Source of the DNA: Kiritimatiellia bacterium
Lineage (GTDB): Bacteria > Verrucomicrobiota > Kiritimatiellia > RFP12 > UBA1067
Assembly: GCA_050949565.1 (NCBI GenBank)
Contig: JBMNFY010000011.1
Span: 1 to 64,000, forward strand
Length of the DNA: 64,000 bases
Direction: 5' to 3'
Shown: positions 1 through 64,000 of the stretch, piece after piece
Layout: every line of letters starts with the position of its first letter
Numbering within the stretch: the stretch's first letter is position 1
Made by a program: the position numbers and the translations under genes
The notes under the pieces: generated by a model
Told to the model about the DNA's origin: nothing
Databases searched by the model: none
Seen by the model: the letters and a program-made list of their open reading frames with translations, nothing else

Positions 1-5
1 GCGCG

Positions 6-1232
6 TTGGCGGCGGCACCGTCGATCTCGTTAGGGCAGGCACAGCGCGTATTTAAATACGCAGTAGTCGGCTGCGGAGGTCGAGGTTCCGGAGCCGTCAA
101 GGACATTCGGGCTGCAGCGGAGCGGCTCGGGCACAAGGCCGTGCTGGTCGGCGCGTCCGACTTCTTCCAGGAAAAAGCCGCTGCGGTCTGCAAGGCCAAC
201 GGCTGCGACGAGAAGTTCGCGTTCGGCGGTGCCGGCGGCTACAAGAAGGTTCTCGAACTGGACGCCGAGATCATCCTGTTGGCGACACCGCCGATCTTCC
301 GTCCGCTACACCTCGAAGCGTGCGTCAAGGCCGGCAAACACGTCTTCGCCGAGAAGCCGATCGCCACGGATGCGGCGGGTCTGCGCCAGTTCCTCAAGGG
401 GGTTGCCGAGGCCAAGGCCAAGAACCTCTCGATCCTGTCGGGCACGCTGCACCGCCACTCCAACCGCCACCTCCGGCTGATCGGCCCCGTGCAGAAGGGC
501 GCGATCGGCAATCTCCTCGCAGGCCGGGTGTATCGCTGCCAAGGCGGCATCTGGGTCCGGCCGCGCCGCAACAACGAGTCGAACGCCGCCTACCTCTGCA
601 ACAACTGGTACCACTTCTGGGAGATGTCCGGCGACCAGATCACGGAGCAGGCGATCCACGAAGTCGATCTCGCGAACTGGTACCTCGGGCGCCTTCCGAA
701 GACCGCGATGGCCATCGGTGCGCGTCACCGCCGCCCGGCGGGCATCGGTAACATCTACGACTGCATGGCGATTGACTATGACTATGGCGACTCCATACAT
801 GTGCAGGCGATCGGGCGTCACATCTCCGGTTGCTCGGACCGGGTCGGCACCCTGCTGGTCGGAACCGAGGGCGAGGTGGCCTGCGGCGGCAAGATCACGC
901 GGTTTGACGGCAAGGAGGTGCAGTACGACGAAGAGCGGATCAAGGGGCGTCATGAAAACGGACTGATCATGGAGCACTGCGATTTCCTCAGCGGCCTGCT
1001 CAACGGCAATTTGCTCAACGAGGGCGAACAGGTGGCGATGTCAACGGCCTCGACGATGATGGGAACCTTCTCCGCCTACACGGGCCGGACGGTACGCATG
1101 TCGGATCTGCTCACCAACACCGACTCGGAGTTCTACAACATGAACGCCGGATTCACGGCGGCGGACTTCGAGCGCACGGACGACATCCCGATGCCCGCTG
1201 AAGGCGTGGGTGCGGTACCGGGTAAGGCGTGA
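6..1232 (+). CDS. Gfo/Idh/MocA family oxidoreductase (true start probably upstream of window)
   Basis: Rossmann VVGCGGRG, GKHVFAEKP, EQAIHEVD motifs; N-terminus resembles the tail of a signal peptide and the frame is open to the window edge. Confidence 0.9.
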   Translation: MAAAPSISLGQAQRVFKYAVVGCGGRGSGAVKDIRAAAERLGHKAVLVGASDFFQEKAAAVCKANGCDEKFAFGGAGGYKKVLELDAEIILLATPPIFRPLHLEACVKAGKHVFAEKPIATDAAGLRQFLKGVAEAKAKNLSILSGTLHRHSNRHLRLIGPVQKGAIGNLLAGRVYRCQGGIWVRPRRNNESNAAYLCNNWYHFWEMSGDQITEQAIHEVDLANWYLGRLPKTAMAIGARHRRPAGIGNIYDCMAIDYDYGDSIHVQAIGRHISGCSDRVGTLLVGTEGEVACGGKITRFDGKEVQYDEERIKGRHENGLIMEHCDFLSGLLNGNLLNEGEQVAMSTASTMMGTFSAYTGRTVRMSDLLTNTDSEFYNMNAGFTAADFERTDDIPMPAEGVGAVPGKA

Positions 1233-1239
1233 GTCAAGG

Positions 1240-1338
1240 GAGGCCTGCAAAACCCCTCGTGGCATGGGCGTCCCGCCCATGAAACACGGGCAAGATGCCC
1301 GTGCCACACCTGTAAGCAAAGGGTTTTGCAAGAACCTC
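1240..1338. mobile_element. MITE-A: ~100-bp element with terminal inverted repeats carrying two REP-like hairpins
   Basis: Ends GAGGCCTGCAAAACCCCT / AAGGGTTTTGCAAGAACCTC, 4-bp flanking direct repeat AAGG, internal CACGGGCAAGATGCCCGTG palindrome. Confidence 0.85.
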
Positions 1339-1366
1339 AAGGGACAGAGAATCGAAAGGAAAGCAA

Positions 1367-2338
1367 ATGAACAGGCGTGACTTTCTGAAGGCCACCGCTG
1401 CGGCGGGAATCGTGGCGGGGCTGCCTGCGGCATCGCATGCGGCGGCAGACCCCGTGTACAAAACGAAGCTCGAAAAAGCTCTGATCGCGCAGGTGGCGGA
1501 CGATGCGACCTGTGAGCGAATCGCAAAAGCCGGGTTCCCCGGCGTAGAACTCACGCGCAAAGGCATCACGGTCGAACAAGCCATCGAAGGACGGCGCACT
1601 GCGGAAAAGCACGGGCTGCGCATCCACTCGCTGATGAGCGGCGGAGCTGATTTCAACAATCCCGATCCCGACGCGCGCAAGCGCTCCTTCGATGTCATGG
1701 TCGAGCGCATACAGGTCACCGCCGCATACGGCGCGAGCACGATGCTGCTGGTGCCGTGCCGTGTGGGCGGAATGACCATGCCGAAGCCTTCGCAGTTCAG
1801 CATCGACTTTGATCCGCAGACGCTGCATGTCCGCACGGTGGTGAAGGACGACAACGCGCCGTTTGCCGCCTACATCGATGCGCAGAACCGCTCCACCGAC
1901 CTGACCCGCGAAGCGGTCACTAAACTGATTCCGGTTGCCGCGCGGGAAGGCGTGATCATCGCGCTTGAAAATGTGTGGAACAACCTTTGGGTAACACCGG
2001 AATTCGCCGCCGCGTTCGTGAAGTCGTTTGACTCGCCTTGGGTCAAAGCGTATGTCGATCTCGGCAACCATGTCCGGTACACCGCGACCGAAAATTGGTT
2101 GCGGGCGATGGGTAGCCTGATCGTGAAACTGCACATTAAGGACTTCCGCATCGACCGCAGCATGAAGAACGATGGCGAGTTTGTCGGGCTGGGTCGCGGA
2201 AGCGTGAACTGGAAATCGGTGCGGGATGTCATCGACGAGGTTCGTTACAACGGCTGGGTGACGATCGAAGAAAACAACTACTCAGACGCCGAATACAGTG
2301 CGATCATGGATCGGTTCTTCGCGGGACAGGGTGTTTAA
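1367..2338 (+). CDS. Tat-exported sugar phosphate isomerase/epimerase (xylose-isomerase-like TIM barrel)
   Basis: MNRRDFLK Tat motif; ALENVWN, YVDLGN, HIKD, TIE metal-ligand pattern. Confidence 0.9.
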   Translation: MNRRDFLKATAAAGIVAGLPAASHAAADPVYKTKLEKALIAQVADDATCERIAKAGFPGVELTRKGITVEQAIEGRRTAEKHGLRIHSLMSGGADFNNPDPDARKRSFDVMVERIQVTAAYGASTMLLVPCRVGGMTMPKPSQFSIDFDPQTLHVRTVVKDDNAPFAAYIDAQNRSTDLTREAVTKLIPVAAREGVIIALENVWNNLWVTPEFAAAFVKSFDSPWVKAYVDLGNHVRYTATENWLRAMGSLIVKLHIKDFRIDRSMKNDGEFVGLGRGSVNWKSVRDVIDEVRYNGWVTIEENNYSDAEYSAIMDRFFAGQGV

Positions 2339-2340
2339 CT

Positions 2341-2398
2341 GTGGCACGGGCATCTTGCCCGTGTAGATGTGGCACGGGCATCTTGTCCGTGTTTCACG
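2341..2398. repeat. Two tandem REP-like palindromes (GTGGCACGGGCATCTTG(C/T)CCGTG)
   Basis: Reverse complement of the MITE-A core hairpin, two copies. Confidence 0.85.
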
Positions 2399-2409
2399 GA
2401 GGAAAGGAA

Positions 2410-3465
2410 ATGAAGCAAGTGTTGCATCGGGACAACCTTAATGTCGGCATCATTGGATTCGGCTTCATGGGGCGCATGCACGACCGTTGCTGGCGCGCCC
2501 TGCCGGATGTGCGGATCGCGGCGGTGTGCGACCCCGATGCGGCGGCCCTGAAGGACGGCGGCGGACCGCGCGGCAACATCGCGGGCGCTTCCGAGAGCGT
2601 GGACCTCTCCGATGTCGCGATTTACTCCGATCCCGCCGAGTTGTTCGCGCATGAACAGCTTGACGCGGTATCGATCACGGTGCCTACCTACCTGCATGCC
2701 GACGTATCTGTGCGCGCGCTGGAAGCCGGTGTGCATGTGCTCTGTGAAAAGCCGATGGCACTCTCCAGCACAGAGGGACAACGCATGGTGGACGCCGCCG
2801 CGCGCGCGGACCGCTACCTGCAAATCGGCCACTGCATCCGCTTCTGGCCGGAGTACGCCAAGGCCAAGAAGATCGTCGCGGACGGGACATACGGTCGCGT
2901 CATCTCGGCGGCCTTCAGGCGCTTCTCCGCCACGGCGCACACCCGGCGCGGCCACTGGTTTGCAGACACCGCGCGGAGCGGCGGCATGCTCTTCGACCTG
3001 CACAGCCATGACACGGACTTCGTGCAACATCTTTTCGGTCTGCCGGAATCGATCATCAGTCATGGCGATCTTGCGGCGGGCGATGCGAACCACATCCTCA
3101 CCGCCTACCGCTACGCCGACGGCCCGCTCGTCACGGCCGAAGGCGGCTGGGCGATGACGCCGTCGCACGGCTTTCAGATGGCGTTTACGCTGGTGATGGA
3201 AAAAGCCGTCATCTGTTTCGACAGCAAAAAATCGCCGGCGTTCATGGTCTATCCAGTGTCGGGCGAGTCCTTCTCGCCATCGGTTGCAGCCGGCGACGGC
3301 TACGAGCACCAGATCCGGTATTTCGTGAGTCGCATTCGAGGTGAGCGCGTGCCGTCCGTGATCTCGCCGCATGACGCGCTGATGACGCTCCGCCTGTTGG
3401 AGGCCGAACGCGAATCGCTGACCACGGGACAAAAGATCGAGATCAAGGAGGAGGTGCTCGGCTGA
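2410..3465 (+). CDS. Gfo/Idh/MocA family oxidoreductase
   Basis: GIIGFGFMG, HVLCEKP, GGMLFDLHSHD; GGAAAGGA RBS before ATG 2410. Confidence 0.92.
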   Translation: MKQVLHRDNLNVGIIGFGFMGRMHDRCWRALPDVRIAAVCDPDAAALKDGGGPRGNIAGASESVDLSDVAIYSDPAELFAHEQLDAVSITVPTYLHADVSVRALEAGVHVLCEKPMALSSTEGQRMVDAAARADRYLQIGHCIRFWPEYAKAKKIVADGTYGRVISAAFRRFSATAHTRRGHWFADTARSGGMLFDLHSHDTDFVQHLFGLPESIISHGDLAAGDANHILTAYRYADGPLVTAEGGWAMTPSHGFQMAFTLVMEKAVICFDSKKSPAFMVYPVSGESFSPSVAAGDGYEHQIRYFVSRIRGERVPSVISPHDALMTLRLLEAERESLTTGQKIEIKEEVLG

Positions 3466-3496
3466 TGACAGATTGTTCCTTTTTTGTCCGCAGGAT

Positions 3497-3888
3497 GGGA
3501 GGGACGAGCGTCTGCTCGTCCGCGGGCAAGCAGACGCTTGCCCCTCCCGGCGCTCCGCGAGCCCAGATACCGCGCACCGGAATCTCAATCGGCCTTTCAC
3601 AACAATGCGGGCGTCCCCGCCCGCAACAGCGTGTCTTGCAAAAGGCTGGCGCGCACACATGTTCGGTTTCGGATTTCATTTTTGACATGGTTGACATGAT
3701 TGACATGATTGACACGATTTGGACGAGCCGCCTTCCGCGCATAGCGCGGAGGGAAAGCGGTGCCGCGACCCGCGCACAGCGCGGCTCTTGTCACCGCACT
3801 CCAAATTGTGCGCGTCCCAGTTCTGTGGGCGGCGTGTACGCCGCTCCGGTAGCCCCAAAATCTCTGCGTCTCCGCGTCTCTGCGTTAA
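3497..3888. repeat. Mosaic of REP-like hairpins and short periodic repeats
   Basis: GGGAGGGACGAGCG...CCCCTCCC hairpin pair (3497-3548), TTGACA(T/C)G(A/G) x4 (3682-3717), CTC(T/C)GCGT x3 (3862-3885). Confidence 0.8.
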
Positions 3889-3903
3889 AAAAGGAGCCTA
3901 ACA

Positions 3904-4740
3904 ATGAACGAACTTAAAAACCAACCTGATACCGTATGCGGCTGGCCGCTGTCGGTCTGCTCATGGTCGCTGCGGTGCGATCCCGATGGCGTGGCGCGCG
4001 CCATGGAGACACTCGGACTGCGCCAAGTGAATCTGGCGCTCAAGCCTGCCTTTGCGGAGAACGGCGCCGATTATCTGGCTGCGGTTCGACATCATGCGTG
4101 GACCGTGAGTGCCGCGACGATAGGATTTTTCCATGAGGACTACACCTCGCTGGAGAGCATCCGGGCGACGGGCGGGATCGTGCCGGACGAGCACTGGCCG
4201 CGCAGCCGCGAGATGGTGTTGCGCTCGGTCGAACTGACTGTTGAACTCGGCGCTCCTTTTCTCACCCTGCATGCCGGCTTTATCGAAGAGGAGGAGGGGG
4301 CGGCCACGCAGTGCATCCGTGAGCGCCTGACCCTGCTCGCGGATGTAGCCGCCGAACACGGTATCGGGCTGCTCCTTGAGACCGGACAGGAAACCGCTGA
4401 CAGCTTACGGCACCTGCTCGAAACACTCAACCATCCGGCGCTCGGTGTCAACTTTGATCCCGCCAACATGATCCTCTATGGCAAGGGCGACCCAATCAAA
4501 GCCATCGGCACACTCGCGCCTTGGATCCGGCACATCCACGTCAAGGACGCCCTCGCAACGCGTGAGCCCGGAAAGTGGGGCACCGAAGTGCCTTGGGGCG
4601 ACGGCGAAGTGGGCCAAAAGGCATTTCTTGAGGCTTTGCAAAAGATCGGCTACCGCGGTGCGCTCGCGATTGAGCGCGAAGCCGGCGACGACCGCCTGCG
4701 CGATATCGGGCTCGCGATCGAACGGCTGCGCGGCGGATAA
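3904..4740 (+). CDS. Sugar phosphate isomerase/epimerase (TIM barrel)
   Basis: LLETGQE, VNFDPAN, HVKD, IERE motifs; AAGGAG RBS. Confidence 0.9.
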   Translation: MNELKNQPDTVCGWPLSVCSWSLRCDPDGVARAMETLGLRQVNLALKPAFAENGADYLAAVRHHAWTVSAATIGFFHEDYTSLESIRATGGIVPDEHWPRSREMVLRSVELTVELGAPFLTLHAGFIEEEEGAATQCIRERLTLLADVAAEHGIGLLLETGQETADSLRHLLETLNHPALGVNFDPANMILYGKGDPIKAIGTLAPWIRHIHVKDALATREPGKWGTEVPWGDGEVGQKAFLEALQKIGYRGALAIEREAGDDRLRDIGLAIERLRGG

Positions 4741-4774
4741 CGCTCAAGTGTAGAAACCAAACTCTGTGTAAAAA

Positions 4775-5584
4775 ATGAAACCAGAAACCAGAAACCAGAA
4801 ACCGAATAAAGTGACATGGACCCCTGTACAGGACTATGAAGCAGCCAGTCGCCTCGCGGCGCAGAAGCTGTTTGATGCGATTGCAACCCATCTCGACCGG
4901 AAAGGCAACGCCGCCATCGGGCTCGCCACCGGCAACACGATGATCCGCCCGTATCAACTGCTGGCCAAGCTTCTGAACGATGCCGGACTTGATCTCGGCG
5001 GCCTCGCGACATTCAACTTGGATGAGTATGTGGACCATCAGGGAAGGAACGTGGCGTCGGATCATCCGCTCAGTTACCACAGCTACATGACGGAACGCCT
5101 GTTCAACCTTCTCGACCCCCGGCTCGGATTCAAGCTAGAGAATGCCTTTTTTCCGGACGCCGAAGATCCCGCCGGATTCGATGCACGGCTTGAAGCTCGC
5201 GGCGGACTCGATCTCCAGTTGCTCGGCATCGGTTTCAACGGCCACATCGCCTTCAACGAACCGCAGCCCGAGTCGGAGATTTCAACCGAAGCCTTCGCCG
5301 CACTGCCCACCCGCGTAATCCCGCTCGCCCAGCAAACCATAGAGACGAACGCACGCCTCACGGCGTCCGGAGACTTGACCGCCGTGCCGCGCAAGGCCGT
5401 CACCATGGGTATGCGCCAGATTCTGGCGGCGCGCGACATCTTGCTGGTGGCGTGCTTCAAGGAGCAGACCGTGCCGCTGCGGCGGATCAAGACGGATCGG
5501 GTCAGTGTGGAAACGCCGGCCTCTTTCCTGCTGGATCATCCATCTGCCGAAATCATCTACACGACCGACACCATTACCCTTTAA
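4775..5584 (+). CDS. nagB: Glucosamine-6-phosphate deaminase family protein (true start may be GTG 4811)
   Basis: GLATGNT, FNLDEY, LGIGFNGHIAFNEP, AVTMG, PASFL. Confidence 0.85.
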   Translation: MKPETRNQKPNKVTWTPVQDYEAASRLAAQKLFDAIATHLDRKGNAAIGLATGNTMIRPYQLLAKLLNDAGLDLGGLATFNLDEYVDHQGRNVASDHPLSYHSYMTERLFNLLDPRLGFKLENAFFPDAEDPAGFDARLEARGGLDLQLLGIGFNGHIAFNEPQPESEISTEAFAALPTRVIPLAQQTIETNARLTASGDLTAVPRKAVTMGMRQILAARDILLVACFKEQTVPLRRIKTDRVSVETPASFLLDHPSAEIIYTTDTITL

Positions 5585-5592
5585 GGAGTTGC

Positions 5593-6435
5593 ATGAAATC
5601 GACCTTAGTTATCGGCTATGACGTGGAGCGCATCCCCGGACGCGTACCGGGCGAGAAATGGGTCGGCAGGCCCGTGCCGGTGGACACGACGACGCGCTTT
5701 CTGACGCGCATCGTCGATGTTCACCGCGCAGTCAACGTGCCGGCCACGATCTTCATGGTCGGCGCCAACATCGAGGCGCACCGACGCGAATTGGAGGCGT
5801 GCCTCGCATCAGGGCTCTTTGAGATCGCCCAGCACACGCACGAGCACTACCCGCTGAAGACCGTGGTGGAAGAGACCGGCAGCCGGGTCTATCTCAAAGG
5901 ACTGGACTTCGCACGCATCGAAGAGCAGATCGCGCGTCCCTGCGAGTTGCTCAAGCGTCACCTCGGCGTCGAGTGCAAGGGCCTCACCACGCCGTACACC
6001 CATTACCGCGGACTTTCGGATCGCCCCGATATTCTCGAAATCATCGCGCGGTACGGCATGGTATACACGCGCTCTTACGGTCGCAACAGCTTGGATTATT
6101 TCCCGCTCGACTGGGACATCCAGCCTTTCTTCTATGAGCGCCAAGGCTTCCCGGAAATCCTTGAGTTTCCGGTGCAGGGCTGGATCGACGCGCAGTGGCG
6201 TCATGACAATGGGTGGGACAAGCAGGCGGAGTACCTTGCTTACCTCAAGGAGCAGGTTGACACGCATGCCGACCGTGGCATCTGCTGGGCGCACCTGCAG
6301 CACGACTGGACCAGTCTGCTCTGCGACCCAGACCTGACATGGACCCGCCGCTTTCTGGAATACGCGGCGGAACGTTTCGAAACACGAACCTATTTCGATT
6401 ATTACAAAGAGACTCTTGCTAAAAAACCCTCGTGA
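5593..6435 (+). CDS. Polysaccharide deacetylase family (CE4-like) protein
   Basis: GYDVE, PATIFMVG, EIAQHTHEH, HDW; AAGGAG RBS; last residues supplied by MITE-A. Confidence 0.8.
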   Translation: MKSTLVIGYDVERIPGRVPGEKWVGRPVPVDTTTRFLTRIVDVHRAVNVPATIFMVGANIEAHRRELEACLASGLFEIAQHTHEHYPLKTVVEETGSRVYLKGLDFARIEEQIARPCELLKRHLGVECKGLTTPYTHYRGLSDRPDILEIIARYGMVYTRSYGRNSLDYFPLDWDIQPFFYERQGFPEILEFPVQGWIDAQWRHDNGWDKQAEYLAYLKEQVDTHADRGICWAHLQHDWTSLLCDPDLTWTRRFLEYAAERFETRTYFDYYKETLAKKPS

Positions 6436-6511
6436 CATGGGCGTCCCACCCATGAAACACGGGCAAGATGCCCGTGCCACACCTGCAAGCAAGGGATTTT
6501 GCAAGAACCTC
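6409..6511. mobile_element. MITE-A copy inserted in the deacetylase 3' end
   Basis: Degenerate left TIR, right TIR GGGATTTTGCAAGAACCTC, ACAAA duplicated at 6404-6408 and 6512-6516. Confidence 0.85.
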
Positions 6512-6548
6512 ACAAAACCAAAACAACCGAAATAGCAAAGGAGAAGAC

Positions 6549-7727
6549 ATGAGTTGGAACCTCTACTTCCTACTGAGCGGCATGATGTTTTTCGAGTTCC
6601 TCATTTGGGGGGCTTGGAGTCCGGTGCTGGCCTCGCGCCTGCTCGGAACCCTGAAAATGAGCGGCAAACAACTGGGATGGATCTACGGCGTAATGCCGCT
6701 GGCTTGCATCATTGTGCCTCTGGCAGCCGGGCAGATCGTCGATAAATGGTGTCCTATGCAGTGGTATCTCGGTGCCGCACATCTGGCTGGCGCTGTTTTT
6801 CTGTTTATCGCTGCCCGAGCCAAACGCTTCTGGCCGATGTTCATAGCGATGGGGCTGTACGCGGTCTGCTTCGCGCCAACGCTCGCGCTGGTGAACTCTT
6901 TAGCGTTCGCGCACATCCCGAACCCCGAGGTCGACTATTTTCGTGTCCGTGTTTGGGGCTCCATCTCATGGGTCGTGGCCGGATTGCTGCTGACAGCCTG
7001 GCGTCGCTCCGGCAAGTGGCAGGTCGTCCACTCCGACTGCCTGATTTTGGCGGGCGTTTTCTCCCTGATCATGGGGATCTATTGCTTCTTCTTGCCGCAC
7101 ACCCCGCCCGCGCACAAAGACGGAGCGGTCTTCCCGTTCCTGCAAGCGATCTCCATGCTCAAGGACACCAACTTCTTGCTCTTCCTGATCATCTCGTTTG
7201 TCGTCACCACGCAGCTCCAGTTTTATTTTCTGGGCACATCCCGGTTCCTGGAAGACATCGGCACGCCGAACGCCTCGATCCCCGGCCTGATGAGCATCGC
7301 CCAGGCCGCTCAGATTGTGGCCATGGCGGTCATTTTGCCGCTGATTTTCCGCAGGATGGGCTACCAGTGGACGTTGGCCATCGCGACACTCATGTGGATC
7401 GTGATGTTCATGACGTATGCCCGGATGAAGCCGCGTTCTGCGATCATCGCTTCCATGGCCCTGCATGGATTGGCTTATGCGTTCTTCTTCGATGCCGGGT
7501 TCCTATACATGGAGCGTGTGGCTCCCCCGGAAATCCGCGGTTCGGCGCAAGCGCTCTACACAACCGTCACACAGGGGCTCGGCCTTTTCGTCGGCACATG
7601 GATCACGGGCGCGGTGATGGATCGCTTCCGTAGCGCGGAGGGCTTCGATTGGCGGCGGATCTTCTTGGTCCCCTGTTTCCTGCTGATCGTCTGTATGCTG
7701 GCCTTTGTCTTCATCTTCAGGGGGTGA
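6549..7727 (+). CDS. MFS transporter, nucleoside:H+ symporter (NupG-like) family
   Basis: MMFFEFLIWGAW, GQIVDKW, RVRVWGSISW, LPHTPP, IRGSAQAL; about 12 hydrophobic segments. Confidence 0.9.
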   Translation: MSWNLYFLLSGMMFFEFLIWGAWSPVLASRLLGTLKMSGKQLGWIYGVMPLACIIVPLAAGQIVDKWCPMQWYLGAAHLAGAVFLFIAARAKRFWPMFIAMGLYAVCFAPTLALVNSLAFAHIPNPEVDYFRVRVWGSISWVVAGLLLTAWRRSGKWQVVHSDCLILAGVFSLIMGIYCFFLPHTPPAHKDGAVFPFLQAISMLKDTNFLLFLIISFVVTTQLQFYFLGTSRFLEDIGTPNASIPGLMSIAQAAQIVAMAVILPLIFRRMGYQWTLAIATLMWIVMFMTYARMKPRSAIIASMALHGLAYAFFFDAGFLYMERVAPPEIRGSAQALYTTVTQGLGLFVGTWITGAVMDRFRSAEGFDWRRIFLVPCFLLIVCMLAFVFIFRG

Positions 7728-7728
7728 G

Positions 7729-8338
7729 CCTAAAAAGAGCAGTTGAACCTTCAACTCTCTTTGGTTTCTGGTTTCAAGGTTTCATGGTTTCATGGTTTCA
7801 AGGTTTCATCCAAATCGGGATCGGGATCGCTATCGGGATCGATTGTTTAACCACGGAACACACCGAACACACGGAAAGGCATGGCTCTGTTTCCGTGTGT
7901 TTAGCCTAAAAAGAGCAGTTGAACCTTCAACTCTCTTTGGTTTCTGGTTTCAAGGTTTCAAGGTTTCAAGGTTTCAAGGTTTCAAGGTTTCATCCAAATC
8001 GGGATCGGGATCGCTATCGGGATCGATTGTTTAACCACGGAACACACCGAACACACGGAAAGGCATGGCTCTGTTTCCGTGTGTTTAGTGTGTTCCGTGG
8101 TTCCAAGCAGAAATGGCGTTCTGCACCAAATAGGTGCGGCGCGGATCTCAACGGAAGCCGATGTTTACGGGGCTTTGCTCAAAATCTGCATGCTCAACTG
8201 CTCTTTTTAGGTTTAGTGTGTTCCGTGGTTCCAATCAGAATTGCGTTCTGCACCAAATAGGTGCGGCGAGGATCGCGATGAAAGCCAATGTTTACGCGGC
8301 TTTGCTCAAAATCCGTACGCCCAACTGCCGTTTTTAGG
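7729..8338. mobile_element. MITE-B outer copy (~298 bp once the inner copy is removed)
   Basis: IRL CCTAAAAAGAGCAGTTG at 7729; IRR CAACTGCCGTTTTTAGG ending 8338; same module order as the inner copy. Confidence 0.75.
7905..8211. mobile_element. MITE-B inner copy (307 bp) nested in the outer copy
   Basis: Perfect 18-bp TIRs CCTAAAAAGAGCAGTTGA / TCAACTGCTCTTTTTAGG; TTTAG duplicated at 7900-7904 and 8212-8216. Confidence 0.85.
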
Positions 8339-8650
8339 TTCATGGTTTCATGGTTTCTGGTTTCATGGTTTCTGGTTTCATCCAAATCGGGATCGAGATC
8401 GCTATCGGGATCGATTGTTGCGACCACTCAGTGGCTCGCAACGACGAGTGTAAAAGTGGCGGCGTGACCGTTGCCGGACGACTGGCTTGTGCAGCATGGC
8501 GATCCACTGCGTGGTCGCAACAAGAGAGGTTGACTCGTGACCCGCGACTTGCGGCCAGCCCTGCCCCCCCAAAAAAAACCTCGTGCCCTTCGTGTGAGAA
8601 AAACCGAGCCATGCATGAAACCAGAAACCTTGAAGCCCAGAAACCCAAGG
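8339..8650. repeat. Third GGTTTC(A/T)/ATCGGG module plus further short repeat remnants
   Basis: GGTTTCAT/GGTTTCT run, ATCGGG-type hexamers, TTGACTCGTGACCCGCGACTTGCGGC (near-identical at ~31418), GAAACC repeats. Confidence 0.7.
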
Positions 8651-8693
8651 TCACGCGCTTGATCGTGTGCCCCGCCCGCGCACCCCGTCACCG

Positions 8694-9548
8694 TCACCGC
8701 ATCAGCAAGAGGCTGAGAGCCATCACCAGCATGCCGCCCACGACGCCGAAAAGGCTGTCGTGCCCTTTGCCGTAGGCGCGGCTGATAGGCAGTAGCTCGT
8801 CCAGACTGATGTAGACCATGATGCCGGCCACGCCGCCAAAGAGGATGCCCATGATTTCGGGCGGGAGCGCGCCGTCTTCGCCGCCCGCGAAGAAACGCAG
8901 CACGAGATAGGCCACGCCCGCGCCGACCGGCTCGGCGAGGCCACTCAGCAGGGAGTAGCAGAACGCCTTACGGCGGTTGCCTGTGGCGTAATAGATCGGC
9001 ACGGAGACGCTGATCCCCTCGGGGATGTTATGCAGCGCGACGGCAATCGCAATCGCGGCACCGAGCTTGGGGTCTTGCAGGGCAGCGAGGAAGGTTGCGA
9101 GTCCTTCCGGGAAGTTGTGGATCGTAATCGCGAGGGCGGTAAAAACCCCCACGCGCATCAGCTTCTTGCCGTGCGCGGGATCATCGTGCGGCTCCAGTTC
9201 GCCCCCCTCGCGCAGGACGCGCGTCTCACTTTCATCGTGAATCTCATGCGGGTTTTCGGCGGACGGGATGACGCTATCGATCAGCCCGATCAACAGCATG
9301 CCGCCGAAGAACGAAGCCACGTTGACCCAGCAACCGAGCGGGTCGCCGTAACGTGCGACCAGCGCCTCGTTGCCCTTGACGAAGATCTCCACGAAAGAGA
9401 TGTAGAGCATCACGCCCGCCGAAAAACCGGTCGCGACAGAGAGGAACCGGTAATCGGTACGCTTGGCGAGAAAGGCGATCATGCTACCGATACCGGTTGC
9501 CAGCCCCGCAAACAATGTCAGTCCGAAAGCGATCCAAACGTCTCGCAT
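8694..9548 (-). CDS. zupT: ZIP family zinc transporter ZupT
   Basis: [39 protein letters not shown]. Confidence 0.95.
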
Positions 9549-9787
9549 GTCATCCTCTCTTTTCCCAGAACACCGGAGATCCGTACCAGTTCGAGTAGCT
9601 TATGCCAGCCCGTGACCGGAGTCAAGCGGACGACGCCATGCAGGATGTGGCGCATTAGTTCGTTAGTGCCTTACTGAACGTTGGCCATTGACCTGAAATG
9701 AGGGTTCGTGTGAAGATAACGCCGTTGGTTTTCGCGGATGGTATTTGCGTCGCCACCACGTATGCCAATTTAGGGAGAAGAGGTTCA

Positions 9788-10207
9788 ATGAAGACCACTC
9801 GCCAAGCTTGGTTTTATCCCGTTGTTTTAGCGTATGCCGTGATACGCTCTCTTTTGCTTGTTGCTTTGGCAGTGTCGCGCGGGACTTCAACCGATTGGCT
9901 CTTTGTTCCCATTCCTGTGATTTGGTCCTTAATTCCCATCGCGGCTATTGGCAGCCTCTCCTTTCAACTGCCGCCAGATAGACAAAATTTCTTTTCAGCC
10001 ATTTTGGTCGCTGTGAACATCGCCGCTATTTTTATAGCCGATTATCTCTGCTTCTGCGTTAAACCCGATGCTCAAAATGGACTTGTCATTTTCTTGTCCC
10101 CCCTCGTTCTCCTATGCTTCAACTGTCTGGTTTTTGTGACATGCATTTCTTGGCACAAAGTAAGCGAATGGGTAGCTGAAAAACGAAACGAGAGATGCAA
10201 GTCCTAG
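9788..10207 (+). CDS. Hypothetical membrane protein (about 4 TM)
   Basis: RBS GAGAAGAGG before ATG 9788; four hydrophobic stretches; visibly lower GC. Confidence 0.65.
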   Translation: MKTTRQAWFYPVVLAYAVIRSLLLVALAVSRGTSTDWLFVPIPVIWSLIPIAAIGSLSFQLPPDRQNFFSAILVAVNIAAIFIADYLCFCVKPDAQNGLVIFLSPLVLLCFNCLVFVTCISWHKVSEWVAEKRNERCKS

Positions 10208-10265
10208 TGCTATCACAACTATCAGACTATCAAAATCGGCGGTCCGAGACGTCCCGCCGTACTAC

Positions 10266-10658
10266 TCACCGGGATTGTACAAAGTACGATCCCATCCCCT
10301 TCTGCGGGTCGAGTTCGATGCTCCAATGCGTGTTCTCATTTGTCACGGATATAGCGATGCCAGATCCAGATGGACTTTTGGTAACGATTCCGCCGTGTTC
10401 ACATCCGATGGCTTCCAGATAATGGGACATCGCCTCCACCGGGAAGCGAAACGACCCGGTCCCACTGTTGATGTCGAGGTCATTTACTTCGACAATATCT
10501 GTTGACCCATCGGGCAACAATGGTGGTAACCACCCCCGCTCAAATGCTTTGGCATTCATGGCGTCGTCCAGCGTCTTGAACTCCGTGCGCACGGTATCCG
10601 AACATCCGGCAACCGCCAGAGCGATGATCAGGGGTGTTATTCGTTTCCCCCACCTCAT
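10266..10658 (-). CDS. Hypothetical lipoprotein (resembles YbbD-like small proteins)
   Basis: Lipobox AVAGC; ERGWLP..LP..S.DI...NDLD.N pattern; ATGA overlap with the upstream macrodomain gene. Confidence 0.7.
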
Positions 10659-11152
10659 CGCGCCAATTCCTTATCGTAAACCGCGAGGTCGCGCTGGGAG
10701 AAGCAGCAGAATATCACATCAATCGCCGACTGGTTCTCCTGCAGATAGGCGCGCACGGTTGCTACGGCGACTCGTGTCGCGTCTTCGATGGGATAGCCAT
10801 AGACACCGGTGCTGATTGCCGGGAAAGCAATCGATTTCACACCATGCTCTTGCGCGATTTCTAGGGATCGGCGGTAGCAGTTAGCGAGGTGCTGCTCTTC
10901 CCCCGCGTTCCCGCCGCGCCAGACGGGGCCGACGGTGTGGATGACATATTTCGCAGGTAGCTTGTACCCGCGCGTGACCTTGGCGTCGCCCACCGCGCAC
11001 CCCCCGAGCGACCGGCACTCATCCAAGAGTTCGGGTCCCGCCGCGCGATGGATAGCGCCGTCAACACCCCCACCGCCCAACAGCGTCGTGTTTGCCGCAT
11101 TGACAATCGCGTCGACCTGTAGTGTCGTGATGTCTGCCTGTATCGCTCTCAT
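10655..11152 (-). CDS. Macrodomain O-acetyl-ADP-ribose deacetylase (YmdB-like)
   Basis: [44 protein letters not shown]. Confidence 0.95.
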
Positions 11153-11267
11153 ATGCTCCTCTCAGCCAACCGTGTTATCGTGCCGATCTCGAACCCCATA
11201 CACAGCCAAGACCGTATTCATTTTGACCGCTAGGGTCAAGCGCGCATTTGCCCTAAAAGAACAACAG

Positions 11268-11541
11268 AGGGACAGGTCACAACAGAGGGACAGGTATTTA
11301 GACGAACCATGAAACACATGAAACTTCATGAAAAACCGTGCCATACCTTTCCGTGTGTTCCGTGTATTTCGTCGGCTACAAAGGGACAGGTATTTAGACG
11401 ATTCTCAAGTGGCGTAGTGGCGTGGCTCGCGGAGCGCCGGGAGGGACGAGCGTTGCTCGTCCGGGCGGCGTTTCACGCCGCCACACGGGCAAGATGCCCG
11501 TGCCCAGCCCGGCACCTGCAACTAAGGGACAGGTATTTAGA
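11268..11541 (+). repeat. AGGGACAGGTATTTAGA direct repeats separated by unrelated repeat modules
   Basis: Full copies at 11286, 11382 and 11525, partial at 11268. Confidence 0.85.
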
Positions 11542-11598
11542 ACATGCTAAATCACCGAACGGAACCGCGACAAATCACCGAATTCTAAAGATTTGCAC

Positions 11599-11628
11599 TT
11601 GAAACGCGACCCCTTGTTCGCGTATGAT
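11599..11628 (+). promoter_or_regulatory. Sigma70-like promoter for tRNA-Ser
   Basis: TTGAAA-18 nt-TATGAT, about 30 nt before the tRNA. Confidence 0.6.
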
Positions 11629-11657
11629 GACAACAACTTTTGCAAATCAAAGATTGT

Positions 11658-11754
<97 letters not shown>

Positions 11755-11810
11755 TTAACCCCTGCTCCACCGTGCTGCTCTTCATCTCTCGGACGGACAA
11801 GGACGATGGA

Positions 11811-14600
11811 ATGACAGGAGCCTCCCTCCAAAAATATGCGGCAGGTGTCGTGCTATGCGGACTGGTGACCGGTCTCGCACACGCTCAGGGCCATGTCTCG
11901 ACCGCTTGGTCAACCTATGTCGGCCATGACTGGAATAGCGACACGGTGAACGCCGTGGCGGTCGATGGCGCGACCAACTGCTTTTTGGTAGGGCGGCTTG
12001 GTTCAGGCGGGCTCTATAAAGGCGGCGACGATGAGTTTTGGTGCTCTGGTTATGCCAGCGGCTTTGTCTTGAAAGTCTCGCCCGCCGGGACGTTACTCTG
12101 GGCTCGCGATCTCAACGAAGTCGAAGACGGTGTTTATTCCGACACCCTTTGCGCGTTGAGCCTCTCGCAGACGAACCTCTTTGTCGTCGGCAACACGGGG
12201 GGGAGGCCGGACGATGTCAGCACCTACGCATTGATTGCCTCCCTCGACCCCGCAGACGGAGACTTTCTTTGGGGAAAAAAGTTGATCGAATACGAGGGGG
12301 GGGGCACCAACAGCTTCAACGCCGTGGCCGCTACGCCGGACGGCTACGCCGTCTACGCCGTCGGCCACACGACCTTCTCGAACCAAACCTGCAACGTCAC
12401 GGGCTACACCGTCGGCGACACCCACTACGGCACCAACCTGATCGGTGATACCGATGCCTTCGTGGTCAAGTTTGACGCTAACGGCACCATTCTGTGGCGA
12501 CACTACCTCGGCGGTGTCAATGCCGACTCCGCCCTCGCCGTGGCCGTCGGCACCAACGGTGATGTCTACATCGCAGGTAAAACCTGTTCGTCCGGCTGGA
12601 CCTCCCTAACCCCCGGCGTCGCAGTATCGCCGAATAATGCAGCCGGCTTCCTCGTCAAGCTCAGATCCAACGGCGAACACGTCTGGTCCGCCCTGCTCAA
12701 AAACGGTAGCAATCATGATGACATCCGTGCCCTGCGCGTCGATCCCGCCACCGGAGTCCTTTTCCTAGGCGGAAACACTGCTTCCTCAGGCTTCCCTGCC
12801 AACGTTCAGCCCCTCAATAATTACAACGGCGGAACCGAAGGCTTTATTATGCGCGTGACCGACACCAACACCGCCTTCCGCGTCGACTGGTGCCGCTTCG
12901 TCGGCAGCACCTCAGCTGATGAGATCGCTGCCCTCGATCTGCTTCACGACGGTCGCCTCGCCGTCGGCGGCACCACCGCTTCGGGCGGATGGCTCACGTC
13001 CGCCCCCGGCAGCCAAGCCTTCCAAGGCGTGCGGGACGGGTTCGTGGCGCTCTTCAACGCGACCAACGGCACGCCCTCCTGGGCCACCTACACCGGCGGT
13101 GCCAACGCCGACAAAATCACCGCCCTCGCACGCGCGCCGCAGGCTTTCATAATCGGCGGGCTCACCTTCTCGCCGAATTGGGTTGGCGGCGGCTTCTGGG
13201 ATGAGTGGACCAAGGAGGCCCCAAGTTACACGCTCTCCTTCGGTTTTGCCGCTTTATGGCAACCCGGTGCGCCGCTCGCGCCAACCTTTACCGCCGAACC
13301 GGCTGACCGCACGGCCCAGGAGGGCATGCCGGTCACGTTCAGTGCTGCCGCGACCGGCACCGCCCCGATCTTCTACCGCTGGCAGCGCAACGGCGTCCCG
13401 ATTCCCGGAGCCACCGCCTCCAATCTCACTTTTACCGCTGCTTACGACGACAACGGCGCGACCTATGCCTGTACGGCCTCCAATCATGTCGGTAGCGTTA
13501 CCAGCCGCGCCGTCCAGCTCACCGTCATCCCGATGGGAACGCTGACGGTCAACCTATCGCCGTCCGACGCCACCGCGCGCGGCGCGCGCTGGCGCATCGG
13601 CGGCTCGTCGCCCTGGCTGGCCAGCAGCACCTCCACCAACCTGCCCGTCGGCAGCTACACCGTGGAATTCAATTCCCTCACCGGCTGGCAAGGGCCCGCG
13701 TCGACCAACGTGCAGCTCTCCCACGCCGCCACCCTCTCGCTGCAGGCCGTGTACACGCCCATCCTGCCCGAAGCTGAACGCGCCGTCGCCGGCACCAACG
13801 TCATCCTCACCGTATGCGCCCCGGCCGGCCTTGTGAGTTGGACGCTTACCGAAAGCCTGCCGCCCGGTCTCACGCCCTTTGCCATCACCGGTGGCGGTGT
13901 CTGGAACAGTTCCGCCCGCACCTTGACCTTCAACGGCGCGGCGGCCACCACCAACACCCTTGCCTACAGCGTCACCTGCGCCACATCCGGCCTCTACACC
14001 GTCACCGGTGCCCTCGCCGTCCCGCACGTCAGCGGCACGACGCCAGTCACCGGTGACGACAAAATCCTCAGTGCGAAACTGCTTCGTGCCATTAGCGGCA
14101 CCAACGTCACCATCAGCATCAGTGCGTCGGCTGGCGGAAACTTAGCAGTCTACGAGAACATCCCCGAAGGCCTTGATCCCGCCAATATCACCGGCGGTAC
14201 CTTCCACAACTATAACAACGGCCAGATTTTCTGGTATGTTCTAAGTACCCCCGAGACTCTCTCCTATGCCGTCTCCGGCGAGCCCGGGACCTACACCTTG
14301 AGCGGTTACGCTGGCTCCGAGCTCATCTTCGGCGACAGCGTGCTGGTGATCCCGGGTGCCGAGATTCCGCCGCCCGACATCCTCGCATTCGTACCCGCCG
14401 CGCCGGGCTTCTTCGCGCTGACCTTTACCTCGGTTGTCAACCAAACCTACGCGGTGCTCACCAATGCCGCGCCCGGCACCAACGGCTGGGCCACCTGTGT
14501 CGCGCCGGTCACCGGCACAGACGGCACCACGCAAGTCCAGGTCCCCGCCCCAGATACACAGCCGCGCCTTTTCTTCCGTGTCCAATCCCTACCTGAGTAA
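11811..14600 (+). CDS. Large secreted protein: beta-propeller (SBBP-like) repeats, Ig-like domain, C-terminal FFRV-type domain
   Basis: Signal peptide ending AHA; repeated WSTYVG/WRHYLGG/WATYTGG and DAFVVK; F.YRWQRNG...D.GATY.C.ASN Ig motif; ends RLFFRVQSLPE. Confidence 0.85.
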   Translation: MTGASLQKYAAGVVLCGLVTGLAHAQGHVSTAWSTYVGHDWNSDTVNAVAVDGATNCFLVGRLGSGGLYKGGDDEFWCSGYASGFVLKVSPAGTLLWARDLNEVEDGVYSDTLCALSLSQTNLFVVGNTGGRPDDVSTYALIASLDPADGDFLWGKKLIEYEGGGTNSFNAVAATPDGYAVYAVGHTTFSNQTCNVTGYTVGDTHYGTNLIGDTDAFVVKFDANGTILWRHYLGGVNADSALAVAVGTNGDVYIAGKTCSSGWTSLTPGVAVSPNNAAGFLVKLRSNGEHVWSALLKNGSNHDDIRALRVDPATGVLFLGGNTASSGFPANVQPLNNYNGGTEGFIMRVTDTNTAFRVDWCRFVGSTSADEIAALDLLHDGRLAVGGTTASGGWLTSAPGSQAFQGVRDGFVALFNATNGTPSWATYTGGANADKITALARAPQAFIIGGLTFSPNWVGGGFWDEWTKEAPSYTLSFGFAALWQPGAPLAPTFTAEPADRTAQEGMPVTFSAAATGTAPIFYRWQRNGVPIPGATASNLTFTAAYDDNGATYACTASNHVGSVTSRAVQLTVIPMGTLTVNLSPSDATARGARWRIGGSSPWLASSTSTNLPVGSYTVEFNSLTGWQGPASTNVQLSHAATLSLQAVYTPILPEAERAVAGTNVILTVCAPAGLVSWTLTESLPPGLTPFAITGGGVWNSSARTLTFNGAAATTNTLAYSVTCATSGLYTVTGALAVPHVSGTTPVTGDDKILSAKLLRAISGTNVTISISASAGGNLAVYENIPEGLDPANITGGTFHNYNNGQIFWYVLSTPETLSYAVSGEPGTYTLSGYAGSELIFGDSVLVIPGAEIPPPDILAFVPAAPGFFALTFTSVVNQTYAVLTNAAPGTNGWATCVAPVTGTDGTTQVQVPAPDTQPRLFFRVQSLPE

Positions 14601-14786
14601 AAGGCACAACGTTTGGGGGATCGGACAGATCAGGCGGATCAGACGGATTAAAAACTCGCCACTCGCCACTACTCCGCACACAGCGCGGAAGGCTTGAGGC
14701 GGCAAACCGATTTTGTTACCGTTGTGGACTTTCTGACGCGGGGTGGATAACTGAATCCCCGGTACAGTGCGAAAGGCTGAGGGCGT

Positions 14787-16910
14787 ATGGTGTTTCATGA
14801 ACGGGTTTTCTGCGGGCAGGTAAGCGAGTCGGATGTTGGACAGTCGCTCCTGCTGGCTGGATGGGTCGATGCTTTCCGCGACCACGGCGGACTGCTCTTT
14901 ATCCATCTGCGCGACCGCAGCGGTATCCTCCAAGTGGTCTTCAGCCCGGAGGTCGCGCCGCCGGAGGTCTGCACGCTCGCCGCGACGTTACGCACTGAGT
15001 TCTGTATCGCGGTGCGCGGCACGCTGGTGCAGCGCCAAGCCGGTACCGAGAATCCCAACATCGAGACCGGCACCATCGAACTGATGGTCAAAGAACTGAC
15101 CGTGCTCACGGAGTCGGACACGCTGCCCTTCACCATCTCCGAAAAAGCGATGGTGGCCAGCGCGACGGCCGTCACCGACACCGTGTCCGAGGACACGCGC
15201 CTGCAATACCGCTATCTGGACTTGCGCCGTCCGTCGATGCGTGACCATCTGACGATGCGCCACCGCATCTTTCAATGCGTGCGCCGTTTTCTCGACGAGA
15301 GAGGCTTCCTCGAAATCGAAACCCCGGTGCTGACCGCCAGCACGCCCGAAGGCGCGCGCGACTATCTGGTGCCCAGCCGCGTCCATCCGAAAACCTTTTA
15401 CGCGCTACCGCAGTCGCCTCAGATTTTCAAGCAGCTCCTCATGGTGGGTGGCCTCGAACGCTACTTCCAACTCGCGCGTTGCTTCCGCGACGAAGACCTG
15501 CGCCCCAACCGCCAACCGGAGTTCACCCAGCTCGATATCGAGGCCTCGTTCATCGATGAAGAGTTTCTTTACGAGATGATTGAGGAACTGACCGTCCGGC
15601 TCTTTGCCATCGGCGGCATCACCCTGCCGCGGCCCTTCCCGCGCATGACCTATGCCGAGGCGATGGACACGACCGGCTCCGACAAGCCCGACCTGCGCTT
15701 CGGCCTGCGGTTTGTCGACGTGACCGACGTCTTCACACAGACGCGTTATGCCATCTTCCGCCAGATCCTGCAACGTGGCGGCTGCATCAAGGGCCTCAAC
15801 ATCAAAGGGCAGTCGGAAAAGCTCAGCAAAAATGTGCTGCAGAATGAGTATGCCAAAGAGATCGCGCCCTCCTTCGGTGCCAAAGGCATGACCTGGATGC
15901 GCGCGGAAAACGGCAAACTGGAATCCAACATCGTCCAGTTCTTCAGCGAGCAAGAACTGGACGAGCTGCGCCGCCGCTTTAAGGTTGAAGACGGCGACGT
16001 GCTCATCATGATCGCCGACTCCTCCGCCCGCGTGGTCGCCTCCGCACTCGGCAACCTGCGCCTGCATCTGGCGAACCGGCTGGGCTTGATTCCGCCCGAC
16101 ACCTTCTGTCCGCTCTGGGTCACCGACTTCCCGCTCTTCGAGCCGACCGACGAAGGCGGCGTAACTTCTACGCACCATCCTTTTACGGCACCGCACCGCA
16201 CCGACTTTGATCCGTCGAACGTCGATGAGCTGCTAAGTCTGCGTTCGCGCGCTTACGACCTGATCGTGAACGGCGAGGAACTGGGCGGCGGCAGCATCCG
16301 TATCCACAACCGTGCCGTGCAGCGCAAGATTTTCGCTGCGCTAGGATTGAGCGATGAAGATGTCCAGACGCGGTTTGGCTTTTTCCTGCGTGCCTTCGAT
16401 TTCGGTGCGCCGCCGCACGGCGGTCTGGCGCTGGGCATGGACCGTCTGGTCTCGATGATTCTGCAAACGCCCTCGATCCGCGAGGTGATCGCCTTCCCCA
16501 AGAACCGCAGCGCGGCCTGTCCGCTCACCGGTGCGCCTTCGACTGTGAAGCGCGAACAGCTCGCCGAGTTGAGCTTGCTCGATCTGGGCGGCGGTGGCTC
16601 CGCCGCGCTACCGGGTGCCGAGGCGCAGGAAGATCGCATCGACCGTATCTCTTGGGTCTCACGTATCGGCATCAACGAACAGGAGCGGCCAGTCATGGAA
16701 GCCGTGCTCGCGCAGGCCGAGACGCTGGCGGAGCAAGCGGCGGCACACGCCGGTACGGAAGCGCCCATCCGCTCGGTCGCGCCGGTCTCCAACCGCACCC
16801 GCCCGGGCACCGAGGCGCAGCGTTCACCCTTGGCCGAAACGGGGCAGGTCTTCAAAAACGCCCCGGCTGTAAAGGGTGCCTACTTTAAAGTCGCCAGCGT
16901 GCTGGAGTAA
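14787..16910 (+). CDS. aspS: Non-discriminating aspartyl-tRNA synthetase fused to a C-terminal GatC-like domain
   Basis: RDHGG, YRYLDLRR, PEGARDYLVPSR, QSPQ.FKQ, RCFRDED.R, GAPPHGG; then GGGGS linker and ~95 aa ending NAPAVKGAYFKVASVLE. Confidence 0.95.
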   Translation: MVFHERVFCGQVSESDVGQSLLLAGWVDAFRDHGGLLFIHLRDRSGILQVVFSPEVAPPEVCTLAATLRTEFCIAVRGTLVQRQAGTENPNIETGTIELMVKELTVLTESDTLPFTISEKAMVASATAVTDTVSEDTRLQYRYLDLRRPSMRDHLTMRHRIFQCVRRFLDERGFLEIETPVLTASTPEGARDYLVPSRVHPKTFYALPQSPQIFKQLLMVGGLERYFQLARCFRDEDLRPNRQPEFTQLDIEASFIDEEFLYEMIEELTVRLFAIGGITLPRPFPRMTYAEAMDTTGSDKPDLRFGLRFVDVTDVFTQTRYAIFRQILQRGGCIKGLNIKGQSEKLSKNVLQNEYAKEIAPSFGAKGMTWMRAENGKLESNIVQFFSEQELDELRRRFKVEDGDVLIMIADSSARVVASALGNLRLHLANRLGLIPPDTFCPLWVTDFPLFEPTDEGGVTSTHHPFTAPHRTDFDPSNVDELLSLRSRAYDLIVNGEELGGGSIRIHNRAVQRKIFAALGLSDEDVQTRFGFFLRAFDFGAPPHGGLALGMDRLVSMILQTPSIREVIAFPKNRSAACPLTGAPSTVKREQLAELSLLDLGGGGSAALPGAEAQEDRIDRISWVSRIGINEQERPVMEAVLAQAETLAEQAAAHAGTEAPIRSVAPVSNRTRPGTEAQRSPLAETGQVFKNAPAVKGAYFKVASVLE

Positions 16911-16945
16911 CCGTCGCCATCCGTCGCCAACAGAGGAAATCCGTC

Positions 16946-18142
16946 ATGTCTCCGATTTATCGTTTTGAAAATCCTGATCCCGCGTCCGCCCTTCCGGACG
17001 GTCCGCTCCACGGCATGCGCGTCGCGCTGCAATCCACGGTCTCGGTGGCCGGCTGGCCGACCGACGCCGACTCGGCGGCACTGACCGACTTCACCGCGCT
17101 TGAGGACGCGACTGTCGTGCAGCGTCTGCGTCAGGCCGGCGCCGCGTTGACCGGCCTGACACGCGCCAGCGAGTTCGGCTTCGGGCTGCACGGCAGCCAG
17201 GCCGGTGAGGCCGTCCGCAACGATGTTGCCGACGCCGAGCTGGTGCTGGATATGATGGGCGAGTGCCGCGTGGCCGCCGCGCGCGCCGGTGCCTTCGGAC
17301 TGCTACCGAGCGTCGGCCTGGTTTCACGGCTCGGCCTGATCGGCCTGATCCCTTCGATGGAGCGTTGCGGCCTACTCGCGCGTTCGTGCGACACGCTGAG
17401 TACGCTGCTCGCGGCGCTGGCCGGACCGGACGGACGCGACCTCACGCTTGAGGAAGCCCCGTTGCCGTCGCTCGCCCCGCTGCCGAAAGACGGACACGGC
17501 GTCACGCTCGGCGTGATCCCGCAGGCGCTGGAGGGACTGCCCGCCGCGCAAGCAGAGGGCTTCCGTGCCGCGCTTGATCGATTGGCCGCAGCGGGCGTCA
17601 CCGTGCGCGAGCTGCCCTTGCCGGAGTACAACTTGTTTGATTTGGTGCATGCGATCGTCGGTGCAGTGGAGGCCTCGTCCTGTGCGGGCCGTTACGATTC
17701 GGTGCGCTACGGTCACCGTCCGCCGGGCGCGAAGGATTGGAATGAGATGTATCTGAGCGCGCGCGGCGCGGCGTTCGGCACCTGCGTCAAGAGCTTTCTG
17801 GTTCAAGGCGCGTTCTTCCAGTTTGAACGCTATGCCGCGTATGAGAACGCCTGCCGCATCCGCGCGCGGCTGGTTGCGGCGGTGCAACAGCTCATGCCGC
17901 AGGTCGATGCGCTGGCGCTGCCGCTGGCCGACCGCGTGCCGGAAGGTGCGACGGCCACGCTCGCGGAAACGCGCGCGCCCTTCGCGAGCACGCTTCTGGC
18001 GTCGGTCACCGGACAGCCCGCACTGGCATTGCCTGCGGCGGGCGCGTACGGCGCACTGCAACTGGTCGGATCGCGGCTCGGCGACGCGCGATTGCTCGCA
18101 CTGGGCGGAATGCTTGCGGCGCTGTGCCGGGAGGGAAAATAA
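16946..18142 (+). CDS. gatA: GatA-like amidase-fold protein lacking the catalytic triad
   Basis: PLHG, DATVVQRL..AGA, EFGFG, GLVSRLGL, EASS..GRYD.VRYG.R; located between aspS-gatC and gatB. Confidence 0.8.
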   Translation: MSPIYRFENPDPASALPDGPLHGMRVALQSTVSVAGWPTDADSAALTDFTALEDATVVQRLRQAGAALTGLTRASEFGFGLHGSQAGEAVRNDVADAELVLDMMGECRVAAARAGAFGLLPSVGLVSRLGLIGLIPSMERCGLLARSCDTLSTLLAALAGPDGRDLTLEEAPLPSLAPLPKDGHGVTLGVIPQALEGLPAAQAEGFRAALDRLAAAGVTVRELPLPEYNLFDLVHAIVGAVEASSCAGRYDSVRYGHRPPGAKDWNEMYLSARGAAFGTCVKSFLVQGAFFQFERYAAYENACRIRARLVAAVQQLMPQVDALALPLADRVPEGATATLAETRAPFASTLLASVTGQPALALPAAGAYGALQLVGSRLGDARLLALGGMLAALCREGK

Positions 18143-18144
18143 CC

Positions 18145-19580
18145 ATGGACTTTGAAGCGGTCATCGGATTGGAAATCCACGTCGAACTCAACTGCGCCAC
18201 GAAGCTGTTTTGTGACTGCCCGAACCGGCCCGGCGATGAGCCGAACGCCAACACCTGCCCGACCTGCCTCTGGATGCCGGGCGCCGCGCCGCGCCTGAGT
18301 CAGGCGGCTTTGGAGAAGGCGGCGCTACTCTGCCTGGGGCTCGGCGCGGAGCTGCAGCCGCTGAGTGCCTTTGACCAAAAGGTCTACTACTACCCCGATC
18401 TGCCCAAAGGCTACCAGCTTTCTCAAGCGCACCTGCCGTTGTCGCGCGGCGGCAGCATCACGGTCACCAACGAACAGGGCGAGGCGCGTACGCTGCGCAT
18501 CCACCACATCCACATGGAGGAGGACGTCGCCAAGCTGGTGCATGAGTTGGAAGGCCGTCAGCCGATCAGTCTGGTCGATTTCAACCGCGCCGGCGCACCG
18601 CTGGTGGAGATCGTCACCGAGCCGGACTTCCGCACGCCGTACGAGGCGATGGAGTTTCTCAAGGCACTGCGCACGCAAGTGCGCTACGTGGGGGCTTCGG
18701 AGTGCAGTATGGAAAACGGCACCATGCGCGTCGACGCCAACATCTCGGTGCGGCCGCGCGGCACCGAGCCAGATGAACACCAAGGTCGAGGTCAAGAACA
18801 TGAACTCGGTGCGCCATGTGGGCGACGCCATCGCCTTCGAGACCGCACGGCAAAGCGCGGCGGTGCAGGCCGGTGAGACGGTGGTGCAGCACACGCGGCT
18901 GTGGGATCCGGACAAAAAGGTGACGCTGCCGATGCGCGCCAAGTTCGAAGGCCCCTGCGTGCCCGATCCCTCGGTGCCGGCGATTGAGCTGACGCCCGCG
19001 TGGATCGAGTCCTTGCGGGCGCGCCTGCCGGAGATGCCGGCCGCCAAGGCCGAACGGCTGGTTAAGGAGCATGGCATCAGCGCCGAAGATGCGGCTTTCC
19101 TGAGCGCGGATACAGATGTGGCCGACTATTTTGAGGCGTTAACCGCACAGGGCGTGACCGACCAAGATGGCCCTGCACTGGACCGCCACGCAGGTATTGC
19201 CGGCGGTCAGGGAGCGCGGCCAAGAGATCAGTGCCTGCTCCGTGACACCGGAGCGACTGGCCGGCCTGCTGACCTTGCTGGCGCGTGATGAGATCAACGC
19301 CAACGCAGCGCGCGACGTGCTCGTGGCGCTCTTCGAGAGCGATGCGTCAGCCGAAACGATCGTCAACGAACGCGGATTCAGGCAAATCTCAGACACCGGC
19401 GAACTCGGCGCATTGATCGATCAGGTGCTGGCCGCAGAGCCGGCCGCGCTGGCGGATGTCCGCAACGGCGTCGGCAAAGCGATGGGTTTCTTGATCGGCC
19501 AGGTCATGCAAGCCTCGCAAGGCAAAGCCAATCCAAAACTGATCAAAGAATTGCTAGCCAAAAAACTGAAAACTTCATAA
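18145..19580 (+). pseudogene. gatB: GatB amidotransferase subunit with two +1 frameshifts (~18769, ~19162); possible sequencing errors
   Basis: VIGLEIHVEL, YPDLPKGYQ, HMEED, DFNRAG.PL.EIVTEP, KVEVKN.NS, GFLIGQVM....GKANP spread over three consecutive frames. Confidence 0.9.
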
Positions 19581-19590
19581 ATTAGGCCTC

Positions 19591-21539
19591 ATGGCTTGCG
19601 AATCAGATGTTGACATTGCGGTTCGGGCAAGGTCGTCTTCGCAACCTATGAGATTGTTCGCACGAAACACGCAGCGTGCGATTCAGCTTGAGGCTGTTGA
19701 ACTGGCTCATTGCCCCTTCTGCAAAAATAGTACGCCGACGGCGGCGCATGCTCCGCTCTCTCGTATCGACTGCCCCATTTGCGGCAAGCAGATACTGGTG
19801 CCGGGCCGTCTGGATGTTTTTCTGCTTCACGAGCACATCGGCGAAGGCGAGATGGGATCCATCTATCGTGCGACGGACGAAACGCTGGAGCGTGAAGTAG
19901 CCATCAAGCTGATACGCATCGGCCAAGCGGACAGTCCTGAATCGCGTGAGCGGCTCAAGCGCGAAGCCTGCGCCGCCGGTAAGCTCAACCATCCCCGCGT
20001 CGCGCAAGTCTACTCGCTAAATTTTGCTGGCGACCATCCCTATCTGGTGATGGAGCTGATCGCCGGCCTTGATCTCTCGGAAAAATTCAATCGCGAAGGC
20101 CCCTTGCCTGAGCGCGCCGCTTTACGGATAGCGCTGGACATTGCCGACGGGCTTTCAGCACTGCGCCGCGAGGGGCTGGTGCATGGCGATGTCAAACCGG
20201 CCAACATCGTCCTGGACCGTGACGGTAATGCCAAGCTGGTCGATTTCGGCCTCTCCGGCATGACCCGTTACGACAGCCAAGGCCACTTTATCGGCACACC
20301 GTATTTCATTGCGCCGGAGCTGCTGCAGGGCATTGTCGACACGCACCAGAGCGACCTCTACAGTTTGGGGGCCACCCTGTATTACCTACTTTCCGGAAAG
20401 CTCACGCACGAAGGAGAGACACATACCGACATCCTGAGGGCGCGCCTGACCCAAAAACCGACGCCGATTGACAAGCTCGTCCCCCACCTTTCGCCCGCGA
20501 CATGTAGCTTGGTCATGCACTTGATCGAGTTTTCTCCCCCCAAGCGTCCGGCCAACAGCGAAATCGTGGTCGCTGAGATCCGCGAAGCGCTTGCCCTCCT
20601 GGAGAACCCGCCGAAGCCCGTCACGCCCCCGCAGCGTCGCCGCAAGCACCGTGTTTCGTCGCGGTTGAGACCGTTTCAAATGAATTGGCGTCGGACACAG
20701 ACCCGGCGGTACCGGTACCACCGCGTGTTCGTCTGGCTGTTCGTCACCGCTGCTTCTGCCGGAATCATTGCGTTCGTTACGTTTCACCCGTTATGCGAGC
20801 CGCACAGGACACACCTCCGCCAAGCCTTCGACCAGCGCGACAAGGTCGTAGAAGCTGTTTCCGTCTGGATGCAAGATGCCGTCAGCCGCATCCACTCCCC
20901 CATCGAACGCAACCAACAGCCACAGCCTCCGGTTTGCGCGTCAGACACCCCGCCGAAAGTAGCCTTCACCGCCGAGGATGGCAGAACTTGGTTCACGATG
21001 GCGTTCGGCTCGTCACCGCAAAGCGGTAGCGCGATTTACACGGGCGGCACGCTTGTCCTGCAAGGGCAAGGCACCGCGATGTGGGAGGGGCCGGACTGCT
21101 GCCGCTATGTCTGGTGCCGGGCAGTGGGCACTTATCACTTTTCCGCTTCGCTGCTGACGTATGCGGACCAAGACCCCTCGCAATGACCGGACTGATGATA
21201 AAAGACGCCAGCCCGGCACAAAGTGACGGCTTGTTTTTCGGGGTCCTGGGGTGCGGCGACCTCGTGCTCCAACTCCGTCGAGCGAATGGCGAAAGGCTTG
21301 TGCTCCGGCGCGAGTCGCAGCACGTTTCCCCGTGGCGTTATCTGGGCATCAACCGGACGGGTGACACGTTTGCGGCACACGTCTCGGAGGATGGACGGTA
21401 TTGGTCCCCCTTCATGACATGCACGCTGCCGCTCGCGAGCACCAACTCGGTTGGTTTCGTGGTCTCATCCAATTGCGCTCAAGCCCTATCAATCGCAAAG
21501 TTTACGTCTATGCGGCTGATAGAGAATCCCGCCCCTTGA
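19591..21539 (+). CDS. Zn-ribbon Ser/Thr protein kinase with TM and C-terminal beta-sandwich; frameshift at C-run ~21174-21177
   Basis: CPFC/CPIC, IGEGEMG, VAIK, HGDVKPAN, DFG, GTPYFIAPE; TM VFVWLFV...; the C-terminal domain continues as AMTGLMIK in another frame. Confidence 0.85.
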
Positions 21540-21679
21540 ACAGCCTTTGCACTCTGGAGTCCCCGACAGTTCCGTCCTCTGTCCCGTGCAGGCAAGCGCG
21601 TTCGCTTGCCTGCGGACGAACAGACGCTCGTCCCGGCTGCCGCCCTATTCCCCACACAGCCTTTTTGCCAGAAACGCTT

Positions 21680-22777
21680 TTACCAGTCTGCCGGAAAATC
21701 GACGAAATACCCTGCGATCCGTTTCGAGTTGGGGCGGATTTCGTAGTCAACCACCAGCCGCTGGTTCGGCCCTGTCGGCACCGAGACCGCGTAGCTTCCG
21801 TCGGGAATGCGCGATTGATCCGCATTGTAAAGGTAGCAGGGCAAGCGACTGTCAACGTTCCACTTCAGGTAGGCGGGATCGTCCGTTTTGGCCGCCGAAA
21901 CGGAAACCATGCGGCGATCAGGATAGATCACGGTCGGCGTCTTGTTGGCACCTTGCAAAAAAATCTGGCCGGGAGCGAACATACCGGTGGTCAGGTTGGT
22001 GGACTTGGGCGTTGACCAAGTCAAGCCGCCGTCGCGGCTCTCCGAAAAGCACAGGGCCGCGGGTTCGCTGTGGTTGGCATTCCGCATGATCGCCAACAGA
22101 TGACCGGGGGCTTTTTCAACCAGATCCCATTCATCACCGGTGAAATCGGGCGACTCTGGAATACGAACCGTCGTCCAAGTTTTACCGAGGTCTTTCGAGA
22201 TCGCGGCGACAGCACCGTTTTTCGGCGCGATGTAAAAAGGCCAGACAATTGATCCGTCCTGAAGCACGACCGCCGCCGATTTCGACTGGCTATTCGGCAC
22301 CGGTCCGACTTGCGGCGTCCCCCAGGTTTTCCCGCCGTCAGCGGAGCGGATGGACATCACCTGCGACACCATCTTGTTACTGATTCGCGCGTAGGTGTTG
22401 TATGTCACCAACAGTTCCCGGTTCGGCAACTCGACGATCGCCACGTTCCGGTCATCGACACCCGGTTCATCAACAATCACTGTCGCGGGCGACCACGTTT
22501 TCCCTCGGTCGGAGCTCTTTGTGATCATCGCTCTTCCCGCAGCAGAAAAACCGTGTTCCGTCCCGTCGCGAAACACGCAGTATAGCGTGCCGTCAGCTCC
22601 GGCGGTGATCCAAGGCCAACCGGGATATGTCCCTTCATAGATCACAACATCAGGCTTCGACTTGATGGGCGTCTTGTCTGCGGCCAAGCAAACGGATGCA
22701 ACACAGGAGAGACCGATTGCCGCGACCCAAACGCCAGCAACAAACCTGTTGGTCATTTTCATTTTATCAGATGTCAT
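21680..22777 (-). CDS. Secreted BNR/Asp-box (sialidase-like) protein
   Basis: Asp boxes SSDRGKTW, SADGGKTW, SKDLGKTW, SRDGGLTW; signal peptide; GAAGGA RBS. Confidence 0.88.
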   Translation of the reverse strand: MTSDKMKMTNRFVAGVWVAAIGLSCVASVCLAADKTPIKSKPDVVIYEGTYPGWPWITAGADGTLYCVFRDGTEHGFSAAGRAMITKSSDRGKTWSPATVIVDEPGVDDRNVAIVELPNRELLVTYNTYARISNKMVSQVMSIRSADGGKTWGTPQVGPVPNSQSKSAAVVLQDGSIVWPFYIAPKNGAVAAISKDLGKTWTTVRIPESPDFTGDEWDLVEKAPGHLLAIMRNANHSEPAALCFSESRDGGLTWSTPKSTNLTTGMFAPGQIFLQGANKTPTVIYPDRRMVSVSAAKTDDPAYLKWNVDSRLPCYLYNADQSRIPDGSYAVSVPTGPNQRLVVDYEIRPNSKRIAGYFVDFPADW

Positions 22778-22806
22778 GTGAGATTCCTTCCTAAACAACT
22801 TCCGTT

Positions 22807-25800
22807 TCATTTCACGATCACCACCGTTCCCGCCGCGAATCCCTTGAGCAGCACAACATTGTCCGTACCCGACGGCGGCACCGCCAGACTGAAATCGAAC
22901 GTCTTCGCCGGGTAGTCGCCGATACACGTCCACGCCGTCAAGAGCCGGTCGAGCCCTTCGATCGCGCCATACGTGATAAGCGGCGCGGCGAATCCCTGCC
23001 CCAGACCGACAGGTTCTTTCAACGTCACCGTGCCGCCTCCCGCGACGGTCAGCGTTTCCGTCACGTTCAGTGACCCGCACAGCGGCCGGGCATAATGCGC
23101 AACGATCTCAGCGCCGTCCGCCAGCACCAACCCGCCCTTCACAGCCAGTGTTCCCGGCTGCCCGTTCACGCCAGGCGTCACGCGTTCCGTCACCACAAGC
23201 GTACCATTGGACACGCAACCGTCGCCGCCAATCTCCGCGACGGTCACCGTCTGCCCGCCCAAATTCAGCACACTGCCGGCCTCGACAACCCACTCGACCG
23301 CCGCGAAGCTTCCTGCCGCGAGCGTCACCGTACTGCCGTTTTTCAGGACCACGCGACCGGAGAATTCTTCCGCATCGCTCAGGATGGTCACCGTTGCCGC
23401 ATCGATCACCACCTCACCATCGCCCCGGATCGCCGTGATGGTACCATCGTTACCGTCCACATTCGTCACTTGCAGCGGGACCGTCCCGTAAGCGACAACG
23501 ACCGCTTGCGTATCTGCGCAAACCGCCCGAGGCGAACGACGACCCAACCACTTGTTCATCAGGTAGTCTTCCGTCGCCTCGCACTCGGCATCACTGAGCG
23601 CGTTCGTGTAGATGATGACCTCGCCCAATTCCATGCCGCTCCAGTTCTGCGAGGTTGCTGTAGTTCGGTCTCCCGCCAGCATGTCGGCAGCCGTGTCGCC
23701 TGTGGTCACGATCGAGGCAACCTGATAGTCCCACTTCGGCACGCTGGCCGCGTGACGTCGTTCGCCGTCGATGAAGATCGTGCCGTTCCGAACCGCCGTC
23801 GAAGCCAGCCCCGTATTAAAGAGCGACGAGTTGCCGTAGAGCGTTCCCCAACTTCCCCGGATGAAATCACTCACTCTGGTCGTGTCGCCCAATAGCCAGC
23901 CGCCGCCCTCCGCTGCGCCCTTGTCTTTGAACATCCAGAACACGGTCCGGATATTCGTCAGGCGCGGCGACCACTTGAAGGCGCGCCGACGTCCACGATA
24001 CTCGAAATCGATGACCGGCAGACCGTTCACCGCATTCGTTTTGTACATCGGAACCCACGAAGTAGGCCCGTAGGCACTCTCCGCTTTTACACCTCCGACC
24101 TGATCTTCCCAGTACTGAGCGTACTGCGTTGAGAAAAACGTGATGCTAGATTTTATCGATGCGTCGAAGCGCATCGCCGCCCCTGCAGCCGGAACCGTAG
24201 GCGCGTCTCCTGCGGCATCGCGTGACACCTTCACGCCGTCCGTCACCGCTGGCAATATGACATCAAGCGCGTTGGGATTCACGACCTCCGTCACGATGAC
24301 CGGCGTAGCGCCGCCGACCGTCAACGTGCCCGCGCCCGTCGCCCTGCCGATCCGCACCACCGCATTCCCCTCTGTCTCCACCTCGGCCGTACCGTTCACA
24401 GCGACCTCCGGCAGGTCACACGATCCGGTTGCGTCCGCGTATCCTGGCAACTGTCGTCCGAACCACTTCCACGTCAGATACGCCTCCACATCGCGCCGCT
24501 CGTCCTCTGTCAGCGTGACATCGTAAAGAAGCACCTCCGCCATCTGCATGCCCCCCGAATACTGATAGGAGTCCGGTGTGTTATCGAAATCACTCCCTCC
24601 CAAAGCCGAGACGCGTCCACCCCAACCCTGCATCACGGCAGAAACCAACATCAACCGATCGGTCGGGATGGGTGTCGAGGTCGCCCGAATCGGGAGGCCG
24701 TCCAAATACCAAGCGCCGTATGTGGAGGTTCTGACTGCGCCATTGAGCATCGGCGCACCTCCGTTGCGCCGAAAATCGTTCACGCGGAATTCGTTGTGGC
24801 CGTCATAGCCTTCTTTCAGGCTACCCAACGGCATAGCGCCATTGGTCTTGCACAGCCACACCACGAACGCACTGCGCACCATCAGATTAGACAGGGTCAT
24901 CAGGCAACACCCCGCGTCGCGTTCCCCCAAATCAACCATCCAACGCCCCTGCTCATCCTGCATGCGCACGGGCTTGACGCTTCCAGTCGTCACGGTCTGC
25001 ACACTGCCGCCGCCACGGTTACGCCAAGTGTTGACCACTGCGCCATCGCCAAAGATAAAATCCTCCTCACGGGAAGCGTCCAGCCACAGGATATTGCCCT
25101 CCAGCGCAGGCGCGGGAGGAATCTTGCGTGCCTTAAGAACGACCTTGGCGCCATCTTCCAGCGTCAGTTTGGGCAACGCCTCGTCTGCCTTCACCTTCAC
25201 CGTTGAACCGGCCATGACCGCGAGGTTGCCGCCATGCGTCACGTACCGCGCTTCGATCGGCTGCGCACCGGCTTGGCCGATCCGTGCATTCGCGCCGGAG
25301 GCGGTAGTCAGAAGATCGACCTTGCCCGCACCATATCCCGGCGTGTCGCGACCGAACCATTTCTTGTGCAGGTAGGCTTGCGTGTCCTGAATCTGTTGTG
25401 TGGTCAGCGCGTTCGTGTAGACGATCACCTCGCAGAGCCGTTGCCCGCCTTGATACCTGTCGGGCTGGCCGTTCACGCGTCCGAAAGCCGACGCCCTGAA
25501 ATCTCTGGAACCGTCAAGTGTGGTGGCCACCATGTCGTAGTCGCCCGAGAGCCCGGCACCGGACATTGTGACCACCTGCCCGTTGACCCACAAATTCTCT
25601 CCTGACTTCTCAATGATGCCGATCAGCCCGTTTTCGCGGCTGACATAATCGTTGCCTCCCCTCAGCGCATCGAAACCGCGGATGAAATTACCCGCCGTAC
25701 CCGCCGGGCTGCGCCCCAGCAGGCTGCCTCCGCCCTCCTGACTGCCGATGACCCAGAAAACAGCTTGGATACCCGCGATCTCTTCGCTCCACTGCAGGCA

Positions 25801-26025
25801 GCGAGTCGCGCCTTGCGCGCCGAAATCCACCGTCGGCAAGCCGTTCAGCGCGTTGGTCAGATAGACCGGCGCATCGAGCCAGGTGGTGGCGTATGGATAG
25901 CCGTTGCCGCGCGTGTCATTCCACCGGGTGATGTTCCCGTCGCCGTCTTTGGTCAACGAATCCGCATCGCTCGCGTCCACCCAGAACGCCGCATCAGGCG
26001 CGGGCACCGTCGGGATCTGCGCATG
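22807..26025 (-). pseudogene. 5'-truncated large extracellular protein with three repeated lectin-like domains and a GTVVIVK C-terminus
   Basis: Three repeats (W/F).DAS...W...E(V)(I/L)(V/L/I)Y...L(T/S)......YL..KW(F/L)GR; no signal peptide or credible start before it meets the AraC gene. Confidence 0.7.
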
Positions 26026-26889
26026 ATCGCCCTGGAAAAAGAGGGCGTGCCTGGAATCGTCATGCTGGGGCACTCCCACTTCAGTTATCACAGCCCGCCA
26101 GCGGTGGAGCACGTCCACGAGGGCTGTGTCGAAATTGTACTGTGCCAGCGCGGTGCCTTGACCTTCAAGAAAAACAACAGGTTCTACCACCTGATGCCGG
26201 GCGACATCATCATCAACCGACCCTGGGAGAAACACTGCCTGTTTAGTCACCCCAGGAGTCTTTCGACCTTTTGGCTGTTGGCGCGCGTGCAACCCGCCTC
26301 CGCGCCGTTGTTGAATTTGCCGGAGAAGGAAAGCCGCACGTTGAAAAAGGCTTTGCTGACACTCTCCCCGCAAGTACGCCGGGACGACGGCAGGGTGCGC
26401 CAAGCGTTCGTGCGCCTGCTCAAATACTACGACTCGCGCAAGAGCGACAAACGCCTGCTGGGATTACTCGGAACCAGCCTGCATCTGCTCATGGCCACGA
26501 TTGAGACAGCCAGCCATAATCATTCGTTGTCGCTTTCAAACCGCATCAAACAGGTGATTTCAGAAATGCGCCGTAACCCGGGTGCCAACTACGTGATCGA
26601 CGACATGGCGCATGAGGCCAATCTTTCTCCCGGTCACTTCATGTCGCGCTTCAAGCAGATCGTCGGCGTACCGCCGTATCAGTTCTTGCTTGAATGCCGA
26701 ATCAACAGCGCGAAAGAGCAGTTGCGTGCAACCCAGCGCAACATCACCGATATCGCCATGTCGTTGGGCTACTCGTCTTCCCAACACTTTGCGAGCGCCT
26801 TCAAACGCGCAACCGGGATGACCCCCTCCGCATGGCGCGCCAAGTTCCGCAGCGACGCGGAATTAACAGACGGGAGTTTTTATGTGTAA
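26023..26889 (+). CDS. AraC family transcriptional regulator (cupin + HTH)
   Basis: H.H....EI cupin; LSPGHF...FKQ..G.PP; ITDIAMSLGYSSSQHFASAFKRATGMTP. Confidence 0.92.
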   Translation: MIALEKEGVPGIVMLGHSHFSYHSPPAVEHVHEGCVEIVLCQRGALTFKKNNRFYHLMPGDIIINRPWEKHCLFSHPRSLSTFWLLARVQPASAPLLNLPEKESRTLKKALLTLSPQVRRDDGRVRQAFVRLLKYYDSRKSDKRLLGLLGTSLHLLMATIETASHNHSLSLSNRIKQVISEMRRNPGANYVIDDMAHEANLSPGHFMSRFKQIVGVPPYQFLLECRINSAKEQLRATQRNITDIAMSLGYSSSQHFASAFKRATGMTPSAWRAKFRSDAELTDGSFYV

Positions 26890-28501
26890 GGCTTTGAAGT
26901 CGTATCTTGTGCGCGAGTTGTTATTTGGTTGTGTGGTTGCGGGCATGTTCGCGATCGCGCACGCTGAGTCGCCCCAACTCACGGCGGAGACGCTGCCGGC
27001 AGCGCGGCGTGAGGCTGCCGCGCGCAAGCGCCGCGTCATCATGAACAACGACGGCAACGACTCGCGTACGGCACCCAGCAAAGACCGGGCCGGTTTCTTG
27101 CAATCGCGCTCGGTGCCGCTGGCCGGTTCGCAGGTCGATGCCATTTTCTACTGCACCGGCATCTGGGGAACCTTCACCCACAAAAGCGCGACGGCGGAAC
27201 TGCGGGTCGGTTCGGACCAAGGCTATCAGGAGTGGGCCGCGCATCTGGCGGATGACGGCGGCCCGGATGCACTGGGAACGATTGTGGATTTCGGACACCG
27301 GCACGGCATGGAGGTGTTCTGGTCCTTGCGCATGAACGACACGCACGACGCGGGCGATCCGACCATGATGAGCGCATGGAAAAAGGCGAACCCGGAGTGT
27401 CTGGCGGGGAAGTGGGAGGATCGCGGTACATACTGCGGCGGCGGCAAACGCTGGTCGGCGGTCAACTACACGCATCCGCTGGTGCGCGACCGCACGGTGG
27501 GATGGTTCGGCGAGGTAGCGGAGAATTACGACGTGGACGGCGTGGAGTTGGATTTCTTCCGGCATCCGGTCTTCTTCGCCTCCACGCTACACGGGCGTGA
27601 CGCCACTACGGAAGAGTGCGAGGCCATGAGTTCGGTCGTCAGGCGTATACGCGCGGCAATTGACGCACAGGCGCTCCGTCGCGGCCGTCCTGTGCTGCTG
27701 GCTATCCGCGTGCCAGACTCGGCCGGCTATTGTCGCGCTCTGGGACTGGACGTGGAGCAATGGCTGAAAGAGGGCCTGGTGGACCTGATGACTGTGAGCG
27801 GATATTTCCGCCTGAACCCGTGGCAGGTCAGCGTGGAACTCGGACGCAAGTACGGGGTTCCGGTGTATGCGGGCCTGAGTGAGTCGCGCTTTCGGGACAA
27901 CGAAATCCGAGCATTGCGTCAGTCGGCCGCAGGCTACCGCGGACGGGCGGCCGAGGCTTGGGCGGCGGGAGCGGCGGGTATGTACACCTTCAACCTTTTC
28001 AATCCCAAGTCGCCGGTGTTCCGCGAAATCGGCGATCCGGTGGCCTTGGCCAGCATGGATAAGGTCATGACCACCGGCGCCCGGTCGGTCAGCGGCGCGC
28101 GCAGTTGGATGCATGACGGCTTGCGTTTCCTGAACCGTCCCTATCCGTTGCCAGAGCGCCCCCGCAAGCTGAGTCCGGGCCGGACGGAAAAGGTGGTGCT
28201 CCCCGTGTCCGATCGGTTGGATGCGGACAAGGTCACGGTGACTGCGGCCCTGCGAGTCACAGGCATTGAAGATGCGGCGGTGCTGACGGTGAGCGTGAAT
28301 GGGAAAACGTTGGAAGGCGGCAAGATGAAGGACAAGTGGGTGGAGTATCCCGTGGCCGTCGGCGATCTGCGTCAGGGTGACAACCGGATTGCTGTTGTGC
28401 TTGATGCGGGCCAAAAAGCGAATGCGGAGCTTCTCGACCTGCTGCTCTGGATTCGCTATCCCCCGGCACCGCAGTCCGCCAAATCAAAAACTCAACATTG
28501 A
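26882..28501 (+). CDS. Secreted glycoside-hydrolase-like TIM-barrel protein (GHL10/DUF187-like)
   Basis: Signal peptide; IMNNDGND, SLRMNDTHD, YDVDGVELDFFRHP, G.Y.FN. Confidence 0.8.
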   Translation: MCKALKSYLVRELLFGCVVAGMFAIAHAESPQLTAETLPAARREAAARKRRVIMNNDGNDSRTAPSKDRAGFLQSRSVPLAGSQVDAIFYCTGIWGTFTHKSATAELRVGSDQGYQEWAAHLADDGGPDALGTIVDFGHRHGMEVFWSLRMNDTHDAGDPTMMSAWKKANPECLAGKWEDRGTYCGGGKRWSAVNYTHPLVRDRTVGWFGEVAENYDVDGVELDFFRHPVFFASTLHGRDATTEECEAMSSVVRRIRAAIDAQALRRGRPVLLAIRVPDSAGYCRALGLDVEQWLKEGLVDLMTVSGYFRLNPWQVSVELGRKYGVPVYAGLSESRFRDNEIRALRQSAAGYRGRAAEAWAAGAAGMYTFNLFNPKSPVFREIGDPVALASMDKVMTTGARSVSGARSWMHDGLRFLNRPYPLPERPRKLSPGRTEKVVLPVSDRLDADKVTVTAALRVTGIEDAAVLTVSVNGKTLEGGKMKDKWVEYPVAVGDLRQGDNRIAVVLDAGQKANAELLDLLLWIRYPPAPQSAKSKTQH

Positions 28502-28527
28502 CCCGAAGCGGTAAAAAGCCCTATACT
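28498..28527 (+). promoter_or_regulatory. Sigma70-like promoter for rpoZ-smpB-tatA
   Basis: TTGACC-18 nt-TATACT. Confidence 0.6.
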
Positions 28528-28555
28528 GCTTTGTTTAACCATTGGAGGCGTTTTC

Positions 28556-28798
28556 GTGAATGTTGAACTGATTGAAAGAGCGCGAGCCCGGATCCCTAGT
28601 GTTCCGGTTCTCGTGAATATGGTTTCCAAACGTGTCCGTCAGCTCAATATGGGCGAACGGCCCTACGTGAAGCCGCTCTCGATCGACGAGGATAAGGCGG
28701 ACATCGCCCTGCGTGAGATCGCAGAGGGCCTGCTGATTGCTGAAGTTGATTTCAGCGCGATTGCCCGGGCTGAAGCGGCGCACTCACGGTGGTCTTAA
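28556..28798 (+). CDS. rpoZ: RNA polymerase omega subunit
   Basis: LVNMVSKRVRQL..G..P, IALREIAEG; GGAGG RBS, GTG start. Confidence 0.9.
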   Translation: MNVELIERARARIPSVPVLVNMVSKRVRQLNMGERPYVKPLSIDEDKADIALREIAEGLLIAEVDFSAIARAEAAHSRWS

Positions 28799-28834
28799 GC
28801 GCCGCCCTGACGGCGGCTTGAGCGTGGACCGGGC

Positions 28835-29317
28835 ATGAGCGAGAAGGACAAAAAAAGGAGCGGCGGCAATCTGGCGGTCAACCGCAGGGCGACGCACGAC
28901 TATTTTGTCCTAGATCGGCTAGAGGCGGGTATCGAGTTGGTCGGCACTGAAGTCAAGGTCGTGCGGAACGGCGAAGCGAGTTTAACAGGCTCCTACGCCC
29001 AAGTGAAAGACGGCCAGCTTTTCCTGAACCAAGTGCGGATACCTCCCTACGCATTCGGCAACCGGTTTAATCACGACTCGCTGCGAACCCGCCGCCTGCT
29101 GGTTCACAAGAGCGAGGTCCGCAAATTGCAGGCGATGACAGAACAGAAAGGCCTTTCACTGATCCCGTTGCGGCTCTATCTGTCGCCCAAAGGGCTGGTG
29201 AAAGTGGAATTGGGCATTTGCCGTGGCAAGGCCCGCGAGGACAAACGCGAAACGATTAAACGCCGCGAGGCGGATCTCGAGGCGCGGCGTGCGATTTCGC
29301 AGCAGTACAGAGGTTGA
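28835..29317 (+). CDS. smpB: SsrA-binding protein
   Basis: NRRA.HDY, EAGIEL.GTEVK, R.RRLL.HK.E, GK...DKR..IK. Confidence 0.97.
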   Translation: MSEKDKKRSGGNLAVNRRATHDYFVLDRLEAGIELVGTEVKVVRNGEASLTGSYAQVKDGQLFLNQVRIPPYAFGNRFNHDSLRTRRLLVHKSEVRKLQAMTEQKGLSLIPLRLYLSPKGLVKVELGICRGKAREDKRETIKRREADLEARRAISQQYRG

Positions 29318-29336
29318 GTTTAAGGAGGTTGAGACT

Positions 29337-29585
29337 ATGATGTTGCCACTGGGTTTTTCTCCGTTCAACGTGGGGCCGACGGAGCTGATCGTTGTATTGG
29401 TCATTGTGCTGATTCTCTTCGGCGGGAAGAAGCTGCCGGATCTGGCGCGCTCGTTGGGCCGCAGCCTGGGCGAATTCAAAAAGGGCAAGGAAGAGGGCGA
29501 GAAACTGACCAACGAGAAGGTCAAGGAGATCGTCGATGACATCAAGAGCGAGGAGCCCGAAAAGGTGGAAGGCCCTAAGGCTTAA
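29337..29585 (+). CDS. tatA: Twin-arginine translocase TatA/TatE
   Basis: GPTELIVVL...LFGGKKLPDLARSLG.SL.EFKKG; AAGGAGG RBS. Confidence 0.93.
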   Translation: MMLPLGFSPFNVGPTELIVVLVIVLILFGGKKLPDLARSLGRSLGEFKKGKEEGEKLTNEKVKEIVDDIKSEEPEKVEGPKA

Positions 29586-29643
29586 CCCCGCCAGCCGATC
29601 GCCGCGCCGACTCTCCATCCTGCCCGCCACGCTCGCGCGCGCC

Positions 29644-31396
29644 GTGCGGCTGGTCTGGTTCAGCGACCGGCGGCTCGCTTTGGGGCACACGGCGTTGATC
29701 GTGCTGCAGGCGCTTTTGCCGCTCGGCACGATGGTGGCGTTGAAACAGGTGATCGATCACGCCACCCGCCTCTTCAGTGGTGCCGGGCGTGTCCCTTTCA
29801 CATGGTCCAGTGCCATCGACCGTCTGGCGACCGATGCCGGTTTTCAAACACTGGTTCTCTGGGTGGTAGCCGGTGCGTTCTGCTTGGTGCTGTCCGCCGC
29901 CGCGCGTCTGCTTATTTCATGGGTCGCCGAATTCCACGCTATCTCGGTGACCGACCGCATCTACGATCTGTTGCACGGCGCGTTGTTACGCGCCGACTAT
30001 GCGTTTTTTGAAAATCCCGACGACCAAAACCGTCTCTACATGGCGCGTGAAGAGGCGCTCGACCGCCCCATGCGCCTGTTGGCCGGACTCGGCCAGTTAT
30101 TGCACAGCGTGATTGGCATCAGCGGCATTTTCGTCATTCTGGCCAGCTTCACACCTTGGCTACCGTTGCTGCTCGGTCTGAGCGCCCTGCCGGTACTCCT
30201 GTTCAAGCTCGACCGCACGCGCCGTTTCTACGAGTGGCGCAAAGACCTCACGCCGCTAGATCGCCACGCCTCCTACTACCACTCGATCATGACCGAAAAT
30301 GAAGGAGCCAAGGAGATCCGCCTGTACGGGCATGGCGACTTCTGCCGCGAGCGCTTCGCCGTCGCCCGCGCCCGGTTGCGCGAGGCACGCGTGGCGTGGC
30401 GTCGCTTCGTGTTGACGCGTGAGGCCTTGGGACTCTTTATCGGTCTTGCCGTCACCGGCATGATTTTGCTCTGGATGACCTCGCGCTTGCTGGCCGGTGC
30501 CGTCACGGTCGGTGCGCTGGTGCTCTGCGTGCAGTCGGTTCAGCGCGGCCAGCAAGCCGTCGCGGCTCTGCTCAATGCGGTGTCGGCGCTCTTTGAGGAT
30601 GCGCTGTTCCTGCAAAGTTTTGAAGAACTCCTGCATCAGCCGCGCCGCGTCAGCACGCCCGCAAATCCGGTGCCGATCCCCGACGCGATCCGCACCGGCA
30701 TCACCTTCGACAACGTCAGCTTCACCTATCCCGGTTGTGCCGAACCGGCGCTGCGCAACCTCACCTTCACCCTCCGCCCCGGCGAGCGGGTCGCGCTGGC
30801 CGGACCGAACGGCGCCGGCAAATCCACGCTCGTCAAACTGCTGTGCCGCCTCTACGACCCCGGCAGCGGACGCATCTTGATTGATGGGATCGACCTCCGG
30901 GCGTTTGATCCCGAGGCGTGGCGTCAGCGCATCGGTGCGCTCTTCCAAGACTTCAACCACTACCAGTTCACCTTGCGCGACAACATCCGCATCGGTCATC
31001 CTGAAACACCGGAAGACTCCCCGGAGATCGAGCGCGCGGCGCACGACGCCGGCTTGGGGCCCCTGCTCAAGAGCTGGCCGCAAGGGCTCGACACGCGGCT
31101 CGGACGCTGGCTTCACGACGGCATCGAGCCCAGCATCGGCCAGTGGCAGAAGATCGCGCTGGCGCGCGCCTTTCCTGCGCCCCGCGCTGCTGACCATTCT
31201 CGACGAGCCGACCAGCGCCTTGGACAGCACCGCGCAGCGCGAAACCTTTGAGGCGCTTGCCCGTCTCAGCCACGGGCGCATCGCCCTCTTCACCAGCCAC
31301 CGCCAGCTTACGCCCGGCATGGCCGACCGCCTGCTGATCCTGCGTGATGGCAAGCTCGTATCCGACGGCTCGCTGGAAGAGCGAATGAGGCAGTAG
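29644..31396 (+). CDS. ABC exporter, fused TMD-NBD; frameshift at T-run ~31171-31173; start uncertain
   Basis: [20 protein letters not shown], then [10 protein letters not shown] and SHR in the next frame. Confidence 0.85.
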
Positions 31397-31580
31397 GCAG
31401 TGGGCAGTGGGCAGCGCTTGACTCGCGACCCGCGACCCGCGACTTGCGGCTCCCAAATTCCAAGAGCCTATTCGCATCATTTGCGCCATTCGCGGTTCCC
31501 AAAACCCGAGCCCTGTTCCCAAAAAAACCTTGGCGTTCTTGGTGCCTTGGCGGTTCCAAAAAGCCGAGCCCTGCCCCAAA
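31390..31580. repeat. Stacked periodic repeat modules between convergent genes
   Basis: GCAGT(A/G)G x3, GAC(C/T)(C/T)GC x4, 9-mer triplet ending TTCGCGGTT, triplet ending TTGGCGGTT, CCGAGCCCTG duplicated. Confidence 0.8.
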
Positions 31581-31589
31581 CCGGAGCCC

Positions 31590-34500
31590 TTACTCGCGCG
31601 TCCGGCGCAGACGCGCGATAGCCTCGCGCACAGCGGTCACCGTGTGTTGCTCCGCCACCGACAGCGCCGACAACTCTCCGGCACGCGCCAACGCCTGATC
31701 GGCCGCGTCTGGATTACCGCGCTTCACTGCGATCAACGCATCGACCACATTCAGACGCGCGTCATCAGCGTTGATCTGGCGCGCTTTGGCCAGTGCCTCC
31801 GTAGCGGGGTCCGGCAGGTTTTTCTCGGCCAAGACATGCGCCAACGTCGCCCACCCTTCGTAACGCTCGGGCGCGAGTTCGGTCGCCTGTCGTGCGACCT
31901 TTTCCGCTTCGTCGAGCTTACGAATGCGGCAGAGCACCTCGGCGAAGTTGTTGAGCGCCGCAAGCATTGGTTTCTCGTCCGCGACGCTGCGCCGCAGATA
32001 GCCCTCCGCATCGCCATACTGCCCCTGCTCCAGCCGGATCGTGCCCATGATAAAGTTGGCGTAGGGATGCTCCGGCCTTTGGCGCAGGATGGTAAGCGCG
32101 CGCGCCTCGGCCGTTCGCCGATCCTCTAGCGACACATCCAGCGTCAACAACACATCCAGCAGCGCCTGAACATCGGGACGGATCAGCGCCGCGCGCTGGA
32201 AGCACAGCCGCGCATTTTTGAGTCCTTGCTTGCCCTTGCTCTGCCAGACACGCCCCTGAATCACTTGTGTAAAGTAACCATCCTGGTCCTTGCTGATCTT
32301 GGTCAGGCGCGGCAGCACCTTGGTCTCGACCGCGCCGATGTCATCCTGCTCGATCATCGCCATCGCCAGCATCGCCAGCGTCATCGGCGTGGCATCAGGC
32401 TCCTCCGCCATCTCCTGCAACAGCACGCGAGCGCGCGACAGGTCACCCGACACCAGATAAAGCGCCGCCCAATCCTGCCGCAACTGGCGTCGCGGCGCAC
32501 CGGCCTTCTCGCCGTTTTCCAAGATGGCGCGCGCCTCATCCACAATACTGCGTTGCAGTGCGAGGCGTGCCAGTCCAGAAATCGCAAAGGTATTCTTAGG
32601 GTCGCGTTCAAGCGCCTTCTTATACTCGGCGGCACTCTGTTTGAAGTCACCGCGCATTTCGTAGAGCGAGGCCATCATCGCGGAGAGCGCCGCGCGTTTC
32701 TGCTCGTCCTGCTGCATGGCATACGCACCGCGCAAGCCGGCCAGCACTGATCCGGGGCTGCTCGACAACGCCCACTGCCACCCCATGCGCACAAACAGCT
32801 CAACATTGCGCACATAACCGTAATGGCGGCTGAGTGACCAGAGCGGATAGCGATCACGGCCGTGCTCCACCTTGTCGCGAAGTTGGCGCTCGATCGTCTC
32901 TTTCATCTCGGGGTGCATTCCGCGCGCCACCGCGTCAAAGAGATTCAGCAAAGCGCTGATGTTGTCGGGATAGATCTCGCGCGCCTTGAGATACGCCTCA
33001 AAGGCCGCTTCCGGCTGCTTCAAATCATCAAGCGTCACCCCCGCATTGTTTGCAACAAACGCCATGTGGCGCAACAGGGCCACGCGGTAGCGGTAGCCTA
33101 ACTGACGCGGCTTGCCCTCGCCCCACTCAACAAATGGCTGCCAGCGCGTCCAAAAGGCCCGGTGCGACTCTAGCAACTTATCCGCCGCGATGTCCTCTGT
33201 GCGCGACGCGGCACCGTAAAACAACCGGTCCGGCACTGGCACCAGTCCCGCGCCGTACCACAGATCCGGCAACCCCATGCAGATTGCCTTATCTGCCATT
33301 GCCGTGTCTGCCGAGAAGAGGTCGTCGATAAAGAGATGGAAGCTGTACGCCAACAGGCTCTCGGCGCGCAGACGTGCGCGTTCGCTGAAGCGCGTGTCGG
33401 CCGTGAACGTCCGGCGCACCGCGTCCGTATAATGCGTCTCGCGCGCCCGATACGGACAGAGCAGATGCACGGTCTGCCCGCGCTCCCGTGCGCGGATCAA
33501 CAGATTAGCGTCGATGATCCCGTTCGCCACCACCCAGTCGCGCTGTCCCAGTCCGTCCAGCACCTCATCCGCAGCGCGATCAGCGAAAGCCCCGTTATCG
33601 GCCACCAGCCAGCGGACGTTTAACACGCCCGCCACCAGAATAGCCACGACCAGTATTGGCATCGCCATCAGCCCGACACCACGACCGGCATTAAATAGGA
33701 TTGTCGTAGATCGGGCCAGCGGATGCGGCAACGGGGGTTCGTCATCATCCTCTTTGTCGAATGGGATCTCGACATCCACCGGGTCGTCAAGCAGAGCTAG
33801 GGCGCGCCACGAGGCGGTGAGCAGTGCGATCCCAACACCGGCAATCAGATAGGTCGCGGCCGGAACGACGCCCGCCTTCGCAACCACCCCCCACGGCCCG
33901 AAGGGAACGTTAAAGAGCAGCAGCAGGGCAAAAATGGTAAGCACGAGACTTAATATGAAGGCGCTCCACGAACGGCGATTATCCAGCGAGCGAAGCGCCG
34001 CAAAAAAGCTCAATGCCGCTGAACCGAGTCCCAGCACGAAGACCGGGAACCACAAATGCTCAGGGAACATCTGGCCAATCGCCTGCGCCTGCTCACGCAA
34101 CACCGATACCGTCACGTGCAGCATCGCTTGGAGCGTCACCTCCAAGCCCCGGCTCAGCACAAACTGCCGTGCGGCGAACGCATGCACACCGGCCAGCGCC
34201 AAAGCCGCCAGCACAGCCGTACCAAACAGACGGCCGACCCGGCACCACTCGAGCTTCCACTCCACGACCACGGCGAAAACCGCCATCACCGGCAAGGCCA
34301 CCAGAAACAGCGGCGACTCGGCCATACCCGCGCCATACAGAAGGCCAAAGAACAGTAGCCACACGGTGCGCTTCGAACGCGCGTAGACGGTCAGCAGGTG
34401 CGCACAGGCCATCAGCAACGCCACGTCGAAGATTTGCGGCTGAAACCGCGTAGCCGCCTGCCAGACCGGCAGGCTGAGACCGACCGCCAGCGCCGCCACC

Positions 34501-34889
34501 CAGCCCGCAAAGCGTGCGTTGCGTGAGGCATGCGTCACTGCGGACTCTTCGCGCATGGCCTCGAAAACAACAAACCAGACCACCTTGAACGTCCATCCGA
34601 CCGCGAGTGCGCCGGCCACCGCCGCCATCAGGTTCAAACGGAGTGGCAGAGAGAGCCAAGGCAGACGCACAACGTGTCCGGCCGCCCACATGAGGAGCGG
34701 GTGCGACGGCACTTCGCGCACATCCAGGCCCGCCGCCCACGCGATCCATGTGGCCGAGGCTCCTGGAAACGCATAATCAAGCGCCGTCGCCGCATAGAGC
34801 GCCAGCGCCGCCAGGGTCAGGAGCCAAAAAGAAACGCGCGACCGTCGCAGCCGGCCGCGCGTGATGGGACGAAACTCAAGAAACAGCAT
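31590..34889 (-). CDS. Multi-TM DUF2723/TMEM260-like (GT-C) membrane protein with large C-terminal TPR array
   Basis: LY..T....PGAS..W.....G......HPL, RLNLMAA..GAL, WQAAT; about 11 TM; many TPR helices (AFEAYLKAREIYPDN, AALNNFAEVL). Confidence 0.75.
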   Translation of the reverse strand: MLFLEFRPITRGRLRRSRVSFWLLTLAALALYAATALDYAFPGASATWIAWAAGLDVREVPSHPLLMWAAGHVVRLPWLSLPLRLNLMAAVAGALAVGWTFKVVWFVVFEAMREESAVTHASRNARFAGWVAALAVGLSLPVWQAATRFQPQIFDVALLMACAHLLTVYARSKRTVWLLFFGLLYGAGMAESPLFLVALPVMAVFAVVVEWKLEWCRVGRLFGTAVLAALALAGVHAFAARQFVLSRGLEVTLQAMLHVTVSVLREQAQAIGQMFPEHLWFPVFVLGLGSAALSFFAALRSLDNRRSWSAFILSLVLTIFALLLLFNVPFGPWGVVAKAGVVPAATYLIAGVGIALLTASWRALALLDDPVDVEIPFDKEDDDEPPLPHPLARSTTILFNAGRGVGLMAMPILVVAILVAGVLNVRWLVADNGAFADRAADEVLDGLGQRDWVVANGIIDANLLIRARERGQTVHLLCPYRARETHYTDAVRRTFTADTRFSERARLRAESLLAYSFHLFIDDLFSADTAMADKAICMGLPDLWYGAGLVPVPDRLFYGAASRTEDIAADKLLESHRAFWTRWQPFVEWGEGKPRQLGYRYRVALLRHMAFVANNAGVTLDDLKQPEAAFEAYLKAREIYPDNISALLNLFDAVARGMHPEMKETIERQLRDKVEHGRDRYPLWSLSRHYGYVRNVELFVRMGWQWALSSSPGSVLAGLRGAYAMQQDEQKRAALSAMMASLYEMRGDFKQSAAEYKKALERDPKNTFAISGLARLALQRSIVDEARAILENGEKAGAPRRQLRQDWAALYLVSGDLSRARVLLQEMAEEPDATPMTLAMLAMAMIEQDDIGAVETKVLPRLTKISKDQDGYFTQVIQGRVWQSKGKQGLKNARLCFQRAALIRPDVQALLDVLLTLDVSLEDRRTAEARALTILRQRPEHPYANFIMGTIRLEQGQYGDAEGYLRRSVADEKPMLAALNNFAEVLCRIRKLDEAEKVARQATELAPERYEGWATLAHVLAEKNLPDPATEALAKARQINADDARLNVVDALIAVKRGNPDAADQALARAGELSALSVAEQHTVTAVREAIARLRRTRE

Positions 34890-34898
34890 GGTTCGTCT

Positions 34899-35396
34899 TT
34901 ACATGTGCTTCCTGCGCCGTAGCGCCGCCACCGCCGCGCCGACCACCAGAAGCATGGCTGTGCTAGGTTCGGGAACCGGTGCCCAACCTGTAAAGGAGTT
35001 GGGCGTGAAGTAGTCCGTGATAATGTCGAACTCGCTGGTGCTGATCGACGCCGTATCGTTCCACGCCAACGAAGACTGACTAACCGCATATTGACCATCC
35101 GTGTAGTTGAACAGCACGACGTAATAGGCACCCGCGTTGCGCGTGGTCGCGTCGGTCGTCTCCTGCGGGAAAAGGGTCGTGCCCTCGAATGCATTCACGT
35201 TCCACGCAAGTGACTCAACACCCGGCGACCAGACGTTGTTGTTGATCGAAGGCGCATTACCATCGGCCACATAGACCAAGCTGGCGTACTCCGTGCCTGT
35301 CGGAACGCTCTCCGCCGCCCAACCGATGACCACAGCCTGCGAGGCCAGAACACCGGTCAAGAACACCAAGCATGCCGTCAAAACTGTCTTATTCAT
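34899..35396 (-). CDS. PEP-CTERM sorting-signal protein
   Basis: Signal peptide ending SQA; C-terminus VPEPSTAMLLVVGAAVAALRRRKHM. Confidence 0.95.
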   Translation of the reverse strand: MNKTVLTACLVFLTGVLASQAVVIGWAAESVPTGTEYASLVYVADGNAPSINNNVWSPGVESLAWNVNAFEGTTLFPQETTDATTRNAGAYYVVLFNYTDGQYAVSQSSLAWNDTASISTSEFDIITDYFTPNSFTGWAPVPEPSTAMLLVVGAAVAALRRRKHM

Positions 35397-35423
35397 AACT
35401 TTATCCCTCGTGTCCTTTCAGGC

Positions 35424-36233
35424 TTATTCGCCATCAGGCTTGAAAGTAAACGTCCCGTTGCCGGAACGGCGATAGTACCAGAAACCCTGACCGGCGGGAA
35501 TGTCGGCGGCGGGCAACGCAATGCCTCCCGTCGTCGTGACCCACTTGCCGTTGAACTGCGTCTTGGAGCCACCGGTGTAGTAGTGGTAGGTGGTGTAATA
35601 GGTGCCGTCACCCTTGCTCACCAAGATGCGGTCGGTTGTCGCGCTAATTCCGTTCGCGCCGACCGCTCCAGCCCAGTCGAGATCATTGAGGTCAAACGCT
35701 GTTAATCCCGCATAGCTGATCAGGTTCAACCCCTCGCCGATGGTGGTGGACTGCTTCGCCGTAGAAACCTGGCCTTTGACGTAGACCGAAGAACCGGCTC
35801 CAGCGGTCCGCTTGATCCAGAATCCTTGACCACGCGCGATATCAAAGGTACTGGCGGCGGGCGGAGTCAACTCCTTCTTCGTTCCGTCCGGCATCAACTG
35901 CTCCGTGGTGATCGGGGTCCAGCCGACGCCGGTTTGGTTGTAGTAATAGTAGTAGATTGGACCCGTGGCGTCGGTCGTGAGCACCACCAACTGATCGGCG
36001 CTGCCCGGATCGCTGGCGTGGGTCAGCCCGTAGGTTGCAACCAAGTCGCTCAGCTTGCTGGCCACACCGGCCTGCATGCAGGCCTCAAACGGCACCGCGA
36101 CGATCGTGTTCTTGGCGGCGGCCGCCGGGATTTCAACGAACCCGACCACATTGGTTCCTTCGACCGGATCCATCGCCGCATGCACGAGACCGGCTGCCGC
36201 AACTACCGCAAAAGTTATCCATCCTTTTTTCAT
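35424..36233 (-). CDS. Secreted protein with two internal repeats (NVVGF N-terminus; GQGFW twice)
   Basis: Signal peptide; IARGQGFWIKR and IPAGQGFWYYR. Confidence 0.85.
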   Translation of the reverse strand: MKKGWITFAVVAAAGLVHAAMDPVEGTNVVGFVEIPAAAAKNTIVAVPFEACMQAGVASKLSDLVATYGLTHASDPGSADQLVVLTTDATGPIYYYYYNQTGVGWTPITTEQLMPDGTKKELTPPAASTFDIARGQGFWIKRTAGAGSSVYVKGQVSTAKQSTTIGEGLNLISYAGLTAFDLNDLDWAGAVGANGISATTDRILVSKGDGTYYTTYHYYTGGSKTQFNGKWVTTTGGIALPAADIPAGQGFWYYRRSGNGTFTFKPDGE

Positions 36234-36258
36234 GGCATTCCCTTTCTAGCCTGCTCGC

Positions 36259-37014
36259 TTACTGCGCGATCACCTTGAAAAAGCGTACTGTGTCACCGGC
36301 CGGCACCTCGACGGCCGCCGGCAACTCCGCACCCGACTCACCCTGCACGAGCGTCTGAGCAGAGACCTGCACACGGCTCGCCACGGTCTGCCAACCGTCA
36401 TTCAGGGAGGTCGCACTCTGCACCTGATAAAGTGCCTTGTCAGAGACATTCTTGATGCGCAGGTTCACACGGCCGTTGCCCGCCTGCATCGAGGCGATCT
36501 CCGGCTGAGGTGTCCCCTCGGGAGACGACGTCGATCCAGCAGCGCTGAGCCCTCCCCCGGCGGCGGCCGTACCGCCTACGGTGCCGAGGCTGAGCGCGGA
36601 AGCCGTACCGCTTGCGGCGCTCGCACCCTGCGCGGCGACCAGACCGCCGATCGCCCCGTCGGCCTTGCGCGTATCGAGCAGGACAATCACCCACGCGCCG
36701 CCTTCCGGATAGGTCGCGGCCGAGTACTGGATGGCCTTATATCCGCACTTGGCCCCCTCTACCGCCTGCCCGGTGGTGGCGATCACGTTGTTGTCAGGAT
36801 CGACCAGCGAACCATCGGTATAGACACCGCCGAAAACCTGACCCTGCTTGACATACACCAGCAGGTAAGTCTCACCGACCAAGACAGACGTCCCGTCGGC
36901 ATAGGTATCGGGTCCGGGCGTGGACATCGCGAGCGTCCGCTGATCCTTCACCTCCGCCCCGAACATCGTGGTTGCCACGAGCAACCCACTGAACACTAAA
37001 AGCGCTTTTTTCAT
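36259..37014 (-). CDS. Secreted protein with C-terminal FFKV-type domain
   Basis: Signal peptide; GPDTYADG domain; Gly/Ala/Ser linker; YQVQSATSL..GW ... RFFKVIAQ. Confidence 0.85.
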   Translation of the reverse strand: MKKALLVFSGLLVATTMFGAEVKDQRTLAMSTPGPDTYADGTSVLVGETYLLVYVKQGQVFGGVYTDGSLVDPDNNVIATTGQAVEGAKCGYKAIQYSAATYPEGGAWVIVLLDTRKADGAIGGLVAAQGASAASGTASALSLGTVGGTAAAGGGLSAAGSTSSPEGTPQPEIASMQAGNGRVNLRIKNVSDKALYQVQSATSLNDGWQTVASRVQVSAQTLVQGESGAELPAAVEVPAGDTVRFFKVIAQ

Positions 37015-37035
37015 CGTGTGTCTCCTTGAGATAGC

Positions 37036-38220
37036 TTAGGGAACGATGTATGGTTTGAAATACCGATATCCGCCGCTCGGAATCGTGTAGGTGTAGGTCG
37101 CCGCGCCGCCGGTGAAGTTGGCGAACGAAGGCGTGATCGCACCATCCAGCAATGTCCAATTAACATCGGTAACATCCACCTTCCCGTAAATCTGGACCCG
37201 TCCGTTGATCTTACCGGTTTTAACCGCGTTATTGACCTTCAAGGAAAGCGTCAAGGCCAGCTCCGTCGGCGAGGTCATTTCGATCTTCGAGATGCCGAAG
37301 TCGTAGCCCTCAACCTTCGTGACCGCATTCCCGCCGATACTGTCCAGCAGGTAGGCCTGATTGATCTGCGCCTGTGAGAGATCGCTCAAACCGCCCTGTC
37401 CCGTCACGTTGCCGTCGCTCAGCCAAGCGTTGACCCGCGTGAGTTCCTCGTCCGACAGCGAGGTGGGCGCCGGCAGTGTCGGCACGGCCTGTGTCGGCCC
37501 CGGCACCACGTAGGCCGGATCGCCGTGGCTGACGTACAGGTTGTCGATCATCCCCGTGCCGTAGAAGTTAACCGACGCCAATGTGTTCGCCGCGCCGGCG
37601 TTTCTGACGGCCAGATCCGTGAAGACCGGGGCGTCGTTCAGCAGCACATCGAATTTGTTGTCCTGAAGCTTGACGGTCACTTGGTACCACATGTTGGTGT
37701 CGAGCGCCGCCGCGTTGGTTGTGGCTCCGTCGCCGTGCACCACCACCAGCTTGGCATCGGCTGTCAGGAAGAGCGCCATCTTGGAACTGGCCAGCAGGTC
37801 AGGGTCGGGCGCATTGACCAGCGGATCGAACTTCATGCGCAGGTCCACATAAACCGGCTTGCCGTTGAATGAGACCGCAGTGGCGTCCGCATAAGCCAAC
37901 GTGTTGGAGACCACTTCGCCGTCCGTCTCAAGTTGCAACACCTTGGAGTTTGTATCGAACCAGACGTTCGATCGCGCCGGCAGCCCGGTCATGGCGGGGA
38001 AGTCGTTGGACAGGACGTTATAGCCCGCCCTCGCCGCCCAGTCCGGAACAGCCGTCCCCTCGAACGCCTCCCGATAAGCGCCAGCCTGCATCGGGCTGAC
38101 GTTCCATGCTTGAGGAACCGTTGAATCTGCCGTCTGCGCGTTCCCGTGCAGAACGAGCGCGAGCGCACACGCGGCCCCCGCTCCGGCGATTCTCGCCAAC
38201 CTTGTTTTGGTAGACATCAT
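37036..38220 (-). CDS. Secreted protein with ConA-like domain and C-terminal YFK-type domain
   Basis: Signal peptide; WYQVTVKL...F.V.LN, GTGMIDNL; ends YRYFKPYIVP. Confidence 0.85.
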   Translation of the reverse strand: MMSTKTRLARIAGAGAACALALVLHGNAQTADSTVPQAWNVSPMQAGAYREAFEGTAVPDWAARAGYNVLSNDFPAMTGLPARSNVWFDTNSKVLQLETDGEVVSNTLAYADATAVSFNGKPVYVDLRMKFDPLVNAPDPDLLASSKMALFLTADAKLVVVHGDGATTNAAALDTNMWYQVTVKLQDNKFDVLLNDAPVFTDLAVRNAGAANTLASVNFYGTGMIDNLYVSHGDPAYVVPGPTQAVPTLPAPTSLSDEELTRVNAWLSDGNVTGQGGLSDLSQAQINQAYLLDSIGGNAVTKVEGYDFGISKIEMTSPTELALTLSLKVNNAVKTGKINGRVQIYGKVDVTDVNWTLLDGAITPSFANFTGGAATYTYTIPSGGYRYFKPYIVP

Positions 38221-38288
38221 AGCTCGTCTCCATGCCGGATCCCTTGCGGAACCCCGTCAAAAAAAACTATTCCCAATCGTTACGGGGT

Positions 38289-38318
38289 AGTGTATCGCAA
38301 TTGACGGCCCCCCGACAA
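38289..38318 (-). promoter_or_regulatory. Sigma70-like promoter for the PEP-CTERM operon
   Basis: Minus strand TTGTCG-18 nt-TACACT with an A/T-rich upstream tract. Confidence 0.5.
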
Positions 38319-38478
38319 GCGGAAAAAAACGAAATTTTTCGGAAAAACGCCCTGAAAAACTCAAACACCAAGTTTTTCTTGGCTATCGCCCGTCTATGAC
38401 CTCATGTAGAGGGCTTCAGCGCGGTATGACACACCTTCTTCTCCCTCAGGGGCGGCTCGCTCTGTCATTCAACTGATC

Positions 38479-39351
38479 TTATTGGACGTGACGACAGCGC
38501 GGATAATTGCTGCACCCCCAGAACTGGCTTCCAGCCTTGGCCCCTCGTCTTGCCGTACGCAGAACCATGTCGGCCCCGCATTTGGGGCACTGCCTTGTCT
38601 GCTGCGGCTCAGCGGACGTTGGCACTTCCGCACTTTCGACAACTTCGTCCTCAACGGTTTCTGGTCCCTGTTGGGCGGGACGCAGACTCTGGACGTATGC
38701 TTTGTGCTGACGGGCGGTCTTCCACCCTGGCGTAAGGCGATTCTCGCGGATCGCGGCTTCCACTGCCGTCACAGCCTCCACATCAAAAAGGATGTCTCGG
38801 TGGCTACTTATGTAGCGGACACAACTACCCGGATGCGTGACGTGCGTTGGAAGCTTATCTCGCGTCTTCAACGTACACTCGCCGGTGAAAACGATGACGG
38901 ACTTGACCTGCTCTTTGGACAGACCGAGCAGTTCTCGCAAACACTCCGTGTGCTTATAATTCTGCAATAGTGGATTCTGGAATTTCTGGCTGTGGCCACC
39001 ATGAATCTTCTGTGTCCACTGCCGGTCGTGCTCGCCACCGAATATCCAGCCTTTGTAATGTTTTGTCTCAACGACAAACACACCGTACGGGGAAACGACG
39101 ATGTGATCGATCTGCGTGGTGCCGCCCCGACCATCGGGGATTGTCACATTGTTGATAACTCGGTAAACATCTTTGGGCAGAGACAGCTTAAACCCCAAGC
39201 GCATCAGCATCTCGCCGAACCACCCTTTCACGCCGGGCATTCGAAAAATTGGCGTGAAAATCAATATCAGACCAACGAGGGTAAACAAGAGTGGATTCTG
39301 CGTCCATATTTGCCCAAACGACTTCATTGCTGCTTTTATCAGTTGATCCAT
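38479..39351 (-). CDS. NERD-domain nuclease with N-terminal TM and C-terminal topoisomerase-type Zn finger
   Basis: KGWFGE, TTQIDHIVVSPYGVFVVETKHYKG, FQNPL.QN..H; CPKCG..M......FWGCSNYPRC. Confidence 0.92.
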   Translation of the reverse strand: MDQLIKAAMKSFGQIWTQNPLLFTLVGLILIFTPIFRMPGVKGWFGEMLMRLGFKLSLPKDVYRVINNVTIPDGRGGTTQIDHIVVSPYGVFVVETKHYKGWIFGGEHDRQWTQKIHGGHSQKFQNPLLQNYKHTECLRELLGLSKEQVKSVIVFTGECTLKTRDKLPTHVTHPGSCVRYISSHRDILFDVEAVTAVEAAIRENRLTPGWKTARQHKAYVQSLRPAQQGPETVEDEVVESAEVPTSAEPQQTRQCPKCGADMVLRTARRGAKAGSQFWGCSNYPRCRHVQ

Positions 39352-39472
39352 CCCTCGTTCCTTCAGTTAATAATCAGATGACAGACTGAATAGATAATAT
39401 GACACGACCGCTTTCCCCTGTCAAACTGGAACCAGAAACCAAAATTCCGCGCGCGCGGTGGAAGTATTCTGC

Positions 39473-39502
39473 TTGATTATCGTGCGCCGGTTTTTCTATC
39501 AT
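39473..39502 (+). promoter_or_regulatory. Putative promoter immediately before purD
   Basis: TTGATT-18 nt-TATCAT, 8 nt before ATG; no SD. Confidence 0.45.
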
Positions 39503-39510
39503 CCCAAGCC

Positions 39511-40791
39511 ATGGCTATGAAAATTCTTGTTGTTGGTGGCGGCGGACGCGAGCATGCGATTGCGTGGCGGCTCGTGCGCGACACATCCCGCCCTGAGATT
39601 TTTTGCGCGCCGGGCAATGCCGGCACGGCATCTGATGCGTGCAACCTGCCGATCCAGGCCGATGATATCCCGGCCCTGCTGGCATGGGCACGAGAGCACC
39701 AACCGGACCTCACGGTGGTCGGCCCTGAAGCGCCGCTCTGCCTCGGCATTACCGACGCTTTCACCGCAGCCGGGCTGCGCGTCTTCGGCCCGCGCCAGGC
39801 CGCCGCGCAGATGGAGGGCAGCAAGCGTTTCGCCAAGGAGATCATGAACGCCGCTGGTGTGCCGACTGCCCGTGCGCTGGTCTTCGATGATGCCGAAGCC
39901 GCCGTGGCGGCACTCCCCTCTTTCTCCCTGCCGGTGGTGGTCAAAGCCGACGGTCTCGCCGCAGGCAAGGGCGTGGTGATCGCCCAAACCCATGATGAAG
40001 CGGCTGACGCAATCCGCTCGATGCTGGTGGACGCCGTCTTTGGCGCGGCTGGCGCAGAGATTCTGATTGAGGAGTTTCTGGAAGGCGAGGAGGCCTCGAT
40101 TCTCGCCCTGATCGATGGCGAGCACGCGGTGCTACTACCGCCATCGCAGGACCACAAGCGTGTCTTCAACGCCGATCAAGGCCCCAACACCGGCGGCATG
40201 GGAGCCTACTCGCCGGCGCCGGTGGTCACCCCCGATCTGTTACCGACCATCAAAGAGCGGATCATCCTGCCGGTCGTGCGCGAACTGCGCCAGCGCGGTA
40301 TCGTTTACAAGGGCGTGCTCTACGCCGGACTGATGATCGGCCCCAAGGGCATCTCCGTTCTGGAGTTCAACGCGCGTTTCGGCGATCCCGAGACCGAGGC
40401 CGTGCTGCCCCGTATCGGCGGCGACCTCATCCCCGCGCTCGAAGCCTGCATCGACGGCACGCTGACCGACGCGCATGTGCAGGTCCGCCCTGAAGCCGCA
40501 GCCACCGTGATCCTGGCCTCCGGCGGCTACCCTGGATCCTACCGTAAGGGTCTCCCCATCTCCGGACTCGATCAGGCCGCCGCTGCAGATGACGCCATCG
40601 TCTTCCACGCGGGCACCGCGTTGAAGGACGGCCAGATCGTTACCGCAGGCGGACGCGTACTCGCCGTCACCGCGCTGGGTGCCGATCTGCGTGCCGCCGT
40701 GGGTCGCGCTTATGAGGCTGCGGCCAAGATTCACTTTGATGGCGTACACTATCGCACGGATATCGCCCACCGCGCTTTTGACCGGGGATAA
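39511..40791 (+). CDS. purD: Phosphoribosylamine--glycine ligase
   Basis: GGGGREHA, APGNAG, GPEAPL, KADGLAAGKGV, QDHKR, GPNTGGMG, EFNARFGDPE. Confidence 0.98.
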   Translation: MAMKILVVGGGGREHAIAWRLVRDTSRPEIFCAPGNAGTASDACNLPIQADDIPALLAWAREHQPDLTVVGPEAPLCLGITDAFTAAGLRVFGPRQAAAQMEGSKRFAKEIMNAAGVPTARALVFDDAEAAVAALPSFSLPVVVKADGLAAGKGVVIAQTHDEAADAIRSMLVDAVFGAAGAEILIEEFLEGEEASILALIDGEHAVLLPPSQDHKRVFNADQGPNTGGMGAYSPAPVVTPDLLPTIKERIILPVVRELRQRGIVYKGVLYAGLMIGPKGISVLEFNARFGDPETEAVLPRIGGDLIPALEACIDGTLTDAHVQVRPEAAATVILASGGYPGSYRKGLPISGLDQAAAADDAIVFHAGTALKDGQIVTAGGRVLAVTALGADLRAAVGRAYEAAAKIHFDGVHYRTDIAHRAFDRG

Positions 40792-40798
40792 CAGACAA

Positions 40799-40936
40799 GA
40801 CCCTTGAAATAACCCTCGTGGCATGGGCGTCCATTCCATGTGAAACACGGGCAAGATGCCCGTGCCACGCGTGAAACACGGGCAAGATGCCCGTGCCACG
40901 TATGAAACACGGGCAAGATGCCCGTGCCACACCTGC
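40799..40936. repeat. Degenerate MITE-A with its 31-bp REP unit triplicated
   Basis: TGAAACACGGGCAAGATGCCCGTGCCAC at 40841, 40872 and 40903; right TIR absent. Confidence 0.85.
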
Positions 40937-40999
40937 AGCACTCAACTATCGACGCTCGGGAGGGATTCCCGAACGTTCTTTCAACAGGAGACCTCACAC

Positions 41000-41512
41000 A
41001 TGTCCACACCTCTCGTCGGTATCGTCATGGGCAGCGATTCGGATTGGCCGCTCGTGCAGAAGGCCGCAGACACCCTTAAAGCTTTTGATGTCGCATTTGA
41101 CGTGCGCGTCATCTCCGCACACCGCACACCGGAACTCGCCTCTGATTACGCGGCCAACGCCGAAGCGCGCGGCCTCAAGGTCATCATCGCGGCGGCCGGC
41201 GGTGCCGCCCACCTCGGCGGCGTGCTCGCCGCCCACACGGTCCTCCCGGTGATCGGCATTCCGGTCGCCGGCGGTGCGCTCAACGGTCTTGATGCGCTCT
41301 ACGCCACGCTCCAGATGCCGGCCGGTGTCCCGGTCGCCACCGTGACGCTCGGCAGCGCGGGCCCGGTCAACGCCGCCCTGCTCGCCGTCCAGATCCTCGG
41401 CACTGCCGATCCAGAGTTGCGCAAGAAATTCCGCGTCTACAAGGACGGCCTGAAGGACAAGGTCGCAGAAGGCAACGCCAAGGTGCAGGCGCAACTTGAA
41501 GCTAGGATTTAG
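41000..41512 (+). CDS. purE: N5-CAIR mutase
   Basis: IVMGSDSD, SAHRTP, AGGAAHL, PVIGIP, QMPAGVPVAT. Confidence 0.97.
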   Translation: MSTPLVGIVMGSDSDWPLVQKAADTLKAFDVAFDVRVISAHRTPELASDYAANAEARGLKVIIAAAGGAAHLGGVLAAHTVLPVIGIPVAGGALNGLDALYATLQMPAGVPVATVTLGSAGPVNAALLAVQILGTADPELRKKFRVYKDGLKDKVAEGNAKVQAQLEARI

Positions 41513-41599
41513 GATTTAGGATTTAGGAGTTGGGACAGGTCTGGGCTCGCGAAGCGCAATGAAACCCTGAGACCCTGAAACCCTGAAACCCTGAAACCA
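41503..41599. repeat. Short tandem repeats TAGGA(T/G)T x4 and TGA(A/G)ACC(C/A) x5
   Basis: Directly visible; the first run supplies the purE stop codon. Confidence 0.85.
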
Positions 41600-41622
41600 G
41601 CCTCCGCGCACGGCGCGGAGGC

Positions 41623-42744
41623 TCACAGCGCGGCGAGCAACTCGCGGATCGCCCGTTCGCGCGCCTCAATGGATTCGCACAGGCGGAACTGCACGCGGGC
41701 GCGGTTGAGATTCTGCTCCGGCTGGCGAATCTTGAAATAGACGCTGCCGGCCAGATAGTCTTGGAAGAAACGCAGCCCCAGTTCAAACGTGATCAACCGG
41801 ATCGCGTCGTACAGGTAGTGGCGGTCCGCCTCGGTCAGGAACGCGCGGGCGTGTTTCATGTAGCCCTTGCAGAACGCAGCGCAGAGGTCGAGGTCAAACA
41901 CCACCTTGCTGAGGTTCTGCTCCTCCTCGCCTGCTGGATTGCAGATTGAGCGCAGGGCGTCACCGAAGTCGTAGTGGATCAGGCCGGGACTCACGGTGTC
42001 GAGGTCGATCATCGCCGTACCCTTGCCGGTGAAATCATCGATCATGATATTGTTGACCTTGGGGTCGCCGTGCATCAGCCGTAGCGACAACTCGCCTCTC
42101 TGCAACGCATCCTGCAACGTACCGGCGAACCCGCGTCGATCTTCGATGAACTTCGCCATGCGGCGCGCCTCCATCGACGCATTAAGCCGCTTCTCGGCCA
42201 GCGGCTCGTTCTGGAGCGTTGCGTCATACTGCGCCATATAGTTGGGCGTGATGTGAAACCCCGGCAGCGGATCGATGATGTCTGCGGGATCCAGATCCGA
42301 GACCAGCCAGTGGAAATGCCCCAGCACGGCACCGCACTCCGCCGCATGCTCGGCATTCTGCGCCTCGTCGTAAGCGGTGGCCGACGCGATTTTCGTGATC
42401 ACGCGCCAGATGTCGCCGGTCTCGTCCACGAAATAATCTTCGCCGGTGCGCGTCTTGACGATACGCGGCATCTGCCAGACGCGATCTGTCCGGCCAGCCT
42501 CGGCCTCGGCCTCCAGTTTGGCGTGCACATGCGCCGTCAGCCGGTGCAGGTTGCGCATGATCACCTCGGGCTGCGGAAAGACCTTGCGGTTGACCCGCTG
42601 CAAGATCACCTGTTCCTCCGCAAAGGTGTTGCGGAAGATACCCAGAAAGGTATCGTTGACGTTCCCGCTGCCTGTCGGGTTGATGGTAACCAGCCGGCCC
42701 GATATCTCGAACTGGCGCATCATCAGAGACAATTCCATTCGCAT
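41623..42744 (-). CDS. Aminoglycoside-phosphotransferase-fold sugar kinase (N-acetylhexosamine 1-kinase-like); start 42744 or 42738
   Basis: GSGNVNDT, ILQRVN..VF, PGFH.T, HGDPK.NN, IDLDTV, YDFGD, RF..DYL.G..YF. Confidence 0.88.
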   Translation of the reverse strand: MRMELSLMMRQFEISGRLVTINPTGSGNVNDTFLGIFRNTFAEEQVILQRVNRKVFPQPEVIMRNLHRLTAHVHAKLEAEAEAGRTDRVWQMPRIVKTRTGEDYFVDETGDIWRVITKIASATAYDEAQNAEHAAECGAVLGHFHWLVSDLDPADIIDPLPGFHITPNYMAQYDATLQNEPLAEKRLNASMEARRMAKFIEDRRGFAGTLQDALQRGELSLRLMHGDPKVNNIMIDDFTGKGTAMIDLDTVSPGLIHYDFGDALRSICNPAGEEEQNLSKVVFDLDLCAAFCKGYMKHARAFLTEADRHYLYDAIRLITFELGLRFFQDYLAGSVYFKIRQPEQNLNRARVQFRLCESIEARERAIRELLAAL

Positions 42745-42839
42745 CACTTCCTTGTTGTCACGTAATGACAGGCATTTTTCATGGTTTACGCACAAAACGC
42801 AACCCCAAAAAACCAGGGGCGGGGTTTTGCTTCCGGACT

Positions 42840-45428
42840 TTATTGCGGTGTTCCGCTCATGCGGACGGGGATGATGTCCCCCTTGTCGTTGAAGTACATG
42901 CGGTCGAGGCAAACCACACGGTGGTGCGCAGACAGCGATGGTATAGGACGGCGATGGTAACAAATGTACCAATCGTCGGTACCGGGAATGTTGATCACGG
43001 AATGATGTCCCGCGCCAGTTGCCAAAGGGCGCTGTGAGTCGAGTATCCGTCCCTTGAATTCAAAAGGACCAAAAGGTGAAGACGACACGCTGTAGTTGAC
43101 GCAATAGGAATCCTTTGTCCAGCTACCACTCGAATACATGAAGTACCAGACGCCTTTCCTCTCGAACATCACGGAGCCCTCGACATAATCTTGCGGGGTG
43201 ATGTCACGCCAAATCCTCCCGTCATCAAGCGGCTGCAACGACTTGAAATCCGGTGCCAGCTTGACGAGATTGCAGCGGCCCCATCCTCCATAGATCATGT
43301 ACCACTCGCCTTCGTAGCAAAAGACATACTGGTCGATCGGCTGAGCACCATTCCAGAAACGATCGATGAGAGGCTTGCCGATCAAATCGCGGTACGGCCC
43401 CTCCGGACGATCCGCAACCGCCACGCCGATACCACCGTACTTGCTGATGCCCGGCTCCGGTTGCGGCTCACCGTCCTCGCGCCGGCCGCCGACAGGGTAA
43501 GCGTCGTTTGCGCCAAAGAAGAGATAGTACTTGCCGTCCTTCTCGTGGGCGTCGGGTGCCCACAGGCAGCCCCGCGCCCAAGTGACCTCATTCGTCGTCA
43601 AAATCCGCGCGTGCTTCGTCCAGACCTTCAGGTCCGGCGATGAGAATGCATCCATCGCAACCTGCTGCTCGAACGGGAGCGACATCGTCGGGAAAATCCA
43701 ATAGGTTTTTCCGTATCGCCGGATCTGCGGATCGGCATACCATCCGGGCAGAATCGGATTTCCTCCTGTCTCAAAGGTCTGCTTGTCACCCTCGATGTCG
43801 CCACGTTTCTTCCCCGTCACATACTCCCTGCATGCCCAGTAGGCAGGCTTTGGCGAAAAGTCTTTGTGGACGATGCCAAAGTGGTGTTCGCTATAGTACG
43901 GGTCTTTTTCGACCGCGAGAAATTCATAGATGAAGTACCTTTCAACACCATTCGCGAAGGCGGACTTTATCGCATCGACCGTATACTTCGCTTGCTGGGA
44001 TTCGTCACTCGTGCCGACTGATCGCCCACGGCTGGACACGATCACACGGCCCTTCATGTCGCTGCCGAAGAGATACGCCGCCGCGCCGACGGCGGGTCCG
44101 CCACTCTTGTCCTTGCCGACCAGCAGCGGAACCATCTGATCACCGGGCTGGAGCAGACGTGCAGAGAAAAACCGATCCGCAGAAAGTCCAGCCGGATCGC
44201 ATTTCAACCCTACGGTGCTCGCCTCTTCCGACGGGAACGTCTTCGTTGACTGCGGCATTGCCTTGTTGTCCCACCATGCCTCGACACCAATGCGCAAACG
44301 GTTGCGCGCGGCAGCCCCTTCCCTTGCGCCGTGTGCTGAGGAACCGGCATACTGGCCGCCGCGCATCGGATAGTAAAGCGGGTAACCCCCGAAGAGAACG
44401 AGCGTTCCGCCTTTTTTCACAAAGTCAACGACCGCATCAATCGTGTCGTCAGGATACCGTTCACCGAACGGGAAGACGACCAGATCAATCTCCCCACGAG
44501 GAAGGCGAGCGTTGAGTTCCTCAGCCGAACACACGGTACACGTCGAGCCGACAGGCAATATCTCCTGCAACGAACGCGCGAACTCAGCAGCGGTGGCTCC
44601 GGGTATGCCCAGGTCAACATACACCGCGCGCCAAGCCTTCTGGTCTGGTCTTGCGATTTTGAGCCCCGCCTTAAGGACCGGCGTTTCCGGCACCCTTGCC
44701 CTGTGTGTCGGCCAGCCCATTTCCGTAATCCAAATCGGACGGTCGGCAATACCGTTCCGCGCCATCATCTGCTTCAAGTTCTTAAGGTCCTCCGTCAACC
44801 CCGGTTCCGGCGGATTCGGGTGACGGTAGGGATGGACATTGACAATGTCAAAGGCGTCCTTCGCACCCGCTTTGATGGCCGCCTCAATGAAATCGTACGC
44901 ACACCCCGCCGTGCCGCCGAAGGCGACCAGAACAGTCGGATCGACGGCCTTTACCTCCTCATACGCCACCTTCAACACCTCGGCGTACTTTTCAGGATTC
45001 GGATCCTTCCAGAAGGCACTGATGTTGGCCTCGTTCCAGATCTCGACCACGGGGATCCGCCCTTTGAAATGCCGCGCCGACTCACGGATAAATGCGCGCC
45101 ATTCCGTGAGATGCTCATTCACCGGCTGCGCCCACCCCGGAACGCCATGAAAAATCGGCAATACCTTGATGCCGTATTTCGCCGCGTCATCAACGACTTG
45201 ATCATACCGCGAGAAATCAAATGGACCATTCTTGGCTTTCTGGCAGTGATGCCAATCGAAGTCGCTGCGGACGTAATCGAAGCCCGCATCCTGCATCATT
45301 TCGTAGGTACGGATACGGTTGTTGAACTCATCCCGCGTCACATGCGCGCAGACGCCGACACGCCCGTCTGCCTGCGCCATGATCGCCGCCGCCACCAACA
45401 ACGGAGCAATAACTTTGATGTTCATCAT
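42840..45428 (-). CDS. Secreted two-catalytic-domain glycosidase: clan-A (GH39/GH5-like) barrel + GH43
   Basis: EIWNEAN, NVHPY, WITEMGW; then NPILPGWYADP, WAPD, PIDQ, VEG, GHHS. Confidence 0.88.
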   Translation of the reverse strand: MMNIKVIAPLLVAAAIMAQADGRVGVCAHVTRDEFNNRIRTYEMMQDAGFDYVRSDFDWHHCQKAKNGPFDFSRYDQVVDDAAKYGIKVLPIFHGVPGWAQPVNEHLTEWRAFIRESARHFKGRIPVVEIWNEANISAFWKDPNPEKYAEVLKVAYEEVKAVDPTVLVAFGGTAGCAYDFIEAAIKAGAKDAFDIVNVHPYRHPNPPEPGLTEDLKNLKQMMARNGIADRPIWITEMGWPTHRARVPETPVLKAGLKIARPDQKAWRAVYVDLGIPGATAAEFARSLQEILPVGSTCTVCSAEELNARLPRGEIDLVVFPFGERYPDDTIDAVVDFVKKGGTLVLFGGYPLYYPMRGGQYAGSSAHGAREGAAARNRLRIGVEAWWDNKAMPQSTKTFPSEEASTVGLKCDPAGLSADRFFSARLLQPGDQMVPLLVGKDKSGGPAVGAAAYLFGSDMKGRVIVSSRGRSVGTSDESQQAKYTVDAIKSAFANGVERYFIYEFLAVEKDPYYSEHHFGIVHKDFSPKPAYWACREYVTGKKRGDIEGDKQTFETGGNPILPGWYADPQIRRYGKTYWIFPTMSLPFEQQVAMDAFSSPDLKVWTKHARILTTNEVTWARGCLWAPDAHEKDGKYYLFFGANDAYPVGGRREDGEPQPEPGISKYGGIGVAVADRPEGPYRDLIGKPLIDRFWNGAQPIDQYVFCYEGEWYMIYGGWGRCNLVKLAPDFKSLQPLDDGRIWRDITPQDYVEGSVMFERKGVWYFMYSSGSWTKDSYCVNYSVSSSPFGPFEFKGRILDSQRPLATGAGHHSVINIPGTDDWYICYHRRPIPSLSAHHRVVCLDRMYFNDKGDIIPVRMSGTPQ

Positions 45429-45568
45429 CGTTTCTTCAATCGCAATAGAGTAAGTGAATAAAGATCCGCCAGCCAGCGACCGACGGGAGTACGCTTTTTT
45501 CAGGTACCGAATGAAGTTCATTTTGGCATGCAGGCAGAATCTCGGCAAGGACAAACAAAACAGCGCGC

Positions 45569-45597
45569 TTGTTTGGGTGGCGCGGACCCTGTATAAT
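45569..45597 (+). promoter_or_regulatory. Promoter immediately before der
   Basis: TTGTTT-17 nt-TATAAT, 8 nt before ATG. Confidence 0.6.
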
Positions 45598-45605
45598 CAG
45601 GGCGC

Positions 45606-47123
45606 ATGATTCCCCAACAGACAGAGACGGCAAAAGACCGGGTGATTGTGATTGTCGGACGCCCCAACGTCGGCAAATCCGCCATCTTCAACCGCATCGC
45701 GGGACGCCGGATCGCGATCGTGCACGACGAGAGCGGCGTGACCCGCGACCGGTTGGTGCGCGAGGTGGAGTGGGACGATGAGCGCTTTCAACTGGTGGAC
45801 ACCGGCGGCGTGGTGATGCTCGATGCCGAAGGCCGCAAGAACACCATTGAGTCCGGCATCCGCGCCCAAGTGGACGCAGCGCTTGATGATGCCGCCGTGG
45901 CGATCTTGGTGGTAGACGTGCAACAGGGCGTGCATCCGTTGGACGAAGAGGTCGCCAGCATCATCCGCAAGCGCGGTGTGCCCTGTGTGGTCGCGGTCAA
46001 CAAGTGCGACCAGCCGCAGCATGAGCCTGGCGCCGCCGAGTTTGCACGTCTCGGATTCCCCCTCTTTCCCGTGGCGGCCCAGCACAACCGCGGCATGGGT
46101 GACCTGATGGATGCGGTGTTGCCCCACCTGCCGGAAGTCGCCAACGAGACGGAGGAAAAACCGCTGCGCGTCGCGATCGTTGGACGCCCCAACGCCGGCA
46201 AGTCCTCGTACATCAACCGACTGCTGCGCGAGGATCGCGTGATCGTCTCCGATGTCGCCGGCACCACGCGCGATTCGATCGACGTTCCCTTCACGATCGG
46301 CAGCGGCGATCAGGCGCGCCACTATGTTTTGGTAGACACGGCCGGCATGCGCAACAGGCACCGCGTCGACAGTGCGGTAGAACGTTTCAGCCTGTTCCGC
46401 GCCGAGGAGAGCATCAAAGACGCCGACGTCGTGGTGCTGGTGCTTGATCCAGAACTGGGCCCCACCGTGCAGGACAAACATATCGCGTCCTTGATCCAGA
46501 AAAACAAAAAGGGCTGCGTGCTGATGATGAACAAGTGGGACCTTGCTCAGGAGAAAGGGATGACGCAGACCCAGACCGAGCCGGTACTGCGCGCGATCAT
46601 GCCGTTCATGAATTACGTGCCACTGGTGTTCGTCTCGGCCAAGACCGGCTACAACATACGCCGCAGCATTGAGGTCATCGACGCCGTAGCCACCCAGACG
46701 CGAACTAAGCTACCGACGGGCATGCTGAACCGCACACTGGTTGAAGCGACGCGCCGGGTGGTTGCTCCCTTGCGCGGCGGCAAGCGCCTGCGCGTCTACT
46801 ACGCGGTGCAACTCGGCGTGGCGCCCATCACGATCCGCATGTTCGTAAACGACCCCAAGATCGCGACCAGGCCCTACACCGATTTCATGATACGCGCGCT
46901 ACGCGAGCGCTTCGGTCTCGAAGGCGCGCCGGTCGAAATCCTCTACCGTGCGCGTTCGCGTCCCGAACTCAGTGCAAGTGCGGGCGCGGCAGCGGACGCA
47001 TCGGTAGTTGGAGACCCAGACGCCGAGACCAAGACAGTGAACCGCCCTACCCGACCGCCCCGCCGCAAAGCCAAAGCACGGTCTCCCAAGAAATCGCCGC
47101 CCCGCCGTACGAAATCCCGTTAA
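45606..47123 (+). CDS. der: Ribosome biogenesis double GTPase Der (EngA)
   Basis: GRPNVGKS/GRPNAGKS, TRD twice, DTGG/DTAG, NKCD/NKWD. Confidence 0.98.
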   Translation: MIPQQTETAKDRVIVIVGRPNVGKSAIFNRIAGRRIAIVHDESGVTRDRLVREVEWDDERFQLVDTGGVVMLDAEGRKNTIESGIRAQVDAALDDAAVAILVVDVQQGVHPLDEEVASIIRKRGVPCVVAVNKCDQPQHEPGAAEFARLGFPLFPVAAQHNRGMGDLMDAVLPHLPEVANETEEKPLRVAIVGRPNAGKSSYINRLLREDRVIVSDVAGTTRDSIDVPFTIGSGDQARHYVLVDTAGMRNRHRVDSAVERFSLFRAEESIKDADVVVLVLDPELGPTVQDKHIASLIQKNKKGCVLMMNKWDLAQEKGMTQTQTEPVLRAIMPFMNYVPLVFVSAKTGYNIRRSIEVIDAVATQTRTKLPTGMLNRTLVEATRRVVAPLRGGKRLRVYYAVQLGVAPITIRMFVNDPKIATRPYTDFMIRALRERFGLEGAPVEILYRARSRPELSASAGAAADASVVGDPDAETKTVNRPTRPPRRKAKARSPKKSPPRRTKSR

Positions 47124-47170
47124 CCTCCGCATGAGTGCCCGACATGTATGGTAAAAAAACAGGTTGTTTG

Positions 47171-47471
47171 TTTAACGCAGAGGTGCAGAGACGCAGAGGT
47201 TTTTTGGGGAGCCCTGATCGGGTGTTTCACGCGAAGGCGCGAAGACGCGAAGGATTGGAGGGCGAGTGTCCTCACGAGCCGCCTTCCGCTACGCGGAAGG
47301 ATGGTCTCAAACTTCCTCGCAGAGCACCGGGAGGGACGAGCGTCGCTCGTCCGCGGGCAAGCAGACGCTTGCCCCTCCCAGCGCTTCGCAAGCCGATGAC
47401 AAGTGCTGGAGGGTGACATCTGGATGGCGCGATAAAAATAGAAACCTTTGTGTCCTTGCCTTTGTGTGAGA
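47171..47471. repeat. Mosaic of periodic triplets and REP hairpins
   Basis: AACGCAGAGGTGCAGAGACGCAGAG, CGCGAAG(G/A) x3, REP pair at 47329-47379 matching 3497-3548. Confidence 0.8.
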
Positions 47472-47507
47472 TTGACTTGATTCGCGGGCTCCGCCCGCAC
47501 TAGTTGT

Positions 47508-48914
47508 ATGTACCGAAAAATTTCCGTTCAATGGTGGCGTTTCTGGATGGCCGGTGAAGGGCTCTCGGTCAAGACCGGCCGCGCGTTATTGCTCTGTGCC
47601 CTGACCGGCCTCATAGCCGGGTTGGCGGCATCGGGATTCTATTGGTTGCTGGAGAGCGCCCGCTACTATCTGATGGAAGGGCTGGCGCACTACACGCCGC
47701 CGCTTGCAGCAGGTGAAACGGCGATCTATCCGACCGTGCATCACACGGAACGACTGCGCTGGGTGCTACTGGTACTGCCAGCCTTAGGTGCCATGGCAGG
47801 CGCGCTGCTCGTCAAGTTCTTCGCGCCATCCGCTGGCGGACACGGTACCGACGCCGCGATCAACGCCTACCACCGCAACGAAGGACGGATTCCTTTTGCC
47901 GTGATTCCAGTCAAGGCGGTTGCCTCGGCACTGGTGATCGGTTCGGGGGGTTCCGCTGGTTGCGAGGGGCCAGTCACACAAATCGGTGCGGGTTGCGGCT
48001 CGGCCTTGGCCAGTCTGCTCAAACTCGACGCTGCCGAGCGTCGCGTCCTGATGGCGGCTGGTCTGGCTGCGGGCGTGGGCGCGATTTTCCGCGCACCGCT
48101 GGCGGGCGCGATTTTCGCGGCGGAGATTTTCTACAGCGGCCTCGACATCGAGTACGAAATCTTGATGCCTTCGCTGGTAGCATCGACTGTCGCCTACACG
48201 GTCTTCGCGCTTTTCTTCGGCTGGCACCCGCTCTTCGTCATGCCGGATTACACCTTTGCCGATCCGCGTAAACTGCTACCGTACCTCTTTCTCGCATTGG
48301 TGGTTGCCCTTGGCGCGAAGTTCTATATCTTGGTTTTCCGGCAGTTTGAATCCGCAAGCCGCACCTGGCGCGTGCCAACATGGGTCAAGCCCGGGATCGG
48401 TGGCTTGCTGACCGGTCTGATCGGCTTCTTCCTGCCTCAGGTTCTGGGCTCTGGCTACGGCATCATCCAGCAGACGCTCGTGGTCGACAGTCCGCTTGCC
48501 GAACGTTTCGGAGGACTCTCGCTAGCAATGCTTCTCCTGATCTTTTTCGGCAAGGTTTTCGCGACCGCATTCACGGTCGCCAGCGGCGGAAGCGGCGGCG
48601 TATTCGGTCCGGCGCTGGTCTCGGGCGCGGCGCTCGGAGCGGCCACCGGCTTAGCGCTGACGCGCCTCTTCCCCGGTCTCGAACTCCATCCCGGCGCCTT
48701 CGCGCTGGTCGGCATGGCCGGCTTTCTGGCCGCCTCGGTGCGTGTGCCGATCGCAGCGATCATCATGGTCAGCGAGATCACCGGCAATCACAACCTGCTG
48801 CTGCCCAGTATGTGGGTATGCGGCGTATCCTACTGGCTCAGCAACGGCTGGACCATCTACCGCAGCCAAGTGCGCACCCGCGACTGCTCCCCCGCACACA
48901 TGCGCGGAGGATAA
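47508..48914 (+). CDS. ClC family chloride channel/antiporter (no CBS domains)
   Basis: GHGTD, GGSAGCEGP..QIG, FRAPLAGA.FA.E, GGSGGVFGP, P....IMVSE.TG. Confidence 0.93.
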   Translation: MYRKISVQWWRFWMAGEGLSVKTGRALLLCALTGLIAGLAASGFYWLLESARYYLMEGLAHYTPPLAAGETAIYPTVHHTERLRWVLLVLPALGAMAGALLVKFFAPSAGGHGTDAAINAYHRNEGRIPFAVIPVKAVASALVIGSGGSAGCEGPVTQIGAGCGSALASLLKLDAAERRVLMAAGLAAGVGAIFRAPLAGAIFAAEIFYSGLDIEYEILMPSLVASTVAYTVFALFFGWHPLFVMPDYTFADPRKLLPYLFLALVVALGAKFYILVFRQFESASRTWRVPTWVKPGIGGLLTGLIGFFLPQVLGSGYGIIQQTLVVDSPLAERFGGLSLAMLLLIFFGKVFATAFTVASGGSGGVFGPALVSGAALGAATGLALTRLFPGLELHPGAFALVGMAGFLAASVRVPIAAIIMVSEITGNHNLLLPSMWVCGVSYWLSNGWTIYRSQVRTRDCSPAHMRGG

Positions 48915-48919
48915 ATTAA

Positions 48920-51499
48920 ATGCGCTTGCCGCAAAACAGCACGACAGTTATCCTTACGGGCATGTGTATGGGGAGGACAGGGGAAGTCGCTTCACGACGG
49001 TGCACGCGCTTGAAGGCGTTGGCGCTGCTCTCCGCTTCGCTGATGACGGGTGGCTGGGTTGTGTCCGCCGCGCCTGCGCCGACGGTATGGCTGTGGCACG
49101 AAGAAGGAATGCCGGACAGCCTGCCCGGACTCGCGGAACGCTTGCGCATGGAGGGTTTCGCGCTACAACTCACGGACGGCGCGACGCTCGTAACAAAAGG
49201 CTTGAAGCCGGGTGCACCGGATGTGTTGGTGCTGCCCTACGGCGACCGCTACCCGGCGGCCGTGGCCGCCGCACTTAACACTCCGGCCGCGCGCGGCTGC
49301 GCTCTGGTGGTAACGGGCGGCGAACGGTCGTTCGACCAACCGATCTATTCAACCGCAGCAGGCGCACGAACCCTCACGGCGACGGGTGACGAATTGGCGT
49401 GTCTCGCACAGGATGCGGCATGGAATCGACCGCTGGCTGGACCGGATGACCGCGTGCGCACAGAAGTCGTCGGCAACGCCGTGCGCGTGACGCTGGGGCT
49501 GGCCGCCTATGCGTACGCCGGGATCGATCTGCCGCCGATGGACGCTGCCGACGCCGTGCTCGAACTTGAGTTGCGGGGCAAGCCGCCAGTGCAACGTCTT
49601 TCGCTGGACCTCCACGAAAAAGACGGAACCCGCTGGAAACAGATTGTGCCCGTATCGCCGGAGTGGACACGCCACCGCGTTCATTTCGCGCAGTTCCTGC
49701 CGTACGCCTCGCCCCGCGCCGCCGGACGCGAGGGGCCATCGCCAACGCATGTGACAAGGCTCTCTGTCGGCTCGACGCATACGATGGCAGGGCGTAAGGA
49801 CGACTGCGTTTTCGAACTGCGCGGTGTGCGTGTGTTGCGTGCGCAGGTCACGACGGCGCAGGTCGCCGCCACACCGCCGTTCGTCGATGCGAACCTCTCG
49901 GTGGCGCATTGGTTCGGCGCGCAGCATGTCGGTGAATCGCGCAGCAAGCCCGCGCCGCAGTTACGTGACGGCATGCGACGTGCGCAAGCGGAGACGCCGT
50001 TCCTGTATGCGCACACCGCTCCGCTCCAAGGATCACGCTGGGCGGTATTCGATCTCGCGGCGGTCTCAGCGGAGCGGCGTGAAACTGATGCTGACCGTGT
50101 CGTACAGGCGGTCAGGGCGTTGGCTACGGGGGTCTGGCAACAGACACCGCGCCCCCGTTTCCGCGCCGCAGAAGATCGCGTGGTGATGGATGTCTGTCTG
50201 CCGCTGATGAATCCCGGCACCGCGCAGGCAACCGTGACGGCGACGTTGCACATGGGCGGTACCGAGCCGATTTCGCGTACGTTCACGCTGCCGCCGCGCC
50301 AAAGCAAGACGATCGATATGATTTTGGCAGAGGGCATCGCGGCACCGCTCCTGACGCAAACGCCGCTCGATCTGCGTGTGGAGACGCGCGCCTCGACTGG
50401 GCCGGTTGTGGGGGACGCGCGTTTCCGTTTCGACGCCCGCGCCGCGTTGCGCGGCATCTGCGACACCATGCTGGCGCACGCCAAGGAAGACGGCCGTCTG
50501 CACGGCTACTCGTTTATCGACAACCGCGGCATCCGTGTCCTGCTGGGTGGATACGAGATCTTTGGCGACAGCCGCTACCGAGATGCCGCCCTGCGATGGG
50601 GTATGACCCAACTGACCGAGCAACGCGAAGACGGCGGATACCGCATGGGCTACGGCATTACATCCAAGGGCGAAGAGTGTTATGTTGCGGACGGCGGGGA
50701 GATCGTCGTCGGTATCCTACGGCTGGCGGCCTACGCTGAACCCGACTTGCGCGAACGTCTGCTCGCCAGTGCGGACCGCTACATGCGTTACCGCGAGTCG
50801 TTCCGCGTGGCCGAGGGCGGTATCGGCGTCGGCTGGTGCCTGTTCGATTACGGGCAGCGACCGCCCACGCCCCTGAACACGCCGACGCGCATCTACGCCC
50901 CGGAGCGCAACACCTACACGATCGGTTGCTCGTTGGCCGGAGCCTACGGACACGCCGCGTTGCGCGGACAGCCCGACCTCTTCCGACAAGCCGCTGCCGA
51001 TGCCGACTGGCTGATGCCGCGGACCAGCAAACTGAACGGGGCCTTTATCGAGAGCTTCGTATTCGCGCACGCTTTCGCCGTGACCCCGGAAAGACGCAAA
51101 CTCTACGCGGATTACCTGCACTCGGCTTTTCTTGATCCGATGCTGAGCGCGGCCAACAAAGAGCGGACATGGTGGTTCGACGGCCAAGGACGCCATGCCC
51201 TAAATCTCTTCGGTCTGGTATACTGTGCACACCGGCTGGAAGAGCGAGCGGAGTTGACCGCCGAGATTTATCGCGCACTGTGTGCGATGTTTTCGTCGGA
51301 CGCGCCGCGATCGATCCCCGAAATTCTCGCTGGACAACAGTTGAGACAACCGGAATGGCTGGCCATCAGCTACGGCACGCTGGGGCTGGTCGATGCCGTG
51401 TCGCCACTGGCAAGTATGGCGCGATGGACGGATGGTCCGCCTCGTGAAACCTCTCGCAAGACAGATCACAAAAAACACCAACAAAAGGACAAATCATGA
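48920..51499 (+). CDS. Large secreted hypothetical protein (CBM-like domain plus helical catalytic-like domain); real start probably downstream
   Basis: Signal-like ALALLSASL; L.E.DG.RW...V...W......F..F CBM-like pattern; QREDGGYRMGYG, YVADGGEI. Confidence 0.7.
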   Translation: MRLPQNSTTVILTGMCMGRTGEVASRRCTRLKALALLSASLMTGGWVVSAAPAPTVWLWHEEGMPDSLPGLAERLRMEGFALQLTDGATLVTKGLKPGAPDVLVLPYGDRYPAAVAAALNTPAARGCALVVTGGERSFDQPIYSTAAGARTLTATGDELACLAQDAAWNRPLAGPDDRVRTEVVGNAVRVTLGLAAYAYAGIDLPPMDAADAVLELELRGKPPVQRLSLDLHEKDGTRWKQIVPVSPEWTRHRVHFAQFLPYASPRAAGREGPSPTHVTRLSVGSTHTMAGRKDDCVFELRGVRVLRAQVTTAQVAATPPFVDANLSVAHWFGAQHVGESRSKPAPQLRDGMRRAQAETPFLYAHTAPLQGSRWAVFDLAAVSAERRETDADRVVQAVRALATGVWQQTPRPRFRAAEDRVVMDVCLPLMNPGTAQATVTATLHMGGTEPISRTFTLPPRQSKTIDMILAEGIAAPLLTQTPLDLRVETRASTGPVVGDARFRFDARAALRGICDTMLAHAKEDGRLHGYSFIDNRGIRVLLGGYEIFGDSRYRDAALRWGMTQLTEQREDGGYRMGYGITSKGEECYVADGGEIVVGILRLAAYAEPDLRERLLASADRYMRYRESFRVAEGGIGVGWCLFDYGQRPPTPLNTPTRIYAPERNTYTIGCSLAGAYGHAALRGQPDLFRQAAADADWLMPRTSKLNGAFIESFVFAHAFAVTPERRKLYADYLHSAFLDPMLSAANKERTWWFDGQGRHALNLFGLVYCAHRLEERAELTAEIYRALCAMFSSDAPRSIPEILAGQQLRQPEWLAISYGTLGLVDAVSPLASMARWTDGPPRETSRKTDHKKHQQKDKS

Positions 51500-52842
51500 A
51501 ACGACTGATGATTGCGGCGGCGGCCGCATGTCTCTCTCTCTCACTGTGTTCGTCGGTACATGCCCGACTGATCGACACGGTCCCTATGATCGTGCGCGCG
51601 GACAATGACGCCACCATAACGCTGACCTTTGAAAATGAACCGCTGCTCGCCAAGCCGGATGACGTGCAGGCGGAATACGTCTGCGCGGACGGACTCGACG
51701 CCAACGGCGTGCCGCTCGGCTACGGACGTTTTCAGGCGATACCGTGCGAGATCCGCGACAACACGCTGACGGTAACCGTCCGCTTCCGTGGCGAAACCCA
51801 ACACACCATCCGGGTCATTCAAAAAAGTTCCAATCCCAAAAAGCCCAAGGTGCTGGGCGTGGCCCAGCTCTACTCGCTGCGCCCAGACTACTTCGCCCTG
51901 CGGCCTTATCGGGGCGACATGCACATGCACAGCAAATTCTCGGACGGCAACAAGAACGAATCGCCGGCCCTGATGGTCGCCACCTGCCGCAAACTCGGAC
52001 AGGACTTCGCCATCGAGACCGACCACCACGCCTATGCCGGCTCGCTGGATGCCATCGCGGCGTTTTCAAAACTCCCGACGGACATGAAGACATTCCCCGG
52101 AGAAGAGGTACACAGCCCCGGAAACGGCGTGCACATCCTGTCGCTCGGCGCGTCGGAGAGCATGACGGATTGGTTCACGAAATCAAGGGCCGAGTACGAT
52201 CAGGCGGTCGCGGCGGAACGAGCCAAATTGCCGGACACGATCCCCGATAGCTTCAAGCACCAAATCGCCGCCTCGTTCGCGGTTTGGGACAAGATCCGTG
52301 CCTGCGGCGGCATCGCCGTGTTTTGCCACCCCTACTGGCGGCCAGCCTACCGGCAGTACGTCCCTGCCATCGTCTCCGACTACCTGTTGGAAACGGCGAA
52401 GTTTGACGCGATGGAAGTGCTCAATTGCGACAGTAGCGAACTCAGCATCCTCCACTACAACGAACTGCGTGCACAAGGCAAAAAGATCGCTGGCATCGGT
52501 GTCACCGACGCCCACGCATCCAAGAACTTGGGGGTCGCCTACACCTTGGTTCTGGCTGAGCAATTGGACTTCCCGTCGCTGGCCAAGAACATCCGCCTGC
52601 GTAACTGTGCGGCGGTGGATATCGACCCCGTTTCAAAACGGCAAACCGTCACCGGCGAGTTCCGTTTCTCCCGTTACGCCCTCTTCCTGCTCAAGCATTT
52701 CTTCCCGCTTCAGGATGACATCTGCCGTAAGGAAGGCGAGTGGCTGCTGAAGGCGCTTGAAGGTGACGAGCAGGCCATCGCCTCGTTGAAGGCATCGCAA
52801 GGAACGACACCCGCGCTCAGGGTCAAGTATTGGCAGAAATGA
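51496..52842 (+). CDS. Secreted PHP-domain metallophosphoesterase-like protein
   Basis: GDMHMHS..SDG, TDH, GEEVH, CHPYW, TDAH. Confidence 0.88.
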   Translation: MKRLMIAAAAACLSLSLCSSVHARLIDTVPMIVRADNDATITLTFENEPLLAKPDDVQAEYVCADGLDANGVPLGYGRFQAIPCEIRDNTLTVTVRFRGETQHTIRVIQKSSNPKKPKVLGVAQLYSLRPDYFALRPYRGDMHMHSKFSDGNKNESPALMVATCRKLGQDFAIETDHHAYAGSLDAIAAFSKLPTDMKTFPGEEVHSPGNGVHILSLGASESMTDWFTKSRAEYDQAVAAERAKLPDTIPDSFKHQIAASFAVWDKIRACGGIAVFCHPYWRPAYRQYVPAIVSDYLLETAKFDAMEVLNCDSSELSILHYNELRAQGKKIAGIGVTDAHASKNLGVAYTLVLAEQLDFPSLAKNIRLRNCAAVDIDPVSKRQTVTGEFRFSRYALFLLKHFFPLQDDICRKEGEWLLKALEGDEQAIASLKASQGTTPALRVKYWQK

Positions 52843-52859
52843 TCGCATGGCAGTTAGCA

Positions 52860-52960
52860 TTTAGGAGTTAGGATTTAGGAGTTTTTCAGGATCGGGATCG
52901 GGATCGCTATCGGGATCGTTCTTCATGGATATTGTGGACTTCGTGGACGTTGTGGACACG
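52860..52960. repeat. TTAGGA(G/T), ATCGGG and (A/G)TGGA(C/T)NNN periodic modules
   Basis: Same ATCGGGATCGGGATCGCTATCGGGATCG string as in MITE-B. Confidence 0.8.
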
Positions 52961-55900
52961 CAACAGAGTGACTACAAGGCTGTACCGCGCACACGAGGCG
53001 TGTGCCTCCTGTTGGTGATCGTAAGCACCGGCGCGGCGGTTTTCGCCGCGCCGGGCGGACGCTGGACGTTTGACGGCTCGCCGGCGGACAGCAGCGGCAA
53101 CGGCCTGCACGCGAAGATAACGGGCACGCCGCAGTACGTGGCGGCGCGGGACGGTCAGGCGCTGCGATTGGAAGGGAGCGCGGCAACCATCCCCGACGCG
53201 CCCGGTCTGCGGCTCGCGCGCGGTATGCGCATCGAAACGCGCGTGCGCTTTGACGCGCTGGCGGACGGCAACGCTTGGATTGATGTCGCCATAAAGGGCA
53301 GCTACAATCACGGCGAGTATATCCTGCGCGTCAATCCCGAATCGGAGGGCCGCCAGTTCGGCTTTTTCGTAAACACCGGTGCCTGGGAGCCGCGCGTTAA
53401 CGGACGCGTCCGCGTGACCACCAATGTCTGGTACGATGTGGCGGCGGGATGGGACGAACAGGGCCTCTGGCTGACGGTGAATGGCGATACGACGCGCACG
53501 GCCCGCAATGGTCTTCCGGTCACCACTTGGGGGCCGTTACGCGTCGGCCCGTTTCACGGCGCGATCGATACGCTGAGCGTCCAGCGCACGGACGACGGTT
53601 TGCAAGGGATCGGCCTCTGGCCATTCGAGGGCGACTTGCGCGACCGCACGGAACATGGACGCCACTGGCGTGCCGACGGTGCTACCTTCGTGTCTGCGGA
53701 ACACGGCGGCTTAGCATTGAACGCAACCTCCGCCGCACCCGAATTGCCCAGTCACGCCGACCTGCAACTTGCAGCGGGGCTCCGGCTCGACTGCGCGGTG
53801 CTATTCAACGACATACCGACCAACATCACACCGATCGTGATGAAACAGGGCGAGTACATGCTGCGCCTCGATGCGCAATCAGAGGGCGGGCTTCTTGCGT
53901 TTTTTGTCAACCTCGATGGCAAGTGGGAGTCGCGTGTGCGGAGCGTGCAGCGTCCCGAGCCCGGTGTCTGGTATTACGTTTCCGCAAACTGGAATGGCTT
54001 TGAGCTTATGCTGGATGTCAACGGCGAACGCAACCAAGTCACGCGCGTGGGCGTGCCCCGCCCCGGCTCGGCACCGCTCAAACTCGGGCGGTTCAACGGC
54101 GCGATCGACAACCTGCATATTGAGAATCCCCGGCCAGCCGTGGTGCGGCTACGCAACCTCACGACGCATGCTGTCCTGCTGCATGCCGGACAGCCGGTCC
54201 GAGTGAGTGCCGAGGTGGTCCACTATGCCCAAGCCGTCACGGGTTGCGTTGCGACACTCGATCTGCCGACCGGCGTGACCTGCGACACGCCGGTGTCCGT
54301 ACCGCTCGCACTGCTTGCCCCAACCGAGGCGCAGACCGTAGAATGGACGTTGCGCGCGAATACCGGCCAAGTCGCCACAGCGACGTTCCGGCTGGTCGCC
54401 AACGGCGAGACCCTGCATCAGGCCAAGAAAACACTGCCCTTTTTCGGTGCCGCTGACCGTGCACTCGGGACTGGCGTATGGACACCGCCGCCGCGTCCGA
54501 CCGATACGCAGGCCGCAACCTATTACGTGGACAGTGTATATGGCGACAATGCCAACGCCGGCACGTCACCCACAGCCGCGTGGCGCGATTTCACGCCGGT
54601 CAACGGGCGCACGCTCGGTCCCGGTGAACGCCTACTGCTGCGCCGTGGCAGCGTGTTCAATCAGGAACTCAGACTCTCGGCGCGTGGCACACCTGAAGTG
54701 TGGGCCGAGATCGGCAGCTACGGCGAGGGCGCACGACCGGTCATCCGCCGCAACTGGGATATCGATGATCGTTGCGCGTTGATCGAGAGCCCCGACTATC
54801 TGGCCGTCCGCGGCCTGACAGTCTGTTTTGCGGGCAAGGGCTTCGTGGTCCACTACGCGCACAGCGGACATCGCGGCCTGCTGATCGAAGATTGTGTGGC
54901 GCACCACATCGAGGGCCTTTACCGCCACAACAGCCACGGCATCCCCGAGTGGCTCCACCGGCGCGGCGCACCCGGCGACAGCGCGCGATCATGCGGGTTC
55001 GGCGTCAGCGGCTCGGCAGCATCCATGTTGGTGATCCGCGACTGTGAGATGTTCCAATGTTCCAGTGGCTTTTTCTTCGCTGGGCACGATGTCACCATCG
55101 ACCGTGTCTTCTGTCACGACAACTTCACGCACAATACATCGCCGCATCCGTTTCTGGTGTCGGTCTGGCGGGCGTATCTGCAGAACAGCGTGTTCGACGC
55201 GGCGGGCTGGCATGCTTACGCCGGCACCATGGGGATCATGCTGGGCAACCAGAACGGACTGATCATCCGCAACTGCCACTTCCTCAACCAGCCGGACTCC
55301 GGTTCGCACGACGAAGGCGGCGTCGACTTCGAGGCGGGCGGCGACGGCTGCCTGATCGACCACTGCACCTTCCGCAACAACGCCGGCGCGGCGATCGAAG
55401 TACTTGGATTGAAATCACCCCAGGCGCGTAATGTCGAGATCGCGAATTCGCGCTTCATCCGCAACAACGTCGCCAACAAACTCGGCCCTTCGGAAATTTT
55501 CATCTGGGGCGGCAACCGCGACCCCGAAGTCTGCTGTAGCACGGGAACCATCCGCGACAACGGCTACGTGCTCACGCCCGGCGTACTGTTCTTCACCAAC
55601 CAGGCCCCCGCGTTGACCCGCTGGACCTTGACGAACAACACCCAGTACGCCACCAGCGAAGAACTGGAGCGCGCCATGCCGTTCAACGATCCGCCGCGAG
55701 TGAATGCCGGTCGCGAAATCTGGACCGATCAGCCGCAGGTGCGCCTGACCGGCTCGGTCACAGATGATGCGCGCCCCGCGCCCGCACGGCTCGCCGTGCG
55801 CTGGGAGTTATTGCACGGCCCCGGCACGGTGGTGTTCGATGATCCGTCCGCGGCTGTCACCGATGCGCGTTTCTCCGCGCCCGGAGATTATCTGCTCCGT

Positions 55901-56470
55901 CTGGTGGCGGATGACGGCGAGCTGTGGCGCAGCGCCCTGACCACCGTGCATCTCCTGCCGCCGCGTACTACAGTGGCGCGTGCGTGGACCTTTGAAACGA
56001 CACACGACAAGGAGGGGTGGAGCGACTGGGATCTCGGCACGAGCGACCAAGACTGGCGTGACCAAAAATGGGCCTGCATCTCGCGACCGGTCAAACACGT
56101 CGCCGGCGGCTTTTACTCCGTAGCGGTCGAAAAGAGTGCCGGGGCGTACCTGCTCTCAGCCGACGCACTTAACGTGCCGCTCGCTTCCGCACCGCGCTTC
56201 ACGATCCGCATGCAGAACCGCACCGGCGCGACGAGCATGCGCCTACGCTTCACCACCGATACCGAACCGTCATGGGAAGCGAACCTCGGCATACGTTTCG
56301 CCGTGAACAACTATGATCCCTCGCCGCACCTCTACACGGTAGAGATGAGCGCGGTTGACGGTTGGCGCGGAACGCTCAAGCAGCTCAGGCTCGAACTCAC
56401 CGACGGCACACCCATCACCGGCTCCTGCCGTATCGACTACATCTGGCTGGGCGGCTCTGCCCAGCCCTAG
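52925..56470 (+). CDS. Secreted LamG x2 + parallel beta-helix + PKD-like protein (probable glycan lyase/hydrolase); real start likely ~53000
   Basis: W.FDG...DSSGNG, F.GAID.L LamG motifs; YYVDS..G.N.NAGTSP..AW; LL.RGS.F; VTDD..P...L...W....GPG. Confidence 0.82.
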   Translation: MDIVDFVDVVDTQQSDYKAVPRTRGVCLLLVIVSTGAAVFAAPGGRWTFDGSPADSSGNGLHAKITGTPQYVAARDGQALRLEGSAATIPDAPGLRLARGMRIETRVRFDALADGNAWIDVAIKGSYNHGEYILRVNPESEGRQFGFFVNTGAWEPRVNGRVRVTTNVWYDVAAGWDEQGLWLTVNGDTTRTARNGLPVTTWGPLRVGPFHGAIDTLSVQRTDDGLQGIGLWPFEGDLRDRTEHGRHWRADGATFVSAEHGGLALNATSAAPELPSHADLQLAAGLRLDCAVLFNDIPTNITPIVMKQGEYMLRLDAQSEGGLLAFFVNLDGKWESRVRSVQRPEPGVWYYVSANWNGFELMLDVNGERNQVTRVGVPRPGSAPLKLGRFNGAIDNLHIENPRPAVVRLRNLTTHAVLLHAGQPVRVSAEVVHYAQAVTGCVATLDLPTGVTCDTPVSVPLALLAPTEAQTVEWTLRANTGQVATATFRLVANGETLHQAKKTLPFFGAADRALGTGVWTPPPRPTDTQAATYYVDSVYGDNANAGTSPTAAWRDFTPVNGRTLGPGERLLLRRGSVFNQELRLSARGTPEVWAEIGSYGEGARPVIRRNWDIDDRCALIESPDYLAVRGLTVCFAGKGFVVHYAHSGHRGLLIEDCVAHHIEGLYRHNSHGIPEWLHRRGAPGDSARSCGFGVSGSAASMLVIRDCEMFQCSSGFFFAGHDVTIDRVFCHDNFTHNTSPHPFLVSVWRAYLQNSVFDAAGWHAYAGTMGIMLGNQNGLIIRNCHFLNQPDSGSHDEGGVDFEAGGDGCLIDHCTFRNNAGAAIEVLGLKSPQARNVEIANSRFIRNNVANKLGPSEIFIWGGNRDPEVCCSTGTIRDNGYVLTPGVLFFTNQAPALTRWTLTNNTQYATSEELERAMPFNDPPRVNAGREIWTDQPQVRLTGSVTDDARPAPARLAVRWELLHGPGTVVFDDPSAAVTDARFSAPGDYLLRLVADDGELWRSALTTVHLLPPRTTVARAWTFETTHDKEGWSDWDLGTSDQDWRDQKWACISRPVKHVAGGFYSVAVEKSAGAYLLSADALNVPLASAPRFTIRMQNRTGATSMRLRFTTDTEPSWEANLGIRFAVNNYDPSPHLYTVEMSAVDGWRGTLKQLRLELTDGTPITGSCRIDYIWLGGSAQP

Positions 56471-56552
56471 CGATTTTGCACACACAGCCAAACTTTTGCA
56501 TGTTTTCTGCGAAAACAGTTGCATGGATGCCAAAACATGCTACTCTAGTTCC

Positions 56553-57887
56553 ATGATTATTCAATTTTCCGTTTCGAACTACCGGTGTTTTCGGGAGTTT
56601 CAGACGCTTAATCTGACGGCAAGCAGTGATAAGTCGTTACCTGACAACTGTATTGTCACATCGCTGGCGGGACGCCCCGAAAGACGTTGGCTCAAAGGCG
56701 CTGCGATTTATGGCGCGAACGCGAGCGGTAAGTCAACGGTTCTGAATGCTTTGAAGGCACTGGCAGGAATGGTCATCCACTCCGCAAAGATCACGGATGC
56801 CACGGAACCGATCAGGCAGATTGATCCATTTGCTCTGTGTCCCGATCATCCCGAAGTCCCTACAGCCTTCGGGGTTGTGTTTGTTGTCGATGACACGCGA
56901 TATGAATACCGAGTGGCGGCCACGCGCAAACGTATCTGGCACGAATCGTTGCGGGCGTTTCCCAGCGCTCGCGCACAGACGTGGTATGCTCGTGACTGGA
57001 GTCCGGAATCCGCCTCCTATGTCTGGACGCCGGAACGGCCGACGGGATTTCAGCGCGATCCTCAACTGGAGAGCTATACACTGAGCAACATGCTGTTCCT
57101 GTCAAAAGCGGTAGCCAACAACCGTGCAGAGTTGGAGCCGATCTTCCGTTGGTTTAAAGAAAATTTGGTTTTCTTGGACATGAGTGCGCGGAGCCACCTG
57201 TCACTTGACTACACACTCAATCAGATCGAGCAACAAGGCGAATATTGTGCGTCAATCAAAGAACTGTTACGCCATGCGGACATCGGCGTAACCGGTGTGG
57301 AAACAATTGAGGACGGTTCTCCTGAAAAGGTCGAAAAACTATTCGCTGATGTCCCCGTAGAAATCCAAAAGCGTTTTATCAAAGAAACGTGGTTACGCCC
57401 TTCGTTGATACACGCAGGAATGACGCCTGTTCAGATTCCTTTGCCATGGGAGACCGAATCGGCGGGCACTCGCCGTTTGTTTGCACTGGCGGGGCCGTGG
57501 CTGGATATTCTTAACCGAGGGAAGGTAGTCTGCATCGACGAGTTGGAGACCAGCATGCACCCGCACATGGTGCGGGAACTGCTACGGCTGTTTTTCGATC
57601 CAGCCGTTAATACCGGTGGTGCGCAAGTGATCTTCACGACCCACAATCCGCTCTTGCTCGACACAACCCTGTTGCGCCGCGACCAAGTGTGGTTCACCGA
57701 CAAGGATAACAAAGGCGCAGCTCACCTCTATCCCCTGACCGACTATAGTCCCCGCAAAGGCGAGTCGCTCGTCCGTGGCTACCTCTCCGGAAGGTACGGA
57801 GCGCTGCCATTCATCCCTGCAGGACTGCTCGATGCAATACCGTCGTACGAGGGGAAAGAGACAACTCCGGAGGTTCCCCATGACTGA
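56553..57887 (+). CDS. AAA_21/ABC-type ATPase (RloA/AbiLi-like)
   Basis: MIIQFSVSNYRCF, IYGANASGKST, ESAGT, IDELE.S.HP, Q.IFTTH, RRDQVWF, YL.GRYGA.P. Confidence 0.92.
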   Translation: MIIQFSVSNYRCFREFQTLNLTASSDKSLPDNCIVTSLAGRPERRWLKGAAIYGANASGKSTVLNALKALAGMVIHSAKITDATEPIRQIDPFALCPDHPEVPTAFGVVFVVDDTRYEYRVAATRKRIWHESLRAFPSARAQTWYARDWSPESASYVWTPERPTGFQRDPQLESYTLSNMLFLSKAVANNRAELEPIFRWFKENLVFLDMSARSHLSLDYTLNQIEQQGEYCASIKELLRHADIGVTGVETIEDGSPEKVEKLFADVPVEIQKRFIKETWLRPSLIHAGMTPVQIPLPWETESAGTRRLFALAGPWLDILNRGKVVCIDELETSMHPHMVRELLRLFFDPAVNTGGAQVIFTTHNPLLLDTTLLRRDQVWFTDKDNKGAAHLYPLTDYSPRKGESLVRGYLSGRYGALPFIPAGLLDAIPSYEGKETTPEVPHD

Positions 57888-58632
57888 CGGTTGCGGTTAT
57901 GATCCGGAATGGTGGAAAATACCCAAGGCGGCAAGTATCGCTCGAAAACGCCGGGCCACCACGTCCCGCGCAACCGCCAAGCCGGGGGACGCTTTTTTGA
58001 TTGTCACCGAAGGACAAGTAACAGAACCAGTCTACTTCAACTGTTTACTGAAAGATCTCCGGTTGCACACTGTTCACGTTAAGGTCATACCCGGTCACAC
58101 TCCCGATCCGCTTCGCGTGATTGATACTGCGGTCGAAGAGGTCAAGGCTCACCAGAAGAAATACAAGAACGGTTTGCTTGCGCAAGATGAGCCGTCAAAA
58201 TTCGATCATGTCTGGGTTGTCATCGACACTGACGTTGCGGTCCGGACGGGGTGTTGGAATGACGTGAAGCAACTCGCGGCTACACAAAAAGTAAAGCTTG
58301 CGCACTCAACACCCTGTTTCGAATACTGGTTGCTTTTGCATCTGTCGTACACGACCCGTGGAGATCTGGTGGATGGCGATGCCGCCAAGCGTGCGGTGGA
58401 AAAGGAGTTGGGCCGGGACTATTCGACAAACGAAAAAGTTGCTCGTGACGTCATGCCGCTATTCATGAATCACTGGCCAGAGGCGGTACGCCATGCGCAA
58501 AGAGTGCGTCAACATCATGCCGATGCCAACACCCCCGAGCCAGCCAATCCATCTACCGAGGTTGATCGCCTCGTCCAAGCGCTGAGTGATTCGAGTCGCT
58601 ACGGTCGACAGGCCGCAATCACAACGGAATAA
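57880..58632 (+). CDS. RloB family protein (AbiLii-like)
   Basis: LIVTEG..TE..YF, VWVVIDTD, S.PCFEYWLLLH, NPST.V..L; overlaps the ATPase stop. Confidence 0.9.
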   Translation: MTDGCGYDPEWWKIPKAASIARKRRATTSRATAKPGDAFLIVTEGQVTEPVYFNCLLKDLRLHTVHVKVIPGHTPDPLRVIDTAVEEVKAHQKKYKNGLLAQDEPSKFDHVWVVIDTDVAVRTGCWNDVKQLAATQKVKLAHSTPCFEYWLLLHLSYTTRGDLVDGDAAKRAVEKELGRDYSTNEKVARDVMPLFMNHWPEAVRHAQRVRQHHADANTPEPANPSTEVDRLVQALSDSSRYGRQAAITTE

Positions 58633-58720
58633 AAACAGCCGCGCAAGCCCCCTTCACACGAAAAGGGCGTAAAACCCGCTCCGTGCCTCATCTTGCTTTT
58701 GAGTGGTCGGAGAGTAACGC

Positions 58721-60103
58721 CTACACGGTATCGGGTATCTCGTAGCCGGACCGGTAGGATGCTTTGACCATAGCGGTAGCGGCGGGATTGTCGAAGGCGT
58801 TGGCTGCCGCGTCGTACTTCAGCGCCACATTCCCCAAGCGGTGGGCGATGTTGCCCATGTGGGCGACCATGTTGCTGGCATGGGCGACCGCGATGTCGGC
58901 GTTGGGTGCCTTGCGGCTCTTCACGCAGGCGATGAAGTTGCGGTAGTGCTCCAAATCGCCCGCCTGCCCGTGCATCTTTTCCACTACCTGACTGCTGCCC
59001 TTCTCCACCACAAATCCGCCGCCATGACGACCGAGGATCATCAGTTGCTTCTGTCCGTAGATCTCAATGCGCGTGGCGTTCTGCTTCCAGTCCGAAACCA
59101 GATGCTTCTTGCGCAGCACGTCGCTGCTCTTTTCCATGTAGGCGGGATATTGGCTCATGTCAAAGGTCATCGCGAACGTCGGAAACTCCCAAGCGACATT
59201 CAGGACATCGGGCACCTCGGAATCGTCCCCTTTGCGGGTGACAAACTGGCCGCCCAGCGCGCGCACGCTCGTGGGCAGGCCGGGGTCGCCCATCATCATC
59301 AGGGCCAGGTCGATCTGGTGGATACCGTCGTCGGTCATGTCGCCGCCGCAGTAGTCCCAGTAAAAATGCCAGCCGCCGCCACGCCAGATGCGCTGGTGAT
59401 AGGGCCGCAAGGCGGCGCGTCCCAGCCAGCGGTCCCAGTCGAAGCCTGCCGGTTGCTGGCCGGGGTCGCCCAGTTTGAAGGGCGAGCCGCTCTTGAGGTT
59501 GAAGACCTTGACCAGACCGATCTCGCCAAGCTGCCCGCTCTGCACAATCTCGCGCGCCCGAAGGTTGTACTCAGTCGAACGGTTCTGTGTGCCGACCTGC
59601 ACGACCCGCCGGTATTTGGCTGCGGCCTCGACCATCTTCCCGCTCTCCCACATGCAGAATGAATGCGGTTTCTCGACGTAGACATCCTTGCCGGCCTGAC
59701 ACGCCTGGATGGTCAGCGGTGCATGCCAGTTGTCGTGGGTTGCGACGATAACCGCGTCGATATCTTTAGCTTCCAGAATCTTGCGGTAGTCTTTCTCAAA
59801 GCGCGGTTTCTCCGTTTGCACCGGCTGAATGAATGTCCACATCTGATCCATGCGCTCATCGCTCAGATCAGAGATTGCCACGCAGTGGGCGCCGGCATCT
59901 TCAATCATCACGCGCAAGATGAAGCGACCGCGGCCGCCGCAACCGATAATTGCGACATTGACCCGTTCGTTCGCCCCGGCCACACGCTCCGCGCTCAACG
60001 CCTGCCACGCGCCGAGCCCCGCCGCCGCTGCGGACGCGCGCTTGATAAAGCCGCGCCGCGTGCTTGTCGCACCCTTCGTCAACAGTTCTGAATGGTCTTT
60101 CAT
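58721..60103 (-). CDS. Tat-exported Gfo/Idh/MocA oxidoreductase
   Basis: TRRGFIK, IIGCGGRG, GKDVYVEKP, QVGTQ.RS, DWD.WLG, D.GIH.ID. Confidence 0.93.
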   Translation of the reverse strand: MKDHSELLTKGATSTRRGFIKRASAAAAGLGAWQALSAERVAGANERVNVAIIGCGGRGRFILRVMIEDAGAHCVAISDLSDERMDQMWTFIQPVQTEKPRFEKDYRKILEAKDIDAVIVATHDNWHAPLTIQACQAGKDVYVEKPHSFCMWESGKMVEAAAKYRRVVQVGTQNRSTEYNLRAREIVQSGQLGEIGLVKVFNLKSGSPFKLGDPGQQPAGFDWDRWLGRAALRPYHQRIWRGGGWHFYWDYCGGDMTDDGIHQIDLALMMMGDPGLPTSVRALGGQFVTRKGDDSEVPDVLNVAWEFPTFAMTFDMSQYPAYMEKSSDVLRKKHLVSDWKQNATRIEIYGQKQLMILGRHGGGFVVEKGSSQVVEKMHGQAGDLEHYRNFIACVKSRKAPNADIAVAHASNMVAHMGNIAHRLGNVALKYDAAANAFDNPAATAMVKASYRSGYEIPDTV

Positions 60104-60105
60104 TC

Positions 60106-62307
60106 TTATTCCTCCTTTAACGGTTGAAGTGACGTCTCGCGGATGAAGATGTTGCGGAACTGCATAAGGGAGGGTGGGCTGTTCCAGACACCGTCCTGCA
60201 TGCTGCCGTGATGCTGTAGCGCGATCGGACCGCTTTCAGGCAGATTCGGGATGGCGACGCCAGGCAGGACGGCCTTGCCGTTGAGCAGCACGCGCACGGT
60301 GTTGCCGCGCATCGCGATCTCAAAGCGGTTCCATTTACCGACCGGATTGTCCGCCTTGAGCTTCGGCGTAACGCCAGCGCGCACCTCGGGCGGCATAGCG
60401 CGGTCAAGCCGCACTCCATACATTTCACCGGAGCCGATCGGCCAGCACCAGATGTTCACTTGGTATTTGCCGGAGCCGCGCAGAAAGACGCCGGAGTCCG
60501 AATCCGGAATCGCAAGCGCGATGACCTTGCCGTCCGGCCCTTTCTCATCGCTGCCGTCTGGCAGGATGGAGCGGGCATTGGGATTCGTGTAAGGCGTTTC
60601 CTTGATCCTCCAGTCAACGACCAAATCAAAGTCCTTAAACGCTTGCTGGCTCCACAGGTTCTTATCGCCCGCCGCTTCGCTGCGGGCATCGTAGTCGATC
60701 ACGCCATCGATCACCTTCCAGTGCCCGTTGTCGCCTTCGGGAACCTTCCAGCCACGCAGGTCAACGCCGTTGAACAGCGGCACAAAACCGTCGCCCTCGC
60801 GCGCGATCTCTTCGGGCTTGGGCTGAGTGGAGGGCAACTCTTTGATGCGGATGTTACGGAATTGGCATTCCGAGCCTTCGGACTCTAGCATGAGGTAGCC
60901 CTTGCGCGGCGAGGCCCCATAAGCGATGGTGACCTCTTTGCCGTTGACGCTGAGGCTGATGTCGCCGTTGATCGCCGCCACGCGGTAGTGGTTCCATTCC
61001 GGGGAAGGACGGGTACGCTCTTCAGCGGGGAAGCTGCGCTGACCGTTCGGCGAGATACGCCCGGCCACGGTCAGCTTCGCACCGTTGACGGCGAAAACAT
61101 CACCGTGTGTACTGTACCACTCATTCTTGCCCTTTACGTTGAATCCCGGATCAAGGACCTGTATCTCGATGCCGCGCGAGAAGGGCGAGCCGGCGACCGG
61201 CAGGGCATCGGCCCAGATGAAGAGACCGGAGTTGCCGCCTGACTTCATGTGTCGCCACTCGAAGTCGATGATAAAGTTCTCATACATTTTCTCGGTGCGC
61301 AGGGTGCCGATCGGATCACCGGTAGTGATGATCAGCCCATCGCGCACAAAAAATGTCTCCGGCGCGATGCTGCACGGCACCCAACCGGTGAGGTCGCGTC
61401 CGTTGAAGAGCGGCACGAAGCCGCTCTCCTCGCCTTTGAGCGGCACGCGCCACTGGCTACCGTCGTTGCGCTTCGCGCGCGCAGCCCATTCGGGCTTAGC
61501 TTGCTCGGGCGTCGCAGCCGGACGCGGCGTGTAGTAATCGTGCTGTTTGAGCGAGAAGACCGCCTCATCCGCTGAGAGGCGCACCAGAACATAGCCGATA
61601 TCGCCCCAGTGTCCGGTGGAGGGCAGGCACAGGGTCTGCACGCCGCTGGTCTCCTGCTGCAACCAATTGTGGTTGTGGCCGTACACATACCCCTTACAGG
61701 CGGGTGTAGCCGCGAGTAGCGTGGCGATGCCGGTCTCGTGAAGCGGATGGTGAGCACCAACGAAGACTGGTTTGCTGCGTCCGCTCAATACGGTCCGCAA
61801 CCAAGCGCGCTGCGCGTCGTCCAGACCGCCATGCACCGGGCCTTCGAGGCAGGAGTCCAACAGCACGAAATCGGCATGCGGCGTTTCAACCAACGACACC
61901 AGCCGATCCGGCACGAGTGACGCGGCGGCGCACTCCGGGAAAATGGCGAAGAACGGCGCGCGCCGGTCGTGGTTACCAAATGCGGCATGCCAGCGGACGC
62001 CAGCGTCGTCGAGCGGCTTGACCAGCGTCTTGAGCATGCGGTAGTCATTGGTGGCACCGCGATCGATCGAGAGGTCGCCATAGAACAGCACGTTGGCGGG
62101 ACGCGGGTTGAGCGCCAGCACCTCACGCACACAGCGCTCCAAACCCGCGCGCTGGTGCTGGTTTTTGTTGTCCATCGTCACATGTAAATCAGCGAAGAGC
62201 GCCACCAGATTCGGATCAAGCGGGATATCCGCGGCCAGCGCGGTAAGCGCGCCTAGCATAGCCAGTGCGACGGCCAGCAACCGGGTTTTCGACAACATCG
62301 TGTTCAT
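60106..62307 (-). CDS. Secreted metallophosphoesterase fused to two DUF1080 (3-keto-glycoside hydratase-like) domains
   Basis: ADLH, GD, GNHD, HHP, GHNH; then LFNG.DL.GW...NSG/DSG...EWN/KWN...G.(L/I).L twice. Confidence 0.88.
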   Translation of the reverse strand: MNTMLSKTRLLAVALAMLGALTALAADIPLDPNLVALFADLHVTMDNKNQHQRAGLERCVREVLALNPRPANVLFYGDLSIDRGATNDYRMLKTLVKPLDDAGVRWHAAFGNHDRRAPFFAIFPECAAASLVPDRLVSLVETPHADFVLLDSCLEGPVHGGLDDAQRAWLRTVLSGRSKPVFVGAHHPLHETGIATLLAATPACKGYVYGHNHNWLQQETSGVQTLCLPSTGHWGDIGYVLVRLSADEAVFSLKQHDYYTPRPAATPEQAKPEWAARAKRNDGSQWRVPLKGEESGFVPLFNGRDLTGWVPCSIAPETFFVRDGLIITTGDPIGTLRTEKMYENFIIDFEWRHMKSGGNSGLFIWADALPVAGSPFSRGIEIQVLDPGFNVKGKNEWYSTHGDVFAVNGAKLTVAGRISPNGQRSFPAEERTRPSPEWNHYRVAAINGDISLSVNGKEVTIAYGASPRKGYLMLESEGSECQFRNIRIKELPSTQPKPEEIAREGDGFVPLFNGVDLRGWKVPEGDNGHWKVIDGVIDYDARSEAAGDKNLWSQQAFKDFDLVVDWRIKETPYTNPNARSILPDGSDEKGPDGKVIALAIPDSDSGVFLRGSGKYQVNIWCWPIGSGEMYGVRLDRAMPPEVRAGVTPKLKADNPVGKWNRFEIAMRGNTVRVLLNGKAVLPGVAIPNLPESGPIALQHHGSMQDGVWNSPPSLMQFRNIFIRETSLQPLKEE

Positions 62308-62328
62308 CAAGGTTCTCCTTATTCGGTC

Positions 62329-62429
62329 GAGGTTCTTGCAAAACCCCTCGTGGCATGGGCGTCCCGCCCATGAAACACGGGCAAGATGCCCGTGCCACAC
62401 TTGTAGGCAAGGGGTTTTGCAAGACCCTC
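62329..62429. mobile_element. MITE-A copy
   Basis: TIRs GAGGTTCTTGCAAAACCCCT / AGGGGTTTTGCAAGACCCTC (19/20 match); GGTC duplicated on both sides. Confidence 0.9.
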
Positions 62430-62439
62430 GGTCATTTGG

Positions 62440-63549
62440 TCATTCGGTGCGGCGCGCGGCCAGCACCTCGTCATAAACAGCCAACGTTTTTTCCACCATC
62501 TGATCAAGTGAAAAACGCGCGAGCGCATCTTCGCGAAGCCCGGTCAGCGTGTGGCGCGAGGCTTCGACCAGCCGGTCGGCAAGTTGGGCGGCGTCGCCCG
62601 GCTCGACCAGCCAGCCGTTGACCCCTTCGCGCACGATGTCAAGCGCTCCGCCGAAACGGGTGGCAATCACCGGGCAGTCCATCGCCAGCGCCTCCGCCAT
62701 CGAGCGGCCAAAGGCTTCGGGTTTGGCTTGATTGCCCGACACCAAAACATGGGCGCAGGCGTAGATTTCGGCAACCTGGCTCTGGCTGCCGGCAAACACC
62801 ACATGCTCATCGAGCCCCAGACGGCGCACCTGCTCATGCAGAGATTGTGCATAGTCGGCGCGTGCGGGCTCGACGCCACCGACGATCACGGTCTTGATGG
62901 TCGGCAGGCGTTCACGCACCGCAGCCGTGGCGTCGATCAGCACGTCGTATCCTTTGAGCTGCGTGATACGACCGACACCCAACACCACAAAACGGCCCTC
63001 CAACTCGAAGCGACGCCGAAAGTCGGCCATGAACGCCGTGTCGGTCCGTGCCGGATCGAAACGTTGAGGATCGATGCCGCGCGGAATCAAGCGGAGTCGC
63101 TCGTCCGGCGTACCGTAGTGGGCGCGGACAAAATCAAGAACAGCGGTACTGGGGCAGATCACACGCTCGCCCATGGTCATAATACGGCTATAGGCGCTCA
63201 CGCTATTGAAGCCGTGTACGGTAGAGACCACGGGCAAGCGCAACGAACGGTTGGCCAGACGTACGAGCCAGCCCGGCACCCGGCTGCGGAAATGGATGAG
63301 ATCCGGTTGGATCGCCACCAGCGCGCGTCGCAACGCTGCGGCGCGCGCTAGGGCCGTAAGGGGATTCTTCGACTTGACCTCCAGCGTCACATGCCGACCG
63401 CCCTCACGCTCCACGGTCGATACCATCCTTCCGCCGCTCGAGATTACGGTACTGACGTGGCCGCGCCGGACGAACTCGCGATTAAGCTCGACCGTGCCGC
63501 GTTCCACGCCGCCCTCGTCAAGCGCCGGAAGGATCTGGAGAATATGCAT
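62440..63549 (-). CDS. Glycosyltransferase family 4
   Basis: LP.L..GGVERG, STVHG, IPRGID, VGRI..LKG, EAFG....EA.A...PVI. Confidence 0.95.
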   Translation of the reverse strand: MHILQILPALDEGGVERGTVELNREFVRRGHVSTVISSGGRMVSTVEREGGRHVTLEVKSKNPLTALARAAALRRALVAIQPDLIHFRSRVPGWLVRLANRSLRLPVVSTVHGFNSVSAYSRIMTMGERVICPSTAVLDFVRAHYGTPDERLRLIPRGIDPQRFDPARTDTAFMADFRRRFELEGRFVVLGVGRITQLKGYDVLIDATAAVRERLPTIKTVIVGGVEPARADYAQSLHEQVRRLGLDEHVVFAGSQSQVAEIYACAHVLVSGNQAKPEAFGRSMAEALAMDCPVIATRFGGALDIVREGVNGWLVEPGDAAQLADRLVEASRHTLTGLREDALARFSLDQMVEKTLAVYDEVLAARRTE

Positions 63550-63592
63550 GCAAGAACCCGCCGTTGCGGGGTTCTCGATCCAGCCGACGGAT

Positions 63593-64000
63593 CTATTTCA
63601 GATCGTTGAACATCTGAAACGCTTCGGCCGGTTTGAGCCCCTGGTGAACGACCGCCCCGACCGCCTGGATCATTGCCGCAGGCTTTTCCGACTGGAAGAC
63701 GTTGCGCCCCATATCCACACCGGCGGCACCGCTCTGGATCGCCCTGTAGGCCAAATCCAGCGCCTCCAGCTCGGGCAGCTTCTTGCCACCCGCGATCACG
63801 ATCGGCACCGGGCAGCAAGCCACGACTTTCTCAAAGCCTTCGGTGTAGTAGGTTTTCACGATGTTTGCGCCGTTCTCCGCGCACAGCCGCGAGGCCAGCC
63901 CGAAGTAACGCGCATCGCGCGCCATGTCCTTACCGACCGCCGTCACGCCCATCACCGGAATGCCATAGGCCTGACCCTCATCGACCGCCTGATAGAGGTT
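63593..64000 (-). CDS. lsrF: LsrF/DhnA-type class I aldolase/thiolase (3' part only)
   Basis: [38 protein letters not shown]. Confidence 0.85.

Follow-up and report, generated by a model that had tools for sequence, protein, structure and literature searches.

A conserved AspRS-GatC fusion cassette of anaerobic bacteria with a GatA paralog that has probably lost its glutaminase activity: a candidate ammonia-dependent Asn-transamidosome

To our knowledge, every tRNA-dependent amidotransferase characterised so far combines a kinase subunit with a glutaminase or an asparaginase (GatA or GatD). According to a review from 2008, glutamine-independent formation of Asn-tRNA was known solely via AsnA together with AsnRS (PMC2330236). 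In the Asn-transamidosomes of Thermus thermophilus (3KFU) and Pseudomonas aeruginosa (4WJ3), AspRS, GatC, GatA, and GatB associate non-covalently. The same four protein modules are encoded by the cassette described here. It differs from these complexes in that GatC is joined to the C-terminus of AspRS and in that the triad Lys and Ser of the GatA paralog, here called GatA*, are replaced by Gln and Glu, its N-terminus and a loop of 20 residues being absent. Furthermore, its GatB carries class-specific changes, and a canonical gatCAB is present besides the cassette. There is an existing annotation family for the fusion, NF009460 (PRK12820), described as aspartyl-tRNA synthetase plus aspartyl/glutamyl-tRNA amidotransferase subunit C. 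Its name is silent on an apparently inactive GatA partner, and a literature search found no paper on the NF009460/PRK12820 bifunctional AspRS/GatC fusion.

The window is the whole stretch of DNA that was analysed, 64,000 nucleotides from a Kiritimatiellia bacterium (contig JBMNFY010000011.1), and its positions 14787-19580 make up a three-gene cassette of aspS::gatC, gatA*, and gatB (Table 1). The anaerobes whose loci were evaluated for gene order belong to at least 11 phyla. The fusion gene is found directly upstream of gatA* in all 64 evaluable loci, and gatB directly downstream of it in all 70 loci with room to see it. AspRS::GatC forms a single open frame at each of 75 loci and gatB lacks interruptions at 71 of 72; the genes are usually separated by 14 nt and 2 nt. 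When it comes to the surroundings, there is no conserved extra neighbour gene, the most widespread one being common to at most seven of 80 loci. Comparison of the neighbourhoods revealed no conserved toxin, immunity or mobile-element gene beside the cassette, and no dedicated tRNA lies near it in any of the 60 loci scanned. The cassette is a self-contained accessory unit that is intact in the population, and 207 stretches encoding GatA* are found in species-representative genomes.

Table 1. Positions of the cassette features in the window.
Feature	Position	Strand	Description
AspRS-GatC fusion	14787-16910	+	ORF of 707 aa
AspRS core of the fusion	14787-16580	+	Bacterial type: OB anticodon-binding domain, class II catalytic core, GAD insertion; ND-type His and Gly
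Gly-rich linker and GatC-like tail	16581-16910	+	Same frame as AspRS; stop codon included
GatA* (GatA paralog)	16946-18142	+	398 aa; amidase fold, without the Ser-cisSer-Lys triad
GatB, kinase/transamidase subunit	18145-19580	+	Begins 2 nt past the GatA* stop; three frames in this assembly

The cassette has spread horizontally among anaerobes that live in digesters, sludge, landfill, and sediments. The tree displays 19 label changes against a minimum of 10, and its internal branches are short. The cassette is present in metagenomic runs of bioreactors, digesters, sludge, landfill, and biogas, which belong to 17 studies; the habitat link is circumstantial. Long AspRS paralogs in anaerobic 'Deltaproteobacteria', which the original prediction mentioned, do exist in Syntrophus and Smithella. 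Syntrophus buswellii DM-2 carries the cassette, has been cultured and has a complete genome, so that bench experiments could address the function directly.

The AspRS part passes as a bacterial-type enzyme, with 705.5 bits on TIGR00459 (aspS_bact; cut-off 373.85) and the Pfam domains tRNA-synt_2, GAD, and tRNA_anti-codon. It was predicted to carry the His of RDHGG and the Gly of QAGT in its anticodon-binding domain, residues that we take to mark non-discriminating (ND) AspRS enzymes. Both do align with the same residues in the Asp/Asn ligases of P. aeruginosa, M. smegmatis, and H. pylori. The alignment covers the ND-AspRS chains 4WJ3_M, 4O2D, and 5GRO as well as 4RMF and 5W25, the anticodon-binding domain aligning with that of 4WJ3_M. 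However, the His is also present in all four usable rows of canonical AspRS paralogs (a fifth row, which held a wrong ORF, was left out), and it does therefore not distinguish the cassette enzyme. A conserved hinge insertion of about 11 residues is present in cassette AspRS, while the canonical paralogs lack it. The cassette enzymes are 75-83% identical across phyla; where they were compared with the hosts' own AspRS copies the figures are 78-85% for the cassette and 39-60% for the hosts. The dN/dS of the AspRS core is 0.04-0.17.

The AspRS core is followed by the claimed GGGGS linker (LGGGGS) and by a tail that was expected to belong to the GatC family. It does match, though weakly: the tail from the window obtains 17.5 bits (E 0.0047) with Pfam GatC (PF02686), below the gathering cut-off of 23 bits, while each of 16 homologous tails gives a match at E<=1, the best at 1.6e-8. 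A scan of the whole genome with PF02686 has the canonical gatC as its sole match, and hhalign of the tail against this GatC is colinear over 74 columns (E 0.008, probability 4.8%). The complete fusion scores 1306.3 bits on NF009460 ('bifunctional AspRS/GatC'), which is below the curated cut-off of 1379, with a full-length match (model positions 18-723 of 723).

The AlphaFold2 model of GatA* has a pLDDT of 90.5, and its top Foldseek matches are GatA chains of transamidosomes (TMq 0.86-0.89). GatA of 3KFU is the best match (TMq 0.88-0.89), followed by 3H0L, 4WJ3, and 2DF4, and the predicted fold is similar to GatA in the two Asn-transamidosomes 3KFU and 4WJ3 at TMq 0.87-0.89. GatA* obtains 144.9 bits with Pfam Amidase (cut-off 27) and 182.3 bits with the GatA equivalog TIGR00132, under the cut-off of 481.1; the canonical copy (contig C7) reaches 566.3 bits.

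The active site is altered largely as the original prediction described. The triad Lys is lost, canonical ALKD being ALQS with Lys replaced by Gln, and DTGGSIR reads DMMGECR, which means that the nucleophile Ser is Glu, while EASS..GRYDSVRYG is retained. The Ser aligned to cis-Ser is retained as well, and the triad positions are occupied by Gln29, Ser84, and Glu106. Just ahead of GGSSGGS, 20 residues are gone, and the motif itself reads GSQAGEA. One claim needed adjustment: the N-terminus is indeed short, but by about 40-50 residues rather than 60, since residue 18 aligns with residue 61 of Aquifex GatA and residue 19 with position 56 of TIGR00132. The loop for the oxyanion/Gly-Ser is mostly deleted, and only 56 of the 132 columns that are invariant in six canonical GatAs are retained. 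Among the losses are a Tyr, which has become His, and both Arg of the VKRR motif, which are replaced by Ser and by Tyr or Phe. Judged by the offset in numbering, the Tyr and one Arg of the motif appear to correspond to Tyr309 and Arg358 of S. aureus GatA, which bind glutamine according to the Tse8 report (10.1101/733030).

The original prediction asked whether the loss of the triad is conserved under purifying selection, and this is what the family displays. Among 120 aligned members, Gln is found at the Lys position in 118, Glu at the nucleophile position in all, and Ser at the cis-Ser position in 116, while Cys303 is kept in 119. The residue beside Glu106 varies (Ser in 103, Cys in 10, Gly in three, Thr in two, and Ala in one), so there is no displaced nucleophile at that place. 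At least 97% conservation is found at 95 of the 398 positions, and the longest conserved block surrounds the former substrate site. The dN/dS of GatA* is 0.11-0.27 in eight of eight pairs. GatA* keeps the GatA fold, but probably can no longer split glutamine.

In the window, GatB is split over three frames by single extra bases at 18766 and 19158, a feature that the original prediction did not mention, and the pieces score 267.5, 97.5, and 89.5 bits on TIGR00133. The extra bases are absent in three close relatives, and the contigs of four of four public runs omit one base at 18766/18768 and one at 19158/19161; they are therefore either assembly errors or private to the strain. GatB is intact in the population, and the apparent frameshifts are not real there.

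The intact cassette GatBs of five of five other genomes obtain 470-492 bits on TIGR00133 (cut-off 314.8), and the Pfam domains found in cassette GatB are GatB_N and GatB_Yqey. All 15 cassette GatBs that were aligned share E10, H12, E125, E126, E155, T158, N199, and S201 without exception, and from a match by motif to the list in PMC4027206 we infer that they are the ATP/Mg-binding set. A segment equal in length to that bearing the 3_10 turn in S. aureus GatB is also kept. However, cassette GatB deviates at 35 of 120 canonical-invariant columns, which means that its chemistry, or the way it handles its substrate, may not be the same. The changes include R78Q and N80V, which flank a conserved Lys, and a three-residue deletion through which the DYRYF motif is lost. 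The N-part is 82-88% identical across phyla with a dN/dS of 0.04-0.10, and for all parts of the cassette, the GatB pieces of the window included, dN/dS is 0.04-0.27.

The host genome holds parallel routes. Canonical gatCAB, aspS, and asnS, which the original prediction suggested looking for, are all found elsewhere in the genome, as are GlnRS (glnS) and AsnB (asnB); nothing thus forces an Asn-tRNA role upon the cassette in this organism. Canonical GatA and GatB accompany the cassette in six of six genomes examined. In four of the five other genomes, neither AsnRS nor AsnB is above cut-off, which makes housekeeping supply of asparagine as plausible there. The sole tRNA-Asn(GUU) of the genome has a U1-A72 pair and G73. 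According to PMC2811023, bacterial GatB recognises the U1-A72 pair, and in this respect the host tRNA-Asn resembles that of systems composed of ND-AspRS, GatCAB, and tRNA-Asn. No unusual tRNA is found among the 51 tRNAs of the genome.

On the best reading, to which we give an even chance, the cassette would encode a tethered Asn-transamidosome whose GatA* has a structural role, with GatB using free ammonia for the amidation. The original prediction had likewise taken GatA for a scaffold, with GatB using free ammonia or another amine. The AspRS part would charge aspartate onto tRNA-Asn, and the covalently joined GatC-like tail would keep the GatA*-GatB amidotransferase on the synthetase. GatB would then phosphorylate the aspartyl side chain and amidate it to asparagine. 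GatA* would not hydrolyse glutamine, but act as a structural partner for GatB and perhaps as the mouth of an ammonia tunnel, and the nitrogen source would be free ammonia or ammonium instead of glutamine. We infer that a complex is formed, that tRNA-Asn is the substrate, and that ammonia is the donor. No other donor route is left: if GatA* is unable to split glutamine, the nitrogen most likely comes from free ammonia.

An inert scaffold is not the only role that suits GatA*. Given the near-invariance of Gln29 and Glu106, a new function of the site would fit at least as well. GatA* could still be an enzyme in which Glu106, Ser84, and Gln29, perhaps together with the conserved Cys, form a new active site that frees ammonia from some non-glutamine donor, or binds another small nitrogen compound, and delivers it to GatB via the tunnel. 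The replacement residues are conserved like catalytic ones, the best-kept block lies around the former substrate site, and dN/dS is well below 1. Still, this seems rather unlikely, as structure and family searches gave no amidase-signature enzyme with Glu for the nucleophile Ser, the residue beside Glu106 varies, and the oxyanion/Gly-Ser loop and the canonical amino-acid-binding Arg and Tyr are lost. The product might also be another than Asn-tRNA-Asn, if a nucleophile other than ammonia attacks the Asp activated by GatB, or if another tRNA is used, yielding a non-standard aminoacyl-tRNA for translation or another pathway. The altered GatB columns, among them the flanks of the Lys and the lost DYRYF, the hinge insertion in AspRS, the redundancy with complete canonical routes, and the unusual constraint on AspRS and the GatB N-part across phyla all point in this direction. 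We nevertheless hold it to be very unlikely, since neither a tRNA beside the cassette, an odd tRNA in the genome, nor a further conserved companion gene is found, GatB keeps the ATP/Mg residues and the segment of 3_10-turn length, and AspRS scores like an ordinary bacterial AspRS. A broader form of these ideas is that the Gln29/Ser84/Glu106 site and the co-changed GatB pocket (R78Q, N80V, lost DYRYF) constitute a new nitrogen-delivery chemistry on a module moving between phyla, with a different donor or nucleophile and possibly a non-standard aminoacyl-tRNA. We consider this unlikely.

The chemistry could, on the other hand, be ordinary ammonia-dependent Asn-tRNA formation, with the cassette serving as a mobile bypass that is insensitive to inhibitors or toxins of the host AspRS or GatCAB, or as a module for particular nitrogen regimes. 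The cassette is additional to the canonical genes wherever this was examined, it moves between phyla, its AspRS is more uniform than the hosts' own, and a GatA-like toxin engaging GatB and GatC is described in 10.1101/733030 (Tse8). Against this stand the neighbourhoods, which hold no conserved toxin, immunity or mobile-element gene, and the four genomes where both AsnRS and AsnB are below cut-off, and such a role is accordingly quite unlikely. That the cassette is a functionless duplicate of aspS-gatCAB undergoing decay is hardly credible. GatB in three frames and a GatA* without two of the three triad residues could give this impression. However, the extra bases are missing in the relatives and in the contigs of all four runs, all parts including the GatB pieces of the window are under purifying selection, and the 207 stretches encoding GatA* have the same substitutions in strict synteny. 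For the family, decay is refuted by the conserved substitutions, the purifying selection, and the kept gene order.

If the cassette is indeed a tethered, ammonia-using Asn-transamidosome, it would be a natural and conserved amidotransferase with a dead glutaminase and the first glutamine-independent indirect route. It would further be a clear case of a pseudoenzyme kept as a subunit and the first covalently tethered transamidosome. Decoding of asparagine would then be uncoupled from the glutamine pool in energy-limited anaerobes of ammonia-rich habitats. It is in any case a three-gene piece of core translation machinery able to spread over at least 11 phyla.

Several known systems share single traits with the cassette. 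AtzE pairs with a small GatC-like partner, and AtzE-AtzG is an active amidase of s-triazine catabolism that involves neither GatB nor a tRNA. The GatA-like protein of this 'vestigial' complex (PDB 6C62, 6C6G) is among the fold matches of GatA* (TMq 0.74-0.75). The P. aeruginosa T6SS effector Tse8 also has a GatA-like amidase fold; according to its report, it displays no amidase activity towards glutamine and binds to GatB and GatC, where it probably takes the position of GatA (10.1101/733030). Unlike GatA*, it is described there as keeping the triad while having lost the substrate-binding residues, and as a toxin blocking the transamidosome rather than a co-evolved subunit whose gene sits between aspS::gatC and gatB. 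A gatC-gatA fusion polypeptide of M. smegmatis illustrates that GatC can work while covalently joined to another transamidosome subunit (PMC7541841), but the partner is GatA and not AspRS, and the fusion stems from a laboratory screen and causes mistranslation. The NAD synthetases are an ATP-dependent amidating family where, according to PMC3376133, some members use glutamine via a glutaminase unit and others free ammonia directly. Their fold and substrate are unrelated, and the ammonia-using forms are without a glutaminase unit instead of retaining a dead one.

By analogy, the best experimental precedent for the proposed ammonia mechanism would be yeast mitochondrial GatFAB. According to PMC4027206, this enzyme is able to use NH4Cl for transamidation, and does so more actively when truncations disturb the glutaminase site of GatA; with a truncated N-terminal domain of GatF the glutaminase site is compromised, and NH4Cl transamidation is better than that of the full-length enzyme. 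These variants are described as laboratory mutants of a glutamine-using enzyme acting on Glu-tRNA-Gln, with an intact GatA triad and no synthetase fusion, while the cassette would have arrived at ammonia use with its triad replaced and its GatC-like tail joined to AspRS.

Judged from its sequence and model, the GatA-like protein of the cassette (aspS::gatC, gatA, gatB) is a folded and selected GatA derivative that would be unable to act as a Ser-cisSer-Lys glutaminase, because its substitutions are conserved, its dN/dS values are low and its confident model matches GatA structures. Aligned to the canonical GatA of the same genome and to the solved GatA structures, it has Gln at the position of the triad Lys and Glu at that of the nucleophilic Ser (DTGGSIR reads DMMGECR in the window), while the Ser aligned with the cis-Ser is the only triad residue retained. 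The 20 residues immediately N-terminal of GGSSGGS are absent, and the motif itself reads GSQAGEA. The alignment thus confirms the triad loss, the deleted loop and the DMMGECR motif described in the original prediction. The claimed loss of the N-terminus also holds, although it amounts to about 40-50 residues and not ~60.

A protein search in which 8000 candidates were scored returned more than 660 relatives at E<=1e-10, and nearly all of the best 120 are 396-405 amino acids long, with identities of 53-62%. In an alignment of 120 rows, made up of the window protein and 119 of these relatives (one 302-residue fragment was left out), the Lys position is Gln in 118/120, the nucleophile position Glu in 120/120 and the cis-Ser position Ser in 116/120, and 95 of the 398 positions are at least 97% conserved. 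The triad loss is thus shared by the homologs. The cassette GatA is also under purifying selection, the Nei-Gojobori dN/dS being 0.11-0.27 in all eight close pairs; the corresponding values are 0.04-0.17 for the AspRS core and 0.04-0.10 for the N-terminal part of GatB. A decaying pseudogene is therefore rejected, since the altered residues are conserved in the family and the dN/dS is this low. Six canonical GatAs share 132 invariant columns, of which the cassette protein keeps 56. The lost ones include both Arg residues of VKRR (to Ser and Tyr/Phe) and one Tyr (to His). According to a passage of the Tse8 preprint (10.1101/733030), the glutamine-binding residues of S. aureus GatA include Arg358 and Tyr309; we infer that one lost Arg and the lost Tyr may correspond to these, a mapping made from the numbering offset and the canonical-invariant columns and not by residue-by-residue alignment to S. 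aureus GatA. An AlphaFold2 model with 119 aligned rows as input has high confidence (pLDDT 90.5) and replaces an earlier one from 15 rows that was set aside (mean pLDDT 58.5). The structures closest to it are GatA chains of transamidosome crystals (3KFU, TMq 0.88-0.89). The cassette is very probably a working one, in which GatA serves as a functional subunit but not as a glutaminase.

Coding regions of the cassette and class-specific changes in its GatB, numbered as in L026, the cassette locus of a close relative
Feature	Window position	Strand	Basis	Position in L026
AspRS with fused GatC-like tail, 707 aa	14787-16910	+	ORF	
GatA-like protein, 398 aa	16946-18142	+	ORF	
GatB	18145-19580	+	ORFs in three frames	
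GatB, HAQL to HVEL	about 18184			L026:3377-4798, residue 14
GatB, RKNY to QKVY	about 18376-18384			residues 78, 80
GatB, NMEEG to SMENG	about 18706-18717			residues 188-191
GatB, KE.A.DYRYFPEPD to KFEG---PCVPDPS, 3-residue deletion	about 18945-18960			residues 267-272

The last ~109 residues of the fusion protein are a Gly-rich linker and a GatC-like tail, while the AspRS part is of the ordinary bacterial type by score (TIGR00459, 705.5 bits versus a cut-off of 373.85). The match of the whole protein to NF009460, which NCBIfam names 'bifunctional aspartyl-tRNA synthetase/aspartyl/glutamyl-tRNA amidotransferase subunit C', spans the full length and scores 1306 bits, slightly below the cut-off of 1379. 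The original claim that the tail is GatC-like is borne out, if weakly: the isolated tail gives a weak Pfam GatC match (17.5 bits versus 23), and E-values of 1 or lower to GatC are obtained for all 16 homologous tails, the best being 1.6e-8. The tail and the canonical GatC of the genome also align colinearly over 74 columns when their profiles are compared, but weakly (E 0.008, probability 4.8%). The His and Gly of the cassette AspRS are those found in solved Asp/Asn ligases. The cassette AspRS also has a conserved insertion of ~11 residues (EKAMVA...SED; residues ~115-135, window 15130-15190) in the hinge that joins the catalytic core to the anticodon-binding domain. It is found in the cassettes of Syntrophus buswellii DM-2 (L042) and of L047, L085 and L097, and the canonical AspRS paralogs encoded alongside the cassettes do not have it.

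The window gatB is read in three frames (18145-18768, 18770-19150 and 19152-19580). Compared with three Kiritimatiellia relatives it carries a single additional base at each of 18766 and 19158, and one base is absent at 18766/18768 and at 19158/19161 in contigs of all four runs compared over gatB (four studies; three are DNA runs and one is an RNA library, and the contigs are nearly identical to the window). Since the bases are lacking in both relatives and runs, and the dN/dS of the window GatB pieces against the relatives is 0.07-0.17, we conclude that they arose in assembly or, at the most, are peculiar to this strain, and that the population carries an intact gene. The local context is similar at both sites, GCACCGAGCC and TGACCGACCA, each with ACCGA, where the relatives have AGC-AG and T-CGGC; the consensus of the assembly may be systematically wrong there.

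When one genome per prokaryotic species was scanned, 207 stretches were found to encode the cassette GatA, of which the best 80 were kept. Their hosts belong to Kiritimatiellia, Syntrophus, Smithella, Dehalococcoidia, Acidobacteriota, Planctomycetota, Verrucomicrobiota, Actinomycetota and others, the Kiritimatiellia loci (83-97% identical) being the window's own group. Among these best 80, the AspRS::GatC fusion lies directly upstream of gatA in 64/64 loci with room for it and gatB directly downstream in 70/70; the fusion is a single open frame in 75/75, and gatB is unbroken in 71/72. The exception is a 'Deltaproteobacteria' MAG (L091:8203-9494), where the gatB frame shifts mid-gene and ~40 residues are absent. 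Spacers of 14 nt and 2 nt are typical, or else the genes overlap. No further neighbor gene is common to more than 7 of the 80 loci, and scanning 60 loci revealed no tRNA gene that accompanies the cassette consistently. The recurrent neighbors either lack a Pfam family or are a sigma-54 activator or a DNA glycosylase, and were treated as chance. The sigma-54-dependent response regulator, with an NtrC-like domain set, is found in 6/80 loci from several phyla (L035, L039, L042, L073, L090 and L102), and its position ranges from 1.8 kb upstream of the cassette to 4.5 kb downstream, with a median of about 2.4 kb downstream; this may be chance because the family is very common.

Across phyla the cassette AspRS copies are 78-85% identical, whereas the hosts' own copies (four usable rows, one wrong ORF being left out) are 39-60% identical among themselves and 39-49% identical to the cassette AspRS. 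In a FastTree tree of the concatenated proteins (58 rows), internal branches are short and phyla intermixed, with 19 label changes against a minimum of 10; phylum counts are unreliable for the 'Deltaproteobacteria bacterium' rows, for some of which the NCBI phylum label is doubtful. The MAGs with this title carry the taxonomy label Myxococcota, yet cluster with Syntrophaceae and Smithella rows. As the phyla are mixed on a tree with short internal branches, the pattern is read as repeated horizontal transfer, apparently among organisms sharing habitats. On a 1608-bp contig labelled as a Hyphomicrobiales MAG (L024), the cassette GatA is 97% identical to that of the window, and the figure is 98% for both the GatC tail and the start of GatB; the contig has probably been mis-binned and stems from the Kiritimatiellia population of the window. 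Runs holding the cassette come from bioreactor, digester, sludge, landfill and biogas settings (17 studies). Part of the stretch is present in six metatranscriptome runs (4 studies), and one RNA-library contig covers all of 14787-19580, which does not itself show transcription and is a hint only.

The cassette is accompanied by canonical genes. The source genome (4.66 Mb, 92% complete) has gatC-gatA-gatB on one contig (C7), a 607-residue aspS on another (C8), and asnS, glnS and an asnB-type synthetase, all three above cut-offs, so that canonical gatCAB, aspS and asnS are all present elsewhere; asnA was not found in this 92% complete assembly. Five other cassette genomes encode a canonical GatA (606-649 bits) beside the cassette GatA (156-180 bits), and a canonical GatB (563-633 bits) beside that of the cassette (470-492 bits; cut-off 314.8). 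AsnRS and AsnB are each above cut-off in only one of these five, which suggests that most hosts rely on the tRNA route for asparagine, though not on the cassette alone. In Syntrophus buswellii neither of the two exceeds its cut-off.

Within the window, tRNA-Ser(GCU) at 11658-11751 is the only tRNA and the only Rfam match; no leader RNA was found at the cassette, and promoter and terminator scans gave background level only. A listed 964-residue ORF from 11706 overlaps this tRNA (region 11658-14600), and its true start therefore lies downstream of 11706; the product is a large, repeat-rich and probably secreted protein. Directly downstream of gatB is a Ser/Thr protein kinase (19591-21186; Pkinase, 158 bits). 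L025 and L026 keep it at 65-67% identity; no other close Kiritimatiellia/Verrucomicrobia relative has a contig that extends beyond gatB. No tblastn match to it was seen in other loci among the matches listed, and it is therefore regarded as a neighbor in this lineage and not as part of the cassette.

The cassette encodes the four modules of an Asn-transamidosome. The tail would tether GatA and GatB to AspRS, and GatA would serve as the structural partner required by GatB and GatC; a review describes GatC as necessary both for GatA to fold and for complex formation with GatB (PMC2330236). A complex predicted from GatB residues 1-300, the GatC tail and the cassette GatA scored 0.93, against 0.86 for a GatB-replaced control, a difference that counts neither for nor against the complex. 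The residues of the ATP and Mg motifs in GatB, matched by motif to the list in PMC4027206, are invariant in 15/15 cassette proteins. Bacterial GatB is reported to read U1-A72 through a 3_10 turn (PMC2811023); at this position the cassette GatB has a segment of equal length, SMENG versus canonical NMEEG, and the single tRNA-Asn of the source genome carries U1-A72.

The amide nitrogen would be free ammonia, and whether the cassette performs ammonia-dependent Asn-tRNA-Asn synthesis we regard as evenly balanced. The original reading of a tethered, glutamine-independent transamidosome is partly supported, and all the computable predictions made from it held. Two observations count against a GatA that is a simple scaffold: Gln29 and Glu106 are invariant to the degree of catalytic residues, and GatB differs at 35 of 120 canonical-invariant columns, including R78Q and N80V flanking a conserved Lys, Q14E and the deletion that removes the DYRYF motif. 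Because the changes in the two proteins seem to go together and to lie around the path of the nitrogen, the altered GatA site might be a new donor site, which we consider unlikely, or GatB might use a different nucleophile, which is slightly less likely still. For ammonia itself, the habitats fit ammonia-rich settings, a circumstantial point.

No description of an AspRS::GatC fusion or of a GatA without the triad was found in the literature searched, which excluded most subscription journals and supplements. From its sequence the cassette would be a covalently tethered transamidosome whose A subunit is a dead glutaminase, the fusion being already named in NCBIfam. The experimental precedent for ammonia use is GatFAB, for which NH4Cl is reported to support transamidation, and truncations that disturb the glutaminase site to increase the activity with NH4Cl (PMC4027206).
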